DNA from: Eledone cirrhosa
Lineage: Eukaryota
NCBI GenBank assembly: GCA_964016885.1
Contig: OZ024743.1
Span: forward strand, 15,562,001-15,626,000
Length of the DNA stretch: 64,000 nucleotides
Direction of reading: 5' to 3'
Both the position numbers and the translations under genes were made by a program. The first letter of the stretch is position 1. Each line of letters starts with the position of its first letter. Positions 1-64,000 of the stretch are shown here, in pieces. Under the pieces are notes generated by a model. The model had not been told where the DNA came from, made no database searches, and saw only the letters and a list, made by a program, of their open reading frames with translations.

Positions 1-214
1 TCGGCCACAGCCAAATTACAGCTGGAAATCAAACCAAAATACATTTAAATCTACGTTAAGTCTTTTTGATCATATCTTAACACACACGTAGCTATATGAG
101 TCTTTAAAAATGACATTTATATTAAACACTAGGAATACTATGAATATCAGTTATTTTCACTTTTATAATATGCAAAACTCAATTTTGTTTCACAGTGTAA
201 TCAGAAAGATTATA

Positions 215-450
215 GAACATCAATGACTATATAGATAATAAACACAACCACAAGGATATGTTCCAAAGGTGGAAGAGCCCAGCTCCCACTGTCATCTCCT
301 CCATCTCTCTCGCACTCCCCATCTCTCTATATGGTCAGCAAATGGGGTTCCACGCACTGGCCTCCCCACAGCCCTGGGAGACAGAATGGAGAAGGCATTT
401 CCCTGGAGGATGGTAAAGGAGATGCGCTGGCAGAGCCATTCCATCTCGCA
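215..450 (-). mobile_element. 5'-truncated CRE-like (restriction-like endonuclease) non-LTR retrotransposon 3' end with 16-bp TSD
   Basis: Exact direct repeat AATCAGAAAGATTATA at 199-214 and 451-466 flanks a GC-richer insert. The minus strand translates as EMEWLCQRISFTILQGNAFSIL, matching the QR(I/L)SxxxxRGNA C-terminus of CRE-type LINE proteins. Confidence 0.75.
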
Positions 451-855
451 AATCAGAAAGATTATAATCATATTAGCATCAACTCATCTCAGAGATTTAA
501 ACATTTAACTAAACATATGTATAAAGTGTGGACCTTTATGAAATTAATGAGATCAACACTAACTTATTGATGAAGAGGGATGAGTGGATATATTTTATTG
601 GATATAGAATGTTTAGATTATTTTACAAGTTGAGATTCAGTGAATTGGCAATATACTGGTTATCACATGCCTTATTCCAATGAAAGAAGAGAGCAGCAAC
701 ATTTCAGTAGTTAAACATATGATGTGAATATTTATTTCAAAGCACACAATTGTAAAGTACAAAAAGAAGCAAGATACTACAATTGTAAAGTACAAACAGA
801 AGCAAGATACTACATCAAATGAAAGATATACTTCATACAATTTCTCATTATACTG

Positions 856-1034
856 TGAATTGGCAGTATCGGTAGAGGGCTGGACGCCATGCTTTCTAGC
901 ATAGTTACATCCCTTTACAGACTGAATTCAAATTTCGTCGAGGTTAACTTTACATTCCATCCTTACAGGGTCTATAAAATAAAGTACCAGTAATGTACTG
1001 GGTAATTACTGGCCTTGTGACAAAAGTAGAAACA
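856..1034 (+). mobile_element. tRNA-derived SINE (Meta/MESC-domain-like core), copy with TSD
   Basis: A-box-like TGGCAGTATCGG, B-box-like GAATTCAAAT, core CATCCTTACAGGGTCTATAAAATAAAGTACCAGT and 3' end GTAGAAACAATT. 9-bp TSD ATTATACTG at 847-855 and 1035-1043. Confidence 0.9.
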
Positions 1035-1059
1035 ATTATACTGATATATGCTGATATCA

Positions 1060-2530
1060 TCATGATCATCACTTTTACATGCATTTACCATGCAAGCATG
1101 TGTTGGAGTTTTGTTGAAGTCTAAAGACAGATCGGTCAGAATGACTTCATTTTGTTTATATATTTCATATTTGATATGGATTATATAGCTGGGGACCCTT
1201 TCTTGCAGCATCTGCTTTATGAAATGTACTAGGTGTGTTTACAGGGTGGACTGGCTGTGTTTTTGTTTTGTGAAACAGGCACTAAAGAGGCTGTTACATG
1301 CTTGTCCATATTGAACAGTTGTCTCAAACCCTGTATTGTTTTCATTCATTTGGCAAACATTGTAGACTCTGGTCTCTCACCTAGTTCACATTTAATAATA
1401 GAGTTCTTGTCCTGGTAGATGTGTATTTGGGGTTGTGACTTATCACCTGCTCTCTTGGTCCAGTGTTATATCGTTTATGATGTTCAGTGTTTTAGGTCAT
1501 TTTTCATATCTTAGTCTTCCTCTTAAATGTTCATTCTCATCAATTGTTCTGCATTTTTCCATACAACTTTCACTCTTTATGCCCATACCAATGTAATTGT
1601 CTCTCTTGCATGCTACATTCAATTCCTCATACATTGAACTTTTCTCTCACTTCACTTATGATGTCAATCATGCAGACTAACTTTCCACATCCAGTGAAAC
1701 ATGCATGCATTATTTGTTTTTAGTGTTTGTAAATACTCTGCCCTCACAGTTCACATTTTGCTGCCATTCAGCATATAATATATTTCCGTTACTTTGAAAG
1801 AAAAGCCTTTTAAGTCTATTAGAGGTAAAAACTTCCTGAACTTCTTCCACCACCTTCTCACTCTAACTACTACAATTTCAGTATACCCAACTCCACAACT
1901 AATAATCTCACTGAAATTTCTACCACTTCTATAAATCCTTCTAGATATTTGAGAGGGTTTATTTGAGTATCTTTACTGTTGACTAGTCTTGTGCATCAAC
2001 AATATAAGAAGTCTACTTCCCCTGTCAGTTTACATGTGATACCACATTTCTTGTGCCCCTAAACTGGATGCACCATTTGGGATTCCTACCTGCAGCTTTT
2101 TCTACATATTGAGCCTATCCATTTTTCTGTTTACTAAACATTAGTTTTTGCCAAATTTAATCAAGGCCAATAATTCCAGATTTTGTTTTCATTGTCTTGA
2201 ATTTCAACTCTAGTTCTCCAATACTTTCAGCTGAGAGGTCTAGATCATTAACATGTAGGAACTCCTACCAATAACCAGGCTTGAGTTTTTGTGTTATTAT
2301 CTAGATAACTATAATAAACACAAGGCAGCTGTGGAGTGAACCTTGGTAGACTACAACCTGCACATTAAATTTGTTGCCGTATTCATTGCACCTTTTTAAA
2401 TGGCTTATACAATCCATACATGCTTTTACTCAATCAGTTATTTCCTAAGAAACCACCACTAAATTACAGAGCTTGAAAATCTGTCAGAAGGCTTTTCCAT
2501 GTCAATGTATGTTACATATAGCGGCTTATG
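1060..2530 (-). mobile_element. degenerate RTE-clade LINE, 3' half
   Basis: Minus-strand remnants: EFLHVNDL (decayed ELLYADDL, ~2245-2265), ISCGVGYTEIVVVRVRRWWKKFRKFLPL (~1820-1905) and CSMQERQLHWYGH (~1580-1617). These parallel the better-preserved RTE at 31600-32512, and an RTE-type tail lies near 1060-1105. Confidence 0.65.
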
Positions 2531-5500
2531 GATAGCTAGGCCCTAACACATCACATTATATGAAAGTTAACAAATGACAGTAGGAAGAAGTAAAGGAGCC
2601 TGGAATCATTGAAGCATTTAATGCTATAAAAGTTAGTGATAAAAGGATGATGGTGATAATCACTGTAATGTTAACAATCATCATTGTCTTTGCAGTGAGG
2701 ATAAAATAAAGTTATTTGTGCGTGCAATGATAATTGTAATGATGATAATCATGGTGGGTTGATGATTCTGATAGTGATGGAATTTACAACTAATTCTTTT
2801 TTGTGTATTTGGAAACTCATATTAGAGTAATAGTCAGTAGCACAGAGTGGAAAATCAATTTCTTTTAAGTTTAAAAAGATTATGCTGAATTTCTGAAGTG
2901 TTGATATTTTAATTTGATTTTTAGTTTTTAACAGAACTAAATATCCTTATAAGAATTTGAGAGGGTATTCATACTATGTGACTGTAATCTGCTATGCATT
3001 TTTCTTCACAACTATTTCTCATGGGTACTATGTACATACATTAATACAGTTTAGGGATATAACTGATAATGGTTTATCATGATATTAATTGTTATATATA
3101 TATAAGATGTAATATAAGTGGTTTGTTTCACTGGTCATCAAATAATCAGTAAAGTTACAGATGTAATTGTTCCTCAAATGATAATTTTGTAGAACCTACA
3201 TACTTCCCTTTATTTCCCTGAGAATATTATATACTTAAGATACTTGCATGATTCACAAAATCAATAGTCATTATAACGATAATATCATTGATTATTCAAT
3301 ATAACCAGTGACTTAGTGATATGCAACACTACATATAATCCCATTCTCAAAACAGTCTTTCTCTGCCTCATATCCTTTCAGTTTGTAACTACAGAAAATG
3401 CTATTAAACTAAAATAATATCTAAATTCTCAGCTCTTCTCTCCACGGAAGTTGCTCTACTCAGTAGTCAGGTAATAGTATTATGTTGGAATAGATTTCCC
3501 TTAAAGGGATGGCTTTGCATTGGATGATAAATATGATGACAAACTACAGAGAATTAAGCTTAATATCTCTTACGGAGCACTCATCAAAGGAGGCACACTT
3601 TTCTAGAGCAATTTTTCACTGTCAGATCATTACTTTGTGAGTTTTGGACCATAGAAAAGAATAAAATAACATTTATTCTTAACTATAAACTACGACAATA
3701 AATGCAGAAATGAGCTGTTCAGAATAAAGGTTCTGTTGCAGTTAATTCCTTTCAGATTTGATATTCACTGCACATCATTCTTTAACCTGACAAAAGCCAT
3801 AAACCAAATTGACATATGTTATTAAAATGCTTTGAGGTAAAACTCAATAAAGTTTGCAAGATCAAATAGGCTAGCAAATACACATTTACTCTGTTATCTT
3901 TTTGTATACACATGAATATATATGTACATGTGAAAGTGTATTTCTATACAATATAAACTCTGGTAATTACTGTATAAATTATAACTGCAAACATGATACA
4001 ACATAAGTTTAACATAAGTTTATTCCACCATAGTGATACAGAATTTCACTGAAAATAAATAAATATTATTCTAGGTCTTAAGGAGCCTGTGAAATAACGT
4101 CATTGAAAGAACAGTCATTTGTTTGTAAATATAAATAGATAACTCAATGGCCAGATGGTCTGTTATAGGAATATATTTTAAATAAAATCCAATTTGAATT
4201 CAATAACTTTGAACAACCTTTGTCATCACCAACATCATATTATATTTGTATGTGCACATTTGGACATAACTATTAGAGGATAGTTTTCTTTCTTAATTTC
4301 TCTCTATCGTCCATTCTTAATTGTGCTTCATTTTTGTTTTCTAGCTGTTTCATTTTTATTTCTAAATTTGTATATATCTAATATCATTGATATCAGTAAA
4401 AATCTGTTTTCCTTTATAGAGATATTCATTAGATATATCATTCTATAGTCACATTTTCTCTGTCAGCTTCAAGCAATACAGAATTGTTTTAGCAAGCAAG
4501 CAAGCAAGCAAAGGAGGTTTAAATCTTCCAGCACAATTTAGTCTTAAACATTAACCAAACAATTTGTGATTTAAATTCATTTTGCTTCTTATAAAATCAT
4601 TGTTGGGAATTTAACAAAAAAATTAGTATATACACATATATTTGACGTTTGTTTCTAAATTCACTACCCTTTATCAAATATATGTGTATGGGAAGAGTCA
4701 AGTCATAAAACACATAATATAGAAAAGTAACAAGTAACAATTTGTTTAACATGATGTATATCTGATATGAAAGCTCTTGATACAGACTGACATTTGTAAA
4801 TATTTTGATGTAGAGAGATTGTTTTAGATTTTTGTAAAGATTTAGTCATTTTTCAGCTATCATATAATGCTGTCTACATTCAAATATTTCTATAGACACT
4901 GATTCTTATTCTTAATTTGCTTATTTTTTATGCAACGAACTATATTAAAACATTACATTCGGATAAAGCTCTTCAATGGTCTCTTGTAAAAACAACATTG
5001 AAAAACATATATCAACTAATGTATATAAAAAGAGAAAATGTTATGATTTAGTTTAGAGTATCATTGGTAGGCCTTAGATAAATGGCTGAAACCATAATCC
5101 TGATGCATCATTATTTGGCCATCTTAAAGTCTGCAACCACTAGTTCTTTCCTATATCAATTACATTCTCCTCTGCAGTCAATACCGTGAGGAATGTTCAT
5201 AACACATGAAATTTATAATCTTAGATCAATCTACTGATATGCAATGTCAGTAATAGATGTTGGTCTTTTCTCAAATTTTATGGCACCTTGGAAACTATAC
5301 AATAATATATTTGATGTTACTAAAATGTTGTATACGAAATTTTATGTGCTTGAAGATGTCAGATTGCAAATTTTCTTCATTAAATCATTCCCTTAGAATG
5401 GGGAAAATCTATGGTGATTTGTATTTGGGTTTAGATAGCAAATATGTATCATGATCATGCAGGTGAACATTTCATAGATGAGATTACTCTGAGTAGAGTA

Positions 5501-6317
5501 AGTAATGTTTTACAACCCGTTTAGTCAATTTCCTATAATCATAAAAGAGCAAATGCATTGACGAAGTTTTATTTCATATTATCATGGGATTGTTAGAAAT
5601 CTGCAATCTAAGCTAAAAAGACATCTCTCCATTTTATAAATTACACACTACTTACAAATGCAAACTACTAGCATAGTTATTTCTAGCTATGTCAGCTAGG
5701 CAATGTTGTGTTCAGTGTTTTTTCTTGTGACATTAGTGAAATTATACGGCTATTAACTCTTTGTATTTCAATCCAGTGGCTTATCAACTTGGCCAGTGGT
5801 TGCTCTCCTTAATTAATACAGGTGTATGGATACCAGAAAACCCCAGAAGAGGAAATTCAAATGACTTTATGACCCTTGCAATATCTCAAAAACTAGAAAC
5901 ATGGGAAACCCAATATAGTTTTCTAAGAGACAAAACTATTATATTCAGTTTCTATTTATTTGATAAGTATCAAAATTGTCAGCACAACAATGTGGAAGAC
6001 TATTAGAAAATTCCGTATTGTTTTGTCAAAATTTGATTATTTCCAAAAGCCAAAGAACATAATATAATGTCCATAAGCAGTGGAGTATCCTATGATAGTA
6101 AAATGGAAACTACTGACAGCAAAGAGAAAATGAAAAGCCCATAGGATATGCAAAATAAATCTGAGGGACAGGATTGAATGGAATGTGAAACATGTTACTG
6201 AAAAGTGCATGAAGGATAACGGCATAAATATAATGAAACTTATTGATACAGGCTGGAATAAAACATATTTCTATTAAGAAATGCTAGACAGTATACATAT
6301 GACAGATAGCATAAATA

Positions 6318-6496
6318 ATTGTTTCTACGTTAGGCACAAGGCCAGCAATTACCCAGTGTATTACTGGTACTTTATTTTATCGACCCCGTAAGGATGAAAG
6401 GCAAAGTTAACCTCGGCGTGATTTGAACTCAGAATGGCAAGGGCCGTAACTCTATGCGCCAAAGCATGGCATCCGACACTCTACCAATACTGCCAA
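6318..6496 (-). mobile_element. tRNA-derived SINE (same family as 856-1034)
   Basis: Reverse complement of the family sequence: TTTTATCGACCCCGTAAGGATGAAAGGCAAAG, ATTTGAACTC and CTACCAATACTGCCAA. Confidence 0.9.
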
Positions 6497-8379
6497 GACT
6501 GACTAGATTATTACTCACAGGTGATTTTGCATCTCCACTCCCTGAGGAAATTCTATATAGTAAACATGCTTAATCTACATCATTATGAAATAAGTATCAT
6601 TGAAAGAATAAGCGATATGTTGTTTATATATATTTATTTTAATGTTATTTTGAATAAAGAATGGAACACACACGAGCTGAAGCTAAAGAAGGGATATATA
6701 AATAATTCACTTTAAGATACAAGAGAGATAAGACTGAACAGGTACAGACATATGATAGGTACGAAGGATCAATGGTAGGTGAAATGTACAACCAAAGAAG
6801 TTATCTGAAGAACTGGAGCAAAATCGTCTGTATATTCTGACCCTTGTGAAAGAGATGACAAGGAATTTTAAATGGTGGTGAGATGTTGTGCTGAATCCAT
6901 GCATGTATGATAAAACAAATAAAATATGATGACTGATGATTTATAGCATTACTAGGGTTATGAAGAGCATATCGGGCAGAGCTCCACATAAATTACCTTG
7001 TAGCTTTTCTGTGTCATAATTTGATATGGTCCTATAGCTATCTTTGTATTTAATCTTTCTGGAATAAATACAATGAGTACTGATCAAATACTGGAAGCTA
7101 TTTAACTAACTGCTGCTTCCTCAATATTGTTAGAAAGAAACCATTAATTATATTAATTTCTCTGTAAAGAGGTTAGTAGAATTGGTAGACAGCACAACTT
7201 TACATTTCTTTGATTCTTAATCTATGAAGATAATAACTACTAATCAGTTTAATTTTAATTGGTATCTTCTTAATCCCATTTTGAATCCTTAAAGATATTT
7301 AGCCAGTAATATTAGAAACCTGTACTAATTCCTATCTAGGAAATAATTATAATGTTATTGTTACTTATTCAAAGACACATTGATTCACCTTAGCCTAGGT
7401 CCTTGAAACTTGCACTCAAAACTATTTTAATTCCTCAAAGCTGCAACTCACATTAAGCCTTACAATCCCTGTTGATATTTCATACTGAATGTTAGATACA
7501 CTAGAGTATCACCCCTATATCTGTGATGGTTTTGCTGCTACACACACAAGCATTCTTTACGGAATTTAAAATAAAGTTATCCGATTGATTGAATGACAAA
7601 GACTCATTCACCAATACACTAAACCTTCTTGTCCATAAACATGCTGCCTCTTCTCTCGGTGTTTACTATAACATGCTCTACTTCTCTTATTAGTTCATCA
7701 CTTCTATCCAGGTTCAAGCAATACATATGTCTTTTATTCTCATTACTCATTAAATTTACTTTACTCTGTTTCATACACTTTCAATCCTATCACTCAAAAT
7801 CATTACCTTCTCATTTAATTTACTGTTTCATACTACTTCAATCCTGACCTCTCCAAATCATTAACTATCTGAAATAGCTCACATTGTGTCTAAACATTTA
7901 AACACAGGCAGGGATAACGTTCACATTGAACATAACCAAACTGTGTAGGGGTTGCAAATATTATGTGCATTGTTGTACTATTAAAAATTATCAAAGAGCA
8001 AAATCAAAAAAATCCAATGATTTAAATTCTACGAATTGTCAAATTTGAAACAGATTTAGAATAATAGAAATTCATTTCTTAAATAAAACAATAATGTTTA
8101 CTGTTACTTTAAAATATAGTTTAGCTATGAGCATAAATATTTGTTTGCAGAAAAAGATAAATCAAAAGCTTATACCTAGAATTGAGCAAGGGTTTCAGAT
8201 TCCTTTTACAATCATCCTTCATGTAATTAATTACAAATGCTTTCACATTTTCATAATCATCATAATCAATTTAACGTTAGTATTCGATACTGGCATGGGC
8301 TGTATGAAATGTTTGAGCTAGAGATCTATATCTGCTTCCTGACAGCAGCCCTCACTTGCATTTTTACACATTTACACAT

Positions 8380-8809
8380 GGAGGCACATGGCTTAGTGGG
8401 TCGAGCATTGGGCTTGCAATCGAAAGGTTGTGAGTTCAATTCTCAGACTGGGTGATGTGTTGTTTCCTTGTGCAAGACACTTTATTTCACATTGCTCCAG
8501 TTTACTCAGCTGTAGAAATAAGATGATAGGGAATGGGGACCCTATCATTCTACTGCAAAGTGGTCGTGGAGACCACTTTGCAGTAGAATGATTGTGGGCA
8601 AAGAAAAAAAAAAGCACCTAGCTCACACTGTAAAGTGGACGTGTAAGCGCCATGGAAAAAAAAGCACCCAGCACTCATTGTAAATGAGGTTGGTGTTAGG
8701 AAGGGGATCCAGCTGTAGAAATCAAGCCAGAATCAGTTCCCGTCCAACCCTTGCAAGCAGGGAAAAGCGGGCGTAAAATGATGATGTTGATGATGATGAT
8801 GATGATGAT
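8380..8809 (+). mobile_element. composite tRNA-headed SINE with CORE-like domain and RTE-type 3' tail
   Basis: Head GGCTTAGTGG..GAGTTCAATTC and CORE-like TCCTTGTGCAAGACACTTTATTTCAC. The tail CCCGTCCAACCCTTGCAAGCAGGGAAAA..TAAAATGATGAT resembles the RTE tails at ~31600-31650 and ~54540-54600. Confidence 0.7.
8544..8592. repeat. perfect 22-bp inverted repeat with 5-nt loop
   Basis: ATCATTCTACTGCAAAGTGGTC-gtgga-GACCACTTTGCAGTAGAATGAT, checked base by base. Confidence 0.95.
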
Positions 8810-10677
8810 TAACCAATGAGCATTTTGACATGTGGAACATAATCAAATATCCCTGCTACAGATGTCAAATGCCAAAGAACCAACACATGCACACACAAAC
8901 ACACACACATATATATATATATGTATGTGTATATATATATACACACAATGGCCTTCATTCAATTTTCATTAAAAAAATTCCCTCCGAAGACAATGGTCAG
9001 CACAAGGCTGCAGGAGATTATATTTGTCTTACCTTCTAAATATATATTAAAGTTTCAGAATTGTATTTGTCAAATAACTACATTTGAGATTATGTGTTTA
9101 AAATGAACAAAGTATGTTGAGGAAGAAGTAGTTTAGCCATTTCAGTGTAAAAAAAAAAAAAAATTATGTCAGTGACTATCTTTCAAAATGTACAACAAAA
9201 TGTTTAGACATACATAGTACATTTTATTATGAAGAAATAAAAGAAAAAGAAAGTTAATGGATTTTGTGAAATGGATTTTGAGTGTGGTTGTTGTGAATTT
9301 TAATGTAAAATGTATGAAATATTGTTGTAATTGTCAATGCTTGTCAGTTATATAATTCTATAAATACAATAGCACTTAAGCTAATTTTACTGGTAACAAC
9401 CATATAGGAAATGTCAAGAGTGAATAAAAATATCTCAGTATAAATTGTGGAAAAAATATGAATTAAAAAAAAAAGAATTTTCATTTCACTTTCATTTAAT
9501 AATGAGTTCTCACATCGACATTTGACTTGGAATATTGTGGGTAAGAACAACTGATCATATCTAAATGGGTAATTATTTTTTCAAACCTGGGGAATGAAAT
9601 TCAAATCTAAACATGGTAGGATTTGAACTCTGAATATCTATAGTCATTACTAAAAACTTAAAATCTGCAATGCATTTTGGTCAATGCTCTATTGATTCTG
9701 CTCTTTATTTGTATTCATATTTTATTACTAATTTCATTTATTACATTTTCACTGATTTTCCCTTTTTTTTATTATTTTACTTTATTAAAGTTTCCTAATT
9801 TAAAATGAGTTCATTTGAGTTTTAAACTATTAGATTGACAGTTTTACTTTATTTTATTATATTATACGATGTTGTATAGCATCTAAGATCTCTTTTGAAC
9901 ACAAGCAAAGATATCTTCTTGAGCAGACATCTCTGGAGAATAATGGTGAATAAAATTTTCTATTGAGGCTTAAATGTAAAACAAATGGCTCTTGTAATGG
10001 ATATAATTCTAATTAATTGACCTTCTGCTTTGTCATTTATTTCTACTCTTACCAAAGGTGTGAGAGAATTCTAGACATCACTAAAATCTCATCTATGCAC
10101 ACATTGCACAGTGATAGACAAAAGAGGAAAGCTGCCCCATATGTGTAAGATATATATTCTTTTATAATAAATGCAAATAAAATTTCCGAGTAATAATTAT
10201 TTAGCAAGTGACTTAATCTGAGATTGTGTATTGGTATTGAAAATTATACAATTATATTAGATCTATTTTAGCCACCTAAACGATTATATTCCATTTTCAT
10301 TTATATTTAGAGGGGTCAAGACATTATACCTGATCCCTACAACTAAATCCCTGACACAATTACTGCTGCTAGTTGAAACTCAGTTACAAACACAATGGTC
10401 TTTCAGTTCAACAAGAAAATGATATCTCCAAGGCTTGTACAAACTTGTAAACAACTAGGATTCAAACAGCTGAAATAGAAATGTATTAGCATAGAATTCG
10501 ATCCAAGAAAAGATGTATAAATGTCCATTATAGAATCTTTCTTTACTAATATTAATAAGATCTCTCAGGCTATTAGCTTTAAAGTCTAAGCATTATTTTA
10601 ATATTTACATACTTTTTTATCATTCAGCTCTTTGATTGATGTGTAGTGATGTCATTCTTAATGTGTACTTAATGGTG

Positions 10678-10805
10678 TCTAATTTAGGCACACGGTCAAC
10701 AATTTGGGGAAGGAGAAAGTCGATTAAGTCAATCCCAGTGCATTACTGGAAATTTATTTTATTGACCCTGCAAGGATGAAAGGCAAAGCTAACCTCCGTG
10801 GGATC
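10678..10805 (-). mobile_element. older, longer variant of the Meta-like SINE (3' part)
   Basis: Same core (TTTATTGACCCTGCAAGGATGAAAGGCAAAG) with an extra GGGGAAGGAGAAAGTCGATTAAGTCAAT segment absent from the young copies. Confidence 0.75.
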
Positions 10806-11287
10806 AATGTGTACATAATAAGTAAAAATCAATGAGTTAGCAGAGTTGTTAGCATGTTGGATAAAATGCTTTGTAGCATACATTTTGCCTCTCTCTACGC
10901 TGAGCTTTAATTCTGCTAAATTCAGCAGTCTGTCATGTTTTCCAGGTTGATAATTAAAATACCAGTCTGATACTGGTGTTCATTTATCTTGCATGCTTAC
11001 TTTTTTTATACTCTCTCTTTCTATCCAGAAAAGAATTAGCTGTGCCCCTATTAGAAGGGAACATGCATATTAGTTACCCTAGGCTTCAGGTATGCTAAGT
11101 CAGTACCCATAGTATATCATCACAAGATTCTTTGAGGCAAGTGGATTCAAATTAGGAGCCATTATGTATAAATAAAGAGTAACAGCTCTCTTATTGTAGA
11201 TGCACTAGTGAGTTTCTCAATTAGAGTTTATTAGTGTTTACTGAGAAAAATAATTTCATAATTTGGCATCTAACATGGTAACATGTA

Positions 11288-11580
11288 TCATCATCATCAA
11301 TGTTTAACATCCAGGTTTCCACACTTGCAAGGGTTAGATAATCTAGATCAGCTGACTGTGACTTACTCATACAAAACTATTTCTGGCTTGGTTTTTTGGA
11401 CTGGATGTTATTTCTAATGCCATCCACATTTACAGTATGGACTGGGTGCTTTTTATCATGACACCTACATGACCACTTTACATTGAGGACTGGGTGTTTT
11501 TTGTCATAACACCTACTTGACCCCTTAACAGTGTGGACTGGGCAACTTTTATCATGACATCCACACTGTAAACTGGATGT
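11288..11580 (-). mobile_element. RTE-tailed SINE remnant with ~54-bp internal tandem repeat (3 copies)
   Basis: (CAT)n tail followed by GTTTAACATCC..., then GGACTGGGTG(C/T)TTTTT-ATCATGACACCTAC units at ~11439, ~11486 and ~11535, related to 8610-8690. Confidence 0.6.
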
Positions 11581-13000
11581 TATGACAAATTGGCTACTGT
11601 GATTCACTAAAATATTATATTTAAATGCCTTTATTTGCTAAACATATATAAATACACTGAAGCAACCCAAAATATACTGAAATATTTTGTATAAACACTG
11701 CCTTTGATAAAAGTGTTTTGTTTTTAACATATACTTGTTATTTTTTATGTTGAGCCAGAATTCAAGTCTAATTCAATATACCTATTGACAAGACATATTA
11801 CTGCCATTACCAGATGCATTGTAAGAAGAACTACACTACCCAATGTGTGCTCCCTTTCTTTAGGCAGTACTAGTCTATGTTTTGTGAAGATTTGGTATAT
11901 ATTTCTAGCATTTCAAGTGACCATATTGAGGCTCCCTTATTAATTTGTAGCATTTACTTGTAATATAATTTACTAAAAGAAATGAAATAAATAACAAAAC
12001 AAAATAAAGTCAATTAACAAAACAAGCTCATTGGAAGAATTGCTAGAATATTGGACGTGACACCTCGTAGTGTATGTTCTGGCAATTTGAGGGTTAATAA
12101 AATAAAGTACCAGTAACATACTTGGTACATTAAAATTGACTATATCTTTTCTTCCAAATATTTTTGGTCTGGTGTCAAGGTTAGCAATCAATATTCATAA
12201 TATTAAAAGGTTGTTTTTATCAAGATTAATAGAGAGGTATAAAAAGTGCCACACAGTATTTAGTTAAAGCCCTTTACACTCTGAGTTGAAGTCCTTCCAA
12301 AGTCAACTTTGCTGTTCATTCTTTTGGGGATCAATAAAATAAAGTGCCAATCAAATACTGGGTCGATTTATTTGACTATAACTTCCACTAAATGTGGCCT
12401 TGTGCCAATGTTAGAAATCTATAGGCTTTGTGTTAGAATTTCACATTGTAAATTGGTTTTCTTCTAGATAAAATTACTTTTGTTTTGTTTGTGTGTTGAC
12501 AATGATGACATTTAAGTGCAGTAAATTTAAAACTACTTAAAGAGATATTAGCACCCTAAATACAGGATGAGAATTAAGAGTTCTACTATTAAAGATATAT
12601 AGATGTTTAATTGATAATTTATTTTTAGCTTAGCTGAATCAATATTCTTGTCTGTAGACACCCCCCATGGGATACAACTCTGCTCATTTAATATCAAACA
12701 TTTTAGAAGTATCTGAAAATAGGAAATGAAATTAAAGTTAAAATCAATTAGTATAAAAGAAAAATTAACTGTACAGTTAAATAAGATGTGAGCTAATTAC
12801 TATAAGTAATGTAATCAATATTTATTTTGCAACCATTACTAAGAGACACTGAAATCGTTATTTAATTTGGTTAATTTCAGACATACATGAAATAATTGGA
12901 GACTAGCATAAAATGTGTGCCTTTTCTCTGTAGTTATTCATGAAGTGGGTTCCACCAAAAGTTCTGGGTTTCTAGTGAGTAAGATGTCTTAAACTTTCAT

Positions 13001-13161
13001 ATTGGCAGAATCAGTAGAGCGCCGGACACCTTGCTTTGCAGTATAGTTATGTCTCTTTACATTTTGAGTTTAAATCCTGCCATCCTTACGGAGTTGATAA
13101 AATAAAGTACCAGTAATGTACCGGGTTAATTGCTGGCCTTGTGCCAAAAGTAGAAACAATT
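13001..13161 (+). mobile_element. tRNA-derived SINE with internal deletion
   Basis: ATTGGCAGAATCAGTAGAG ... GATAAAATAAAGTACCAGT ... GTAGAAACAATT. Lacks the GAGGTTAACTTTGCCTTT segment. Confidence 0.85.
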
Positions 13162-16044
13162 ATGTTTTACTTTTTTATGAATAAATTCTATCTGAACATT
13201 TAAAAAACATTAATTCAATGTTTTATCAAATTTAATTTTGTGAGGATTGATCATACGTGTTTTGTGATTTGGGAGAAAATGTTTCAATGTTCAATGAAAA
13301 ATAAATTTTGGAACCCCTAATAAACTAATATACCGTATAGCCAGGAACAAAATTGGAAATATGATGTACTCAACTTATATTTACTAACAACCATAAAACT
13401 CACAAAAGATTCTTACTTTCACGTCTGCAATGGTGCTTCTGTTGCATATATGAATATCCCAGGCCTTATTTCAATTGAGTCACACCCCAAAAGACTTCAA
13501 CAACTTTACTACAGACATGTCTCCATATTCTGTTTTATAAATAACTACTGTGATGACTCTTTGGAGCTTTATGATTAATTATACCTTACACCAAGCCAAC
13601 CCCACAGACTTGCACCCTAACTTCTATCATCCATATCATAAACAAGCCAACAAGATAGGCTCTATATGTGTGCTTAATCTTAAAGAAAAAGCAGCCATAT
13701 CTCTCTCAAATCACACACTCAAATCTTTAAAACATCATGTTGAAAAATGTAATCTGCACATAGGGAAAATAGGATGGTCACAGCTGGAATGCCTTTAATG
13801 ATGATTATATTCAATCTGAATTCACCTGGCCAAAGCAACAACCAATGAACGGTCACTCACTAACTACTTTGTTCAATCTGTGCAACAGTTTTCATTTGAA
13901 GTCTTTTGAAATCTTTGATAGAAATTTGAAATTTCTAAATGATGTTTAATACATTTCTATATCATTCATTTGTAATAAATGTATATACGTTTTAATATAT
14001 ATGTATCAGATACTTTATATATGAGTTAATACCCAAAATAAATCATTCAGCAATGTCAATCTGGCAATTAATGTTCAAAGAAAATTTATGTTAGACATCA
14101 TTGAGCATATGTGTTATGTTCCTCGTATAATATTACGTTTTTATAGAATAACTAGAATGTTTTCGGTATATTAATGTTTTTAAAATCTATATATGCTCAA
14201 CATTGTATTGCCATATTCATTGTACACTAATTGCCAAATTTACTTTACTACATGATTTATTTTGGAGGCATAAATGGCTGTGCAATTGAAATCATTTAAC
14301 AACCATGTTGTTTCAAATTCCATGCAACTTTCTTCTGCTATAGTAACAGGTTCACCATTACTTTGTGAGTGAGATATAATATCACAGATTATCATACATA
14401 TTGCTAATATTCTTTACTGGGATTCTTGATTCAATATATTAAAAAATAATCATGATGAATGAGCTAACCAAACTGAAATTGACATCAAGAAATTCCAGTT
14501 GCTAGGCCTGGATGTTTTCGTTATGAGTTATAACCCCAAACATATTTAAGAGCAAACCTATATGTAATTTCTCAAATGGGATGTATTATATAAAGATATG
14601 ATGTAAGGATATCTTTTTTGGATATAATATACATTGTACTATAACATTTATTGTACTAGCTGGTTGAAACATTGTCAAATTAGGTTTGGCAATTATTCTT
14701 TCCAGCATGCAAGTTATCAAATTATTTATATTCCCCAAACGATTTAAACACAGAATATAGAAATGCTGGATTAAATATTATAATGTATTCCCTACAATTT
14801 CTTACAAATCACAACCTTAAAAATATAATACATTTGTTTTTGTTATAGCTACTTAAACTCAGTGTATTCCTGCTTGAGCAGGTCTAGTATCAAAAGACTA
14901 GTAGCTAGTATAGTTATTATCCGATTATATCATCCAATTTCTAAGACACTAAAGTGTGATTTGATATATTCATCTGCTATTTCTAACTGGTCAAGCAAGT
15001 ACCTAGAAAATCATTCACTGGCTTATTTAATATTTTAGGTGTAATACTGCCAGTTATAACAAAACTTAAAATATATGAGTTGAATAAGTAGCTTCTATAT
15101 GGATGCTCATCCTCCTGGAAATAATAAAATCCCCATCTCTTACTGAAAAATGAAAAAAACACATTAGGTGATGTAATTCTCATTATCATCTTGCTGCCTA
15201 AGCTGAACTAGACTTCATAATAGATATCCATATAAGTCTGTGACTCAAGGATATGCTTAGCTATGAACATAATAACAGAATCTTTAACTATGATATCTGA
15301 GACCTTGTAATCTTTACAGTTGAGGTGAGATGGCAATGGCCTGCACATCTCTCTCTTCTCTTTCACATAATAACAGAAATACAAGGAAGAGCATTGTATA
15401 TTTCTCTAAGAATCTTATGCTGCTTATGTTTTGTGCCCAACCAAGTAAGAATGTATCTGGTCCATTGAGATAAGTTTGATGTTTGACAATAAATGTCCTA
15501 GTTCCAGTACAATATATTCTAGATAACTAAAAAAATGTATGAAATAACTTTCATTATAACCTTGCCAGACCATGGGAACCTAGGCCTAAAGAACAACTTT
15601 AATAGTGTTGTTGAATACTGGTAAGTTCCCCAAACCATATGTATTTGCAGTTTGATGTTGGTTTTTGGCTGTGTTATTCCACATAAATTTCTATTATGCT
15701 TTTCCCCGTGTTCCACTCGCATGACACCTCACCATTTTAATGTCTTCTTCACAGCCATAGATGAAACAATTACAAATCTGAAAAAATATTCTGTTTTCCA
15801 CGTTCTTTCTATGTGAGGTTGCTAGTAAATTGAAGGGTGAATAATTAACAGTTTGCTTGTTTGTATATGTGCATATGTGAGTGGGTTGCCTCCACTGTTC
15901 TTCTTGAGGTCTTTTTTCTCTTTACTGTTTTTCCAATTTTTCTTTATTCTTTCTTTTTATTTTTTTATTTCAGACAAATTTTTGACCAAATAGTGACAGA
16001 TTCCTTTTTTTGCTGGTAACCGTTGAGACATCTGGTTTCATAAT

Positions 16045-16231
16045 AATTGTTTCTACTTTTGGCTCAAGGCCAGCAATTATCTCAGTGTATTACTGGTACT
16101 TTATTTTATTGACCCCGTAAGGATGAAAGGCAAAGTTAACCTCGGCGGGATTTGAACTCAGACCATAACTGAGCTGTAACTCCTTGCTGCAAAGCATGGC
16201 GTCCGACCCTCTACTGATACTGCCAATCCAC
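16045..16231 (-). mobile_element. tRNA-derived SINE, full length
   Basis: Reverse complement of the family sequence from GTGGATTGGCAG to GTAGAAACAATT. Confidence 0.9.
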
Positions 16232-17404
16232 GAAAATTATTCGGTACAGTGCTCAGTGTTTTCATTCCCCAGACAATTGTTTCACTGCCAAATAGGAATG
16301 AAAGCCTCATTTCTGAGGAAGTAGCCCTGTGATTATCACTGTCTCTTCTCCAAAGCAATACTTTCACTTCCTTCTCTCTGGGGCCCAGCTGAGATAAGCT
16401 GCTCAAAATAAGGTGTAGATTTTACAACCTACATATTTCTTCCTCTGTTTCTTCCTATTGTTATTTCTTCTTTCCTTTTTTAATTTTTCTTTTTTTATTT
16501 TAGCATATTCTTTAAACATGTGTGTAAATGACAAAGTATTCCACATTTAACATTGTATGAGATGTTTTACATACCTAATTTCTTTTGGAATTGTTGAATT
16601 AAGTGGAGGCTATGGTACAATGCATTTCCTCAAAATGGTAGGACTGTATTGAGAGCATCATTACCATAAAGCAGACTTCTAGACAATTGCAAGTGCCTAC
16701 ATCCATAAAACTGAAACCAGTTTTAAGACTCCACCACATCATCTATATTCTTGTCACTAATTGAATAAATAATGGGAAAAATACAATACTTAATGACTTA
16801 GCATGTCAGTTAAATTGATCACTTCTGCATGAGTTGTCTGCTGCAACCACTGGGAAGTTTAATCAGGCTTAATTTAAATATTTTGATAAGCAACTGCATT
16901 AGAGGATTTAGAATAAGATTATGCAAGACATTTTTAGTGCATAATTTTATTGTTTTTGAATAAAATTCAAATCATATGAATTTAAAAAAACATTACAAGT
17001 TTATGGAAAAACATTTTTGTACAGTCAACCATATTTATTTTTCAGTAAAACAATGTTGCATAAATATCATGGCATAAACTAAAGAATATAGGTTGAAATC
17101 AACACAAGTACATGTGTGTCTGTGAATGTTTCAGCATGCATACATGTGTATGTGCATATAGGATGGAAATCATATGTTAAATGATGATGTTGATAACAAC
17201 AACATATCACTATATATATCTTTGTATCTCTCTCCTTCTCTATCTTTCTTTCTGTCTATATATAGCTTAATGGGTTGTAACTAAATGTTACTATTGCTGC
17301 ACCAACTTGAGCCCACAATGAATACGTGGATCCATCTTAGTATAGTATGTGGTGTTGTACATTTGGTGTATACAATAGTGAGTCTCCTTCATAAGTATAA
17401 TAAT

Positions 17405-17589
17405 AATTGTTTCTACTTTTGGCACAAGGCCAGCATTTACCCCAGTGCATTACTGGTGCTTTATATTAACAACCCTGTAAGGATGAAAGGCAAAGTTAAC
17501 CTCAGCAGGATTTGAACTCAGAACGTTAAGGGTCATAACTCTATGCTGAAAAGCATGGTGCCTGATGCTCTAACGAATCTGACAATCCA
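17405..17589 (-). mobile_element. tRNA-derived SINE, full length
   Basis: Same family. The tail abuts (TAA)n. Confidence 0.9.
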
Positions 17590-17630
17590 TAATAATTAGT
17601 AGAAATGAGATATCAAAGTATCATCATTAA

Positions 17631-17864
17631 TGCTTTAGCATTCAAACCGGTCATATGTGGCCAGAAATCTCTCACCTCTTTCTGTTCAAACCTGCTGTAA
17701 CTGGCTGCTCATACTGATGTGAAATAATATCACAATAAAATAATATCACAATTAAATAATATCACAATATCATAGATTCGATATTATGTGAGATAATTAT
17801 TTGAGTAAAAGCCTTTACTGTAGAAATATTATCGTAAATATAGAGGAATGTAAATGCTAAAGGG
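17631..17864. mobile_element. TTAA-flanked MITE (piggyBac-like termini)
   Basis: TTAA|tgCTTTAGCATT ... AATGCTAAAGGG|TTAA, with an internal 3x AAATAATATCACAAT repeat. An identical right end AATGCTAAAGGGTTAA recurs at ~39979-39994. Confidence 0.65.
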
Positions 17865-17874
17865 TTAAGTTTAT

Positions 17875-17969
17875 TCAGGTGTGACATGAGTTTTGCAATT
17901 GATCAACTCCGGGTACGATCTTTATCGATCGGTCCCAACTCTGGAATCAATAGCTCATCAGACGCCTGA
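17875..17969 (-). ncRNA. type I hammerhead ribozyme motif with a core mutation (GAAA>AAAA)
   Basis: Minus strand reads TCAGGCGT-CTGATGA-GCTATTGAT...ATCAATTGC-AAAAC-TCAT-GTC-ACACCTGA. Stem I is 7/8 paired, stem II is long, stem III is minimal, the cleavage triplet is GUC, and AATAAA follows. Confidence 0.75.
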
Positions 17970-18099
17970 TGTCCTTAATGAGAGAAGATATCTGCATACT
18001 GCTTTAAATCGCTATGTTGCACTCTATAATTAAAATATTGTGAAATTCTCTTATGGTATTTCGTTCTCATTTATATGTACTTTCTCAGTTAACTTGCCT

Positions 18100-18400
18100 G
18101 TAATCTTCTTACATGCCTTGTGCATCCATAGCTTATACTGTGTATACATTATAGAAATCTCTGCCCACTTCTTTTTGATACATTGACCATGGTCATTTCC
18201 TTGATGGCATCATATTTCTAACCTTTTCCGTACTTATTGCAAAGTTTACTTTTAGGCCTTTTTATTCTAGAAATACTTCCATGTCTGAAATTTGGTCTCT
18301 ATTTCTTCCAAAGATTCAGCTATAAAAGTTAAATAATCAACACAAGGAGCATCCATAGACAACCAGTCTTAAATTCCTTTTCATGGACATAAAACAATTA
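18100..18400 (-). mobile_element. degenerate RTE LINE fragment
   Basis: Minus-strand EFKTGCLWML (region just upstream of YADD) and a decayed Cys-rich WPCSxCxKxVG..KLWMHK segment parallel to 53840-53930. Confidence 0.5.
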
Positions 18401-18835
18401 TTATCAGAAATAAACTGAAGACTGAGTTTTGGTTGACATCCACCTACATGACAAATTCATCTGAGTACACATTGCCAACTCTCTCCTTCTTCCTTCCAAC
18501 ACACATGCACAAACACACAGAGATATATGTATGAGCAGGTGAGAGTTGTCACGAACAAAAGAAATGCAATCAACACAGTGTGCAAGTTGAATATATTTAT
18601 ATTAACAGTTTGTTTTGGGTGATGTAAAAAATATATCAAACTGGTCTGTCTGTCTGTCTGAGGATAGTAGACGTGTTTCATATCGCTCCGTGATTCGGAA
18701 TTTTACCTGCTATATTTGTGAGTGAATTTTTTTGAATTCTTTTGTATCATTAACTCTAACCCCTAGTCTGGGACTCTAGACGTAGGGTAATTATATTTTC
18801 ACCCCTTTTGGGGTGAAAAATAATTAACTCAAAAA

Positions 18836-20098
18836 ATGTTTATCGATATCGTTGATAACGATATCGTCGAAAACGATATCGCCATATTGGAAGCGAACGC
18901 CACGCCTACCAAAAAAACAAGCGGGAAAGAGGAAACAACAGTTCAAACTGTTGAACAGCCCCTCCTCTCCAATGAAAAAAAAAAGAATATCAATTCAAAT
19001 GAAAAACTGAATTTTGAAGGAAAAAAAAATAACACCACAAATAAGGAAACCAACATTACAACAACAAACAAAGACAAAATTTCTTTTGCCCAAACACTCA
19101 GCAGAGCCACGGAATACAAAGCCATAGACATCACGAACGCCAAGGAAAATTTGCTAGAGGCTAGAAAATACGTATCTTTTGGGGAAGATGGTTCTTTTAC
19201 GATCAACTCCCCAGAAGAAGTGCGTCAACAGATTTACAATAATACCGTAACCTACAGAACCATAACCAACGAAACGAGAAAGCCAGCGCAATTGACCGAA
19301 GGTCAAATTGAGCTGGTTTTGAAAGACATTAAAAAGGACATACTCTTTATTCAAAAAGGAAAGCTGTATGCCAGCATTATAGTCCGAATGAAGGACGAAA
19401 TGCTGGCTCAGAAATATTCGGTGGCACCTATAGTGTCACCACAATACACCTTCTTCCCCACATATAAAGGAAGAAGAACACAAAGGATAAGAATGTGGAG
19501 CCCTACGCCAGAAATTAACATCTGGTCCGTCCTAACAGGATTTACCGACCTAGATAAGGACATACTCATTTCAGCAGGGGAGTCCACCAGTGGACTGTTC
19601 GGGGGGAAAAGTCTGGAGGTTCTCTTACAGATGACACCTGAGAGAATCTCCGGAATACCCGACCGAGTGCTACTGGATGGGAGAACCTACATAAATATCA
19701 CAGTGGAAGGCAGGCGACCCTCATGTTACCACTGCGCTGGTAGAGGTCACCTGAGGACGGCCTGCCCTCTACTAACAAAAAAACCACTGCTACAAACACC
19801 ACAACAACAACAAAAACAACCAGCACCACCATCACAAAAACAACAAAATACACTACCATCACCACCAGAAGACAACAAAAACCAACAACAACACCACCAC
19901 CACCACAACAACAACAACAATATCAACAACAGCTCAAGAAAACAACCCAAAACACGGTCCCACCCAGCCCCACCCCACAGAACACAAATACAAAAACACA
20001 CGCAGTTCATACACAACCCGGAGATATACCCCTCCCCTCCAATACGGAAGAAGAGCTCATATCGTCGGAAGACGAGGGGGCTCCCTTCCAAGAAGTGA
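18836..20098 (+). CDS. Tx1 ORF1 nucleic-acid-binding (gag-like) protein; C-terminus frameshifted
   Basis: 420-aa ORF with zinc knuckle CYHCAGRGHLRTAC and a Q/P/N low-complexity tail. An alternative frame (DIPLPSNTEEELISSEDEGAPFQEVKRKK) suggests the original frame continued to 20599. Confidence 0.85.
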   Translation: MFIDIVDNDIVENDIAILEANATPTKKTSGKEETTVQTVEQPLLSNEKKKNINSNEKLNFEGKKNNTTNKETNITTTNKDKISFAQTLSRATEYKAIDITNAKENLLEARKYVSFGEDGSFTINSPEEVRQQIYNNTVTYRTITNETRKPAQLTEGQIELVLKDIKKDILFIQKGKLYASIIVRMKDEMLAQKYSVAPIVSPQYTFFPTYKGRRTQRIRMWSPTPEINIWSVLTGFTDLDKDILISAGESTSGLFGGKSLEVLLQMTPERISGIPDRVLLDGRTYINITVEGRRPSCYHCAGRGHLRTACPLLTKKPLLQTPQQQQKQPAPPSQKQQNTLPSPPEDNKNQQQHHHHHNNNNNINNSSRKQPKTRSHPAPPHRTQIQKHTQFIHNPEIYPSPPIRKKSSYRRKTRGLPSKK

Positions 20099-20314
20099 AA
20101 AGGAAAAAACGTACACACACCACACAAACAAAAATAACCCCACCTGACAACACAACACAGACAATAAAACGCAAACTCACTCAACAACAACAAGCAAAAA
20201 CAAACACAACACAAAAACTCTACACATACATAAAAAAAAAACAATAAAAACCTAACTGAAAAAATAGAAAACAACCCTTCGATACAAACCGAAGGGCCGA
20301 ATTTCGTAACGGCA

Positions 20315-20599
20315 ATGGGGCTCCCTAACCTGAAAATGGTGAAAATCCCACTTGAGATTTTCAAAACTTTGAAAGACATTTACCCTGAGGACGTGGGCCC
20401 ACCCTGCACCAGGCCACTCAACCGCGTCCTCCTGAAAGGTTTTCCCCTCCCCTCCTCAAACACCCACACAACTCCAAAGATCCCAACCCCTCCACACACT
20501 AATACCCCCACACCACCACAAACCACCACCCCACCCATCAACCCCTCCACCAGCCCCATGGAAACTGAGCGGCCCGAACCCCAGGACGCAGAGAGGTAA
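20315..20599 (+). pseudogene. probable frameshifted C-terminal part of Tx1 ORF1
   Basis: Same A/C-rich composition as ORF1, P/T-rich, and ends 23 nt before the ORF2 ATG. Confidence 0.6.
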
Positions 20600-20622
20600 G
20601 TGCCTCTTTCTTTGCCACCAAC

Positions 20623-23600
20623 ATGGCTGTCTTAAGAGTAGGTTGTCTAAATGCGCGTGGCCTGGGCTCACCGTGGAAGCAAGCTAAACTTCTAAGTGAC
20701 CTCGGGTCACAATGTATAAATGTGATGGTTATTTGCGAGGCCCGGATCAGCAGCATGCGACAGCTAGCCCCCACCTTTGATGACTTTGAGATGCACGCAT
20801 CTCTCTGTCAGCCCGGAGGTGGGGGTGGGGTTGTCGTTCTGCTGCAAAAACATCTGGGTCTCGCTACACAGACGGTACACTTGGACCCGGAGGGTCGACT
20901 CGTGGTTCTGGACCTTGGCAATGGTGAAGGCGAAGCTTTTAGGCTAGTCGCCGTATACGCCCCTTTTGGGGCAATGCTGTCGGATTTCTTCCATCGTCTG
21001 GAGACTTTTCTAGGGACGTCCCGCTCCTTGCTTTTAGTGGGGGACTGGAATGGTATCCTAGATGCACGTTGGGACTATGTAGGGGCATGTCCCGATAGAG
21101 GGGGGTGCAACAGCCTTAAGGGGTTAATCGGCCGATTTGACCTGGCCGATAGATACCGACTAGATTTTCCAACTGTACCAACCTGGACCTGTTCAAATAA
21201 CAGTGGTCAATCTAGATCGTACCTAGATAGGTTCTTAGTTAGAATTAAGGATAGGGACTTTTTAAGTTGTCCAGAAATGCTCATGGTGGGCTATTCAGAC
21301 CACAAGTTAGTGACCTGCGTAGTCCACCTTGATAGAACGCATAGGCAGGGGCCCGGTTACTGGAAGCTCAACTTGTCCTTACCGGCAAGTAGAGCTTACA
21401 GGGACCGGATTAGAACCTTAGTTAAGGAGCGGTTGACGGGCGCCATCGTCAACAACAGGTGGTGGGGCTCTCTAAAAAGAGAGATTAGAGTAGTTTCAAT
21501 AGGAGTTAATAAGGAGTTAGCCTCAGATAGAAATAGGAAGGAAAGGGAGTTGGTAGTTAATGTTGAAGAGGCAATGAGAAGCGGCAACGTGGCCAGAGTG
21601 CAAGCGTCGAGAACGGTCTTGAACCAGTTCTTCGACGCGAAACACGAAGGCTGCGTTGTCCGAAGCAAAATACGTGCTCTGGGAAACGAGGGGACCAAAG
21701 CTGTTAGCTGGGCCCGCGTGACAGAAGCGAAAAGTGGGATTAAATCCACTATCCGGTCTTTGCGAGACCAGGATGGACGGGTGATCCTTGAACCTAAGCA
21801 AATGTGCGAGGCCTTTCAAAGGCACGTTGCCCAATTGTTCGGGAGGGGCGGGGGGCCGGTTGGAGATGTGGATTTCGGTCCATACCTCGACAGCCTGCCT
21901 CGTCTTTCGGACAGGGAGGCGAGGTCCTGCGACGGGCCGATCTCAGCAGCTGAAATAGGGGACGTGCTGAGCCTATGCGGCAAACGCAAATCTCCAGGAC
22001 TCGATGGTCTGCCCTACGAACTATATATTAATATGCCGGACTTGTTCCCCGATCTCCTCGAGGCGGTCTACTGCAACTGGCAACAGAACGGGAGAATTCC
22101 CTGTTCTGTGACCAAGGGCGTAGTCTCGCTAGTGAGGAAGGACGAGAACAAGGGGGATGACATTAGTAATTTTAGGCCCATAACTCTGCTAAATGCAGAG
22201 TTAAAGATTTTGGTGAAGGTGTTAGCGAAGAGGTTGGCGCTTGTCGTGGGGGGCCTGGTGGGAGATGCGCAGACATGCGCTATCCCGTCCAGGTCCATCC
22301 ACAACAACCTCCACCTCATGCGATACATCATAGAGAGGGTTGGGAACGAACCCGGCTTTGGTGGGGCCCTGATAAATTTAGATCAGTCTAAAGCATTCGA
22401 TAGGGTGGACCATGGTTACCTGGATGCGGTGCTAGCGGCGGCTGGGTTCGGACCCGTTTTCAGGGGCTGGATCACTGCCATGCACAGCAGCCGCATCTGC
22501 TCTAGAATCAAGGTGAACGGCTACCTTTCGGAGCCGTTCGAAATCACCCGCTCCATCCGACAGGGGTGCCCTCTCTCCTCCCTTCTGTATGTACTGGCTC
22601 TCGAGCCATTACTGCGGAAGTTGGAGTTGTTGCAGGGCATCCCTTTGGAACCGGGATTGCGCAAAGCGGTGTCGGCCTACGCCGATGACGTAACAGTAAT
22701 TGTGTCGACCACCTCGGAAATCGAGGCAATCGGCACCTTACTAGAGGAGTACGAAAGGTTGACAGGGGCTAAGCTGAACCGGGACAAGTCAGTCGCTTTG
22801 CAACTCGGCGAGTGGAGGGGCAAAGCGATGTCGTGCGACGGTATCGTCGGACGGTGGACGGAGGGCCCGGTGAAGTTGCTTGGGGTCTGGTTCGGACCGG
22901 ACCTCCAGGTGGAGAAAAACTGGGGTGAGGTGACGAATAGGGTGTTTGCACTGACCCAGAAGTGGGCCGAGTGCAAACTATCCCTAAAAGGTCGGGCGGA
23001 GGTGGCGAACGCTTACATAGCGTCCGTCATCTATTACCGCTTGACTGTCGTGCCTTGCCCGGGTGAGATCCTCGCCAAAATGGAGCGCGCCCTCTTTTAT
23101 TTCCTTTGGAAGAAGAGGTCTCCTCTGGTGAGGAGATCCATCTGCTGTCAACACCCTTTGAAAGGAGGGCTGGGGATGCCGTGGCTAAAAATGCGTAAAC
23201 ACGCATTGAGGCTAAGGCACCTCCACGTATTCCTCACCGGTCAACCGGTGTGGGCCCCGTTTGTGAGGCGAGCCTTCCCGAGGCTCGTCTCGCTCACCGA
23301 GCTGCAGTCCTGGGTGAAGCAAAGACCGAGAAAACTGGGCGACTGGCACACCGAGTGTGCCCAGGCGCTCACGGATCTCTGGCAGGCGGACCCGGCTATC
23401 GACGGAGACTCCACCTCGTCATTCTATAGAGGGCTGGTGGTTAGCGGGTGCGACGACGCCCTCGGAGAAGCCCTAGGCATGGAGGAGGACGAACTGGCCA
23501 GTCTATTCGGTAGGACTTTCGGCCCGGGACCTATGGACAACTTCCAGAAGTCCTTGGCCTGGCAGTGCTACCGAGGGCTCTGCCCGTTCGGGATAAGCTC

Positions 23601-24059
23601 TACAGACACGGGCGCCCGGGTAGGGACCCCTCGAAAAAGATCTGTCCCAGATGCGTACGCGACGAGGAAACCGTCGCGCACGCATTGGTGCACTGCCCGG
23701 GCGTTGCCGATCTGTGGGGCTATGTCGAACAACTGCTGTCACGGGTGGGACCAATTAGGTTGACCACCGAGTCCATTGTAACGATCAAGCCGCCTCCCCC
23801 CTTCAAAAATGAAGGAGACGCGGTCTTCCTCTGTGTAATAGCCATGGTAAAAGAGGCTATATGGTGGACGCGTCTGAAAGGGCTGAGGTCGGACACCTTT
23901 CTCTCCGGCCAACAACTGGTCCTTTTCTTCCGATACCATTTCGGAAGAAGGATCAGGATGGAGAGAGAGGTGCTCCACTCCAGCAAGTTTTATGAAAGGT
24001 GGGTGAAAGTTGCGAGAATGGCCCGTGTGAATGGGCCTTCTCTCTACCTCAGCCTGTAG
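20623..24059 (+). pseudogene. Tx1 ORF2: apurinic endonuclease + reverse transcriptase + C-terminal CCHC, with a single frameshift near 23575
   Basis: APE motifs NARGL, GDWN, YLD and SDH; RT motifs PGLDG, KAFD, RQGCPLS and YADD. After WQCYRG the frame shifts to ALPVRDKL..CPRCVRDEETVAHALVHC (ORFs 20623-23763 and 23565-24059). Confidence 0.92.
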
Positions 24060-25587
24060 GTGGAACAGAAAGAAGGGAGCACTCTCTCTTTGTGCTCCCG
24101 TGGAGAAGGGTCGCACACCTTTTTTCGGGGGTGTGTGTGACCCCAAAACGATCCCTCTCTATTGAGGACCTTCTTGTTATTATTTTGTTTGTTATATTTT
24201 TCTTACTCGATTTTCATGTAAACTCCCCCCACCCATGTACATGTCCCTTTCTTTTGTGCCCTAGTGGCAAATAAACAGAAATCTGTCTGTCTGTCTGTGT
24301 CTGTGTGTGTGTTATATCTTCCTTAATACTTTTCTCAGTCTGAAAATAATTTTTATCTGTATTAACAAAAATTTAATAACATATCTTTGAGTTTTTATTA
24401 ATATATTATTTGAAAACATTAGATAAGTTATTTTCTTCTATTAAATATTCAGATCTATTTTTGTATGAGTTTATACTTCTGGCTACCAGTATATTTCTCC
24501 CCAAGACCAAGTATTTGCTATCAGTAAATCATACAACATGTAGTCTTACTAAAATGGTACAAGTTAGAAATTATTTTAATTTATATAATCTAATGAGGTA
24601 TCATTCGATACAACTTGAAGACTGCTCAAAATTAAATGGATTGATAACGCACATACAAATATTAAAACCAAAACTACAAATCGAGAGTGACGATAATAAT
24701 TTATTGATTTGAATAAAATAGTATTATCTGTGAGTGTGCATATTTAAGTGAGAGAATGTAAGAGAAAAGAAAGTGAGATAGAGTTAGAGAGGGAGGGGGT
24801 ACACACAGATAGAAACATAGAGAATGATTCACATTATTCGATCACATACAATTACATGTAATATTGTATGCTTTATTTTATTGATAAATACAAATGATAT
24901 AGAAACATATATATATATATATATGTGCACACTCATCATTTATGTAGCAAAAAAAAAAAAATATTATCACACATTTCTCATAATGCCATATCCACAACCA
25001 ATACAAAATAAACAGTAACACAGTTAGGCATATCTTCATATTAACAGATACACACACACTTAAACAAGTAGACATTACTGTCATGCATTTATTCCGACTA
25101 GGTAAGTAGGTATGTGTACCTAGATATATAATATAAAGGTGTCTGATATTGATTCTTGATAGATAGCTATCAATCAAACAGAGTAAAGCTGATCACTAAA
25201 GCATTATTATAGACATTATTGAAACAATTGGTTTGGTCTTCTTCCTAATAGAGTTCTTCACAGAAGAATTTGAACTATTCTGTTGGGAAATTTTCAATTT
25301 ATTCTAAGACATACTGGTGAGTATATATATATATATATATTGTTATGCTTTGGGAGGGTCATGTTGCCAATAAATTCAGAAACGATATATATATATATTA
25401 TATATATATATATATATATTATATAGACGTACAGTAGTATGTACGTACGTATACATACATATAGTATGTACGTATACATACATACATACTTACATTTAAG
25501 TGCCGTACTAAGAGTGAGAAATGTAATTTCGTTTCATTCTATTCCATATATTATATATATATACATGTGTGTATATGTGTATGTATA

Positions 25588-26308
25588 TTTAGAGAATTGG
25601 TCACAGGGTCATATACTTTGGTAAACGCCACTGCAGGCCAACCACTAATTAAATTCGATACAGATATAATAAGGTTAAACTTACTCGTGAGTGAACTGAC
25701 GGAGAGCCGGTCGCCAAATAATCAGCATGGTAAATTAAATGTTATTGAGACACGAGTAAAATAATAATGATGTCAACAGCAGAAATTAGAGATGAAATGT
25801 ATGTTTATTTTTGTTGTAGCACAAATAATTGTTTCTACTTTTGGCACAAGGCCAGCAATTATTCCAGAATATTACTGGTACTTTATTTTATCGACCCCGT
25901 AAGGATGAAAGGCAAAGTCAACCTCGGCGGGATCTGAACTCAGATCGTAAAGGAACGTAACTATGCTGGAATGTATGTCCGACACTCTACCGATACTGCC
26001 AATTCACCGCACAAATAATGTTGGTTAACTTGTATGGTTGAAGTTACACATAAAAATGAGGTTACAAAAGGGAATGTGTCATTGCGCCGGAAATTCGGCA
26101 GGTTAAGGTGTAAAATCTCACCGTCACATGTACGTGTTGCTGGTTCCAAGTCCCAGGTGCGAGAGAGAGATTTTCTTCAAATCTTCGCGAGTAATTTCTC
26201 TCTCAGGACGCGTTGGGATACATCCTCTTCTGCTGGCGCTGATTGGCTGAGCTGAGCCAAATCACGCACAGAGAATGCATGTGAGCCCGCGGAATGTAGG
26301 TCACTACA
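25588..26308 (-). repeat. 3' LTR (interrupted by a SINE)
   Basis: Direct repeat of 30973-31499 plus a 190-bp insertion. Begins TGTAGTGACC on the minus strand. Confidence 0.93.
25830..26008 (-). mobile_element. tRNA-derived SINE inserted in the 3' LTR
   Basis: 11-bp TSD GCACAAATAAT at 25819-25829 and 26009-26019. The empty site GCACAAGTAAT is present in the other LTR (~31207-31217). Confidence 0.95.
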
Positions 26309-26310
26309 AT

Positions 26311-26320
26311 ACCCCCTTCT
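26311..26320 (-). other. polypurine tract (PPT)
   Basis: Minus strand AGAAGGGGGT lies 2 nt before the TG of the 3' LTR. Confidence 0.85.
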
Positions 26321-26673
26321 AGACGGAAGTCAATACAGATTATTGAATCAGCAAGAAAAAGGTTCATGTCTGCAAGCATTAACACAGAAAAAAAAATGTA
26401 CAGCAAATGATGCAAAATGCATGAAAAGGTAACACTCTTCGCAATAAAGGGGCCCCAAATGCGATAAACACAAATAAATTTTTTGCTAGGCACTGAAAAT
26501 GCCACATGTAGCATAGCTATAAAAATGCACTAAAAAAATGGACTGTGTCAGAATTGACAACAGTCGTAATGTTACGAAATATAACATATATTGACACTGC
26601 CGTAGGCAGTCAAGAATCAAAAAGCAACACAATGAAATATACAGCAAAAACAATTGGAAGAAAAGAATACAAT

Positions 26674-28254
26674 TCAGTTTATATTACTGCATAGCTTAAC
26701 GAGGCCAATGCACCCTTCGCCCAGAACGGGTCGTAGTTCTGTATGTTGATGGTGTGTGTGGGGGGGGGGGGAAGAAATAGGCGAATGTGGCAAAGAAAAA
26801 GAAGGGGGCATTTGAATTTCAAGTGTCATTGTGTCATTCTCCAGGTTTGCTCGTTTGAGACGATCAACGGAAACCGTTTCCCTGGAACCCCGAATGTCCA
26901 GTGTGAAATGTTTGTCTGTGCGAGCAAGCACACGATAGGGTCCAGAGTACGGCCGTCGAAGAGGGGGTCGCACGGCGTCGTCTCTAACGAACACATGTGT
27001 CCACAAGGCAATATCCCTTGGGACGGCAGTTTTTACAGTCTGCTTCCTAGTGCCCATCGGTGGTAGATCCTTGAAATAAGAGTGAAGCCGGGACACGTGG
27101 GAAGCGGGGTCCTGCGAAGTCAGGTCAAAAGGGGCCAGCATTTGCCCCGGTAACGCCAGAGGAGTACCATAAACTAATTCGGCAGAGGAGAACCCAAGGT
27201 CCACTTTTACCGTCGACCGAATACCCAACATCACAATAGGTAGGTACTCGCTCCAACGTGAAGAGTCCATGGAAGCCCTTAAGGAGGCTTTGAGTTGCCT
27301 GTGGAATCTTTCCACCATTCCGTTTGATGCTGGATGATATGCCGTGGTTCTTATGCGAGTGGCGCCAATAATTTGTGTTAATTCACGGAAGAGGTTCGAT
27401 TCAAATTGACGACCGCGGTCTGTTTTTATTGTGGTTGGTACTCCAAAACGAGCGATCCATGCAGATACGAGAGTACGCGCTGTCGTTTCAGCAGTGATAT
27501 CTGTCATTGGGATGGCTTCAGGCCAACGCGAAAAACGGTCAACGATCGTCAAAATATACGAATAACCACGACTAATCGGTCACGGGCCGACGATGTCCAT
27601 ATGAATGTGACGAAATCTGGCATCAGGACAGGTGAAAGTTCCGAGAGGAGTTTTAACGTGCTTATAAACTTTTGACTTTTGGCAAGCGACACAGGAACGG
27701 CACCAAGCAGCAATGTCACGTCTCATATCAGGCCAGAAAAATCTGGCTGTTATGAGTTTTACTGAGGCTGATACTCCAGGGTGAGAAATGCCATGTAAAG
27801 CGAGAAACACAGTTCGTCGATGTTCCACTGGGACTAGAGGTCGTGGTGAGTCCAACGAAACATCACACAGTATTTGTCCGTCAGCCGTTGAGATCGGAAT
27901 GTATTTCAGTTTGCAATGTACAAAGTCTGGCGATGTAACATCCAACGATTCGAGAGTGGGTTGAGCAGCTGCCATTCGATGTAAATCTATCTTTTCGGAA
28001 GACGAAATCGATGCGATCGGCAGGCGAGACAGCGCATCGGCCGCTGTATTCAAAGAACCCGGAATATGTTGAATGTCGTTCGTGAACTGAAGTCCAGATG
28101 TCTCGTCTCTCTGGGCGAGTATTTGTCTGCTTTAGTTCCAAGAGCAAACGTCAAAGGTTTATGATCAGTGAAAATGGTGAATGTTCTACCTTCAAGTACA
28201 TGAGCAAAATGTTTCACAGATAAATAAATTGCTAATAGCTCCCTGCCAAAGGTG
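26674..28254 (-). pseudogene. pol: RNase H C-terminus and integrase of the Gypsy element, frameshifted
   Basis: HHCC zinc domain (HGISHPG..CRSCVAC) in ORF 27580-28053. DDE core (TDRGRQF, GMVERFH) and GPY-like PYSGPY in ORF 26674-27552. RH motif FTDHKPL at ~28155-28175 is in another frame. Confidence 0.9.
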
Positions 28255-30612
28255 CTATAGCGAGTTTCGGCAATTTAACTTTCTCGAAAATAAATCGAGT
28301 GGTTGCTGTAACCCCTCACACTTCTGCTGTAAGACTGCGCCCACGGCGCTATCCGAAGCATCAACACAGAGCGACAGCTCGGCGTTGGGCATGGGGTGGG
28401 CGAGCAAAGATGCAGTCGCTAACGCTTTCTTCACTTTCTCAAAATCCGCCAGGTGCGTTGCATTTAATGAAATGTTCATATTCTTCTGTCGACAGTTTTT
28501 AAACATTTCTGTCAACGAGGACAGTAAGCTGGAACAATTAGGCACGAATCGCCTATAAACATTCACAAGGCCCAAGAATTGCTGTAATTGTCGAAGCGAA
28601 TATGGCGGAGGCAAATCCAAAATTGCCTTAACTTTTTCCGGAAGGGGCCGAATACCATCAGCATCAATAAGATGGCCCAAAAATGTTAGCGATGTCGAGC
28701 CGAAAACACACTTAGTGGCATTAACATGAACATTATATTTCTGTAAACTCCGAAATAAGATATCCAAATGTGTGGAATGTTGTTCAGGAGAAGAACTAGC
28801 AATCAGTACATCATCGATATACGTGTAAACAAAATCGAGAACACGAGTGACATCATCCATGAATCGTTGGAAAGTACTTGCAGCATTTCTAAGTCCGAAA
28901 GGCATAGTGAGGAACTCGAATGATCCGAAAGGAGTGGTAATAGCAGTCTTTGGAATATCCTCCTTTTTAACCGGAATTTGATTATAAGCGCGGATCAAAT
29001 CAAGCTTAGAAAAGATTCTGCAACCCTGCAATGACGATGCAAAATCCTGTAAATGCGGGATTGGATAACGGTCAGGCACAGTAATCGCGTTTAAGCGTCG
29101 GTAGTCACCCGTCGGTCTCCACTCACCAGAAGATTTAAGTACCATATGCAGAGGCGATGCCCAAGCACTTGTGGAAAGCCGAATTATTCCTAATTCCAGC
29201 ATGTGGTCGAATTCAAGACGTGGAGCTTTCAACTTCTCTGCAGATAATCTTCGAGGACGTGAGAAAACAGGTGGACCTGTAGTGGATATAAAGTGTTCAA
29301 TCACATGATCCGGACTAGCAATTCGTAATCTTCCTTGCGTCAGCTGTGGGAATGATTTTAACAAACTGTGATACTGGTTGCCCACTTCAGCCAAGAAAAA
29401 AGCAGGTCTTACTGTGGCGATCTCCGGCTTTGAACCCTCGAACGATAGGCCTGTATTAGCATCACAAAGTCGTTGTCTGCGGATGTCAATCGACAAGGAA
29501 AAATGGTGGAGGAAATCCGCTCCCAAAATGGCATATGGCAAGTCGGCGATAGTAAACTTCCACTTCAATTCACGACGCAAATTTTTAAACCGAAGAGGAA
29601 GCGAAATTTGCCCGTACGTTCGAATGGCCGTGTTGTTGATTGCTCGTAAATTGATATTTGATTCAGATGGGTTTTTTTTAAGATAACTGACTGGCCAAAT
29701 ACTTAGTGACGCGCCAGTGTCGACAAGAAAAAAATTTTTTGACTGCAGATCGTACACAAAAAGATGACGGTTTGGTCGAGTTTCCCAGAGTTCACTAGCC
29801 GCCCCTAGTGGCTCTGATTGGCGTTTTCTCCTATAGTTGCAAGGCGCCCGACTGCCAAAGTTAACATGATACCAACAAATCGAAGAATTACTGCTGCCTG
29901 AAGTGTAGTGTTGGCGAGGAACAGAAGATGGTGGCGAACGGTACTCGTAGCGGTTTCGAGGAATAGCAGACGGAGACGAACGGTACCTTAAACGTTGAGA
30001 AGGCTCTCTATGTTGTACAGTCAAATCTTCTACCTTTTTGGTGAGAGCTTCAATCAACTCCAACAGTTTGCTGTCGGCCACAGAAGAATTGCGTAGGGGG
30101 ACGCAAGCTGAAGCCACATAAGGATTATGCCGATTGCTGTTCGAGTCCACCTCAAGTATTCTATCCGCGGACGCGGCAAGTTGCTCTAACGACTCCCTCT
30201 CCAAACTATTAACCAAAAACCTTTGCGCACTTGGCGGTAAACGTGAGAAAAAGAGCTGCTTTATGAAGGGGGTGTCAATCCCCTGGGAGTCGCTCAACTC
30301 CCGCAAATGTCGCAAATAGGAGCTCGGCTTCCTGTCACCCATTTGAGCATCGTCCAACAACTCCTGAAAACGACTCTCTACCGACTTAGTATTTCTCCGA
30401 AGAATTTCGTTTTTTAATGAGCCGTAGGTAACGTCGGCGTCCAAATCTGTCACAACGTCCTTCACCGAGAATGCCAAGGAAACAGGTAGGCCATTGATCA
30501 GGACCTTCAGCTTATGCTGTTCTTTTGTCTTGGTTAATTCAAAGAAACATTCCAGCTGCGCAAACCACAACTTGATGTCGCTTGCGAAGGACGGCAAATG
30601 ATGTTGACTCAT
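28255..30612 (-). CDS. gag-pol: gag-protease-reverse transcriptase-RNase H (partial) polyprotein
   Basis: 785-aa ORF with WFAQLE gag start, CWYHxxFG motif, protease VDTGA, RT MPFGL and YIDD, and RH VDAS. Confidence 0.93.
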
Positions 30613-30954
30613 GGTGTCACGTATTTGATGAATTGTTGGTGTTGGTTAATAGTTAGCCAGGTGTTGCTGCTGATGGCTGGTACTTGGTGGTAGCCGTTTT
30701 GAAATACTGCTAATTTTTTTTCTTTAAGAAAAAATTCTAAAGAAAATTTGAATAATAAAAAAAAATCATTTTCCATGAAAGTTATGACAGAAATATTGTG
30801 CAGGCCGCGTGCTTCAACAAATGGAATATTATGAATTTTATGGGCTTACTCTAAGTGAGTCTAGCTACCCGATTCGAACATTCCAAATGTTAAGCCACTC
30901 CACATTGCCGTTAAAGCGAATGGCGAATTCAAATAGGCTGCGTTTTCATACTTA

Positions 30955-30971
30955 ATCGTCGAAGGTCACCA
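30955..30971 (-). other. primer-binding site, tRNA-Trp type (TGGTGACC)
   Basis: Minus strand TGGTGACCTTCGACG begins 1-3 nt inside the 5' LTR end. TGGTGAC is the tRNA-Trp-type PBS described for CsRn1-lineage elements. Confidence 0.75.
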
Positions 30972-30972
30972 A

Positions 30973-31499
30973 TTTGGAGAATTGGTCACAGGGTTATTTA
31001 CTTTGGTAAACGCCACTGCAGGCCAACCACTAATTAAATTCGATACAGATATAATAAGGTTAACAAACTTACTCGTGAGTGAACTGACGGAGAGCCGGTC
31101 GCCAAATAATCAGCATGGTAAATTAAATGTTATTGAGACACGAGTAACATAATAATGATGTCAACAGCAGAAATTAGAGATGAAATGTATGTTTATTTTT
31201 GTTGTAGCACAAGTAATGTTGGTTAACTTGTATGGTTGAAGTTACACATAAAAATGAGGTTACAAAAGGTAATGTGTCATTGCGCCGGAAAGTCGGCAGG
31301 TTAAGGTGCAAAACCTCACCGTCACATGTACGTGTTGCTGGTCCCAGGTGCGAGAGAGAGATTTTCTTCAAATCTTCGCGGGTAATTTCTCTCTCAGGAC
31401 GCGTAGGGATACATCCTCTTCTGCTGGCGCTGATTGGCTGAGCTGAGTCAAATCACGCACAGAGAATGCATGTGAGCCCGCGGAATGTAGGTCACTACA
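30973..31499 (-). repeat. 5' LTR
   Basis: Direct repeat of 25588-26308, differing by about 12 substitutions and 2 indels by manual count. Confidence 0.93.
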
Positions 31500-31561
31500 T
31501 ATATATCTATATCTAACTATCTATCTATTTATATATATATATATAGCATAAGTTAAACTAT

Positions 31562-31600
<39 letters not shown>

Positions 31601-31603
<3 letters not shown>

Positions 31604-32512
31604 TCATCATCGTTTAACGTCTATCTTCCACGTTACCATGGGTTTAGACGGGAATTGTCCCATGTGAGGCAACATTGGTTGTCTTGCTCGTATAAGACTG
31701 TCTGGTGGGTTTTTTTGTCGTGACACCTACACGACCTCATTTATTTAGGACCGGATGTTGTGGTACCAACATAACTTTACAGAGAAAGGGATGGTGTAGA
31801 TGGGGGTAGGGGTAGTGGAATGAGGGTGTATTTTTGGTTAGGAGGTGCCTACTGACACTAGGTTTCGCTTTGTACTTACGCAAGGCGGGTCTTCTGTTTT
31901 ACTGCGTAGCGCCAAAGATCTCGGTCCAGTGACATTGTCTTGGAGTGGTGTAAGTGTGTATGGTCAGAATTTATCAAACTGTCCCAGGTTTTTCTGGGTC
32001 TGCCTACTCTGTAGCTTCCATCTATTTTGATCGCCCTGCACTTTTTTATACAGCTGTCGTCTTTCATGCGCATCACGTGACCATACCAACGCAGTCTTCT
32101 CTCAAGTACACAGCATCTGATCCCTCTTATTCCTAATTTCTCACTTAGTTCATTTATGCTTTGCCGTTCACGTATATTACTATTACACATCCAACGGAGA
32201 GTGCAAGCTTCGTTCCTCTCCAGTCTGCGCATATCCTATGCACACAATGTCCATTACTGTTCGTATGCAGGCATCATACAGTCTGCCTTTCATTTTTAGA
32301 GAGAAACATTTAGCGGCCAATAGTAGTATAAGCTCTCTGAACTTTTTCCATCCCACTCTGACCCTAGCTACTGTACTTTCAGAGCACCCTCCACCACTGC
32401 TGATTTTGTCACCCAGGTAACGCAAGGTGTCCACTATTTCTATAGAACCATCTGGGCAATGGAAGGAGCTAGTATCCTGTGGGCACTTGCTACTACTTAT
32501 TGCACCTGAGCA
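31601..32512 (-). mobile_element. 5'-truncated RTE-clade LINE
   Basis: YLGDKISSGGGCSESTVARVRVGWKKFREL and RRLRWYGHVMRM..GRPRKTW (ORFs 32183-32434 and 31876-32232). The 3' end is ACGTTAAAC(GAT)n. Confidence 0.88.
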
Positions 32513-32581
32513 CCAGTGGAAACAGTAGCATAAGTTTAACTATACTAAGTATAGTTAAAATTATGCTACTGTTTCCACTGG
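32513..32581. repeat. 69-bp palindrome (34-bp arms, 1 mismatch) at the RTE 5' junction
   Basis: CCAGTGGAAACAGTAGCATAAGTTTAACTATACT-a-AGTATAGTTAAAATTATGCTACTGTTTCCACTGG, checked base by base. Confidence 0.95.
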
Positions 32582-35500
32582 AGGAATAGAAGCTAGACAA
32601 ACTAATATAAGAGAGGTTTGCTCATATCATGTCCCTGACTACAGCTTCTGAAATTAAGAAACAATACAATATTAATTACCTTGATAAATTATGACAACCA
32701 ATATTGGAAGAAAATTCTTTTATCAACAGGATTCTTTGGAAGTATAAAATAGTATTCAGTAGATCGTATAAAAACCTTGTCCTTATTGAAACAGTATGAT
32801 ACATCCAATAAAATGGATGTGTAGTTCAACTCCTAAATGAATATCTATATATCAGGACAACATATGAGGTTCGCAATGACGCTAGAAATAGCACCAATGT
32901 AAATTATCCACAGCAACACAACATCAAATTTATCATATTATCTTTATATACAGATATTCAATTAATAGTCAAACAATGTGTGCATGTTATTGAACACATC
33001 ATGCATTTTGAGTAAGTACAACATATGTATACTATCTATTGAATATTATTTTCTACTTCCAAAGAAACCCTCTGATGATGAAGGAATTTTTTTCCAATAT
33101 AGGTTGTCTTATTTGATTTAGATAATTTCTATTGTTTCTTAATTGCAGAAACTGTTGTTAGAGAAATGATATGAGCAAAGCTCTCTTATATTGGTTTGTC
33201 TAGCTTACATTCCCCCAATCAAGAATTTGGTATACATTTAAGTTTATAACCATCTATGATTTAGATACGTTTAGCTATCTTTTCATTGAAATGTCCCATA
33301 AACTAGTGGCAAATAACTCTTCCTTTTTCTCTGTTTTATATATGTATGTATATATTATTGTGTGAGTGGTATGTGTGTGTGTGTGTGTGCATGTTCATAT
33401 ACATATATATATACATACTTATATATATGCATAGTATAAGAGAGAAAAATAATTTTGTGTATATGTGAAAGTGTGTGCAGATATGTGTTTAATCACCATT
33501 GTTTCTTTTTTATTGTTGTTCTTTGCCTGGCAAATATATTTAAAGATAGACAAACTGTGTGGAAATATCAGACCACTGCTATAAGTTAATTGAAATGTAA
33601 AAGAATTTCTCTCTTTTTAACATTTTTTTTTTATTTAATTTTATTGGAAGGATATTTGCTTTTTTCCCCTTTGATATTACCATACTTTTCTGCAAAACCA
33701 CATTATATTGTAATGTATGTTTGTACCCATGTACTTAAGTTTCCAGACAGCACTTAACAGAAATTGTTTAAAGCATATTGTGTAGAATATTGGACAGTTG
33801 AAAATAGTAAAGGAGGTAAAAGATCAGGAGAGTATTAGTGTTAAGCGATCACATGTTTGAGATCAAATCTTCTTGCTATCATGTGTTGTCCCATAGCAAA
33901 ATCTGATATTAAAAAATTCAATAACAGTAATATGCTGCTGGCCCAATTTAATGTAATACCATACATAACAAATATGAATATAATGCCATTAAAGAAGCCT
34001 CTACAACGTTGTCTGATCTAGTAGAAACAGGAAATAAATCTTTCTGAAATAAATCCTTATCTTTTTAAAAATTATAAATTATAAACATAAGAACAGATCA
34101 GAAATATAGCCATACATAAATATAAATATAATGAACAGTTATAGTGGGCACAGGTTTGGTCATATGCCTACTCAGACTTGCATTATTTGGAACTAAATTA
34201 CAACATAAATGCATGAAGAAATCTACTTTTGGAAACTAATCTACTTTTTATTCATTTTTTTTCAAAGTGTTTTCTAAATTAGCCAAAAATTTAATAATAT
34301 GTATATTTAATTATATTCGAATTAGTACCCCAAAAGTATATGATTGCCTATCATTACTTTCTATCTTGTTATGTTTGTACTCTGTTGTCTTTTTCTCTGT
34401 CTGTCTCAGTAAGATATACAAACATTCCTAGATAACATTAAAAATAATTAATTCTCAATGAGGAGTAAAATGTCCAACATTTTGGACTTTTATACTTCTC
34501 CAATAAATAGAATGGAAATCAATTTTGGGGTTGGTTAGAAGTAAATGAGAAATGGAAGATCAATGAAAAAAGAGATATGTGGGAGGAAATAAGTGCACTT
34601 TCTAATACATATGCTCAGGGCCAAATGTAGACATTTGTAGGTCTTCATATAGCATCAGCAATCATTTTAAGGCCATTTTCTTGTTAAAGAACCTTTATGA
34701 CATTTCAGGCCCTAGGATAAAATTCTACATTTTGCCATATTGACTTTGATCTCCCTTAACAACACTAACTTTCATTTCCTCCACCATCATCCTCAGTCAC
34801 CCTTTTTCTAACCCCCTCCCCCCCTCATTTATATCACCCAGTCATTTTCATCCTTTCACTACATATAACCCAACCATCTCATTTCATTTCTCTTCACTGG
34901 TTCTATTCCCATCAACCCTGCAATTACATTTTAGTTATCTTCTCTCTGAGCAATACTCCTTTCATCTAGTTACCATTCTCATTTTTGTTGTTTCCATTCT
35001 ATGTCTTGAATGTCCATCACCTGTGTTTTGCTCCCATAAATCATGGCATTTCTCACACACACAACTTACATCTTTCCCTTCTGTTTCAATGACAGTCCTT
35101 TCCTCATTAACACATCACAAAATTCCCAGACATTCTAATTTTTGTGTACAGGTCGTACATAAAAGAAAAGTTGCATTGCAAATTACTAAATTTAAATATC
35201 AAAATACATTTAGCTCATGAAATTGTGATTGACAATTTTTACATACAAAATTTAATTGCAAAATGAAATAAAGATTTTTTTCCATAAAATTATGATGGAA
35301 GGTTTTTGGATAAAATTAAACTCTTTAAAGCAATTTTGTATTTTAGAATCAGTGGTTTGGTATCAAATCTTATTACAAAAGAAAGTTTAGATTTTTTATT
35401 TCAAGAGTTAAAATACATTTATGTTAGGATATATTTTATCAAATCTCCATAATGGTAAATAATTTTCTTACATTTTAGTATTTTTGTGGCAAGTAAATAT

Positions 35501-35777
35501 TGCGACAGATGTTTGACTACCTTTAGAAAAAAACATAGGAGAGGTAGTCAGAGAGAGATGAGGGGGAGAAAGAGACTGAATATAGAAGATTTCACATTGC
35601 TTTGAATTTCTTCAAAAACATCAGTCCTCTACAAGATCCTGAAGTTACATCAAGGTGGTAGGAAAAGTATGACCATTGTGTACATACACACACACATATG
35701 CATCATGCACCATCCCTGATATAGCTATGCACACACACACATGTATATATATATAGGTATATATATATATATATATA

Positions 35778-36545
35778 CAGGGTGCGGACGATATTTGTTC
35801 GCAAGATTACTGTCTAGGATAAAATAACACGGAAGTTTTATTTTTTAAGATATATTTATCAAACTTGGGTCAGTTTGTCTTCATGACTTGTTCTTTCGAT
35901 TTCACTCGATAAACACACCATTAGCTTTGATGGCGGCCTCAAGGCGGCCTCGGAACCGGCTACAGGCCTTCGTCACTGTCCCCTGACTTAGGCCCCTAAA
36001 GGCACTTGTGATCCTGGCCTTCAGATCGTCTTTCATATTGCAGCTAGATCTGTTGGTGTCTCATTCCACTGCACACCACACAAAGAAGTCGAGGGGTTTG
36101 CAGTCAGGCGAGCTGGGAGGCCAGATGTCATGTGAAGTGTGGTCAACGAAGTTCTCTGACAGCCAGGCTTGGGTCTTTCGGCTGGTATGGCAGGTCACTG
36201 AATCTTGCTGCCACACGTACGGCCTACCTGCAGCTACCTGGTCAATCCAGGGCTTTACTACCTCGCTCAGAACGCGGATGTAGCCATCGGTGTTCAGCTT
36301 GAAGCCCTCAGGGAAGCAGTGAGGTGGCATGACGTCACCTTGACTGCTGACGACACCTAAGACCAATGTTGTCGCTGGAAACTTTGTCTGCATGACTCTA
36401 GGCACGTCTTTGGATGAGACACCATTCTCCTCCTGATGCTGAGAAAGTCTGAAATTTCCTTATTTGTCCTCCCGCTGCAGATTCCAAGAAGAACTCCGTG
36501 TCTCTTCCACAAATTTGCAGGTTCAAAATTATTCATAATCAATTA
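35778..36545 (-). mobile_element. internally deleted Tc1/mariner-superfamily transposon, DD37D (maT) type
   Basis: TA|CAGGGTGCGGACG terminus in a (TA)n tract. Transposase remnant QQD-(37 aa)-D with WPPSSPDCKPLD. The N-terminal HTH-like piece (KRHGVLLGICSGRTNKEISDFL) is fused directly to the catalytic half. The second TIR was not found. Confidence 0.85.
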
Positions 36546-36840
36546 TTCTGAAAATAAATAATGGAAATATAGTCACTGTTTTTATGAAGACAAAAGTTAC
36601 AACGGAAATTAAAAAAATGTGCATAAAATTAGCAGTTGTATAATGAGTGTATAACTCTGCATTTTATTTGAATTTTGGCTCTTAGTTGTCGAGCTAACTA
36701 GTTGGGTGAATTTAGCTTATTATTTCTAGCCGTTTTAAAATCCTCCCACGCCACTCGAAATGAAGGACACACAAGGTATTTCATTCCCTCGTGTTTATTT
36801 AGTTTACCTACTTTCATAGGTGTTTGTTGCTTATAATCTC

Positions 36841-36929
36841 ATCTTCCGCTGAGGACTGCCTCCGGATTATCTGTTACAAACACAACTTTTCAGGGCGAAA
36901 CAGATTAATCTTTAATCTGTCCAGGAGAT
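36841..36929 (+). ncRNA. type I hammerhead ribozyme-like motif
   Basis: ATCTTCCG-CTGAGGA-ctGCC...GGGC-GAAA, perfect 9-bp stem III ACAGATTAA/TTAATCTGT, GTC triplet at 36919-36921, and stem I partner CAGGAGAT. The stem II closure is offset by 2 nt. Confidence 0.7.
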
Positions 36930-37063
36930 AATAATTATTGAAATGGTCTGTACATTTTAATTTTATCTTGTATTTTCCGTTTGATTCAGAGTTTATATTC
37001 ATCAGACCAACGTGGTCTTTCTACCCTTGTAATTCTAAACACACAATTTACTGTGTTTATTCC

Positions 37064-37105
<42 letters not shown>

Positions 37106-37920
37106 GGAATAAACACTCATGTATATATATACATATATATATATATACATGAGCAAGCATAGATATTCATATGGGTCCCTCATAGACAACAATCAAAATA
37201 CACACAAAATTACCAAATATTTATATTAAAGTCTATTTAGTGTTCGAAATTTTATTTGACTATTTTTACATACAAAATTTAAATGCCAAAAAGTGACATT
37301 CTCATTATTACGTTTGTGTTTGGAACATAACATAAATGTTTTTTCATAAAATTATAATGGGAGGTTTCTAGATAAGTTTGAATACTTTAAAATAGTTTTG
37401 AATTGTAGAACCATTTTAGCTAGTTTGGTATCAACCTTCATTCTACTAGAATGTGTAGATTTTAAATTTCAATAAGTAAAATAAAGGTTATTTTCATAAA
37501 GATATGATGGAAGGTTTTTAAATGAATTCAAACTCTTTAAAGTTTTGTATTGTAAAGTTTCATGTTTCAAACTATATTACAATGGAAAGGTTAGATTTTA
37601 AATTTCAACAATTAGAATTCACTTATGTTAAGATATATTTTATCAAAATCTTCATATAATTTCAGTAAATAATTTACTTACATTTTAGTGGCAAGTAAAC
37701 ATTGCAACAAATGTTTGGCTACCTTTAGAGAGAGAGAGAGAGAGTAAAAAAGTTTTAATTTCTTCAAATACAGCAGTCCAATACATGATCATGAGGTCAA
37801 ATGATTGAGATAGCAAAGGAATGGTCATTGCGTACATACACACACAAAAGCTTATAACCACACATATGCACACATACATATAACTATACACATCACACAC
37901 CATCATTAATATAACTATAG

Positions 37921-38104
37921 GGCGGTGGATTGGCAGTATCGGTAGAGGGTCGGATGCCATGCTTTCCAGCATAGTTACGTCCCTTTATGATCTGAGTTCA
38001 AATCCCGCCGAGGTTGACTTTGCCTTTCATCCTTACGGGGTCGATAAAATAAAGTACCAGTAATGCACTGGTAAATTGCTGGCCTTGTGCCTAAAGTAGA
38101 AACA
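37921..38104 (+). mobile_element. tRNA-derived SINE, full length, 19-bp TSD
   Basis: TSD ATCATTAATATAACTATAG at 37902-37920 and 38105-38123. A box TGGCAGTATCGG, B box GAGTTCAAATCC. Confidence 0.95.
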
Positions 38105-38579
38105 ATCATTAATATAACTATAGATACACATATGCATACCAACTTCCCCTACATTCATCAACTGCTGTTGAGATATTTTGATAAATTGGCATAAAAGTTA
38201 CATCAATTACATTGTTAAAAAAACATAATTGTTTATAAACAGAGCCCTGTTCTAGCTCTGTTTTCCATAAACGAATTATGAAGTAAAGTGAATTAGAGTT
38301 TTAAAGAATTCAAAGAATAAATTTTGAAGAAGCAGGCCTTGTTTGTAGAGTTGGTACCTATTCATAGATGGGCCCTATTTGATGTCCTGGTGCATTTGCA
38401 TGCTATGTGCCCTGATACATCCGTCATTGCACCAGCTAAAAGTTTTGCTACTGCTCTTTAGCAAATTGGATGCCCCATTTCTTATTGGTGTTGATTTCAA
38501 AATGTTTTATTTCTCACTGAAGAAAAGTAAGTTCTGTTGAATATACCTATACTCGACTAACATATCAAGTACCTTTGTT

Positions 38580-38795
38580 AACAATGGTTGCCTCCAGAAT
38601 TACACTGTAATTCTATATATATCAGTTGTTAGCTGTTGAGACACTGCATCCTTTAAAACCTCCATGCCCCCCCCCCCCTCCATACACATGCACACTTGTA
38701 CACTGTTCATTTTCCTGACATTTGTACATTATTCTATGTACTATACATGCAACTTTGATGAGTTGTAGTGCACCTGAGCACTGAAAACAATAATT

Positions 38796-38833
<38 letters not shown>
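38580..38833 (+). mobile_element. CR1/L2-like LINE 3' end remnant
   Basis: SVVSC*DTASFKTSM-like C-terminal peptide, 3' stem-loop AGTGC-ACCTGA-GCACT and an (ATT)n tail. Confidence 0.45.
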
Positions 38834-38842
<9 letters not shown>

Positions 38843-39164
38843 TATTGTTTTATTCATGTGTTCCTAATGTATGAAGGAGTCTGAATGCACTGAATAAAAA
38901 AATAAAACGAAACAAATTAAAATGTTACTCTACAGCCATGAGCATTTTAAAATTAATGTAGGTATTATATTTCACCTTGAATATTAAAAAGATCTTGATG
39001 ATGTTATTGATTCTTTGATGTTGTGCTGGTGGTGGTGGTGTGTATGCATTTGTTTGAGAATGTTTCACTACTATGATTTGTGATTTTACTGAAATAAATT
39101 TGGCACTTCTATCAGAGATACCATAAAAACTATGAGAAATAATATATATATATGATGATGATGA

Positions 39165-39217
<53 letters not shown>

Positions 39218-39533
39218 TAGATAAAACAGAAAATGTATGCTGCTAAGCATGTATATTATGTTTATTACCTGAAGGCCAAAACTTAATCCCCTCCAGTGTA
39301 GTTATTAATAATATCTAGGAAAACGCATTTTTAGATGAAAGGTTCTTTTTAAATTTATATTGAAATCTCTAAAAGTTTAATATTATTCCTTGAGAGAGAT
39401 TTTCAATATTTTTCTGAGCCTATCATCATCATTATTCCGATCATTCTGATCATCAGCATCGCCATCATTAACATCCACCATGTCCACATCATAACCATCA
39501 ACAATGTTATTATTATTATTATTAAGGATGGTA

Positions 39534-39905
39534 GGATGGTGGATTGGCAGTATCGGTTGAGGGTTGGATACCATGCTTTGCAGCACAGAGTTACAGCCCT
39601 TTTATGGTCTGAGTTCAAATCCCGCCTAGGTTAACTTCGCCTTTCATCCCTATGGGGTTGATAAAATAAAGTATCAGTAATGCACTGGGATAATTGCTGG
39701 CCTTGTGCCAAAAAGTAGAAATAATTATTATTAAGGGCGGTGGTTTGGTACTATTGGTAGAGTTTCAAACACTATACTTTGCAACACAGAGTTATGGGTT
39801 CAAATCCTGCCGAGGTAAGCTTTGCCTTTCATCCTTACGGGGTCGATAAAATAAAGCACCAGTATTGCACTGGGGTAATTGCTGGCCTTGTGCCAAAAGT
39901 AGAAA
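39534..39905 (+). mobile_element. two head-to-tail tRNA-derived SINE copies (39534-39722 and 39735-39905)
   Basis: Each copy has the family head, core and GTAGAAA end and is preceded by (TTA)nAGG. Confidence 0.9.
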
Positions 39906-40059
39906 TACTTTTATTATTATCATTAAAATTAAAATTTTCAAATATTAAAACGAAAAGAATATCATGATATACGGTTTAAATGCTAAAGGGTTAAATGTTA
40001 ACTATGAGAATACTTCAATTGGAAATGGGTTGATTTGAGTTAACAGCAAAAAGACTAGA

Positions 40060-40519
40060 CCAATGACAACATATGACCAGACAGAAAAAAACCCAGAAAA
40101 CTACTGACAGCATACCGAAGCCACCACCCAAAAGTTGACATAAACCGAATATACGTATTGAACACACAAGGAGGGTGGTCTGACACAAATTGAAAATTAC
40201 TATGAAATAACAATAGTTGAGCTAGAAAAAGCATATAGAAACAAATAGAACATGACTGATAAATGTAACAAAGAAACATAGAAAAACCCCCCAAAAAAAC
40301 ATTTCTCTTTATGCAAGGAAACATTATCACCACCAACACCATCATCATCATCATCATCGTTTAACATCCATTTTCCATGCTAGCATGGGTAGGACTTGAA
40401 ACAATAAAATACAAAACAGAAACAAATGTAGAAGCAATATCAAAGCTAACAACACAACACACTCTCCAAAAAATAGCTATGCTTGGATCAACTTCCTGCA
40501 CAAGACATTATTAATTTAA
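40060..40519 (+). mobile_element. fragmented R4/Dong-like LINE, interrupted by an antisense RTE/SINE tail at ~40340-40395
   Basis: RKLLTAYRSHHPKVDINRIYV (~40096-40158) and the terminal TLQKIAMLGS..FLHKTLLI* (~40461-40519), comparable to the QKACLLGTARTLR terminus of the 59692 ORF. Confidence 0.65.
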
Positions 40520-40524
40520 TAGCA

Positions 40525-41120
40525 CCTCATGGTGGTCCATTGCTGTGCTAGAAATAGCAGCTAAATTAAGGGAGCCTCATGGTGGTCCATAGGTGTGCTA
40601 GAAATAGAAGCTAAATAGGGAAACCTTATGGTAGTCCATAGGTGTGCTAGAAATAGCAGCTAAATAGAGGGCACCTCGTTGTGGTCCTTAATTGTGCTAC
40701 ATCAGGTAAACATGAGGAACCTCATGGTGGTCAATAGGTTGCTAGAAATAGCAGCTAAGGACGGGTAACCTTATGGAGGTTCATAGATGTGCTAGAAATG
40801 GCAACTAAACAAGAAGAAACTTATGGTGGTCCCTAGATGTGCTAGAAATAGCAGCTAAATAGAGGGAATCTCGTTGTGGTCCTTATGTGTGATAGAAATA
40901 GTATCTGCATCAGAGGTGTGCTAGAAATAGCAGTTAGATAGGAGGTACCTCATGGTGGTCCCTGGGTGTGGTAGAAATATCAGCTATATAGATGGAACCT
41001 CATAGCCGTTCACTGGCGAAATAGAAATAGCAGCTAAACTGGGTCAACATCATGGTGGTCCATGGATGTGCTAGAAATATCAGCTAAGTAGGTGGAACCT
41101 CTTTGAAAGTCCAGAGGTGG
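40525..41120 (+). repeat. ~50-bp tandem array, about 11.5 units
   Basis: Unit CCTCATGGTGGTCCATAGGTGTGCTAGAAATAGCAGCTAAATAGAGGGAA starts at 40525, 40575, 40624, 40674, 40720, 40769, 40819, 40869, 40948, 40998, 41048 and 41098. Confidence 0.92.
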
Positions 41121-41199
41121 CCTCATATGTACAACAAATCTTTGAGGTGACTTTTTCATGTTAATTTTATGCACTTTTGGCTATCAAATATGAGGTAAA

Positions 41200-41740
41200 T
41201 TCCTATCAAAGCTTAGCTATGCAGATGATCTTGCCATCATGAGTTACTCTAGAACTGATCTACAATACTTTCTGAATGTACTGGCCAAACATTTTCTGGA
41301 AGCTGGCTTACACATCTACCTCTCCAAAACAAAATGTATAACAACTGATAAAAACAATGCCAATCTCCAACTCACAATCTACAACCAGCAAATAGCTCAA
41401 GTTATGGAGTTTTTTTATATCTCGGTCACAAACTATCATCAAACATCAATGGAATGGTTGCTGTGCAGTATCACATCACTGTAGGTTGGACAGCTTTCAG
41501 CAAGAACAAGGAAGTACTAACATTGATACTTACATCCTACCAGTTGTGTTATATAGTCTTGTTGTCTGTGTTAATTGGACAACAAGGTCACTTCAGAAGC
41601 TCTCTACATTCGAGAACCAGATCATGAGACTTATGACTGGCAAGCAGCTCAGTGACCGTATCTGGATCAGTGAGCTGCTCAACATTACCAAACTTAGACA
41701 ATTACATCAATTATCAAGTCAAGAGTACTCAAACTATACT
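41200..41740 (+). mobile_element. degenerate LINE reverse transcriptase fragment
   Basis: LSYADDLAIMS..DLQYFLN..GLHIYLSKTKCI, followed by TYILPVVLYS and FENQIMRLMTG. Confidence 0.7.
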
Positions 41741-44418
41741 TGTTTCTTTCAATTGTTATCTTCATTATGAATCATGAGCTTCAATTTACCACCTACATAA
41801 ATGTAGTCTATATTTATCATATATTCCTTCCACTTTAAAATCCTGACATTTCTACATCTACTGATTGCCATCCATAAGCACTACATGCTTGTACTCCGGC
41901 AAACTTCGCTTTTACTCAATTTATCTATATTTTCTGATAACCAATTTTTCTTAACTTCGCTGTGCTTACTAACATTAGGCATTCAGTGAAGCATACTCAA
42001 TTAAATTTCACTCAAGTCTTTGCACATCCTCTGCATTCATTCAGTACTCATTTTTCATCACTGTCTATTTTGCACTACATGTCAGAAAATGTATCCTTCA
42101 CTTCAGAAGAGAATACCATTATTGACAGTAATAGGTCCCACAAACTTATAGATTCCTTTTCTTATTCTAATTGATATGCTTTTGGAGTACTCCTCTCTAC
42201 AACTAATTACATCTTCTTGGTAATAAACACTATCAACTCTTTACATGAAGTCTTTCTTGGGATTAGAAATACATTAATCTACAGATGTTCTCACTGCTAA
42301 ATAGCATGCGCATCTGCCAGGCAGAAAATTGCTTTTCTTTGTTAGCCTTTTATACCTCTACTTTGTTCTGCTCCTATATATTACTATGGTATGATATAAA
42401 GAATTTCTCTCTACTCTTTTCAAGCATATTGAATATGGTCATTTATAGGATGGTAGCAAGTTTGTATCCTCATACTCACTTAATGAGACGTAAGTCTTTG
42501 ACATTTTACTCTGAGACTTTTGGTTCTATGTCTTGATTCATTGTGTGGAATTTCTTCATTATATCTTTCACAGATTCTGGTATAAGTGCCAGATCATCAG
42601 CAAAGAGATGTTTCCATGATCAGCTTTTTTCACACTCCTCTGTTATTGAGAGTAGAACTATAAAAAGTGTGAACTGAGAATAGAGCCTGCATAATGAATT
42701 TTTCCTTAAACTCATTGCCTGACAACATCTTTGTACATAATGAATTTATTTATTATATAAACATTTACAATTATTTATTCATTTTATCCCCAACTCTTAC
42801 ATACTTAATAATCTAAATTATCGTAATCATAAAATAAATTGTTAATATTATCATTAGAGTATAACATTACTTTTTACTCAATATATTAAAACATTTTTTT
42901 CAATACAATAATACTATTTTATAAAAGACATTTATATGACTTAAAAAACCAACAACATGAACTACAATATTAAATTTAAAACACAAATTTAAAAAAACAA
43001 AACTATGTCAATAACTAACAAGACCATTATCTACATGTCTATATTACATACAAACGAAATTTAAAAGTCCCAGTATTTTTCTTTTTTTTTATATTTTCCT
43101 ATATTTAATATATTTAATAAAGAATAAATTAGTTTATTTAACCTGAGGTAGATTTTGTTATAATACCACAGACACAGCCTCAATATGCAATTTATTAAAA
43201 TACAATACAGTATATAATATATTAGGGTATTTTTATGTTATCAAAAAAGGATAAAATAAAATTATATCAATTATAATTCTACTATTACTGATTTACAGAC
43301 TATTCATTACTGATTTGCAGCTCATTCATTAATACTTAGATTTCTAAGAGACTACCAGACTACAGAGTGTGGTGCCCTGTCAAAATCTCATGTTATCTGA
43401 TTCTGTTTTATTTAGTCATACTTAAACCTTTTCTCTTACTTTCATAACTTGGTCATCACTTTAATGCCTCTATAGTTGCTCCTTTCTAGAGGATCACCTT
43501 TACCATTGTATGAATTATTGATTATGTTATTATGAAATGAAAGAATGATGAAGAGTAAAGTGGGAAGCTTAAAATATTATGGGAGAGAACATGGGATAAG
43601 TACACAAACATTTTGAAATGTAATAAAGTAAGGACTTGTTTTCATAACATTCCTAATACATTTCAAAATAGAAAAAAAACAGTTAATCAGATATTTAATA
43701 CAATAGATATTTAGTCTAATGATTCAAATAAAGTTTAGAGTGTATTCAAATAAAGTTTAGGGTGTATGTTCACCTAATAAGGATAAATGTGACCTCTGTG
43801 ATACTTAAACATGTAACATAAATCTTCTATAATAAATGAAAGAAAAAAAAACAAAAAACAAGTGATAATATTTTTAAAAAATAATGCATACATGGTTTGA
43901 ACTTACATACAGCTGTGTATTAATTAATCACTCTCTGCAACTAAGGTAAATGCCATGTTCCATATATGCATGATTAGTATTAGGAAGGGTATCCAGCTGT
44001 AGAAATCCAAGCCAAAATTTGATCATATGAGCAAGATATGGGCACCTGACCTACCTAGCCACTTAATGTGAAAACCTGTCTAACCTATACAATCATGGAA
44101 AATAGACATTAAACTGGGATGGTCATGATGTATCTGGTTGATAATAGGCATACTGTATTCCTGTGTCTGATAAGATGTGAGTAAAAGGGTTGGTGACAGG
44201 AAGAGCATCCAACTTTAAAAGATTATCTCAAAAAAGTCCCAATTAACAAAAAAAGATGATGATGACAATGAATAGAAAATAGAGTGTGATAAGATATACA
44301 CTCAGGCAAGGTGTTTGTCTACAATATGGCTCAGCATTCAATTACTTCATGATATAATGGAGAAAAAAAAAGAAAACAAGTTAACCAGTGATTCTAGGTG
44401 GTATATATATATATATAT

Positions 44419-44795
44419 GAAACGTTTTATTAATAAAAATCAAAACTTCATAAACAAATCTATTTCAAATAACAACACTATAGATAATTATAAATGGAAA
44501 ATGAAGGAAAGCGCTCTGGGATCACAGAAGAATGGGAGAGGTAAGGGACAGGTGATGGGCTCTAAGCCTAGGGCGCAGCTGTGTTGGGGCTGTGCTCCAC
44601 AGACAGGAGTGCAAAAGCATTTCCACGGACAATGGTCAGCGACACCTGCTGCAACATCCACCCCACCTTCTGAGGCTCTTCCTCAGACAGGCTACTGATT
44701 TTCCGATCTTGTAGAAGAGCTCGGCAGTATGGGTTCCAAGTATGCTTGAGGTCTTGGTGGCTGGTGTGAAGAGAAAGCAGGTGGACAATCCCCAG
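44419..44795 (-). mobile_element. second CRE-like LINE 3' fragment
   Basis: Minus strand FLFTP..TSSILG..FYKIG, then (frameshift) GWMLQQVSLTIVRGNAFALLS. AT-rich 3' UTR with AATAAA ending at (TA)n. Confidence 0.7.
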
Positions 44796-45281
44796 TATTT
44801 GTTTGTCTTCAGTGATTTATCTTAGAATGTATTTAGTTTAATGTTTAAAATATAGTTATTTCAAGCCCTTTATATATTTGGATAATAAAGATGAATCGAT
44901 CTTAGAGAACCGTAATATGTGTACCTAGATAATGTAGGAATAAAACAATTGAAAGTTGGCAAGTATGGGGAAACAACTCACAATATTTGCTTTATTAGCA
45001 CAACGATTTAATTAACTGAGCCAACTGGCCTTTCATTGTATTGTCTTTTGAAATTATGAAGATGGCACTCACAGAAACAAACTTTTACAAATATATAACA
45101 GATTATATTTCAAATGGCTATTTCCAAAATATATGGTTAATTGAGACAGATGAGTGAAAGCCAATATATATTTATTAAATATGTCTTTGTTGAATATTTA
45201 TTCCTAATACGTTTGAGGCATTAGTTATATATGTCTCTAATATTCAATGTATAATATAGTATAGTGTTTTTACTGGTCATG

Positions 45282-45464
45282 TTCTTCTTCTTCTTCTTCT
45301 TCTTCTTCTTCTTCTTCTTCTTCTTCTTCTTCTTCTTCTTCTTCTTCTTCTTCTTCTTCTTCTTCTTCTTCTTCTTCTTCTTCTTCTTCTTCTTCTTCTT
45401 CTTCTTCTTCTTCTTCTTCTTCTTCTTCTTCTTCTTCTTCTTCTTCTTCTTCTTCTTCTTCTTC
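45282..45464. repeat. pure (TTC)61 microsatellite
   Basis: Uninterrupted 183 bp. It explains the poly-K and poly-F ORFs. Confidence 0.97.
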
Positions 45465-45953
45465 AAGTATATGTGCAGAGTCTAACAGGGCAGTTTTTCA
45501 AGGAAGTAATTTGTAATGCAAGGACTATTTGCTTAAGATACTCTCTCCGTTTTAGTGGTATCAAGACCAAAGCTCCATTGTGCATCAATCTAGTGGTGTT
45601 TTGTATCTATGCTATTTACAATGAGACATTAGAAATATTCTGATCAAAACAAGACACAAGCAAGATAAGCATGGGTCCATTGCTTTAAAGAGAGTGTTCA
45701 TTCATTTTGATTTCAGTTTGTTGATATTGCAGTACTAGAGGGAGACAATGAGAAGAAAGAAGAGAGTTGTTGTTAGCAGTCTGTGATTATCAATGCCTGC
45801 AAGCAAGATCACAAATCTACTAATAGTTTCTATAGATGTTCAAAAGAAAGACAATTGTCAAATTCCAAAATCTGAATAAACTAAACATTTCTTGAATGTA
45901 AAATCTTAAGATATATGTACAGAAGTAATTGTATATTTCAATTATATATTTTA

Positions 45954-46137
45954 TTAATGGAGTTAAATTTCTAATGGCTTATTTTTTGTGTCTTGCTACA
46001 TTTTATCTTGACTACTTATGTGTATATAAGATTTCAAATTTGCATATGCAAATGTGAAATCTTATATCCACATAAGTAGTCAAGATAATATGTAGCAAGA
46101 CACAAAAAATAAGTCATTAGAAATTTAACTCCATTAA
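45954..46137. repeat. 184-bp spacerless palindrome (92-bp arms, 4 mismatches)
   Basis: Centre TTGCATATGCAA at ~46040-46051. Arms checked base by base; termini are TTAA..TTAA. Confidence 0.97.
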
Positions 46138-46215
46138 AAAAAGGGGCAAAGGATTCTATAATGCATGCAGTGCATGCATTATAAAATCTTGAGTTCATCA
46201 ATTGCGTCGGTTGGG

Positions 46216-46725
46216 CTGCTTACTAAAACGTATAGACACACAAAAAGATAACACACACACATACAAACACATACACACAAACACATACACACAAACACAC
46301 GATAGCTTTGGGGCAAGCAGAATTTTGACTGCTTACTAAATCGTACACACATAAAAAGATAACACACACAACATACACACAAACACACGACAGCTTTGGG
46401 GCAAGAATAATGTTGACTGCTTACTAAATCGTAGACACATAAAAATATAACACACACACACAAACACACGACAGCTTTGGGGCAAGAATAATGTTGACTG
46501 CTTACTAAATCGTAGACACATAAAAATATAACACACACACACAAACACACGACAGCTTTGGGGCAAGCAGAAGTGTGACTGCTTACTAAATTGTAGACAC
46601 ATAAATAGATAACACACACACACACATACACACACATAAACACACGACAGCTTTGGGGCAAGCAGAATTTTGACTGCTTACTAAATTGTAGACACATAAA
46701 AAGATAACACACACACACACACACA
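46216..46725. repeat. ~80-110-bp minisatellite with variable (CA)n interior, about 5.5 units
   Basis: Unit CTGCTTACTAAATCGTAGACACATAAAAAGATAA(CA)nAACACACGACAGCTTTGGGGCAAGCAGAATTTTGA. Confidence 0.92.
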
Positions 46726-48627
46726 GACTAGATAACACTACATGCGGCTTTGTCCAGGAACGTCATTTAGAGGGAATTGGGGGAGGGGGGTAAGGCTGCA
46801 CAGCCCCACTTTCCGCCATGGCAATTGGACTGCATGCCCTGCTTTCCAGGTTACCGTTCGCCACTGATATATATATATATATACATACATGATGGTTGCA
46901 ATTCGATTTCAAGTAATGCTATCACTTGATACTTAAGCATGAGCAGCACGGACATAGCCCTTTATTCCTGTTAGGGACTTGCACACTCTTGCACAGACAT
47001 TGCAATGATAAGTGGGGAGCTCCTGCAGTGGGTGTTATGGCCAGCCATGCCATGCAATGCAAAATATGTCATATATCAAGTGATGCCTGCGCTTGAAGAT
47101 TTTTTAAGTGAGGAAAGGCTTTGCATGGAAACAATCCCACTCTCTGAACATTGAATGCATTTACCCCAAAGTAGAACTGCTCTACATCATTGGATGAAAA
47201 CAAAGTTGCAGGTTTTACATCAGAGTGACATTCTCCTAGATAGATGTATTAATGAAGACTAGAGCTCTCCCACTCCAATATCCCCCTTAAACAATTACTT
47301 TATTGGATAACTGTTGACTCTCCTGAGTTCCCCAAACATTTGACAAGGTTTCTTTTTCATTCGACAGGGTATCCAAAATCACCCTCCTCCCCAAGCATGC
47401 TTTGTGCAGTTGCCAGTTTAGTCACTGATATCTCGACCATGCATAGGTTATACAGGGTCACATCTTACTAGTAGCACTGAAGAGCGATTTGACATACATA
47501 CATACATGTGTAAGCAAACATGCACATATGCATACGCACACACAAACATATATACACAGAAAATGTGAACATATTTATACAGGAGCAACCTCTTGGGTTT
47601 CAGAATGTTTCAACAAGTTTGTTTCCTCTGTCAGGTTTGATAAAGTGATATGTAATGGAGCACTCTTGGTGGATAATTGCCTCATTCAGCAAAACTAAAA
47701 TGTATATGTTTAATCTGTGTATATTTAACAAACTTGTAAAATAGATTATAGATATTTCAAACATTTTGACTTAATATATACCCAGTGGAGCACTTTAGAT
47801 ATATTTGAACTACATCACTAAAATGGATTTTTTTTATTATTTATAAAAGTGATCACATTATTCTCTTTGATCTCCTCAGGTCACTTTATATATTTACCTC
47901 TTATAGCAAACTATTATTTACAGTGCACATAACTAAAACTTGTTTTAATAACACCAATAAGGCATACAATGGTATAAATATCATGATGTAATGGGAGGAT
48001 ATCCTTAGGTAAATATAATCATGTTTACTTTACATGGTGTATTTGAAATTCACTCTTTCTATTTCTTTCATTCACATAAGCATTTATCACAGCCCTGACT
48101 AACTTAACTAGTCATAGAGAATTCTCAGTGAATAAATGCTTTGTTTAAAGAAATTAAAGATATTCTCTATGACTTATGCATATCTAGTTACGATTCAAAA
48201 TAGCTTCTGGATATTTTCATCATGATATACATTACTGTAGAAAACTCTCCAGGTAGTTTCACTATCTCACAGAGAAACTTTTAGGTTATACATAAAAGCT
48301 TTCACTTCCTTTTTTTCTTGTCCCAGGTCACTTCATATACTAAACTTTCATTTCTGACTACTATTTATAGTGTGGAAATATTTATGTTACATATTGTAAT
48401 GGTCATCTGCCAAACTGAACTGTCTAAATAAAACATCAAACAAATTTAGAATAATTTTTTTCTGTATGTAGTGGTATGTATACTAGATGCCTTCCAATTA
48501 CCCTATTGAGTCATCTCTATATTCTCTTAAAGAACCTTGTAACTTTTAGTTTTTCATTGTGTGCAGATCAAAGGCTTCATTAACCTTTACTGTATCACGA
48601 TCTTGTCAGTCTGATTAGGCCCATATC

Positions 48628-48942
48628 TCTTCTTCTTATTATTATTATTCTTTTTCTTTTTCTTTTTCTTCTTCTTCTTCTTCTTTTTCTTCTTCTTCTT
48701 CTTATTATTATTATTATTTTCTTCTTCTTCTTCTTCTTCTTCTTCTTCTTCGTCTTCTTCTTCTTCTTCTTCTTCTTCTTCTTCTTCTTCTTCTTCTTCT
48801 TCTTCTTCTTCTTCTTCTTTTTCTTCTTCTTCTTCTTTTTCTTCTTTTTCCTCTTCTTCTTCTTCTTCTTATTATTATTATTATTATTTTCTTCTTCTTT
48901 TCTTGTTCTTCTTCGACATCATCATCATCCTCGTCATCATCA
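48628..48942. repeat. compound (TTC)n/(TTA)n/(CAT)n microsatellite
   Basis: Directly visible. It explains the poly-R ORF 48714-49010. Confidence 0.95.
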
Positions 48943-49009
48943 CCCACATATGGTGTAGGAGTCCTGATGTATGCCTTCCAGTGTGTTCTTTCAGAAGCAA
49001 CTGTTTCCA

Positions 49010-50350
49010 ATTAATTCGGCTGGATCCCTAAAACCAGCCAAGCTCATGGATTTTTTCCAACCATCTTGGTCAGTGTCAACCACTAGGTCTCCCACCCATA
49101 AAATATGTTCATCTATTCTTTCCTGAGACACTTTAACCACATATCCATACTATCATAGCTGGGCTCTCTCAATTTGGAGTAGTTGTAGCTCTACCTGATC
49201 TCTGAGTTATCCACTCTAATCTTGTTACCTCAGCCTCAGAGAAGTTAGGCATCACTCTCAAATTCACCTGGTGTACATCAAAAGATGCTGTAGTGACCAG
49301 ATTTAAGAGATCAGCAAAGTATTTTCTCCACCTCACGAGGATGCAACTCCCTGAAGATGGGAGTACTACAGATGCACCCCTGATAGCAGGTGTGGAAGAG
49401 GACTTCTTATTATGAAGTCAGTGATTGTCTGCTAGAACACTTTATTTGCTGATCTGAAGTCGGATTGCAGCTTAATCCCCAAGTCCACACATGTCTTATC
49501 TTTGGATGCCTTCACTGTTACTGTTGTGACCTTTTGCACCTGATTGTACAGCAGATGTAAGAAGGAGGACTTATTGTCAAGCCAAGCTTTGTAAACCTTC
49601 TTATTTGCTCAAATGGCATTTTAAACCACTTCAATGAACCAAAGGATTTAGCATTTAACAGCTGAAGCAGAAACTGCCAAGCTGAACAGTTTCTATTCCA
49701 TTTCAGCATCCTTAGTTTACTCATGGCATACTCAGAATTTGGATGCAATTTTATCAGAAAACCTGTTTCTGACATTGTTGTCTGCCAGTGCTTCCCATTT
49801 TATGGGAATTCTTGGCTTTAGATAGTCTCAGGTCTCAGATAACTAGATGTTGATCAGTTGACAGCTCAGCCCCTCTGTTAACACAAACACCCAACATAGA
49901 TTCAAAGAGATCACAAAGAATAACAAAATCAATTATTGATCTCTGTCCCGGATTCCCCTTATACCCTATATATTTATGGATGTCTTTGTGCTGGAAGATG
50001 GTGTTCATAAGAACAGAAATCTTAGAAGGTCATTCCATTCATATTTACATCGAGATCACCATTTCTTCTAATCATTTGTTTCCATGTAAGGTAATCACAG
50101 CCAACGTATGCATTGAAGTCTCCCATCAGGTTATATGACTCATTCTTAACTATAACTGATGCTACCGTGACTATATCCAGGATAGGTCACAGACCCATTG
50201 CCAATTCTTGCAGCATTGGATAGAGACTGCAATATATTTTTCGAATAGTACCCTTTTCCCTTGAATGCTTCCTTTGTGATCCCACTTGAATGATGATGCA
50301 TTATGAATGTTTTTATTGCTTCAGGCCATATTGAAGTGTGTTCATGGTAT
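49010..50350 (-). mobile_element. degenerate RTE-like LINE including the APE endonuclease region
   Basis: Minus strand LMGDFNAYVG (~50100-50130), WKQMIRRNGDLDVNMNG and NTIFQHKDIHKY..QRSIIDFVI. Many stops and deletions. Confidence 0.7.
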
Positions 50351-50651
50351 TATTCATGCCAGTCACCAATTTGGTACTTTTCTCAGATGTATGAAATCTA
50401 GGCTTTTTCAAAGGCAGCGTTTAATCACCTCATCGTAGTCACATTACTGTATTGTGAGGGTTTTTATGGGGGCTAACAGTGTCAACTATTTCTCTATTTC
50501 CCCTAGTATTTATTGCATAACTGGAAGGATGGAGGATAACAAGAGGATTAACCTGGCCTGAAATATCACAAGGAGTCGTTCTTCAGATATGTCACCTCAA
50601 CAACAGCCATACTTGAGTTACCTCCCTGTCACAGAATCAATTACTTACATC

Positions 50652-51127
50652 TAAAGAAAAGTGATGTTTCTCTTTGTCGAATAAATAAATGCACAATCAA
50701 GTCTAACAATCATTTTATTTAATGCAATAATTTAGTAAATTTCCTACAACGTCAATATTTTGAGGAGCGGATCTTTCCACGTCTGTTCATGTCCGTGGTC
50801 CAAAAAGAGTGTATAATATTTAATTAACAATGGTAGATAGTATAGTTGACATGTCAAAGATGAGGTTGATAGAATGAAGCAAAGTTAGTAGTTACCGTTT
50901 TGATTGCCAGGCAAACGCGGCTGGCAGAGGACGCCTGGCTAAGGCCAGGCGCCTGTTGACCAAATGAATGGCAGAGCCAAATGAGAGGCTCTTGACCTGG
51001 TGCCGAAAAGGCAATGAGAGAAAGAGAGCTTAAAGTTGTTAGTTTTATAGGGCTCTGACCGGAAGTTACAGAAAGGGCCCCACTTCCCGACCAGATGTTA
51101 ATCCAAACAAGGGAGACAACCGCTACA
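50652..51127 (-). mobile_element. probable solo LTR
   Basis: CpG-richer 476-bp block. The minus strand starts TGTAGCG, has CTATAAAA then AATAAA, and is flanked by CATC direct repeats (50648-50651 and 51128-51131). It ends TA rather than CA. Confidence 0.5.
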
Positions 51128-53646
51128 CATCTATAGAATTTAGCTGTAACAAGCTAAGCAAATATCTTATATGAATATCTATGATTTAATGAAGAAAAAA
51201 TCAGTTCCTCATTACAGAATTTGAATGATTATGTTTTAAGACCAATGTGATGGGAACTTCAGACACTATACCATTTTTCTTTTTTTATTGTCATGACTAA
51301 CTAACTGAAATTAAATAAATTCATTAGAGATGCCAGTAAGTGAGCTTATATGTAGTTACTCAATATGCTGGAAATAAGAAACAGATATCTTGTAAATTAT
51401 TCATTAGTGTAATAGATAATGTAGTTAAAAATCTAAGAGTAAACAATAACAGTAACAACAACAATACAGTTTGAGTCAAATAATGTTATAGCCGAGAATA
51501 TACTGTATGATGAGTGTAATATTAAGTTACAATAGAGTAATGAAAATATAAGGTGGGTGTGAAAATTAAATCTCCATAATGAATACTCAGGTATACATGA
51601 AAGCCTAATTATGTGAAAGGATTATAGCAACATTTCAAGATTACACAGCAAGAATGTGACTCTGCATGCCCCAGTGGTTAGTGTGTTAGAGTACCAATCA
51701 TAATGCTGTGGGTTCAATTCTTTGAGTGGGAGATCATGCTGTGTTCTTCTGCCTATTACTTCATCCTATTCCAATCCACTTAATTGAAAAAAATAATGAA
51801 TACCAGCAGCAGCTGTGGGTTAGCTTCTGCAATGGAGTAACATCTTTTCATGATATGAAAATGATAAATCTGATACAGTCATGTACAATATTTAAAATTA
51901 TGAATGATTCAAGGACATTATGCATATGAAAAGCATGTTAAATCAGCATAATCAAGTTAGCGTAAAAATTCTAATTAGAAAGATATTTTCTCATTGAATC
52001 CCCTAATTTTAATAATTCTATTTTTTCCTTTTATGTTGACAGATCCCATATCTGGAAAGTGCTTCTATTATGCACATAAACATCTTAAGCCACACTCAAA
52101 AGAAATCAAGCTCCTTATTTGTAAGATGATCTTCTGCCTAGTACTCAACAACCTCTAGTGCATTGATGCAATGTCTTCTCACAGCCCAATCTCAAATTCT
52201 CAAAATGTCAGCCCTTTTTTAACATTGCCCTCTTCAAGAATTTTCTGCAGATATTCAAAGTGAACATCAGCTGTATCTCATCTTACTGGTATTGGGGAGG
52301 GGGGGGGGAATGCAAAGTAATATCTGATGAAATATCTGATGAAATATCTGATGTCAAATTTCATTGAATATAAATTTACATTTCCTCTCTTCAAACCAGA
52401 AGTAATTTACAAAATGAATTCAGTTGTATTTACATTTCTCCTAGTAGCCATATGGCCTTAATCAATAGAAATCAAAGTATACATTTTAAAAATAATTGCA
52501 GCCACTAATTAAAATACTTCTGGCTCTTCTTGATTAATGACATAAATGTGTAGAGTTAATATGAAGCTTACAGCAGTATAAACTTCAATGAACTGAGTTC
52601 ATGAACCTATATAAATGTTAATTTATAGTTCTGAAACAAAGCCTTAAAATTTCTAGGTATCAGCTATTGTAGATTGAATACATTTCTATATATTATAGTA
52701 TTTATTTTATTGATCCTGCAGTGTGGAAAACAATGTGGATACTTGTGAGATTGAAAATCCGAATGTAAAGAGATGTAGCTAAATACCACAAGGCTTTAGG
52801 CCAACTATTCTATATTACTAATAATCTGTAGGAAACTATAAGCCTCACGTAATATCCATTGTTCTATAATGGACAAAAACAATCAAAAGCTTTCGAATTT
52901 ACAAATCATTTCTAATCTGTGAAATGAAAATACCAACAACAGAACACTAACTAATGAAATTTGTTGAAGATAGTTGTTAATTGATTATTACATAAAATAT
53001 TAGCAAACCCCAGTGATGTTTGTCGGGAAGAAACATGGAAATCACTTTAAGATGATTCACATGATTAGAGAAGAAGGATGTAGATATGTATTATTAGATT
53101 TATTAGATGTGCAGCATGCAATGTTTGATAGGATGAATTTATGTAAACTAAGAAAATAACTGAGGGGTTTGAGGAATAAGTAATTGAAAAACAGAAATAT
53201 TTTCAGTTTTTTTTAATGATACATTTGAAATAATTATCCATAAATGATCTAAACCATAATCTAGATGAATTTCTCATATAAAACTTTAATTATGGTAATT
53301 GATTATATTTTTTAAAGTTTGTAATTTATTTTATTTGCATGTAATAAATAGATGTCTTTTGACACAAAGAGCTGAACTGGTTGCTTCTTGAAATCACATC
53401 TATAAAGTCATTGTTTTACTGGTATTCAAATATCAGCACAATTTACATACAGTACAACCAATGAAACATTTCTCTACAATTGCTCAGTCTGGTGTAAAAC
53501 CCACATCAACATATGTTTATTATCTGCTGTGTTATTGCCTTTTTTTTCAAAGAAGATAAAATGTGATTTTAGGTGTATTTGGTTGCTATTACTGGCTGGA
53601 TAAATATCAACTTAAATGTTTATTATAGTCCTTCAAGAGATAACAA

Positions 53647-54600
53647 AGGAGTTTTAGACAGGTTCTCCATTGGATCTTTTGTATAATGATGATCTAATTC
53701 TTATAGCTGAATCGACGGAAGAACTAGAGAACAAATTCAGACTGTGAAAACAGAACATAGAAGAGGATGAGAGTAAACTTAACAAAAACCAAAATGTTAC
53801 TAAGTAGGAAAGAAGACAAGGCCTTGATGCCATCAGTGAAATTGCCTTGCTCAATATGCAGGAAATGGGTAGGTAGAAATTCTACATAATGTACACAATG
53901 CAAATCTTGGGTACACAAGAGATGTAGTATGCTCAGGGACAATTTATAATATGAGTGACAGTGATATACACTTTCTTCCCTTTTTTCAGTCCTAGGTAGG
54001 ATCCAGAACAGTGAGCATATTAGCAGTTAAAGTGGGTATTCCAAGAACATAGTAGCTGAAATAAGAATGGCATGGAAGAATTTTAGAAAGATACTACCTC
54101 TGTTGACAACACGAGGTTTCTTTCTATAAAGGAGAGATTGGCTGTATGATGCCATGTTTCACTTCTGCATGGTAGTGAAACATGAGCAGTGACTGCTGAG
54201 GATATGCAAAGGCTGGAGAGAAATGAAGAAAGCATGCTTGGATGGATTGTGCAATCTTAATATATGCCAATGACAAAACATGGATTAACTGAGAATGAAA
54301 CTAAGTATAAGATGAATCATATCTTATGTGCAGGAGAGAAGACTACACAGGTATGGACATGTGATGCACATGGAAGATGATCGCCAGGTGAAGAATTTCT
54401 AAGAAAGCCCAGTGGAAGGAAGCCTCAACAGAGAAGATCTGGGCAGAAGTTATAACAGCTGATCACAAATTGATGAAGCTCACAGTAGAGATGACAAAAC
54501 ATTGTGATGAGGGAAGTCATATTGTGCTGATAGGACATGTCCAACCCATGCAAGAATGGGAAATCAGATGTAAAATGAGGATAATGATGATAATGATGAA
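53647..54600 (+). mobile_element. degenerate RTE-clade LINE, 3' half
   Basis: TGSPLDLLYNDDLILIAES (decayed YADD), Cys-rich PCSICRKWVGRNST*CTQCKSWVHKRCS, QERRLHRYGHVMHMED and an RTE-type tail. Confidence 0.8.
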
Positions 54601-55264
54601 GTTTCCTCATTTATTGATAGGTCTATAAATCTTGTCTAGGAAGTATGTGGTTGGAAACCTTACAACCATATTTTAGTTAACAAAGTGGCAGCAATGAATG
54701 TTAAACATATCTCTGAAAATTGTAGACAATTGAAAGAAGATAATATTTCAATGTACTATATGTAGTTGTCTTCCAGCCATTAAATGTACATGATTAATAT
54801 TCATCATAAAATTAATTGGAAATATTCTGAAATTTGTTACTCCCACTTGACAATTAAAGTGTCAAAAGAATGTTCATCATATTACGTATTCTTGTAATAT
54901 ATCAACTGAAATTACAATAATTACGATTTTCTTAATTTCATTCATTCATAGGTTTGCCAGAATTTGTAATTTTACAGATATATTCTACATTTATTTTCAT
55001 TTTTACATGTAGCAGTCATTGGAGTAGAGCCATGATAGGGCACCACATTTTAAATGTTTAGCCACATGTATCAACCCTCTTACTTATTTCTATATTTTTA
55101 ACAGTACTTTCATTCAAGTTGCTAAGTTACAAGGTACAATAGGACATATCATTAACCCTGACAATGCCACACACATAATTTTTTCCTTTTGAAACATCCT
55201 TCTATCGAAGGTGAAGCATGCACAAATTCCTTGTTCCAGACTTCCCAATTACTCGTTGCAGTAA

Positions 55265-55705
55265 GCGGATTCCAAATGTAACTGTAGAGATAGATCTAAA
55301 TGTCCGTTAAATAACAACTGCTTAGTTAAAAATATAGTATACAATTGTAATGTTAATACTGACTCTAATTCTTTTAACTACGTCGGTTCCACATCGACGG
55401 AATTTAAATTTCGCTATAATAACCACAAGAATTCTTTCACAGATCCAAGCAAAAAATCTTCAACGGCACTATCAGGCGTACTCTGGCAACTTAAGCTAGA
55501 TAACGTTAGATATTCGACGGCTTGGAATATAGTCTCAAGAGGGATTCCTTTTAATTCATCATCTGAGACATGTGACCTCTGCGCAGAGGAGATATTCTTT
55601 ATACTAAAATCTAAAAATTCCCTTAATCTACGGACAAATTTATTCAGTTGTTGCAAACATAGATTAAACTCAACGTTTAAATATAAATTTAAATTTAAAA
55701 TGTAG
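55265..55705 (+). pseudogene. Penelope-like element GIY-YIG endonuclease C-terminal region (ATG-less open frame, 146 codons)
   Basis: Manual translation: KCNCRDRSKCPLNNNCLVKNIVYNCNVNTDSNSFNYVGSTSTEFKFRYNNHKNSF..STALSGVLWQLK..WNIV..TCDLCAEE..LNLRTNLFSCCKHR. It contains a Cys cluster, NIVY/YVG (GIY-YIG), R..H and CxLC motifs typical of Neptune-type Penelope elements. Confidence 0.85.
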
Positions 55706-56699
55706 TATATTTAGTTTGATTTATATTTATATGGGAAACTAGCCGATAAATCTTTGATTCCTTCTTTTTATTCTTTTTTATTGTTTATTTTTATTTTATT
55801 TTTATTTAAACATTCCTCATGAAAAATTAAGCTACCCTAAAAGCTGATGCTCCAAATATTTTGAATTAACCTTACACTAGATAAACCTCTATATTAAATA
55901 TAAGAACACATGTAGACCAAATTGGGCATCATAAACTTTTTGAAATGATCTTTGCTAGATGTGATTTGATAGATAATTTTTGGCTTTGTCTGTTTTTCGA
56001 CTCTGATGCTTATAATGAACTTGGCAATATATTGTCAATTAATTTTGAAGGGTTGATCTTTGTGGTTTATTTTTATTTTTTATTATTGTAGTATTTTCTA
56101 ATATTTTTTATTTTTATTTTTAATATCTTTAATATGTAAATTTTTTAATATGTAATATTTTTAATATGTAATATTCTTTCGTAATATTTTTTTAGTTTTT
56201 TATTTTATTATTACTTATTATTATTATTGTTATTTTTTTAGTTTTGTTTCTGATATATATTTTTATTAGTATATTGAAATCTGCTCTCTATTTCTGCTTG
56301 ATAGATAATCTTGTAGAGTAAAGACAGGAATAATAATACACATATATGTATACTCAAATTTTTATACCACATTGAGAATGTTTTCCGTGAACCTAGAGTT
56401 TGCAGAGTTGATCATGTGGATTCACATGGATGTTTGTAGCTATCACATAAACATATGAATTTTTTAAAAAACTAAACATAAGATAATTAATTTTCACACA
56501 CTATGGATACTTGTCTCATTCAGGAATACTGATATTTACAATATAGTGGAAGTTTTATAAATACTAATACATTAAAACATAGGGTTTTTACGCCTCGAAT
56601 ATATCTGGCTATTTTTAAATTTTTTTCTCTCGCTATTTTTTCTCTCTCTATATTTTTTTTCTCTATATATATATATCTCCCTTACATTAATACTAGAGC

Positions 56700-56730
<31 letters not shown>

Positions 56731-57065
56731 ATGTATCATTGATACATTTACTCAACTGACCTCCCACTACCTAATTTTCTATATATATATGTATCTATCT
56801 CTATTTCCTCTCTCTATATATATATATATCTCTTTCTGTTTCTTTACATGAAGTTCTTCTCTTTATCTATCTCTCCATCTCTCTACTTTGTTCCATGCAT
56901 TTGTTCTTTTTCTTCCTTTTCTTCGTTTTCTGTCTTTCTTTCTTTTTTTTCTCTCTTTCTTTCTCTCTGTGTAAAATTTTTTCACTGCCAGCTCAACCTC
57001 TTCAAATGCAAGTCGGTGTTGTTACGGTATGTCGAATCTATTTATCTATAAAACTGTTTATATTG

Positions 57066-57131
57066 TATTTTGTCTGAGGAAGGCATAGCATATTGTTAAT
57101 ATGATATCCCCGAAATATATATAATGAAATA
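57066..57131 (+). ncRNA. decayed minimal type I hammerhead ribozyme (Penelope pseudo-LTR type)
   Basis: TATTTTGT-CTGAGGA-[AGGCATAGCATATT-GTT-AATATGATATCCCC, 11/14 in register]-GAAA-T-ATAT-ATA-ATGAAATA. The stem III loop is self-complementary. Confidence 0.6.
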
Positions 57132-58474
57132 AATATGGTTTTATAAATATAGTTTCCATTTATTTAATATTGTATATATATATATATATATATATATAAT
57201 ATGCACATGCATATATATATGTATAGAAGTGTGTGTGTATGCAATGGAATTCTGCGCAATTCATTTATGTCTATGAAATTCCCCTTATAAGCTCTTCAGT
57301 AACTCAATACTATAACAGACATTTGCTCAATGTGCAACGCATTGGGATTTATTTTACATGAAACCACATCGGAGTGGAACAGGCCTCATGAACACATAGC
57401 CATCTCCATGTCAAAATGAAGATTTTGCTGCAAAGTTATATATTTTATTATTAAACTCAATTTATAAATTCAAATTGTTTTAAATGTGAATCTGTTCGGT
57501 AGAAAACATATATTAGGCTAGCCATTATGTTTTATAGTTAAATAACTGCAGTGCTTTGGAGATAATATAATAGCCGCTCCTTACTGAATAATAGTATTTT
57601 GTTAGTTTACAGTTATGATGTTAAGCTAAAAACATATACTTGGAAATGAGATAACAGCTTCTTTCATTGATCAAACAGATTATTAAGTTACATTTTATTT
57701 TACATTAAAGTATTGCAATATCAGTTAGATAGAGGCTTAGCTTCTTGTCAGACAATTCGATATTTTGTATTTATTGGTAATGTGTCCATAAGTAAGACTT
57801 TAAAACATTCAAACTACAACCATATATATTCCATTTTATCTAAGGCTGACAAACATTGACAACCTCTATATTCTGGCAGCCATAGCTCTGCCAGTCATGA
57901 GGAGACTAGCACAAACTAGGATAGAATGAAAGTGGTAGTATATGGATGATCAGTAACCATGGATGTAAAAATAGATGATCAGTAAATGGATGTCCAAACA
58001 CCTGTTTGAAGTCACCAGATGTCATTGTAAATCTCTTTAAAATGTATCGGTCCTATTGATATTGACACCTTAACAAAAGATTTAAGTATAGATTTGTACG
58101 AATAAAGTAACAGCAGCCTCCAGTTTTCAACAATAATGGATTTAGCAGTAAATGAACAGCTGTCTCATGGTGCATATGAAAACTAGAAAAATAGGAGTTA
58201 TCTTAATTATCTTGATTAAGAAACAAAGCTAGCACAGCCTTCATGACACTCACTAGATTTCCAGATATTCCATGACAATATATTTGTCTGTAACAAATTG
58301 TTACAAGTTATGGTTCTCCTGTTGATATTCCAGTTAATGCAACAGCCATGCACTTCTGTTAATTGAAACCAGGGCCACGTGGTTGTCATGCAAGCTTCAT
58401 AACTATATGACCATACATAACAACTTTATATATATGATGGTGCTGCTGATGATGATGGGGATTGTTATTATTAT

Positions 58475-58936
58475 GGTAAAAACGTTATGAGGTGATCACA
58501 TTTGAAAGGGTTAAAGATCAGCACTTTTCTCTTCAATGAAACCCTGATTAACCTTTTCAGATTTCTCTTGAATGCGAAAATCTGAGTGGAATAGGTAATA
58601 CTGCTTTCCAAGGAATTTGTTGAAAAGTAGGTGATAAGAAGAGAATGGTTAGAGTGAATGGGCCTGCTCTGTCTGTGCACCTAGAAATTGTAGGACAACT
58701 GGGTGAGGGCACATGCCCTCATGATCAAGGTGAGCATGACTTTTTGTACAATTTCTCTGCATTTAACCCTCAGAAGTCTCACCCTATTGGAGGATGTGTT
58801 TTTGTTTATTTGATTTTTAAGTGCTTATTTCTTTTAGTTTTTGTTATAAATTTTTACACACAAAATCCGAAGCTGTATTATCCTGTGTCATCTTTAATGT
58901 TTACGTAAGGTGGGACAGTTGTAGGTAATACAGAAA
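58475..58936 (+). mobile_element. old 3' fragment of a Tx1 element related to 18661-24281
   Basis: TGAAAGGGTTAAAG..CACTTTTCTCT and RMVRVNGPALSVHL align with TGAAAGGGCTGAGG..CACCTTTCTCT and RMARVNGPSLYLSL. It ends TAATACAGAAA versus AATAAACAGAAA. Confidence 0.75.
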
Positions 58937-58950
58937 TAATCATTATTATT

Positions 58951-59381
58951 GTTCTTTGAGTCTCAGTCATTGATGTTATTTAACTGGAAAGTTTGTTGAA
59001 ATGAATATCAAGCCGTTACCTGCAGCCTCAGATATTCAGGACGTATCGGAGGATTTTTGCTGTTCCCAGCAAGCATGCCTTTTGAAGTGTTCCAAAAAGC
59101 AGGGCTGGACTAATCTTCTTTAACCATCCTTGGAAATTCTTTGAGATAGTACCTAGTGCGCCTATGACAATCGCGACGACCTTGATTTCATGGCAGTTCC
59201 AAATCCTTTTTAAGTCACAATTTAAATCCTAGTATCGGTTAATTTTCTCCCTCTCCTTCTCTTGCACTCTCGTGTCAAATGGGCCGGCTACATCTACAAT
59301 CAGGCACAATCTTTTTTCCTTGTTAAAAACCACCAGGTCAGGCCTATTGTGTTCTAATTTCTTGTCCGTCTGTATCCTAAA
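58951..59381 (-). mobile_element. R4/Dong-like LINE 3' fragment, copy 1
   Basis: Closely similar to 59600-60030 and bordered by (TAA)n on both sides. Confidence 0.88.
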
Positions 59382-59402
59382 TTATTATTATTAGTATTAA
59401 TA

Positions 59403-59566
59403 TTCTGAGTTCAAATTCCGTCGAGGTTGACTTTGCCTTTCATCCTAATGGGTGTCGATAAAATAAAGTACCAGTAATACACTGCGATAATTGCTGGCCT
59501 TGTGCCTATTGTAGAAACCAGTAATACACTGGGATAATTGCTGGCCTTGTGCCAAAAGTAGAAACA

Positions 59567-59567
<1 letters not shown>
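59403..59567 (+). mobile_element. 5'-truncated tRNA-derived SINE with duplicated 3' end
   Basis: Starts at the B box. CCAGTAATACACTG..GTAGAAAC occurs twice in tandem (~59471-59518 and ~59518-59565). Confidence 0.88.
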
Positions 59568-59599
<32 letters not shown>

Positions 59600-60327
59600 G
59601 TTCTTTGAGTCTCAATCATTGATGTTAGTTAACTGGAAAGTTTGTTGAAATGAATATCAAGACGCTACCTGCAGCCTCAGATATTCAGGACCTATCGGAG
59701 GGTTCTTGCTGTTCCCAGCAAGCATGCCTTTTGAGGTGTTCCAAAAAGCGGGGCGGGGCCAATTTTCTTTAACCATCCCTGGAAACTTTTTGAAATAGTA
59801 CCTAGTGCGCCTATCACAATCGGGACCACTTTGACTTCATAGCAGTTCCAAATCCTTTTTACCTCCCACTTTAAGTCCTGGTATCGGTTAATTTTCTCCC
59901 TCTCCTTTTCTTGCACTCTCGTGTCAAATGGGCAGGCTACATCTACAATCAGGCACAATCTTTTTTCCTTGTCCAAAACCACCAGGTCAGGCCTATTGTG
60001 TTCTAATTTCTTGTCCATCTGTATCCTAAAATCCCATAGCACCTTCACCCGATCGTTTTCTATCACCGACTCTGGCTTATGCTCGTACCACTTCTCAGAA
60101 TGTGGTAAATTGTTTACTTTGCATATATGCCAGAGGATCACGCTGCCTATCACATCATGTCTCCAGCCTTTATAGTGACTCTGTGCTAGGTGTTTACATT
60201 CCGATACAATGTGAGCCACAGTCTCCTCTCTCTCTCCACAGATCCTATACAGAGGGCTAGCCACCTCCTTGTAAATATGGTATTTCACCCACTTTGTTCT
60301 TGCGCAGCCATTAGCATTCCTTCTGTA
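59600..60327 (-). mobile_element. R4/Dong-like LINE 3' fragment, copy 2, encoding a restriction-like endonuclease domain
   Basis: ORF 59692-60354 has the knuckle remnant RICGEREETVAHIVSEC, RHD, RPDLVV..IVDVACP, K..RY.DL and VIGALG. Tail is (TAA)n. Confidence 0.9.
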
Positions 60328-61159
60328 GCTACATTTCATTACTGAGATGCACATGGTTTTGTGGGATGCTCACTGTTAGTCAAGTATACATACAAAGTTA
60401 ACCTGTGATACATAGATACTGAAGCATAAACAGGGTCTCACTGAGATATGAATGGTTATACTAAAATACACACAGTTAAACTAGAACACATGTTATTATA
60501 CTACAAGAGACATGCTATTCCTTTTTTTTTATCTAATGGAATATTAATTGGAGGACATTTTCAACTGCTAAAACCAAACAAGTGACTACACATAAAAAAT
60601 TACCTTTGCCTATAGTAGTGTGACAGCAATGAATATTTTTGATTTTATAATATTTATGTTTTTAAAAAAATCTAATCTATTGTATTATAATATCAGCAAT
60701 ACAATTTACCCCAGCCACCATCATTTTCCAATATCAGTGATAAAGTCATTAGCATAATCACTATTATCTCAGCTAACTCTATACATTGTATATAAAACAA
60801 AAATGAATGGTACCGGTCGGTAAATCAACTTTCATCAAAACTTGTTAGCTGATTGCATCAAAATAAATTTTGGTTTGCTTGTTTGTTATGTTTGTCTCTT
60901 ACCAGAGATTCATAGTAAAATAAGAATGGATGTAATTAAACTATCTAAATCAAACATAAATATTTTTTTGAAAAAAATGTAATATTAAAAAGTAATGGCT
61001 TCAACGTTATTTGCTACTTTGTTGCATTTAAAACAATTTTGTTTGTATTCTTTAGTGAATAAAAGAGAAACTGTTTCCATAGTTATTGTTGTTATAGGGT
61101 GGTAGTGACGGCAACAATGACCAGCACAAAGTTCCAACAACACCATACAATCATAGTCA

Positions 61160-61560
61160 TCATTATCATCAGTGATGTTGTTATTTCTGTCATCATCATC
61201 ATCATCATCATTATCGGCATCATCATTTATTATACCTATTTGATCATATCACCACCACCACCATCAACACTCTCGTATTGCTTATTAGTATTTTAAATTA
61301 ATTTATTCTATATCATATTTATGACTGAAAATCACCATCATCATCATCAACAGCTTTACTATCACCATCCTTATCCTCATCTTCAGCTTCACTATCATCA
61401 TCATCATCATCATCTTCAACTTTACTATCATCACCATCATCATCAACAGCTTTACTATCACCACCATCATCATCATCTTCAGCATTACTATCACCAGCAT
61501 CATCATCAACAGCCTTATCATTATCAGCATCTCCAAACACTGTCATCCCCATCATCAGAA
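61160..61560. repeat. (CAT)n-derived microsatellite with higher-order CAGCTTTACTATCA(CAT)n units
   Basis: Directly visible. It explains the poly-H, poly-M and poly-D ORFs. Confidence 0.9.
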
Positions 61561-63529
61561 TTATCCTCGTAATTTATTTATTCATATATTTTGTTATCAT
61601 TATTTTTGTCATAATTACAGTTAGAATTTCTACCCACCATCACAACAATAACAACAACAGCAATAATAAAAATAACAATAATATTGCCTGTTTTCATGCA
61701 TATAAAGCTAGCAAGTGTCAGCTAAGTCATTTCAAAGTAATCATTTTAGTCTTGACTCCCATTAATTTCCTAATTATCCTAACTCTCTGATGTCTGGCCT
61801 GCATATGTTACTTAATAGCTTTCCTTGATCCAATCTACCCTGACTACAATTCTATACAACATTGTTTTCTTTTCTTTTGCTTTCTCTTTCTTCCTTATCC
61901 TTATTATACTCTCATAGTAATGGTATCATATTATGTAAGGATATCATCATAAAACCATTCACCTAATTAATGCATTATATTAGCCAATATTCATATGATG
62001 TGTAGTAGAGAGTGTGATATAGCAGAGTATGTCGTAGATAATTCTGTTATGCCCGTAGCAATGCTTAATGGATGATAGACTATCTTATATGGTTTGCTAA
62101 TCATTTGAATAGAAATCAACAATAAATGGTTCCTTCCAAAATGTCTTGCCCATATTAACTGCACTTTTACCGAGGTTGATTGAATTTCATGTGGTTAAGT
62201 TATATCAATTTTCTTGCTTCAATTTACAATTATAATTAAAGTATCTATCAAATTTGGAAATGGATACAGGCAAGCAAGTATCTTTATTGGTTTCCTTAAA
62301 CTTCTACATATAAATTAAATTAGTGTTTTTGAAGTTCTCATTCCTTATCCTCAGTTCATTCCTCAATGAGTAGAATTCTAATAAAAATTAATCCGTTTAC
62401 AACACTTTTTCCTGTTATAATCTATTTAAAGTTACATTCGTCAATAATTATTTCCTTTTATAAGATGGTAAAGAGTTATTTGAGGGACAATTTGGTCGCT
62501 ATTTTAGCAAGTCAATTGACCACATATTGTGACCTTTGTTGGCTTAAGAGTACTAAACTAAACAATGCATGTTTAGTGTGAAAAAGGTAGTGCTTTATAA
62601 AGTTCTTGAATATTTTTCTCATTATGGGAGCTGGAATTTCTAAAGAGTTATGACTCATCTCTTTCCAATGCGAGAATACCACACTTTATCCTGTTGCTGT
62701 TTAGTTTAATGTAAGCTCTGAATAAGACCAATCAACAAAGCTTTTCAAACATGTACATTCTAACTCATTTCAGACAATATATATATAATATACAACTAAG
62801 GACATAAATTGTTTTAATTTAAATGTGAAGTACAACCAAAATTAAACTGAAGCCAGCTATGAACATATGCAAAGCTAAACCATACATCTATTATCAGAAT
62901 AAAACATAAGATCCAGACCACTCAAGTACAAGTTAAACCATCCTTCTAACAATGTTTCTACCTCCCAATAAACCAACAGTTGACCTGCACCAATTCTACC
63001 TTCTAAATCAACATTAACATATGTTAAAGTTTGAACAAATGTTTTCCTTCTATTCATCTTTTCCTGCCTAGATTTTCCTGGTACCATATTTATACTTGGA
63101 AATTGTAACCTTTTTAACTGGATACCATTGTCACACACTACAAAAAGCATGTTGAGAAAAATATATATTCGGTAAGCTGTCCTCCACATTTATTTTGTTT
63201 GCACATCATTATCATCATCTTTCTCTCCCACTGAAACTAAGCTGTCATCCACATACCAAGACACTTTTCAAATACATTTGCCTTGAAAGAATGGAGAGGT
63301 GCAATGATAAATGCACTCAGTAAATCTCTAAACTGGTTGGCATCCATTCATAGAATCCATGTTACCATACATGTGTGACTTTGTCCACCAATCTGCCTAA
63401 GACAACAGTAACTCAAAAAAGATTGAATTTGAGTGTAACATCCAAGCCAACTTATACCTGCAATCGAAAAAGGATAGAGTAAAAAAATGATGATGTTTTA
63501 TATATATATATATTCAGCTAGTATACAGG

Positions 63530-63642
63530 AGCAAAGTGAAATGAAGTGTTTTGCTCAAGAACACAACATGCAACTCAGCCCAGGTATTGAACCCAAGTCA
63601 TTATGATCATAAGTCCAGCACCCTTACCACTAGGCCATGCAG
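63530..63642 (-). mobile_element. tRNA-headed CORE-like SINE fragment
   Basis: Minus strand TGGCCTAGTGGTAAGG..GGTTCAATACC..GTGTTCTTGAGCAAAACACTTCATTTCAC, related to 8380-8520. Confidence 0.7.
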
Positions 63643-64000
63643 CTAAACATGTCAAATACTGTGTTGATTTTAATCAACTTTTCCTTTCCATACATTTGCT
63701 AGCCTTGTGCCTAATTTAGAAGTCAATATCAATAATAAAACAATGGAAAAGACACCCAGTAATTAAAATTGAACATAGAAATTTTAAATAAACACAGGAA
63801 TAACAAATTCATCAATGCAGGTTCATTAAGCTGATATAGCAGAACTATGATCAAATCATGATCATGTTATCTGTGTGTATATTTAGGAGTACATTTTTCA
63901 GTTTGTCTGATGAATGGATGTTATCCTGAAATTGGAGACCTGAGTTATTTCAGACATAGTGATTTATCAAAATTTAACAGAATTGATGAGCCTAACAGTG

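What the first reader, a model, noticed from the sequence alone, without database searches (positions are those of the whole stretch)
17875..17969. Antisense hammerhead with a long nested stem II, apparently disabled by one CpG transition
Seen: minus-strand stem I TCAGGCGT/ACACCTGA, CUGAUGA, a ~60-nt stem II with inner CGATC/GATCG hairpin, AAAAC-UCAU-GUC, then AATAAA. The only core defect is GAAA>AAAA (T at 17894 where C would create a CpG). Inference: a retrozyme or Penelope pseudo-LTR-derived dispersed repeat, inactivated by methyl-CpG decay. Its sequence differs from the other hammerheads here, implying several independent families in one 64-kb window.
Basis: partly seen in the sequence, partly recalled or inferred. 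Interest (0 to 1): 0.7.

Follow-up and report, generated by a model that had tools for sequence, protein, structure and literature searches.

The report
Decayed hammerhead from Penelope-like retrotransposon
This is the broken tail end of a Penelope-like jumping gene, whose hammerhead (predicted self-cutting) RNA motif carries many mutations rather than one, while younger relatives in the same genome spread with a stepwise altered core that is predicted to cut poorly.

Summary
The hammerhead motif is real and sits where stated. It is the 3' pseudo-LTR end of an old subfamily of a Hydra-clade Penelope-like element (PLE), not a retrozyme. The same 60-nt-stem-II motif lies in sense 0.9-2.8 kb behind RT-endonuclease ORFs, or inverted before them (12 of 20 loci; control family 1 of 29). 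The family has GCGAAAC, and G12>A is a CpG hotspot (8 of 36 copies; CpG transitions 27% vs 7%). But 'one transition' is wrong. The copy differs from its subfamily at 15 of 101 sites; three changes destroy the helix III palindrome needed for dimers, and a TTAA-flanked element splits its tail. More interesting is the lineage. Along an endonuclease-tree ladder the core goes CUGAUGA (old) > CCGACGA > CCGUCGA (youngest, 954 exact hits, near-intact ORFs), while GAAA, palindrome, GUC and the long arm stay. Cleavage is untested; covariation in the arm is not significant. The scan reported long-armed and mismatched-core Hydra hammerheads before on other DNA of this genome; CCGUCGA was met in no finding.

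The parts
17970..18010 (-). 5'-truncated start of the PLE end; includes CATTAAG (17980-17974), the 5' strand of a distal stem I in the family
   Evidence: blastn match to family starts at 18009; identity to four longer copies drops beyond about 18010-18020
17962..17969 (-). proximal stem I, 5' strand; three private changes versus subfamily A (17969, 17966, 17964)
17955..17961 (-). core C3-A9, CUGAUGA, intact
17895..17954 (-). 60-nt stem II with inner hairpin (17931-17927 / 17920-17916); 45 of 60 columns identical in five subfamily consensuses
17891..17894 (-). G12-A15 read as AAAA; G12>A at 17894 in a family CpG
17883..17890 (-). helix III / loop and GUC; family palindrome broken at 17889, 17887, 17886; predicted cut after 17883
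17865..17882 (-). stem I 3' strand, AATAAA (17875-17870) and start of the distal stem I 3' strand
17631..17864 (.). 234-bp inserted element with terminal inverted repeats, TTAA on both sides (17627-17630, 17865-17868); piggyBac-like MITE (label recalled)
   Evidence: inverted arms I5; similar copies in several other loci
17600..17630 (-). displaced 3' tail of the PLE end
   Evidence: blastn hit; 26 of 32 identical to tails of L003 and L010

Best explanation
It is a roughly 175-bp, 5'-truncated 3' end of an old Penelope-like retrotransposon subfamily of likely Hydra clade, carrying a type I hammerhead motif that likely cut the parent RNA as a dimer and is now predicted to be inactive after many mutations and an insertion. 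Shown: the family, its place behind the ORF, the changes in this copy, the CpG excess, the insertion. Inferred: in the parent, two pseudo-LTR hammerheads of a partial-tandem transcript paired through the ACGCGCGU palindrome to build helix III and cut after GUC, just before AAUAAA, trimming the RNA. Reverse transcription primed at a target then stopped early and left this solo end, which decayed neutrally. G12>A is one of several CpG hits, not the event that silenced a working element. Later subfamilies of the lineage replaced CUGAUGA by CCGACGA and then CCGUCGA and kept spreading, so fast cleavage is likely dispensable for the lineage.
For: Motif in sense downstream of the endonuclease end or inverted upstream in 8 of 29 loci with 1.5-kb flanks and 12 of 20 with 8-kb windows, against 1 of 29 for another PLE family. 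Subfamily A copies share an upstream non-coding tract of over 1 kb and abut ORF remnants of this endonuclease type in L123, L119, L218 and L099. L213 has an 861-aa frame with DKT, RILWR, YRDD, CxCX5C, YIGAT, CxxC and CxH, matching section 11 of PMC8557442 and, by eye, its Hydra alignment. In 36 copies chosen by the 5' 23-mer only: GAAA 23, AAAA 8, palindrome 7, all three of GAAA, palindrome and UH 5; CpG transitions 185 of 680 vs 46 of 647 at non-CpG C/G, p=5e-23. Head-to-head inverted partners (6 of 40 within 300 nt). Endonuclease tree ladder A > C > D > E with 98/99 and 100/99 support. CpG divergence falls from 26-34% (A, B) to about 20% (C) to 2-4% (E). Dimer requirement and low activity of metazoan PLE hammerheads: PMC4209133, PMC6765202.
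Against: No cleavage data. No complete subfamily-A element was found; its link to the ORF rests on inverted junctions and on sister subfamilies. Pfam and PDB gave no match for the ORF, so RT/GIY-YIG identity rests on motifs and a by-eye comparison; RWK appears as RILWR. This copy pairs better than its consensus in stem I (7 vs 5 of 8) and in the inner arm, which neutral decay does not predict. Covariation in the arm is not significant (3 pairs with two-sided change vs 4.4 shuffled). The MFE of the A and E consensus does not form the hammerhead arm. The tree holds only 3 A, 1 C, 2 D rows and no B row.
Confidence: 0.85

Rival explanations
1. The copy descends from a minor master with a better-paired stem I and a two-pair helix III that could cut as a monomer, so G12>A alone silenced it.
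For: Stem I 7 of 8 pairs, reached by 1 of 40 subfamily copies; changes at 17911/17910 extend the inner helix; 5' core intact.
Against: No close sibling among 40 scored candidates (best others 80-88%). The pairing changes are shared by 0-3 of 40 copies each. Two of three loop changes are ordinary CpG transitions. Two-pair helix III monomers were inactive in PMC4209133. Restoring G12 in silico leaves 4 of 8 dimer pairs.
Confidence: 0.08
2. A non-autonomous retrozyme: short tandem repeats making circular RNAs.
For: Type I hammerhead with palindromic loop III; one same-strand pair 203 bp apart (L045).
Against: 1 such pair among the first 100 listed places; copies are solo or head-to-head; upstream tract over 1 kb and ORFs found; retrozymes are 150-450-bp tandems (PMC7229834).
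Confidence: 0.03
3. The hammerhead fold was never catalytically important in this lineage; the arm and palindrome act as a protein- or RNA-binding signal or as DNA promoter sequence.
For: Core eroded in the youngest subfamilies. A/B proximal stem I has only two pairs before a mismatch. 45 of 60 arm columns invariant, with no significant covariation.
Against: The oldest subfamilies keep a perfect 13-nt core. All keep GAAA, GUC, C3-G8 and stem I next to the core, which improves to four pairs in E. U4C stays functional in vivo in a viroid (PMC3088659).
Confidence: 0.2

Closest known systems
Hydra-clade PLEs and their hammerheads (Craig et al. 2021, PMC8557442; section 11, passages, supplement rows and part 2 read)
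   Same: C-terminal endonuclease ORF with DKT, CxCX5C, CxxC and CxH; sense hammerhead near the 3' end; inverted 5'-truncated copies; ends often at TA/ATT repeats.
   Different: All Hydra hammerheads listed in File S2 have 3-7-bp stem II, 3-10-nt loops and a ctgaNga core. Here stem II spans 60 nt, the tract behind the ORF is 0.9-2.8 kb, and younger subfamilies have CCGACGA or CCGUCGA. Hydra-1_Obim has a different, short hammerhead.
Metazoan PLE minimal hammerheads (Cervera and de la Pena 2014, PMC4209133; parts 1-2 of 4 read)
   Same: Type I, short helix I, tiny palindromic helix III, predicted dimers, mostly solo dispersed copies, some opposite-strand pairs.
   Different: Their helix II is 6-8 bp and often has a bulge after A9; here no bulge and a much longer arm. 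The core variant they report is U3-A8, not U4C/A6U.
Metazoan non-LTR retrozymes (Cervera and de la Pena 2020, PMC7229834; passages read)
   Same: Type I hammerhead in a dispersed animal repeat.
   Different: Not a 150-450-bp tandem; has an autonomous parent.

Membership tests
Type I hammerhead ribozyme | C3 U4 G5 A6 N7 G8 A9 | tested here: met
   17961-17955; consensus core as in PMC3088659. Not met in subfamilies C/D (U4C) and E (U4C, A6U)
Type I hammerhead ribozyme | G12 A13 A14 A15, U16, H17 | tested here: not met
   G12>A in this copy; met in all five subfamily consensuses
Type I hammerhead ribozyme | Stems I and II closed next to the core | tested here: met
   (U-A 27 of 28; G10.1-C11.1 or G-U 26 of 28)
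Type I hammerhead ribozyme | Stable helix III or palindrome for dimers | tested here: not met
   4 of 8 dimer pairs in this copy; 8 of 8 in consensus
Type I hammerhead ribozyme | Self-cleavage after H17 | not testable with these tools
   needs an in vitro assay
Penelope-like element | Hammerhead-bearing pseudo-LTR downstream of an RT-endonuclease ORF, in sense | tested here: met
   9 of 20 loci sense downstream, plus a 5' partial copy in L213; shown for sister subfamilies C, D, E; for A only by inverted junctions and L099
Penelope-like element | 5' truncation and inverted 5' copies | tested here: met
Hydra clade | DKT instead of DKG; no GxKF/Y; CxCX5C linker; CxxC and CxH in the endonuclease | tested here: met
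   L213 ORF: DKT 128, CNCKKRAEC 712, CRLC 810, CRH 837, no GxKF/Y; an unaligned DKG also occurs at 555
Hydra clade | RWK motif | tested here: inconclusive
   RILWR at 38, no RWK
Hydra clade | Insertion into (TA)n | tested here: inconclusive
   microsatellite near 19 of 40 5' ends and 20 of 40 3' ends, no background control
Hydra clade | Placement in a tree with published Hydra proteins; absence of CCHH | not tested
   published sequences compared by eye only
Non-LTR retrozyme | 150-450-bp tandem repeats, non-autonomous | tested here: not met
Non-LTR retrozyme | Abundant circular RNAs | not testable with these tools
   needs RNA data

The most novel reading that the evidence does not exclude
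This Penelope lineage is a dated natural series in which a ribozyme is turned into a non-catalytic RNA signal. The core goes from CUGAUGA to CCGACGA to CCGUCGA while the element keeps amplifying, and the 60-nt arm, GAAA and self-pairing palindrome are retained to dock the element's protein or to pair two RNA ends. That makes the open question of what PLE hammerheads are for directly testable.
Probability: 0.3. Interest if true: 0.6.

Novelty: new variant of a known kind. Interest (0 to 1): 0.33.

Why it matters
The copy itself is a dead repeat fragment and matters little. Its lineage bears on why Penelope-like elements carry hammerheads, which PMC8557442 calls unclear. Three successive cores in one lineage, the most altered in the youngest subfamily, allow a direct comparison of cleavage rate with transposition success. 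It also warns genome scans in two ways: CpG decay removes G12 in old copies, and it recreates a canonical-looking CUGAUGA from CCGACGA (4 of the first 100 hits, as two independent hits predict).

Tried and rejected
Rfam: no hammerhead match at E<=1. A GIY-YIG frame beside L032 looked like the parent but belongs to another PLE family with its own short hammerhead, nested in the upstream tract; rejected. The ORFs in L045 and L127 have their own 3' ends and served as outgroups. An apparent ORF end inside the upstream tract was non-coding. One search was mis-aimed at a SINE and gave nothing. The RTE-type fragment at 18078-18488 lies beside the copy but no link was seen. '3'-truncated copy' was rejected once the tail was found beyond the insertion. 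The subfamily C consensus CUGAUGA is a sampling artefact, because those copies were chosen by that motif; one search corrects it. Formal covariation was not significant. Pfam and PDB searches of the ORF were blank. Sequencing runs: no RNA holder listed; the contigs laid say nothing on expression. Lunse et al. on PLE dimers is not held and was seen only as a reference. My window scans cover type I order only, so permuted hammerheads would be missed. Literature searches for a 60-nt stem II or U4C/A6U cores in PLEs found no description; subscription papers, Repbase/Dfam and unseen supplements may hold one.

Full report
Observation. The minus strand at 17969-17875 reads as a type I hammerhead: stem I, CUGAUGA, a 60-nt stem II, AAAA in place of GAAA, a short helix III, GUC, then AATAAA (fold z -2.4). 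Rfam does not detect it, and a descriptor score is within the shuffled range. It is nonetheless real, because it belongs to a dispersed family in the 3.0-Gb genome: 43 matches from 40 scored of 1246 candidates, best others 80-88%; 206 exact hits to a 23-mer spanning the 5' core, control 0; and 12 exact hits with an intact 3' half.

Is one transition the defect? I fetched 40 of the first 48 places (8 skipped as already held). These are chosen by the 5' half only; 36 span the motif (4 dropped below 70% identity). GAAA survives in 23 of 36, AAAA occurs in 8, the helix III palindrome survives in 7, and GAAA, palindrome and UH together in 5. Transitions at consensus CpG columns are 185 of 680 against 46 of 647 at other C/G (p=5e-23). 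Methylation as its cause is inference; octopus transposons are reported to be weakly methylated, though more than repeat-free intergenic DNA (PMC9476566, passages), and the host is cephalopod-like only by my recall of its repeats. The window copy differs from the consensus of its subfamily (A, 40 copies) at 15 of 101 positions, a typical load. Three changes turn the self-complementary ACGCGCGU into a sequence with 4 of 8 dimer pairs (-2.6 vs -13.3 kcal/mol), and restoring G12 in silico does not alter that. Metazoan PLE hammerheads with such short helix III need dimers and cut slowly (PMC4209133; PMC6765202). The good stem I is private (consensus 5 of 8; 1 of 40 copies has 7), a point that neutral decay does not explain well. 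A 234-bp element with inverted ends and TTAA on both sides has inserted at 17631-17864, and the family tail resumes at 17630-17600. Homology upstream ends near 18010, so the insertion was about 175 bp from the start.

Parent. Longer A copies share a pyrimidine- and T-rich tract reaching over 1 kb upstream. A first candidate ORF was rejected: of 29 further loci of that family 1 had the motif nearby, and it has its own hammerhead. Two A loci abut another endonuclease type in inverted orientation. Searching with it gave 150 scored matches; the motif lay in sense downstream or inverted upstream in 8 of 29 loci and in 12 of 20 longer stretches chosen for closeness to the query or long frames. L213 holds an 861-aa frame preceded by a partial pseudo-LTR and an inverted copy. 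Pfam and PDB were blank. The motifs DKT, CxCX5C, CxxC and CxH and the lack of GxKF/Y match the Hydra clade, and the sequence follows the published Hydra alignment by eye; RWK appears as RILWR. Retrozyme-type tandems are rare (1 pair in the first 100 places).

The lineage. Copies sort into subfamilies A to E with consensus distances forming a chain (A-B 7, B-C 8, C-D 13, D-E 13, A-E 25 of 101, with C's core biased by sampling). A and B have CUGAUGA. A degenerate pattern for C/D gave 837 hits; of the first 100 listed, 63 read CCGACGA, 17 CCGATGA, 16 CTGACGA and 4 CTGATGA (counted by hand), which fits a CCGACGA master with independent CpG decay. E has CCGUCGA: 954 exact hits, control 0. These counts come from patterns of different length and are lower bounds, not comparable copy numbers. 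CpG divergence outside the selecting motifs is 26-34% in A/B, about 20% in C and 2-4% in E, including 11 E copies chosen by ORF. In an endonuclease tree of 26 rows, A rows branch first, then C, D and E (98/99 and 100/99); E rows have 1 stop among 12, A rows 5 among 3. So the canonical core is likely ancestral. PMC3088659 (passages) reports that U4C lowers activity in vitro yet supports a viroid, and that A6C cuts at under 0.1 per minute; A6U with U4C is therefore predicted to be poor, untested. All subfamilies keep GAAA, the palindrome, GUC and 45 of 60 arm columns. The arm is 86% paired in 28 selected copies but shows one clear two-sided change, and pair-count measures do not exceed shuffles, so its structure is predicted, not proven.

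Mechanism. Most likely the parent's two pseudo-LTR hammerheads paired through the palindrome and cut after GUC, ahead of AAUAAA (inferred). Early-terminated reverse transcription left this solo end (inferred from 5' truncation), which then decayed and was interrupted (shown). It is predicted to have no present activity. The rivals are a monomeric minor master silenced by G12>A (0.08), a retrozyme (0.03) and a never-catalytic scaffold (0.2).

Comparison and novelty. It works like the PLE dimeric hammerheads and sits in a Hydra-type element. It differs from the Hydra hammerheads of File S2 by the 60-nt arm and, in younger subfamilies, by the core. My searches found no description of either. Earlier notes of this scan describe long-armed and mismatched-core Hydra hammerheads elsewhere in this genome (unchecked notes, read after my reading was formed); none matched this sequence or the word CCGUCGA.

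Verdict. A real but ordinary dead fragment of a known kind of element; the lineage-level core erosion is the part worth an assay. Interest 0.33.

Noticed in passing
window 36841-36929 (+): Second, unrelated type I hammerhead repeat: CUGAGGA core intact, full 8-bp helix III, 8-bp stem I in relatives (6 of 7 near the core here); 40 matches at 85-94% from 1382 candidates; predicted to fold as a monomer; parent not identified.
   Followed up: partly
G000 subfamily E, e.g. L221:5900-6120, L213: Youngest subfamily carries CCGUCGA with near-intact ORFs; 954 exact hits.
   Followed up: yes
G000, places: CpG decay converts CCGACGA back to CUGAUGA in 4 of 100 listed copies.
   Followed up: yes
window 55271-55675 (+): Endonuclease fragment of another Hydra-type subfamily, 39% identical to L213.
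   Followed up: partly
window 17396-17589 and loci L010, L012, L013, L019, L023, L029: A very abundant SINE often sits directly behind the ATT-rich tail of this element in the same orientation; likely shared target preference.
   Followed up: no
L056-L084: A very abundant second PLE family (36,980 first-look candidates) with its own short hammerhead; one copy nested in the upstream tract of L043.
   Followed up: partly
family-wide, flanking the core: A distal stem I (CATTAAG/CTTAATG in A and B, CATTAC/GTAATG in C, GCATTT/AAATGC in E) brackets AAUAAA in an internal loop; register shifts between subfamilies, not formally tested.
   Followed up: partly
window 18078-18488 (-), 18824-23763 (+), 26674-30645 (-): Decayed RTE-type fragment, a two-ORF LINE with a 1064-aa frame, and an LTR-retrotransposon frame (labels recalled).
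   Followed up: no

Follow-up and report, generated by a model that had tools for sequence, protein, structure and literature searches.

A Hammerhead-Bearing, Retrozyme-Like Repeat in Eledone cirrhosa With a Conserved Antisense Leader That May Lock Its Ribozyme

The window analyzed here is a 64,000-nt stretch of the Eledone cirrhosa genome (GCA_964016885.1, contig OZ024743.1, positions 15,562,001 to 15,626,000, forward strand), and all positions below count from its first letter. A hammerhead-like motif at 36841-36929 lies in a short repeat that directly abuts the remains of a DNA transposon (Table 1). Elsewhere the window holds what we take to be a LINE-type element with endonuclease and RT frames (18824-24059, + strand) and, presumably, an LTR-retrotransposon-type gag/pol region in pieces (26674-30645, - strand), together with a ~50-nt tandem repeat at 40524-40991 and a near-perfect ~75-nt palindrome at 32507-32586. 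An old, diverged direct duplication (35180-35740 and 37200-37880, with a period of ~2.0-2.2 kb) flanks the transposon and ribozyme insertions.

Table 1. Positions of the ribozyme motif, its leader, the repeat that carries them, and the adjoining transposon.
Feature	Position	Strand	Remarks
Non-autonomous Tc1/mariner-type (maT-like) DNA transposon	35778..36638	-	Without first ~34 bp (one TIR)
Retrozyme-like repeat copy, subfamily A	36639..37070	+	~430 bp, sub-monomer length, ORF-less, ends in (TA)n
Small hairpin 5′ of leader	36805..36822	+	36805-36810 with 36817-36822 (predicted fold); overlaps first bases of leader; UAG at 36816-36818
Leader antisense to loop II	36819..36839	+	17 bp in window copy (8 + 2 + 7)
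Stem I, 5′ strand	36841..36848	+	Pairs with 36922-36929; one private change
Catalytic box CUGAGGA	36849..36855	+	Followed by 2-nt insert CU, 36856-36857
Stem II and 31-nt loop II	36858..36896	+	Leader-pairing segment 36864-36883
GAAA box, stem III, GUC	36897..36921	+	GAAA at 36897-36900
Stem I, 3′ strand	36922..36929	+	One private change, giving a C.A mismatch
3-bp hairpin after stem I	36930..36939	+	Family loop NGUU; AAUU in window copy
Unit 3′ end, (TA)n run, and ~20-nt inverted copy of same 3′ end	37053..37116		64-nt palindrome

The neighboring transposon belongs to a high-copy TIR element of ~890 bp, for which the genome yielded 1563 candidates. Its ORF has 37 residues between the second and third Asp (counted by eye), which we take to be the DD37D (maT) spacing; the region of the first Asp is deleted, TIRs are present in siblings, and the ORF gave no Pfam match. 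In 11 of 14 siblings the TIR begins 34 bp before the starting point of the window copy, that is, before the junction with the ribozyme unit, and the siblings' start was not found downstream of that junction among the matches over 60 bp that were listed. The same junction (36638/36639) is a common left boundary of the subfamily A copies of the repeat, and on this boundary the idea that the motif is part of the DNA transposon was rejected. The first-pass annotation, made from the letters of this DNA, had proposed that the ribozyme-bearing element removed the missing TIR. The loss does fall exactly at the junction, but removal at insertion and a later deletion, perhaps together with the inverted arm of the repeat, fit equally well.

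All three catalytic blocks of a hammerhead (CUGANGA, GAAA, and NUH) are present at 36841-36929 in type I order, which excludes a non-circularly permuted hammerhead of the SGC/CSG type as that class is described (PMC10085705). They occur as CUGAGGA, GAAA, and GUC where the annotation had placed them, and stem I likewise has the 7 of 8 pairs that it gave, including one G.U; the eighth position is a C.A mismatch, and the changes behind the stem I defects are present in 1 and 2 of 30 BLAST-selected copies. Stem III has 9 bp in this copy (36900-36908 with 36912-36920). Stem II, first described as GCC/GGC offset by an extra CU, does follow a CU but is better drawn with 4 bp (GCCU 36858-36861 with GGGC 36893-36896, the last pair being U.G). 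Cleavage is predicted after C36921, at the end of GUC. A check against hammerhead covariance models, which the annotation had recommended, came out negative, with no Rfam hammerhead match to the window motif even at E 10, probably on account of the long loop II. The 110-nt stretch by itself also gave no hammerhead fold (z -2.16), and as neither approach recognized the motif, homologues were needed to judge it.

A search of the species' own AT-rich genome (3.0 Gb, animal-like in its repeats) gave 1351 candidates, of which 40 were scored. In all, 117 copies were found and 115 kept, two being dropped for foreign flanks; the alignment holds 92 of the 115, and leaving out truncated, rearranged, and very degraded copies by eye has raised the percent-paired figures that follow. 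The copies are related and mostly picked by core pattern, and the counts are not independent. The exact core pattern matched the genome 135 times with a 2-nt insert and 820 times with an insert of 1-3 nt, against zero matches of the reversed-pattern control in both cases, so the motif is not a product of chance, and 36841-36929 is almost certainly a real hammerhead motif. A hammerhead layout found in at least 820 places of one genome is thus missed by Rfam, and such motifs may be under-counted elsewhere. With a relaxed pattern (2854 matches versus 516 in the control) the sister families P, Q, R, S, and T came to light, whose stem, loop, and leader letters differ from those of subfamilies A-H and which share scattered motifs and unit structure with them (read by eye). 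A metagenome pattern scan yielded 80 loci, four of which passed a loose filter; these were without the family's stem III and were taken as chance.

Across the 92 aligned copies, stems I-III are 96-97% paired. Stem I (96%) shows two-sided change, one of its pairs being U-A in 60 copies, C-G in 19, and U.G in 8, and stem II (97%) varies by one-sided changes, its fourth pair being U.G in 59, C-G in 26, and U-A in 5. The annotation had called for covariation among BLAST-collected copies and had named a lack of it, or of core conservation, as the outcome that would count against a ribozyme. All three helices are kept, stem letters differ between sister families, and the catalytic boxes, the G10.1-C11.1 pair, the NUH site, and the three stems persist across families that share little else; stem III, for its part, has zero two-sided changes within subfamilies A-H. 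Individual copies decay: 16 of 30 BLAST-picked copies, the window copy among them, have all 14 scored core positions. Between the eight subfamilies, identity is 0.85-0.91 for the core, stems, and paired loop segment (0.91 for the loop segment), 0.75 for the leader, and 0.68-0.69 for the rest of the unit, making the ribozyme block its most conserved part.

Two traits that the annotation had stressed turned out to be local. The perfect 9-bp stem III is a minority variant (8 of 92 copies, the ninth pair being found in 4 of the 30 BLAST-selected copies), 8 bp being the norm (59 of 92) within an overall range of 5-9 bp. The insert after CUGAGGA measures 1, 2, or 3 nt in 32, 53, and 7 of the 92 copies and 0 nt in sister families, and CU, which was to be compared with the consensus, is the majority only in the window copy's own subfamily (22 of 30). 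Since both vary among copies, neither was retained as a family-defining trait. The 3-bp hairpin with NGUU loop that follows stem I is intact in 70 of 89 copies of A-H and in 18 of the 23 labelled P/Q, its stem existing in six different versions, and G occupies its second loop position in 26 of the 30 BLAST-selected copies. Loop II of A-H also contains a near-copy of the stem III 3′ strand and cleavage triplet (window 36864-36875), not kept in P/Q, whose partner lies 21 nt upstream of C3.

Comparison of the window with 30 genome copies (BLAST) delimits a shared span from 36639/36643 to ~37070-37105. The window copy differs by 6.9% from its subfamily majority and is the only one in the window, where a covariance model built from the copies (R1) found no other. 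Elsewhere in the genome, the units stand head to tail at spacings of 424-547 nt in eight loci, with up to five units (five at 472-nt spacing), and they contain no ORF, the longest ATG frame being 29-96 aa; in other copies the sequence that follows the 3′ end is found again ahead of the 5′ end. Of 102 loci examined for insertion structure, 98 had a usable anchor. An inverted partial copy lies upstream in 65 of the 98 and downstream in 13, a TA run closes 69, and 49 have more than 500 nt of same-strand cover, i.e., a partial tandem. The window copy has the (TA)n end and lacks the upstream inverted arm.

Inverted truncated arms and (TA)n targets are the insertion pattern described for Penelope-like elements (PLEs; PMC8557442). 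Because the inverted arms, partial tandems, and (TA)n ends seen here match that description, we read the repeats as Penelope-mobilized insertions and are rather confident that the element is a retrozyme-like, non-autonomous unit moved by Penelope. The ORF-less unit and the insertion structure agree with the annotation's suggestion that the type I hammerhead came from a non-autonomous ribozyme-bearing element. No ORF with RT and GIY-YIG contiguous with a unit was found in the scanned loci (flanks of 1.5-5 kb, around a small part of the copies), and the PLE-like ORFs near L029/L061, L063, L065, L067, L071, L107, L220, and other loci are separate insertions set off by (TA)n. At least three types of Penelope-like ORF occupy the same (TA)n runs (L061:1520-3827, - strand; L065:3721-5864, + strand; L063:1-1026, + strand), and one of them has a small hammerhead-like core ~460 nt after its GIY-YIG motif.

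A feature missed in the earlier annotation lies just 5′ of stem I, where 36819-36839 is complementary to 36864-36883 in loop II. The predicted duplex is worth -18.6 kcal/mol versus -7.8 for shuffled loops, and 0 of 1000 shuffles were as good. Family-wide, the leader measures ~20 nt and takes up most of the 25-35-nt loop II in a pairing of 17-22 bp; a search for the leader 8-mer, the core, and the complementary loop 10-mer gave 523 matches versus 0 in the control. Among 130 distinct copies, the leader pairs with its own loop better than in 95 of 100 shuffles in 109 (A-H, 76/89; P/Q, 18/23; R/T, 7/7; S, 3/3; unassigned, 5/8), the family labels being rule-based with a few misplacements (L235 is unrelated; the second match in L211 and L217 have foreign flanks) and the upstream control of family S being inflated by one locus. 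In five unrelated hammerhead-like matches, leader pairing was not above shuffles. Own leader:loop pairs average -17.8 kcal/mol, versus -8.3 ± 3.4 for cross-group pairs (n = 304), and 16 of 21 rows have the own pair as the best one, the exceptions coming from an altered-leader copy and from the related groups P, R, and T.

Within the alignment the leader:loop helix is 88% paired (92 copies). Two-sided changes are almost absent from it within A-H, where most changes are one-sided and keep pairing (A-U 57 / G.U 33 at one pair, U.G 51 / U-A 14 at another), and pairs with two-sided changes are overall no better than in shuffles (152/500); taken alone, the one-sided changes of A-H would be weak evidence. 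Considered with the comparisons between families, the leader:loop II pairing is very probably conserved. In 14 representatives, 19-28 nt of the loop strand lie within the duplex, which contains internal loops in every family. Upstream, small hairpins similar to that of the window are seen by eye in families P, R, S, and T. The UAG at 36816-36818 and its homologues follow a U-rich run just 5′ of the leader in most families; of 93 GUG-bearing copies (21 of 114 copies are without GUG), 66 have UAG no more than 6 nt from the leader's GUG, versus 15 with UAG in the preceding 7 nt. This UAG could be a splice acceptor or a mere hairpin arm.

Folding was done with ViennaRNA, in which pseudoknots are not scored, and the predictions are thereby biased against a coexisting pseudoknot. 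In seven of eight circular monomers the leader and loop form 15-17 expected pairs while stem I is absent (z -3.2 to -8.5); the eighth (L073) has an altered leader and shows no lock. When the leader is removed in silico, stem I rises to 5.5-7.8 expected pairs in 9 of 9 copies other than that of the window; stem II recovers in six of the nine and stays below one expected pair in three, including both subfamily A copies. Two of the nine (L019 and a subfamily G copy) keep stem I with the leader present. In local folds, the locked and ribozyme structures lie within ~5 kcal/mol of each other in 6 of 8 non-window copies; of the other two, one favors the duplex by 10 kcal/mol and one the ribozyme by 11. 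For the window copy the duplex is favored by 14 kcal/mol, and stem I fails to form in silico even without the leader (0.1 expected pairs), so this copy is probably inactive; it is probably a decayed, ordinary dead insertion. The annotation's idea of a monomer-active variant may apply to the family and not to the window copy: since a long stem III is found family-wide, no dimer should be needed, and a dimer requirement was rejected.

From these folds, we consider it somewhat probable that the element carries a monomer-competent hammerhead whose built-in antisense leader locks it off in the predicted circular RNA. The observed starting point is the ORF-less unit of 424-547 nt, which is found singly or in tandem and in most cases has a truncated inverted arm on its upstream side and ends in (TA)n. 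By analogy with PLE and retrozyme biology, multimeric transcripts would be cut to monomers and circularized, and a Penelope-type RT/endonuclease acting in trans would copy the circles back into (TA)n. The 5-9-bp stem III would let a single copy fold alone, removing the need for a dimer, by which other ribozyme circles of animals are protected. In its place, the leader would zip onto loop II over 17-22 bp, a helix that in its full length could not coexist with the 4-bp stem II, and the circle would rest in an inactive hairpin; the fold is predicted and the complementarity covaries. Full duplex and catalytic fold are expected to be mutually exclusive on geometric grounds, because in three P copies only 33-34 nt separate the catalytic boxes; once stem II is counted, ~1-3 nt are left over on each side, not enough to bridge about two helical turns.

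Cutting would then take place in a short-lived active fold that keeps at most the distal ~8 bp as a pseudoknot; this fold would be attained while the RNA is being transcribed, or through the action of a PLE protein, and this is the weakest step of the proposal. The difficulty is that transcription produces the leader ahead of the complete ribozyme, so that the inactive hairpin should form first. Candidate routes to the active fold are kinetic trapping of the leader, a partial pseudoknot, and help from a PLE protein. Precedents have been described for blocked hammerheads in plant retrozyme circles (PMC4918200) and for protein-assisted cleavage of a PLE hammerhead (PMC11167929).

The same complementarity may be read without an off state, as an activating pseudoknot that keeps stems I and II next to each other and is partial enough to coexist with the catalytic fold. 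About 40% of hammerheads are reported to employ a contact of this kind, whose disruption makes cleavage 20- to 100-fold slower (PMC3088659); the element shows no evident loop 1/loop 2 contact of the canonical type, and the internal loops of every family's duplex could restrict pairing to a short helix. The published contacts span 4-6 bp, however (PMC3088659), whereas some of the 17-22-bp duplexes reach the edge of stem II, and selection for a short contact fails to explain why the whole length is kept. We regard this reading as rather unlikely, if the most serious of the alternatives.

A far less probable one holds that the ribozyme no longer cuts, that hairpin and core serve as a recognition signal for binding or priming by a Penelope-type protein, and that the leader:loop helix is just part of a compact circular fold. 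In Anolis, PLE hammerhead mutants had no effect on in vitro insertion and no RNA-seq ends were seen at the cleavage site, according to the cited account (PMC11167929); here, the monomers are strongly folded overall, with the inactive fold as predicted ground state. That fold needs neither the catalytic boxes, G10.1-C11.1, and the NUH site nor the three stems, yet all are kept. Marginally less probable again is that the units are solo pseudo-LTRs of truncated autonomous Penelope elements and not a self-standing retrozyme. Their insertion structure is PLE-like and most PLE hammerheads are described as single motifs away from ORFs (PMC4209133), but the units stand head to tail with no ORF between them, and (TA)n stands between them and the nearby PLE ORFs, which carry small hammerhead-like cores of their own wherever a motif was detectable.

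The element resembles the metazoan non-LTR retrozymes (PMC7229834; bioRxiv 10.64898/2026.07.22.740005), with which, as these are described, it shares a type I hammerhead, an ORF-less, low-GC (32-37%) unit present as monomers and tandems, a stable predicted circular fold, and co-occurring PLEs. It differs in unit length (424-547 nt versus the 150-450 reported), in its 5-9-bp stem III (1-2 bp as described), and in its loop II of 25-35 nt. Where those ribozymes have a small helix III and a loop 1/loop 2 contact, the element has the long leader:loop II pairing, and it is filed as a retrozyme variant because the unit is retrozyme-like but its ribozyme departs from this canonical form. A self-pairing block is predicted here, as is the circular RNA itself. 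In the published account, most animal retrozyme circles are predicted to have a free hammerhead, blocked by something other than self-pairing, with some mussel circles excepted (PMC7229834); in contrast to that statement, the element would be a family in which a self-pairing block is kept by covariation across lineages with different letters.

Minimal PLE pLTR hammerheads (PMC4209133) share the type I order, extra nucleotides between A9 and G10.1 (a 1-nt bulge at this place being a published PLE hallmark), the G10.1-C11.1 pair, and many divergent families per genome, along with inverted truncated arms and (TA)n targets (PMC8557442). They differ from the present layout of long stem III, 7-8-bp stem I, short stem II with a large loop, 0-3-nt insert, and no ORF. 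The large helix III recalls the type I hammerheads of fungal and protist PLEs, of which that of Serpula was active as a monomer (PMC4209133); these are described without a recognizable helix I-II contact, and here the host is an animal and the long leader:loop II pairing covaries. Monomer activity by itself is already known for invertebrate hammerheads (PMC7761336). Pseudoknotted hammerheads, including that of human C10orf118, also have a base-paired contact from the stem I side to loop II, but one of 4-6 bp that is activating (PMC3088659), whereas the 17-22 bp found here are predicted to be exclusive with stem II. Plant LTR retrozymes and hammerhead viroids resemble the element in having a complementary sequence predicted to block the ribozyme in the circle (PMC4918200); they are type III, with LTR, PBS, and PPT in 600-1000 nt and a block over most of the ribozyme, whereas the leader of the element is short and local and is directed at loop II alone.

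Long helix III, short pseudoknots, and blocked circles are thus all known, and what may be new is their combination in an animal element, together with a leader:loop II pairing that covaries over 17-22 bp. A literature search found no description of this layout in the main-text passages it covered; similar motifs may be drawn in supplements. As a tentative extension, which we hold with a little less than even confidence, the families may form an old superfamily of animal ribozyme circles in which dimer control was replaced by an RNA switch, a monomer-active hammerhead with an antisense leader whose opening would be gated by folding kinetics or by the copying Penelope protein. If true, an animal genome would hold a naturally occurring hammerhead that has two states and covaries in sequence, and this would offer one answer to the question of how retrozyme circles in animals are kept from cutting themselves. 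The leader-lock family could also serve as a natural template for switchable ribozymes.

Several minor observations concern individual families and loci. Family R (L224-L226 and L246) has GUU at the homologous cut site and weak stems I and III; it keeps the leader:loop pairing, occurs in tandems at 547 nt, and is possibly a ribozyme-dead lineage still being copied. Another hammerhead-like family (L233, L234) has a 2-bp stem III region, a long stem II insert, and no leader pairing. A common SINE-like repeat lies inside many ribozyme units near the TA-rich join (L005, L016, L019, L023, L028, L063, L066, L067), with target duplications in several cases; the window has an example at 37918-38100. 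Finally, the stem III loop in L089, L078, L095, and L106 is the exact reverse complement of that in L075, L084, and L113, as if the hairpin had flipped during copying.
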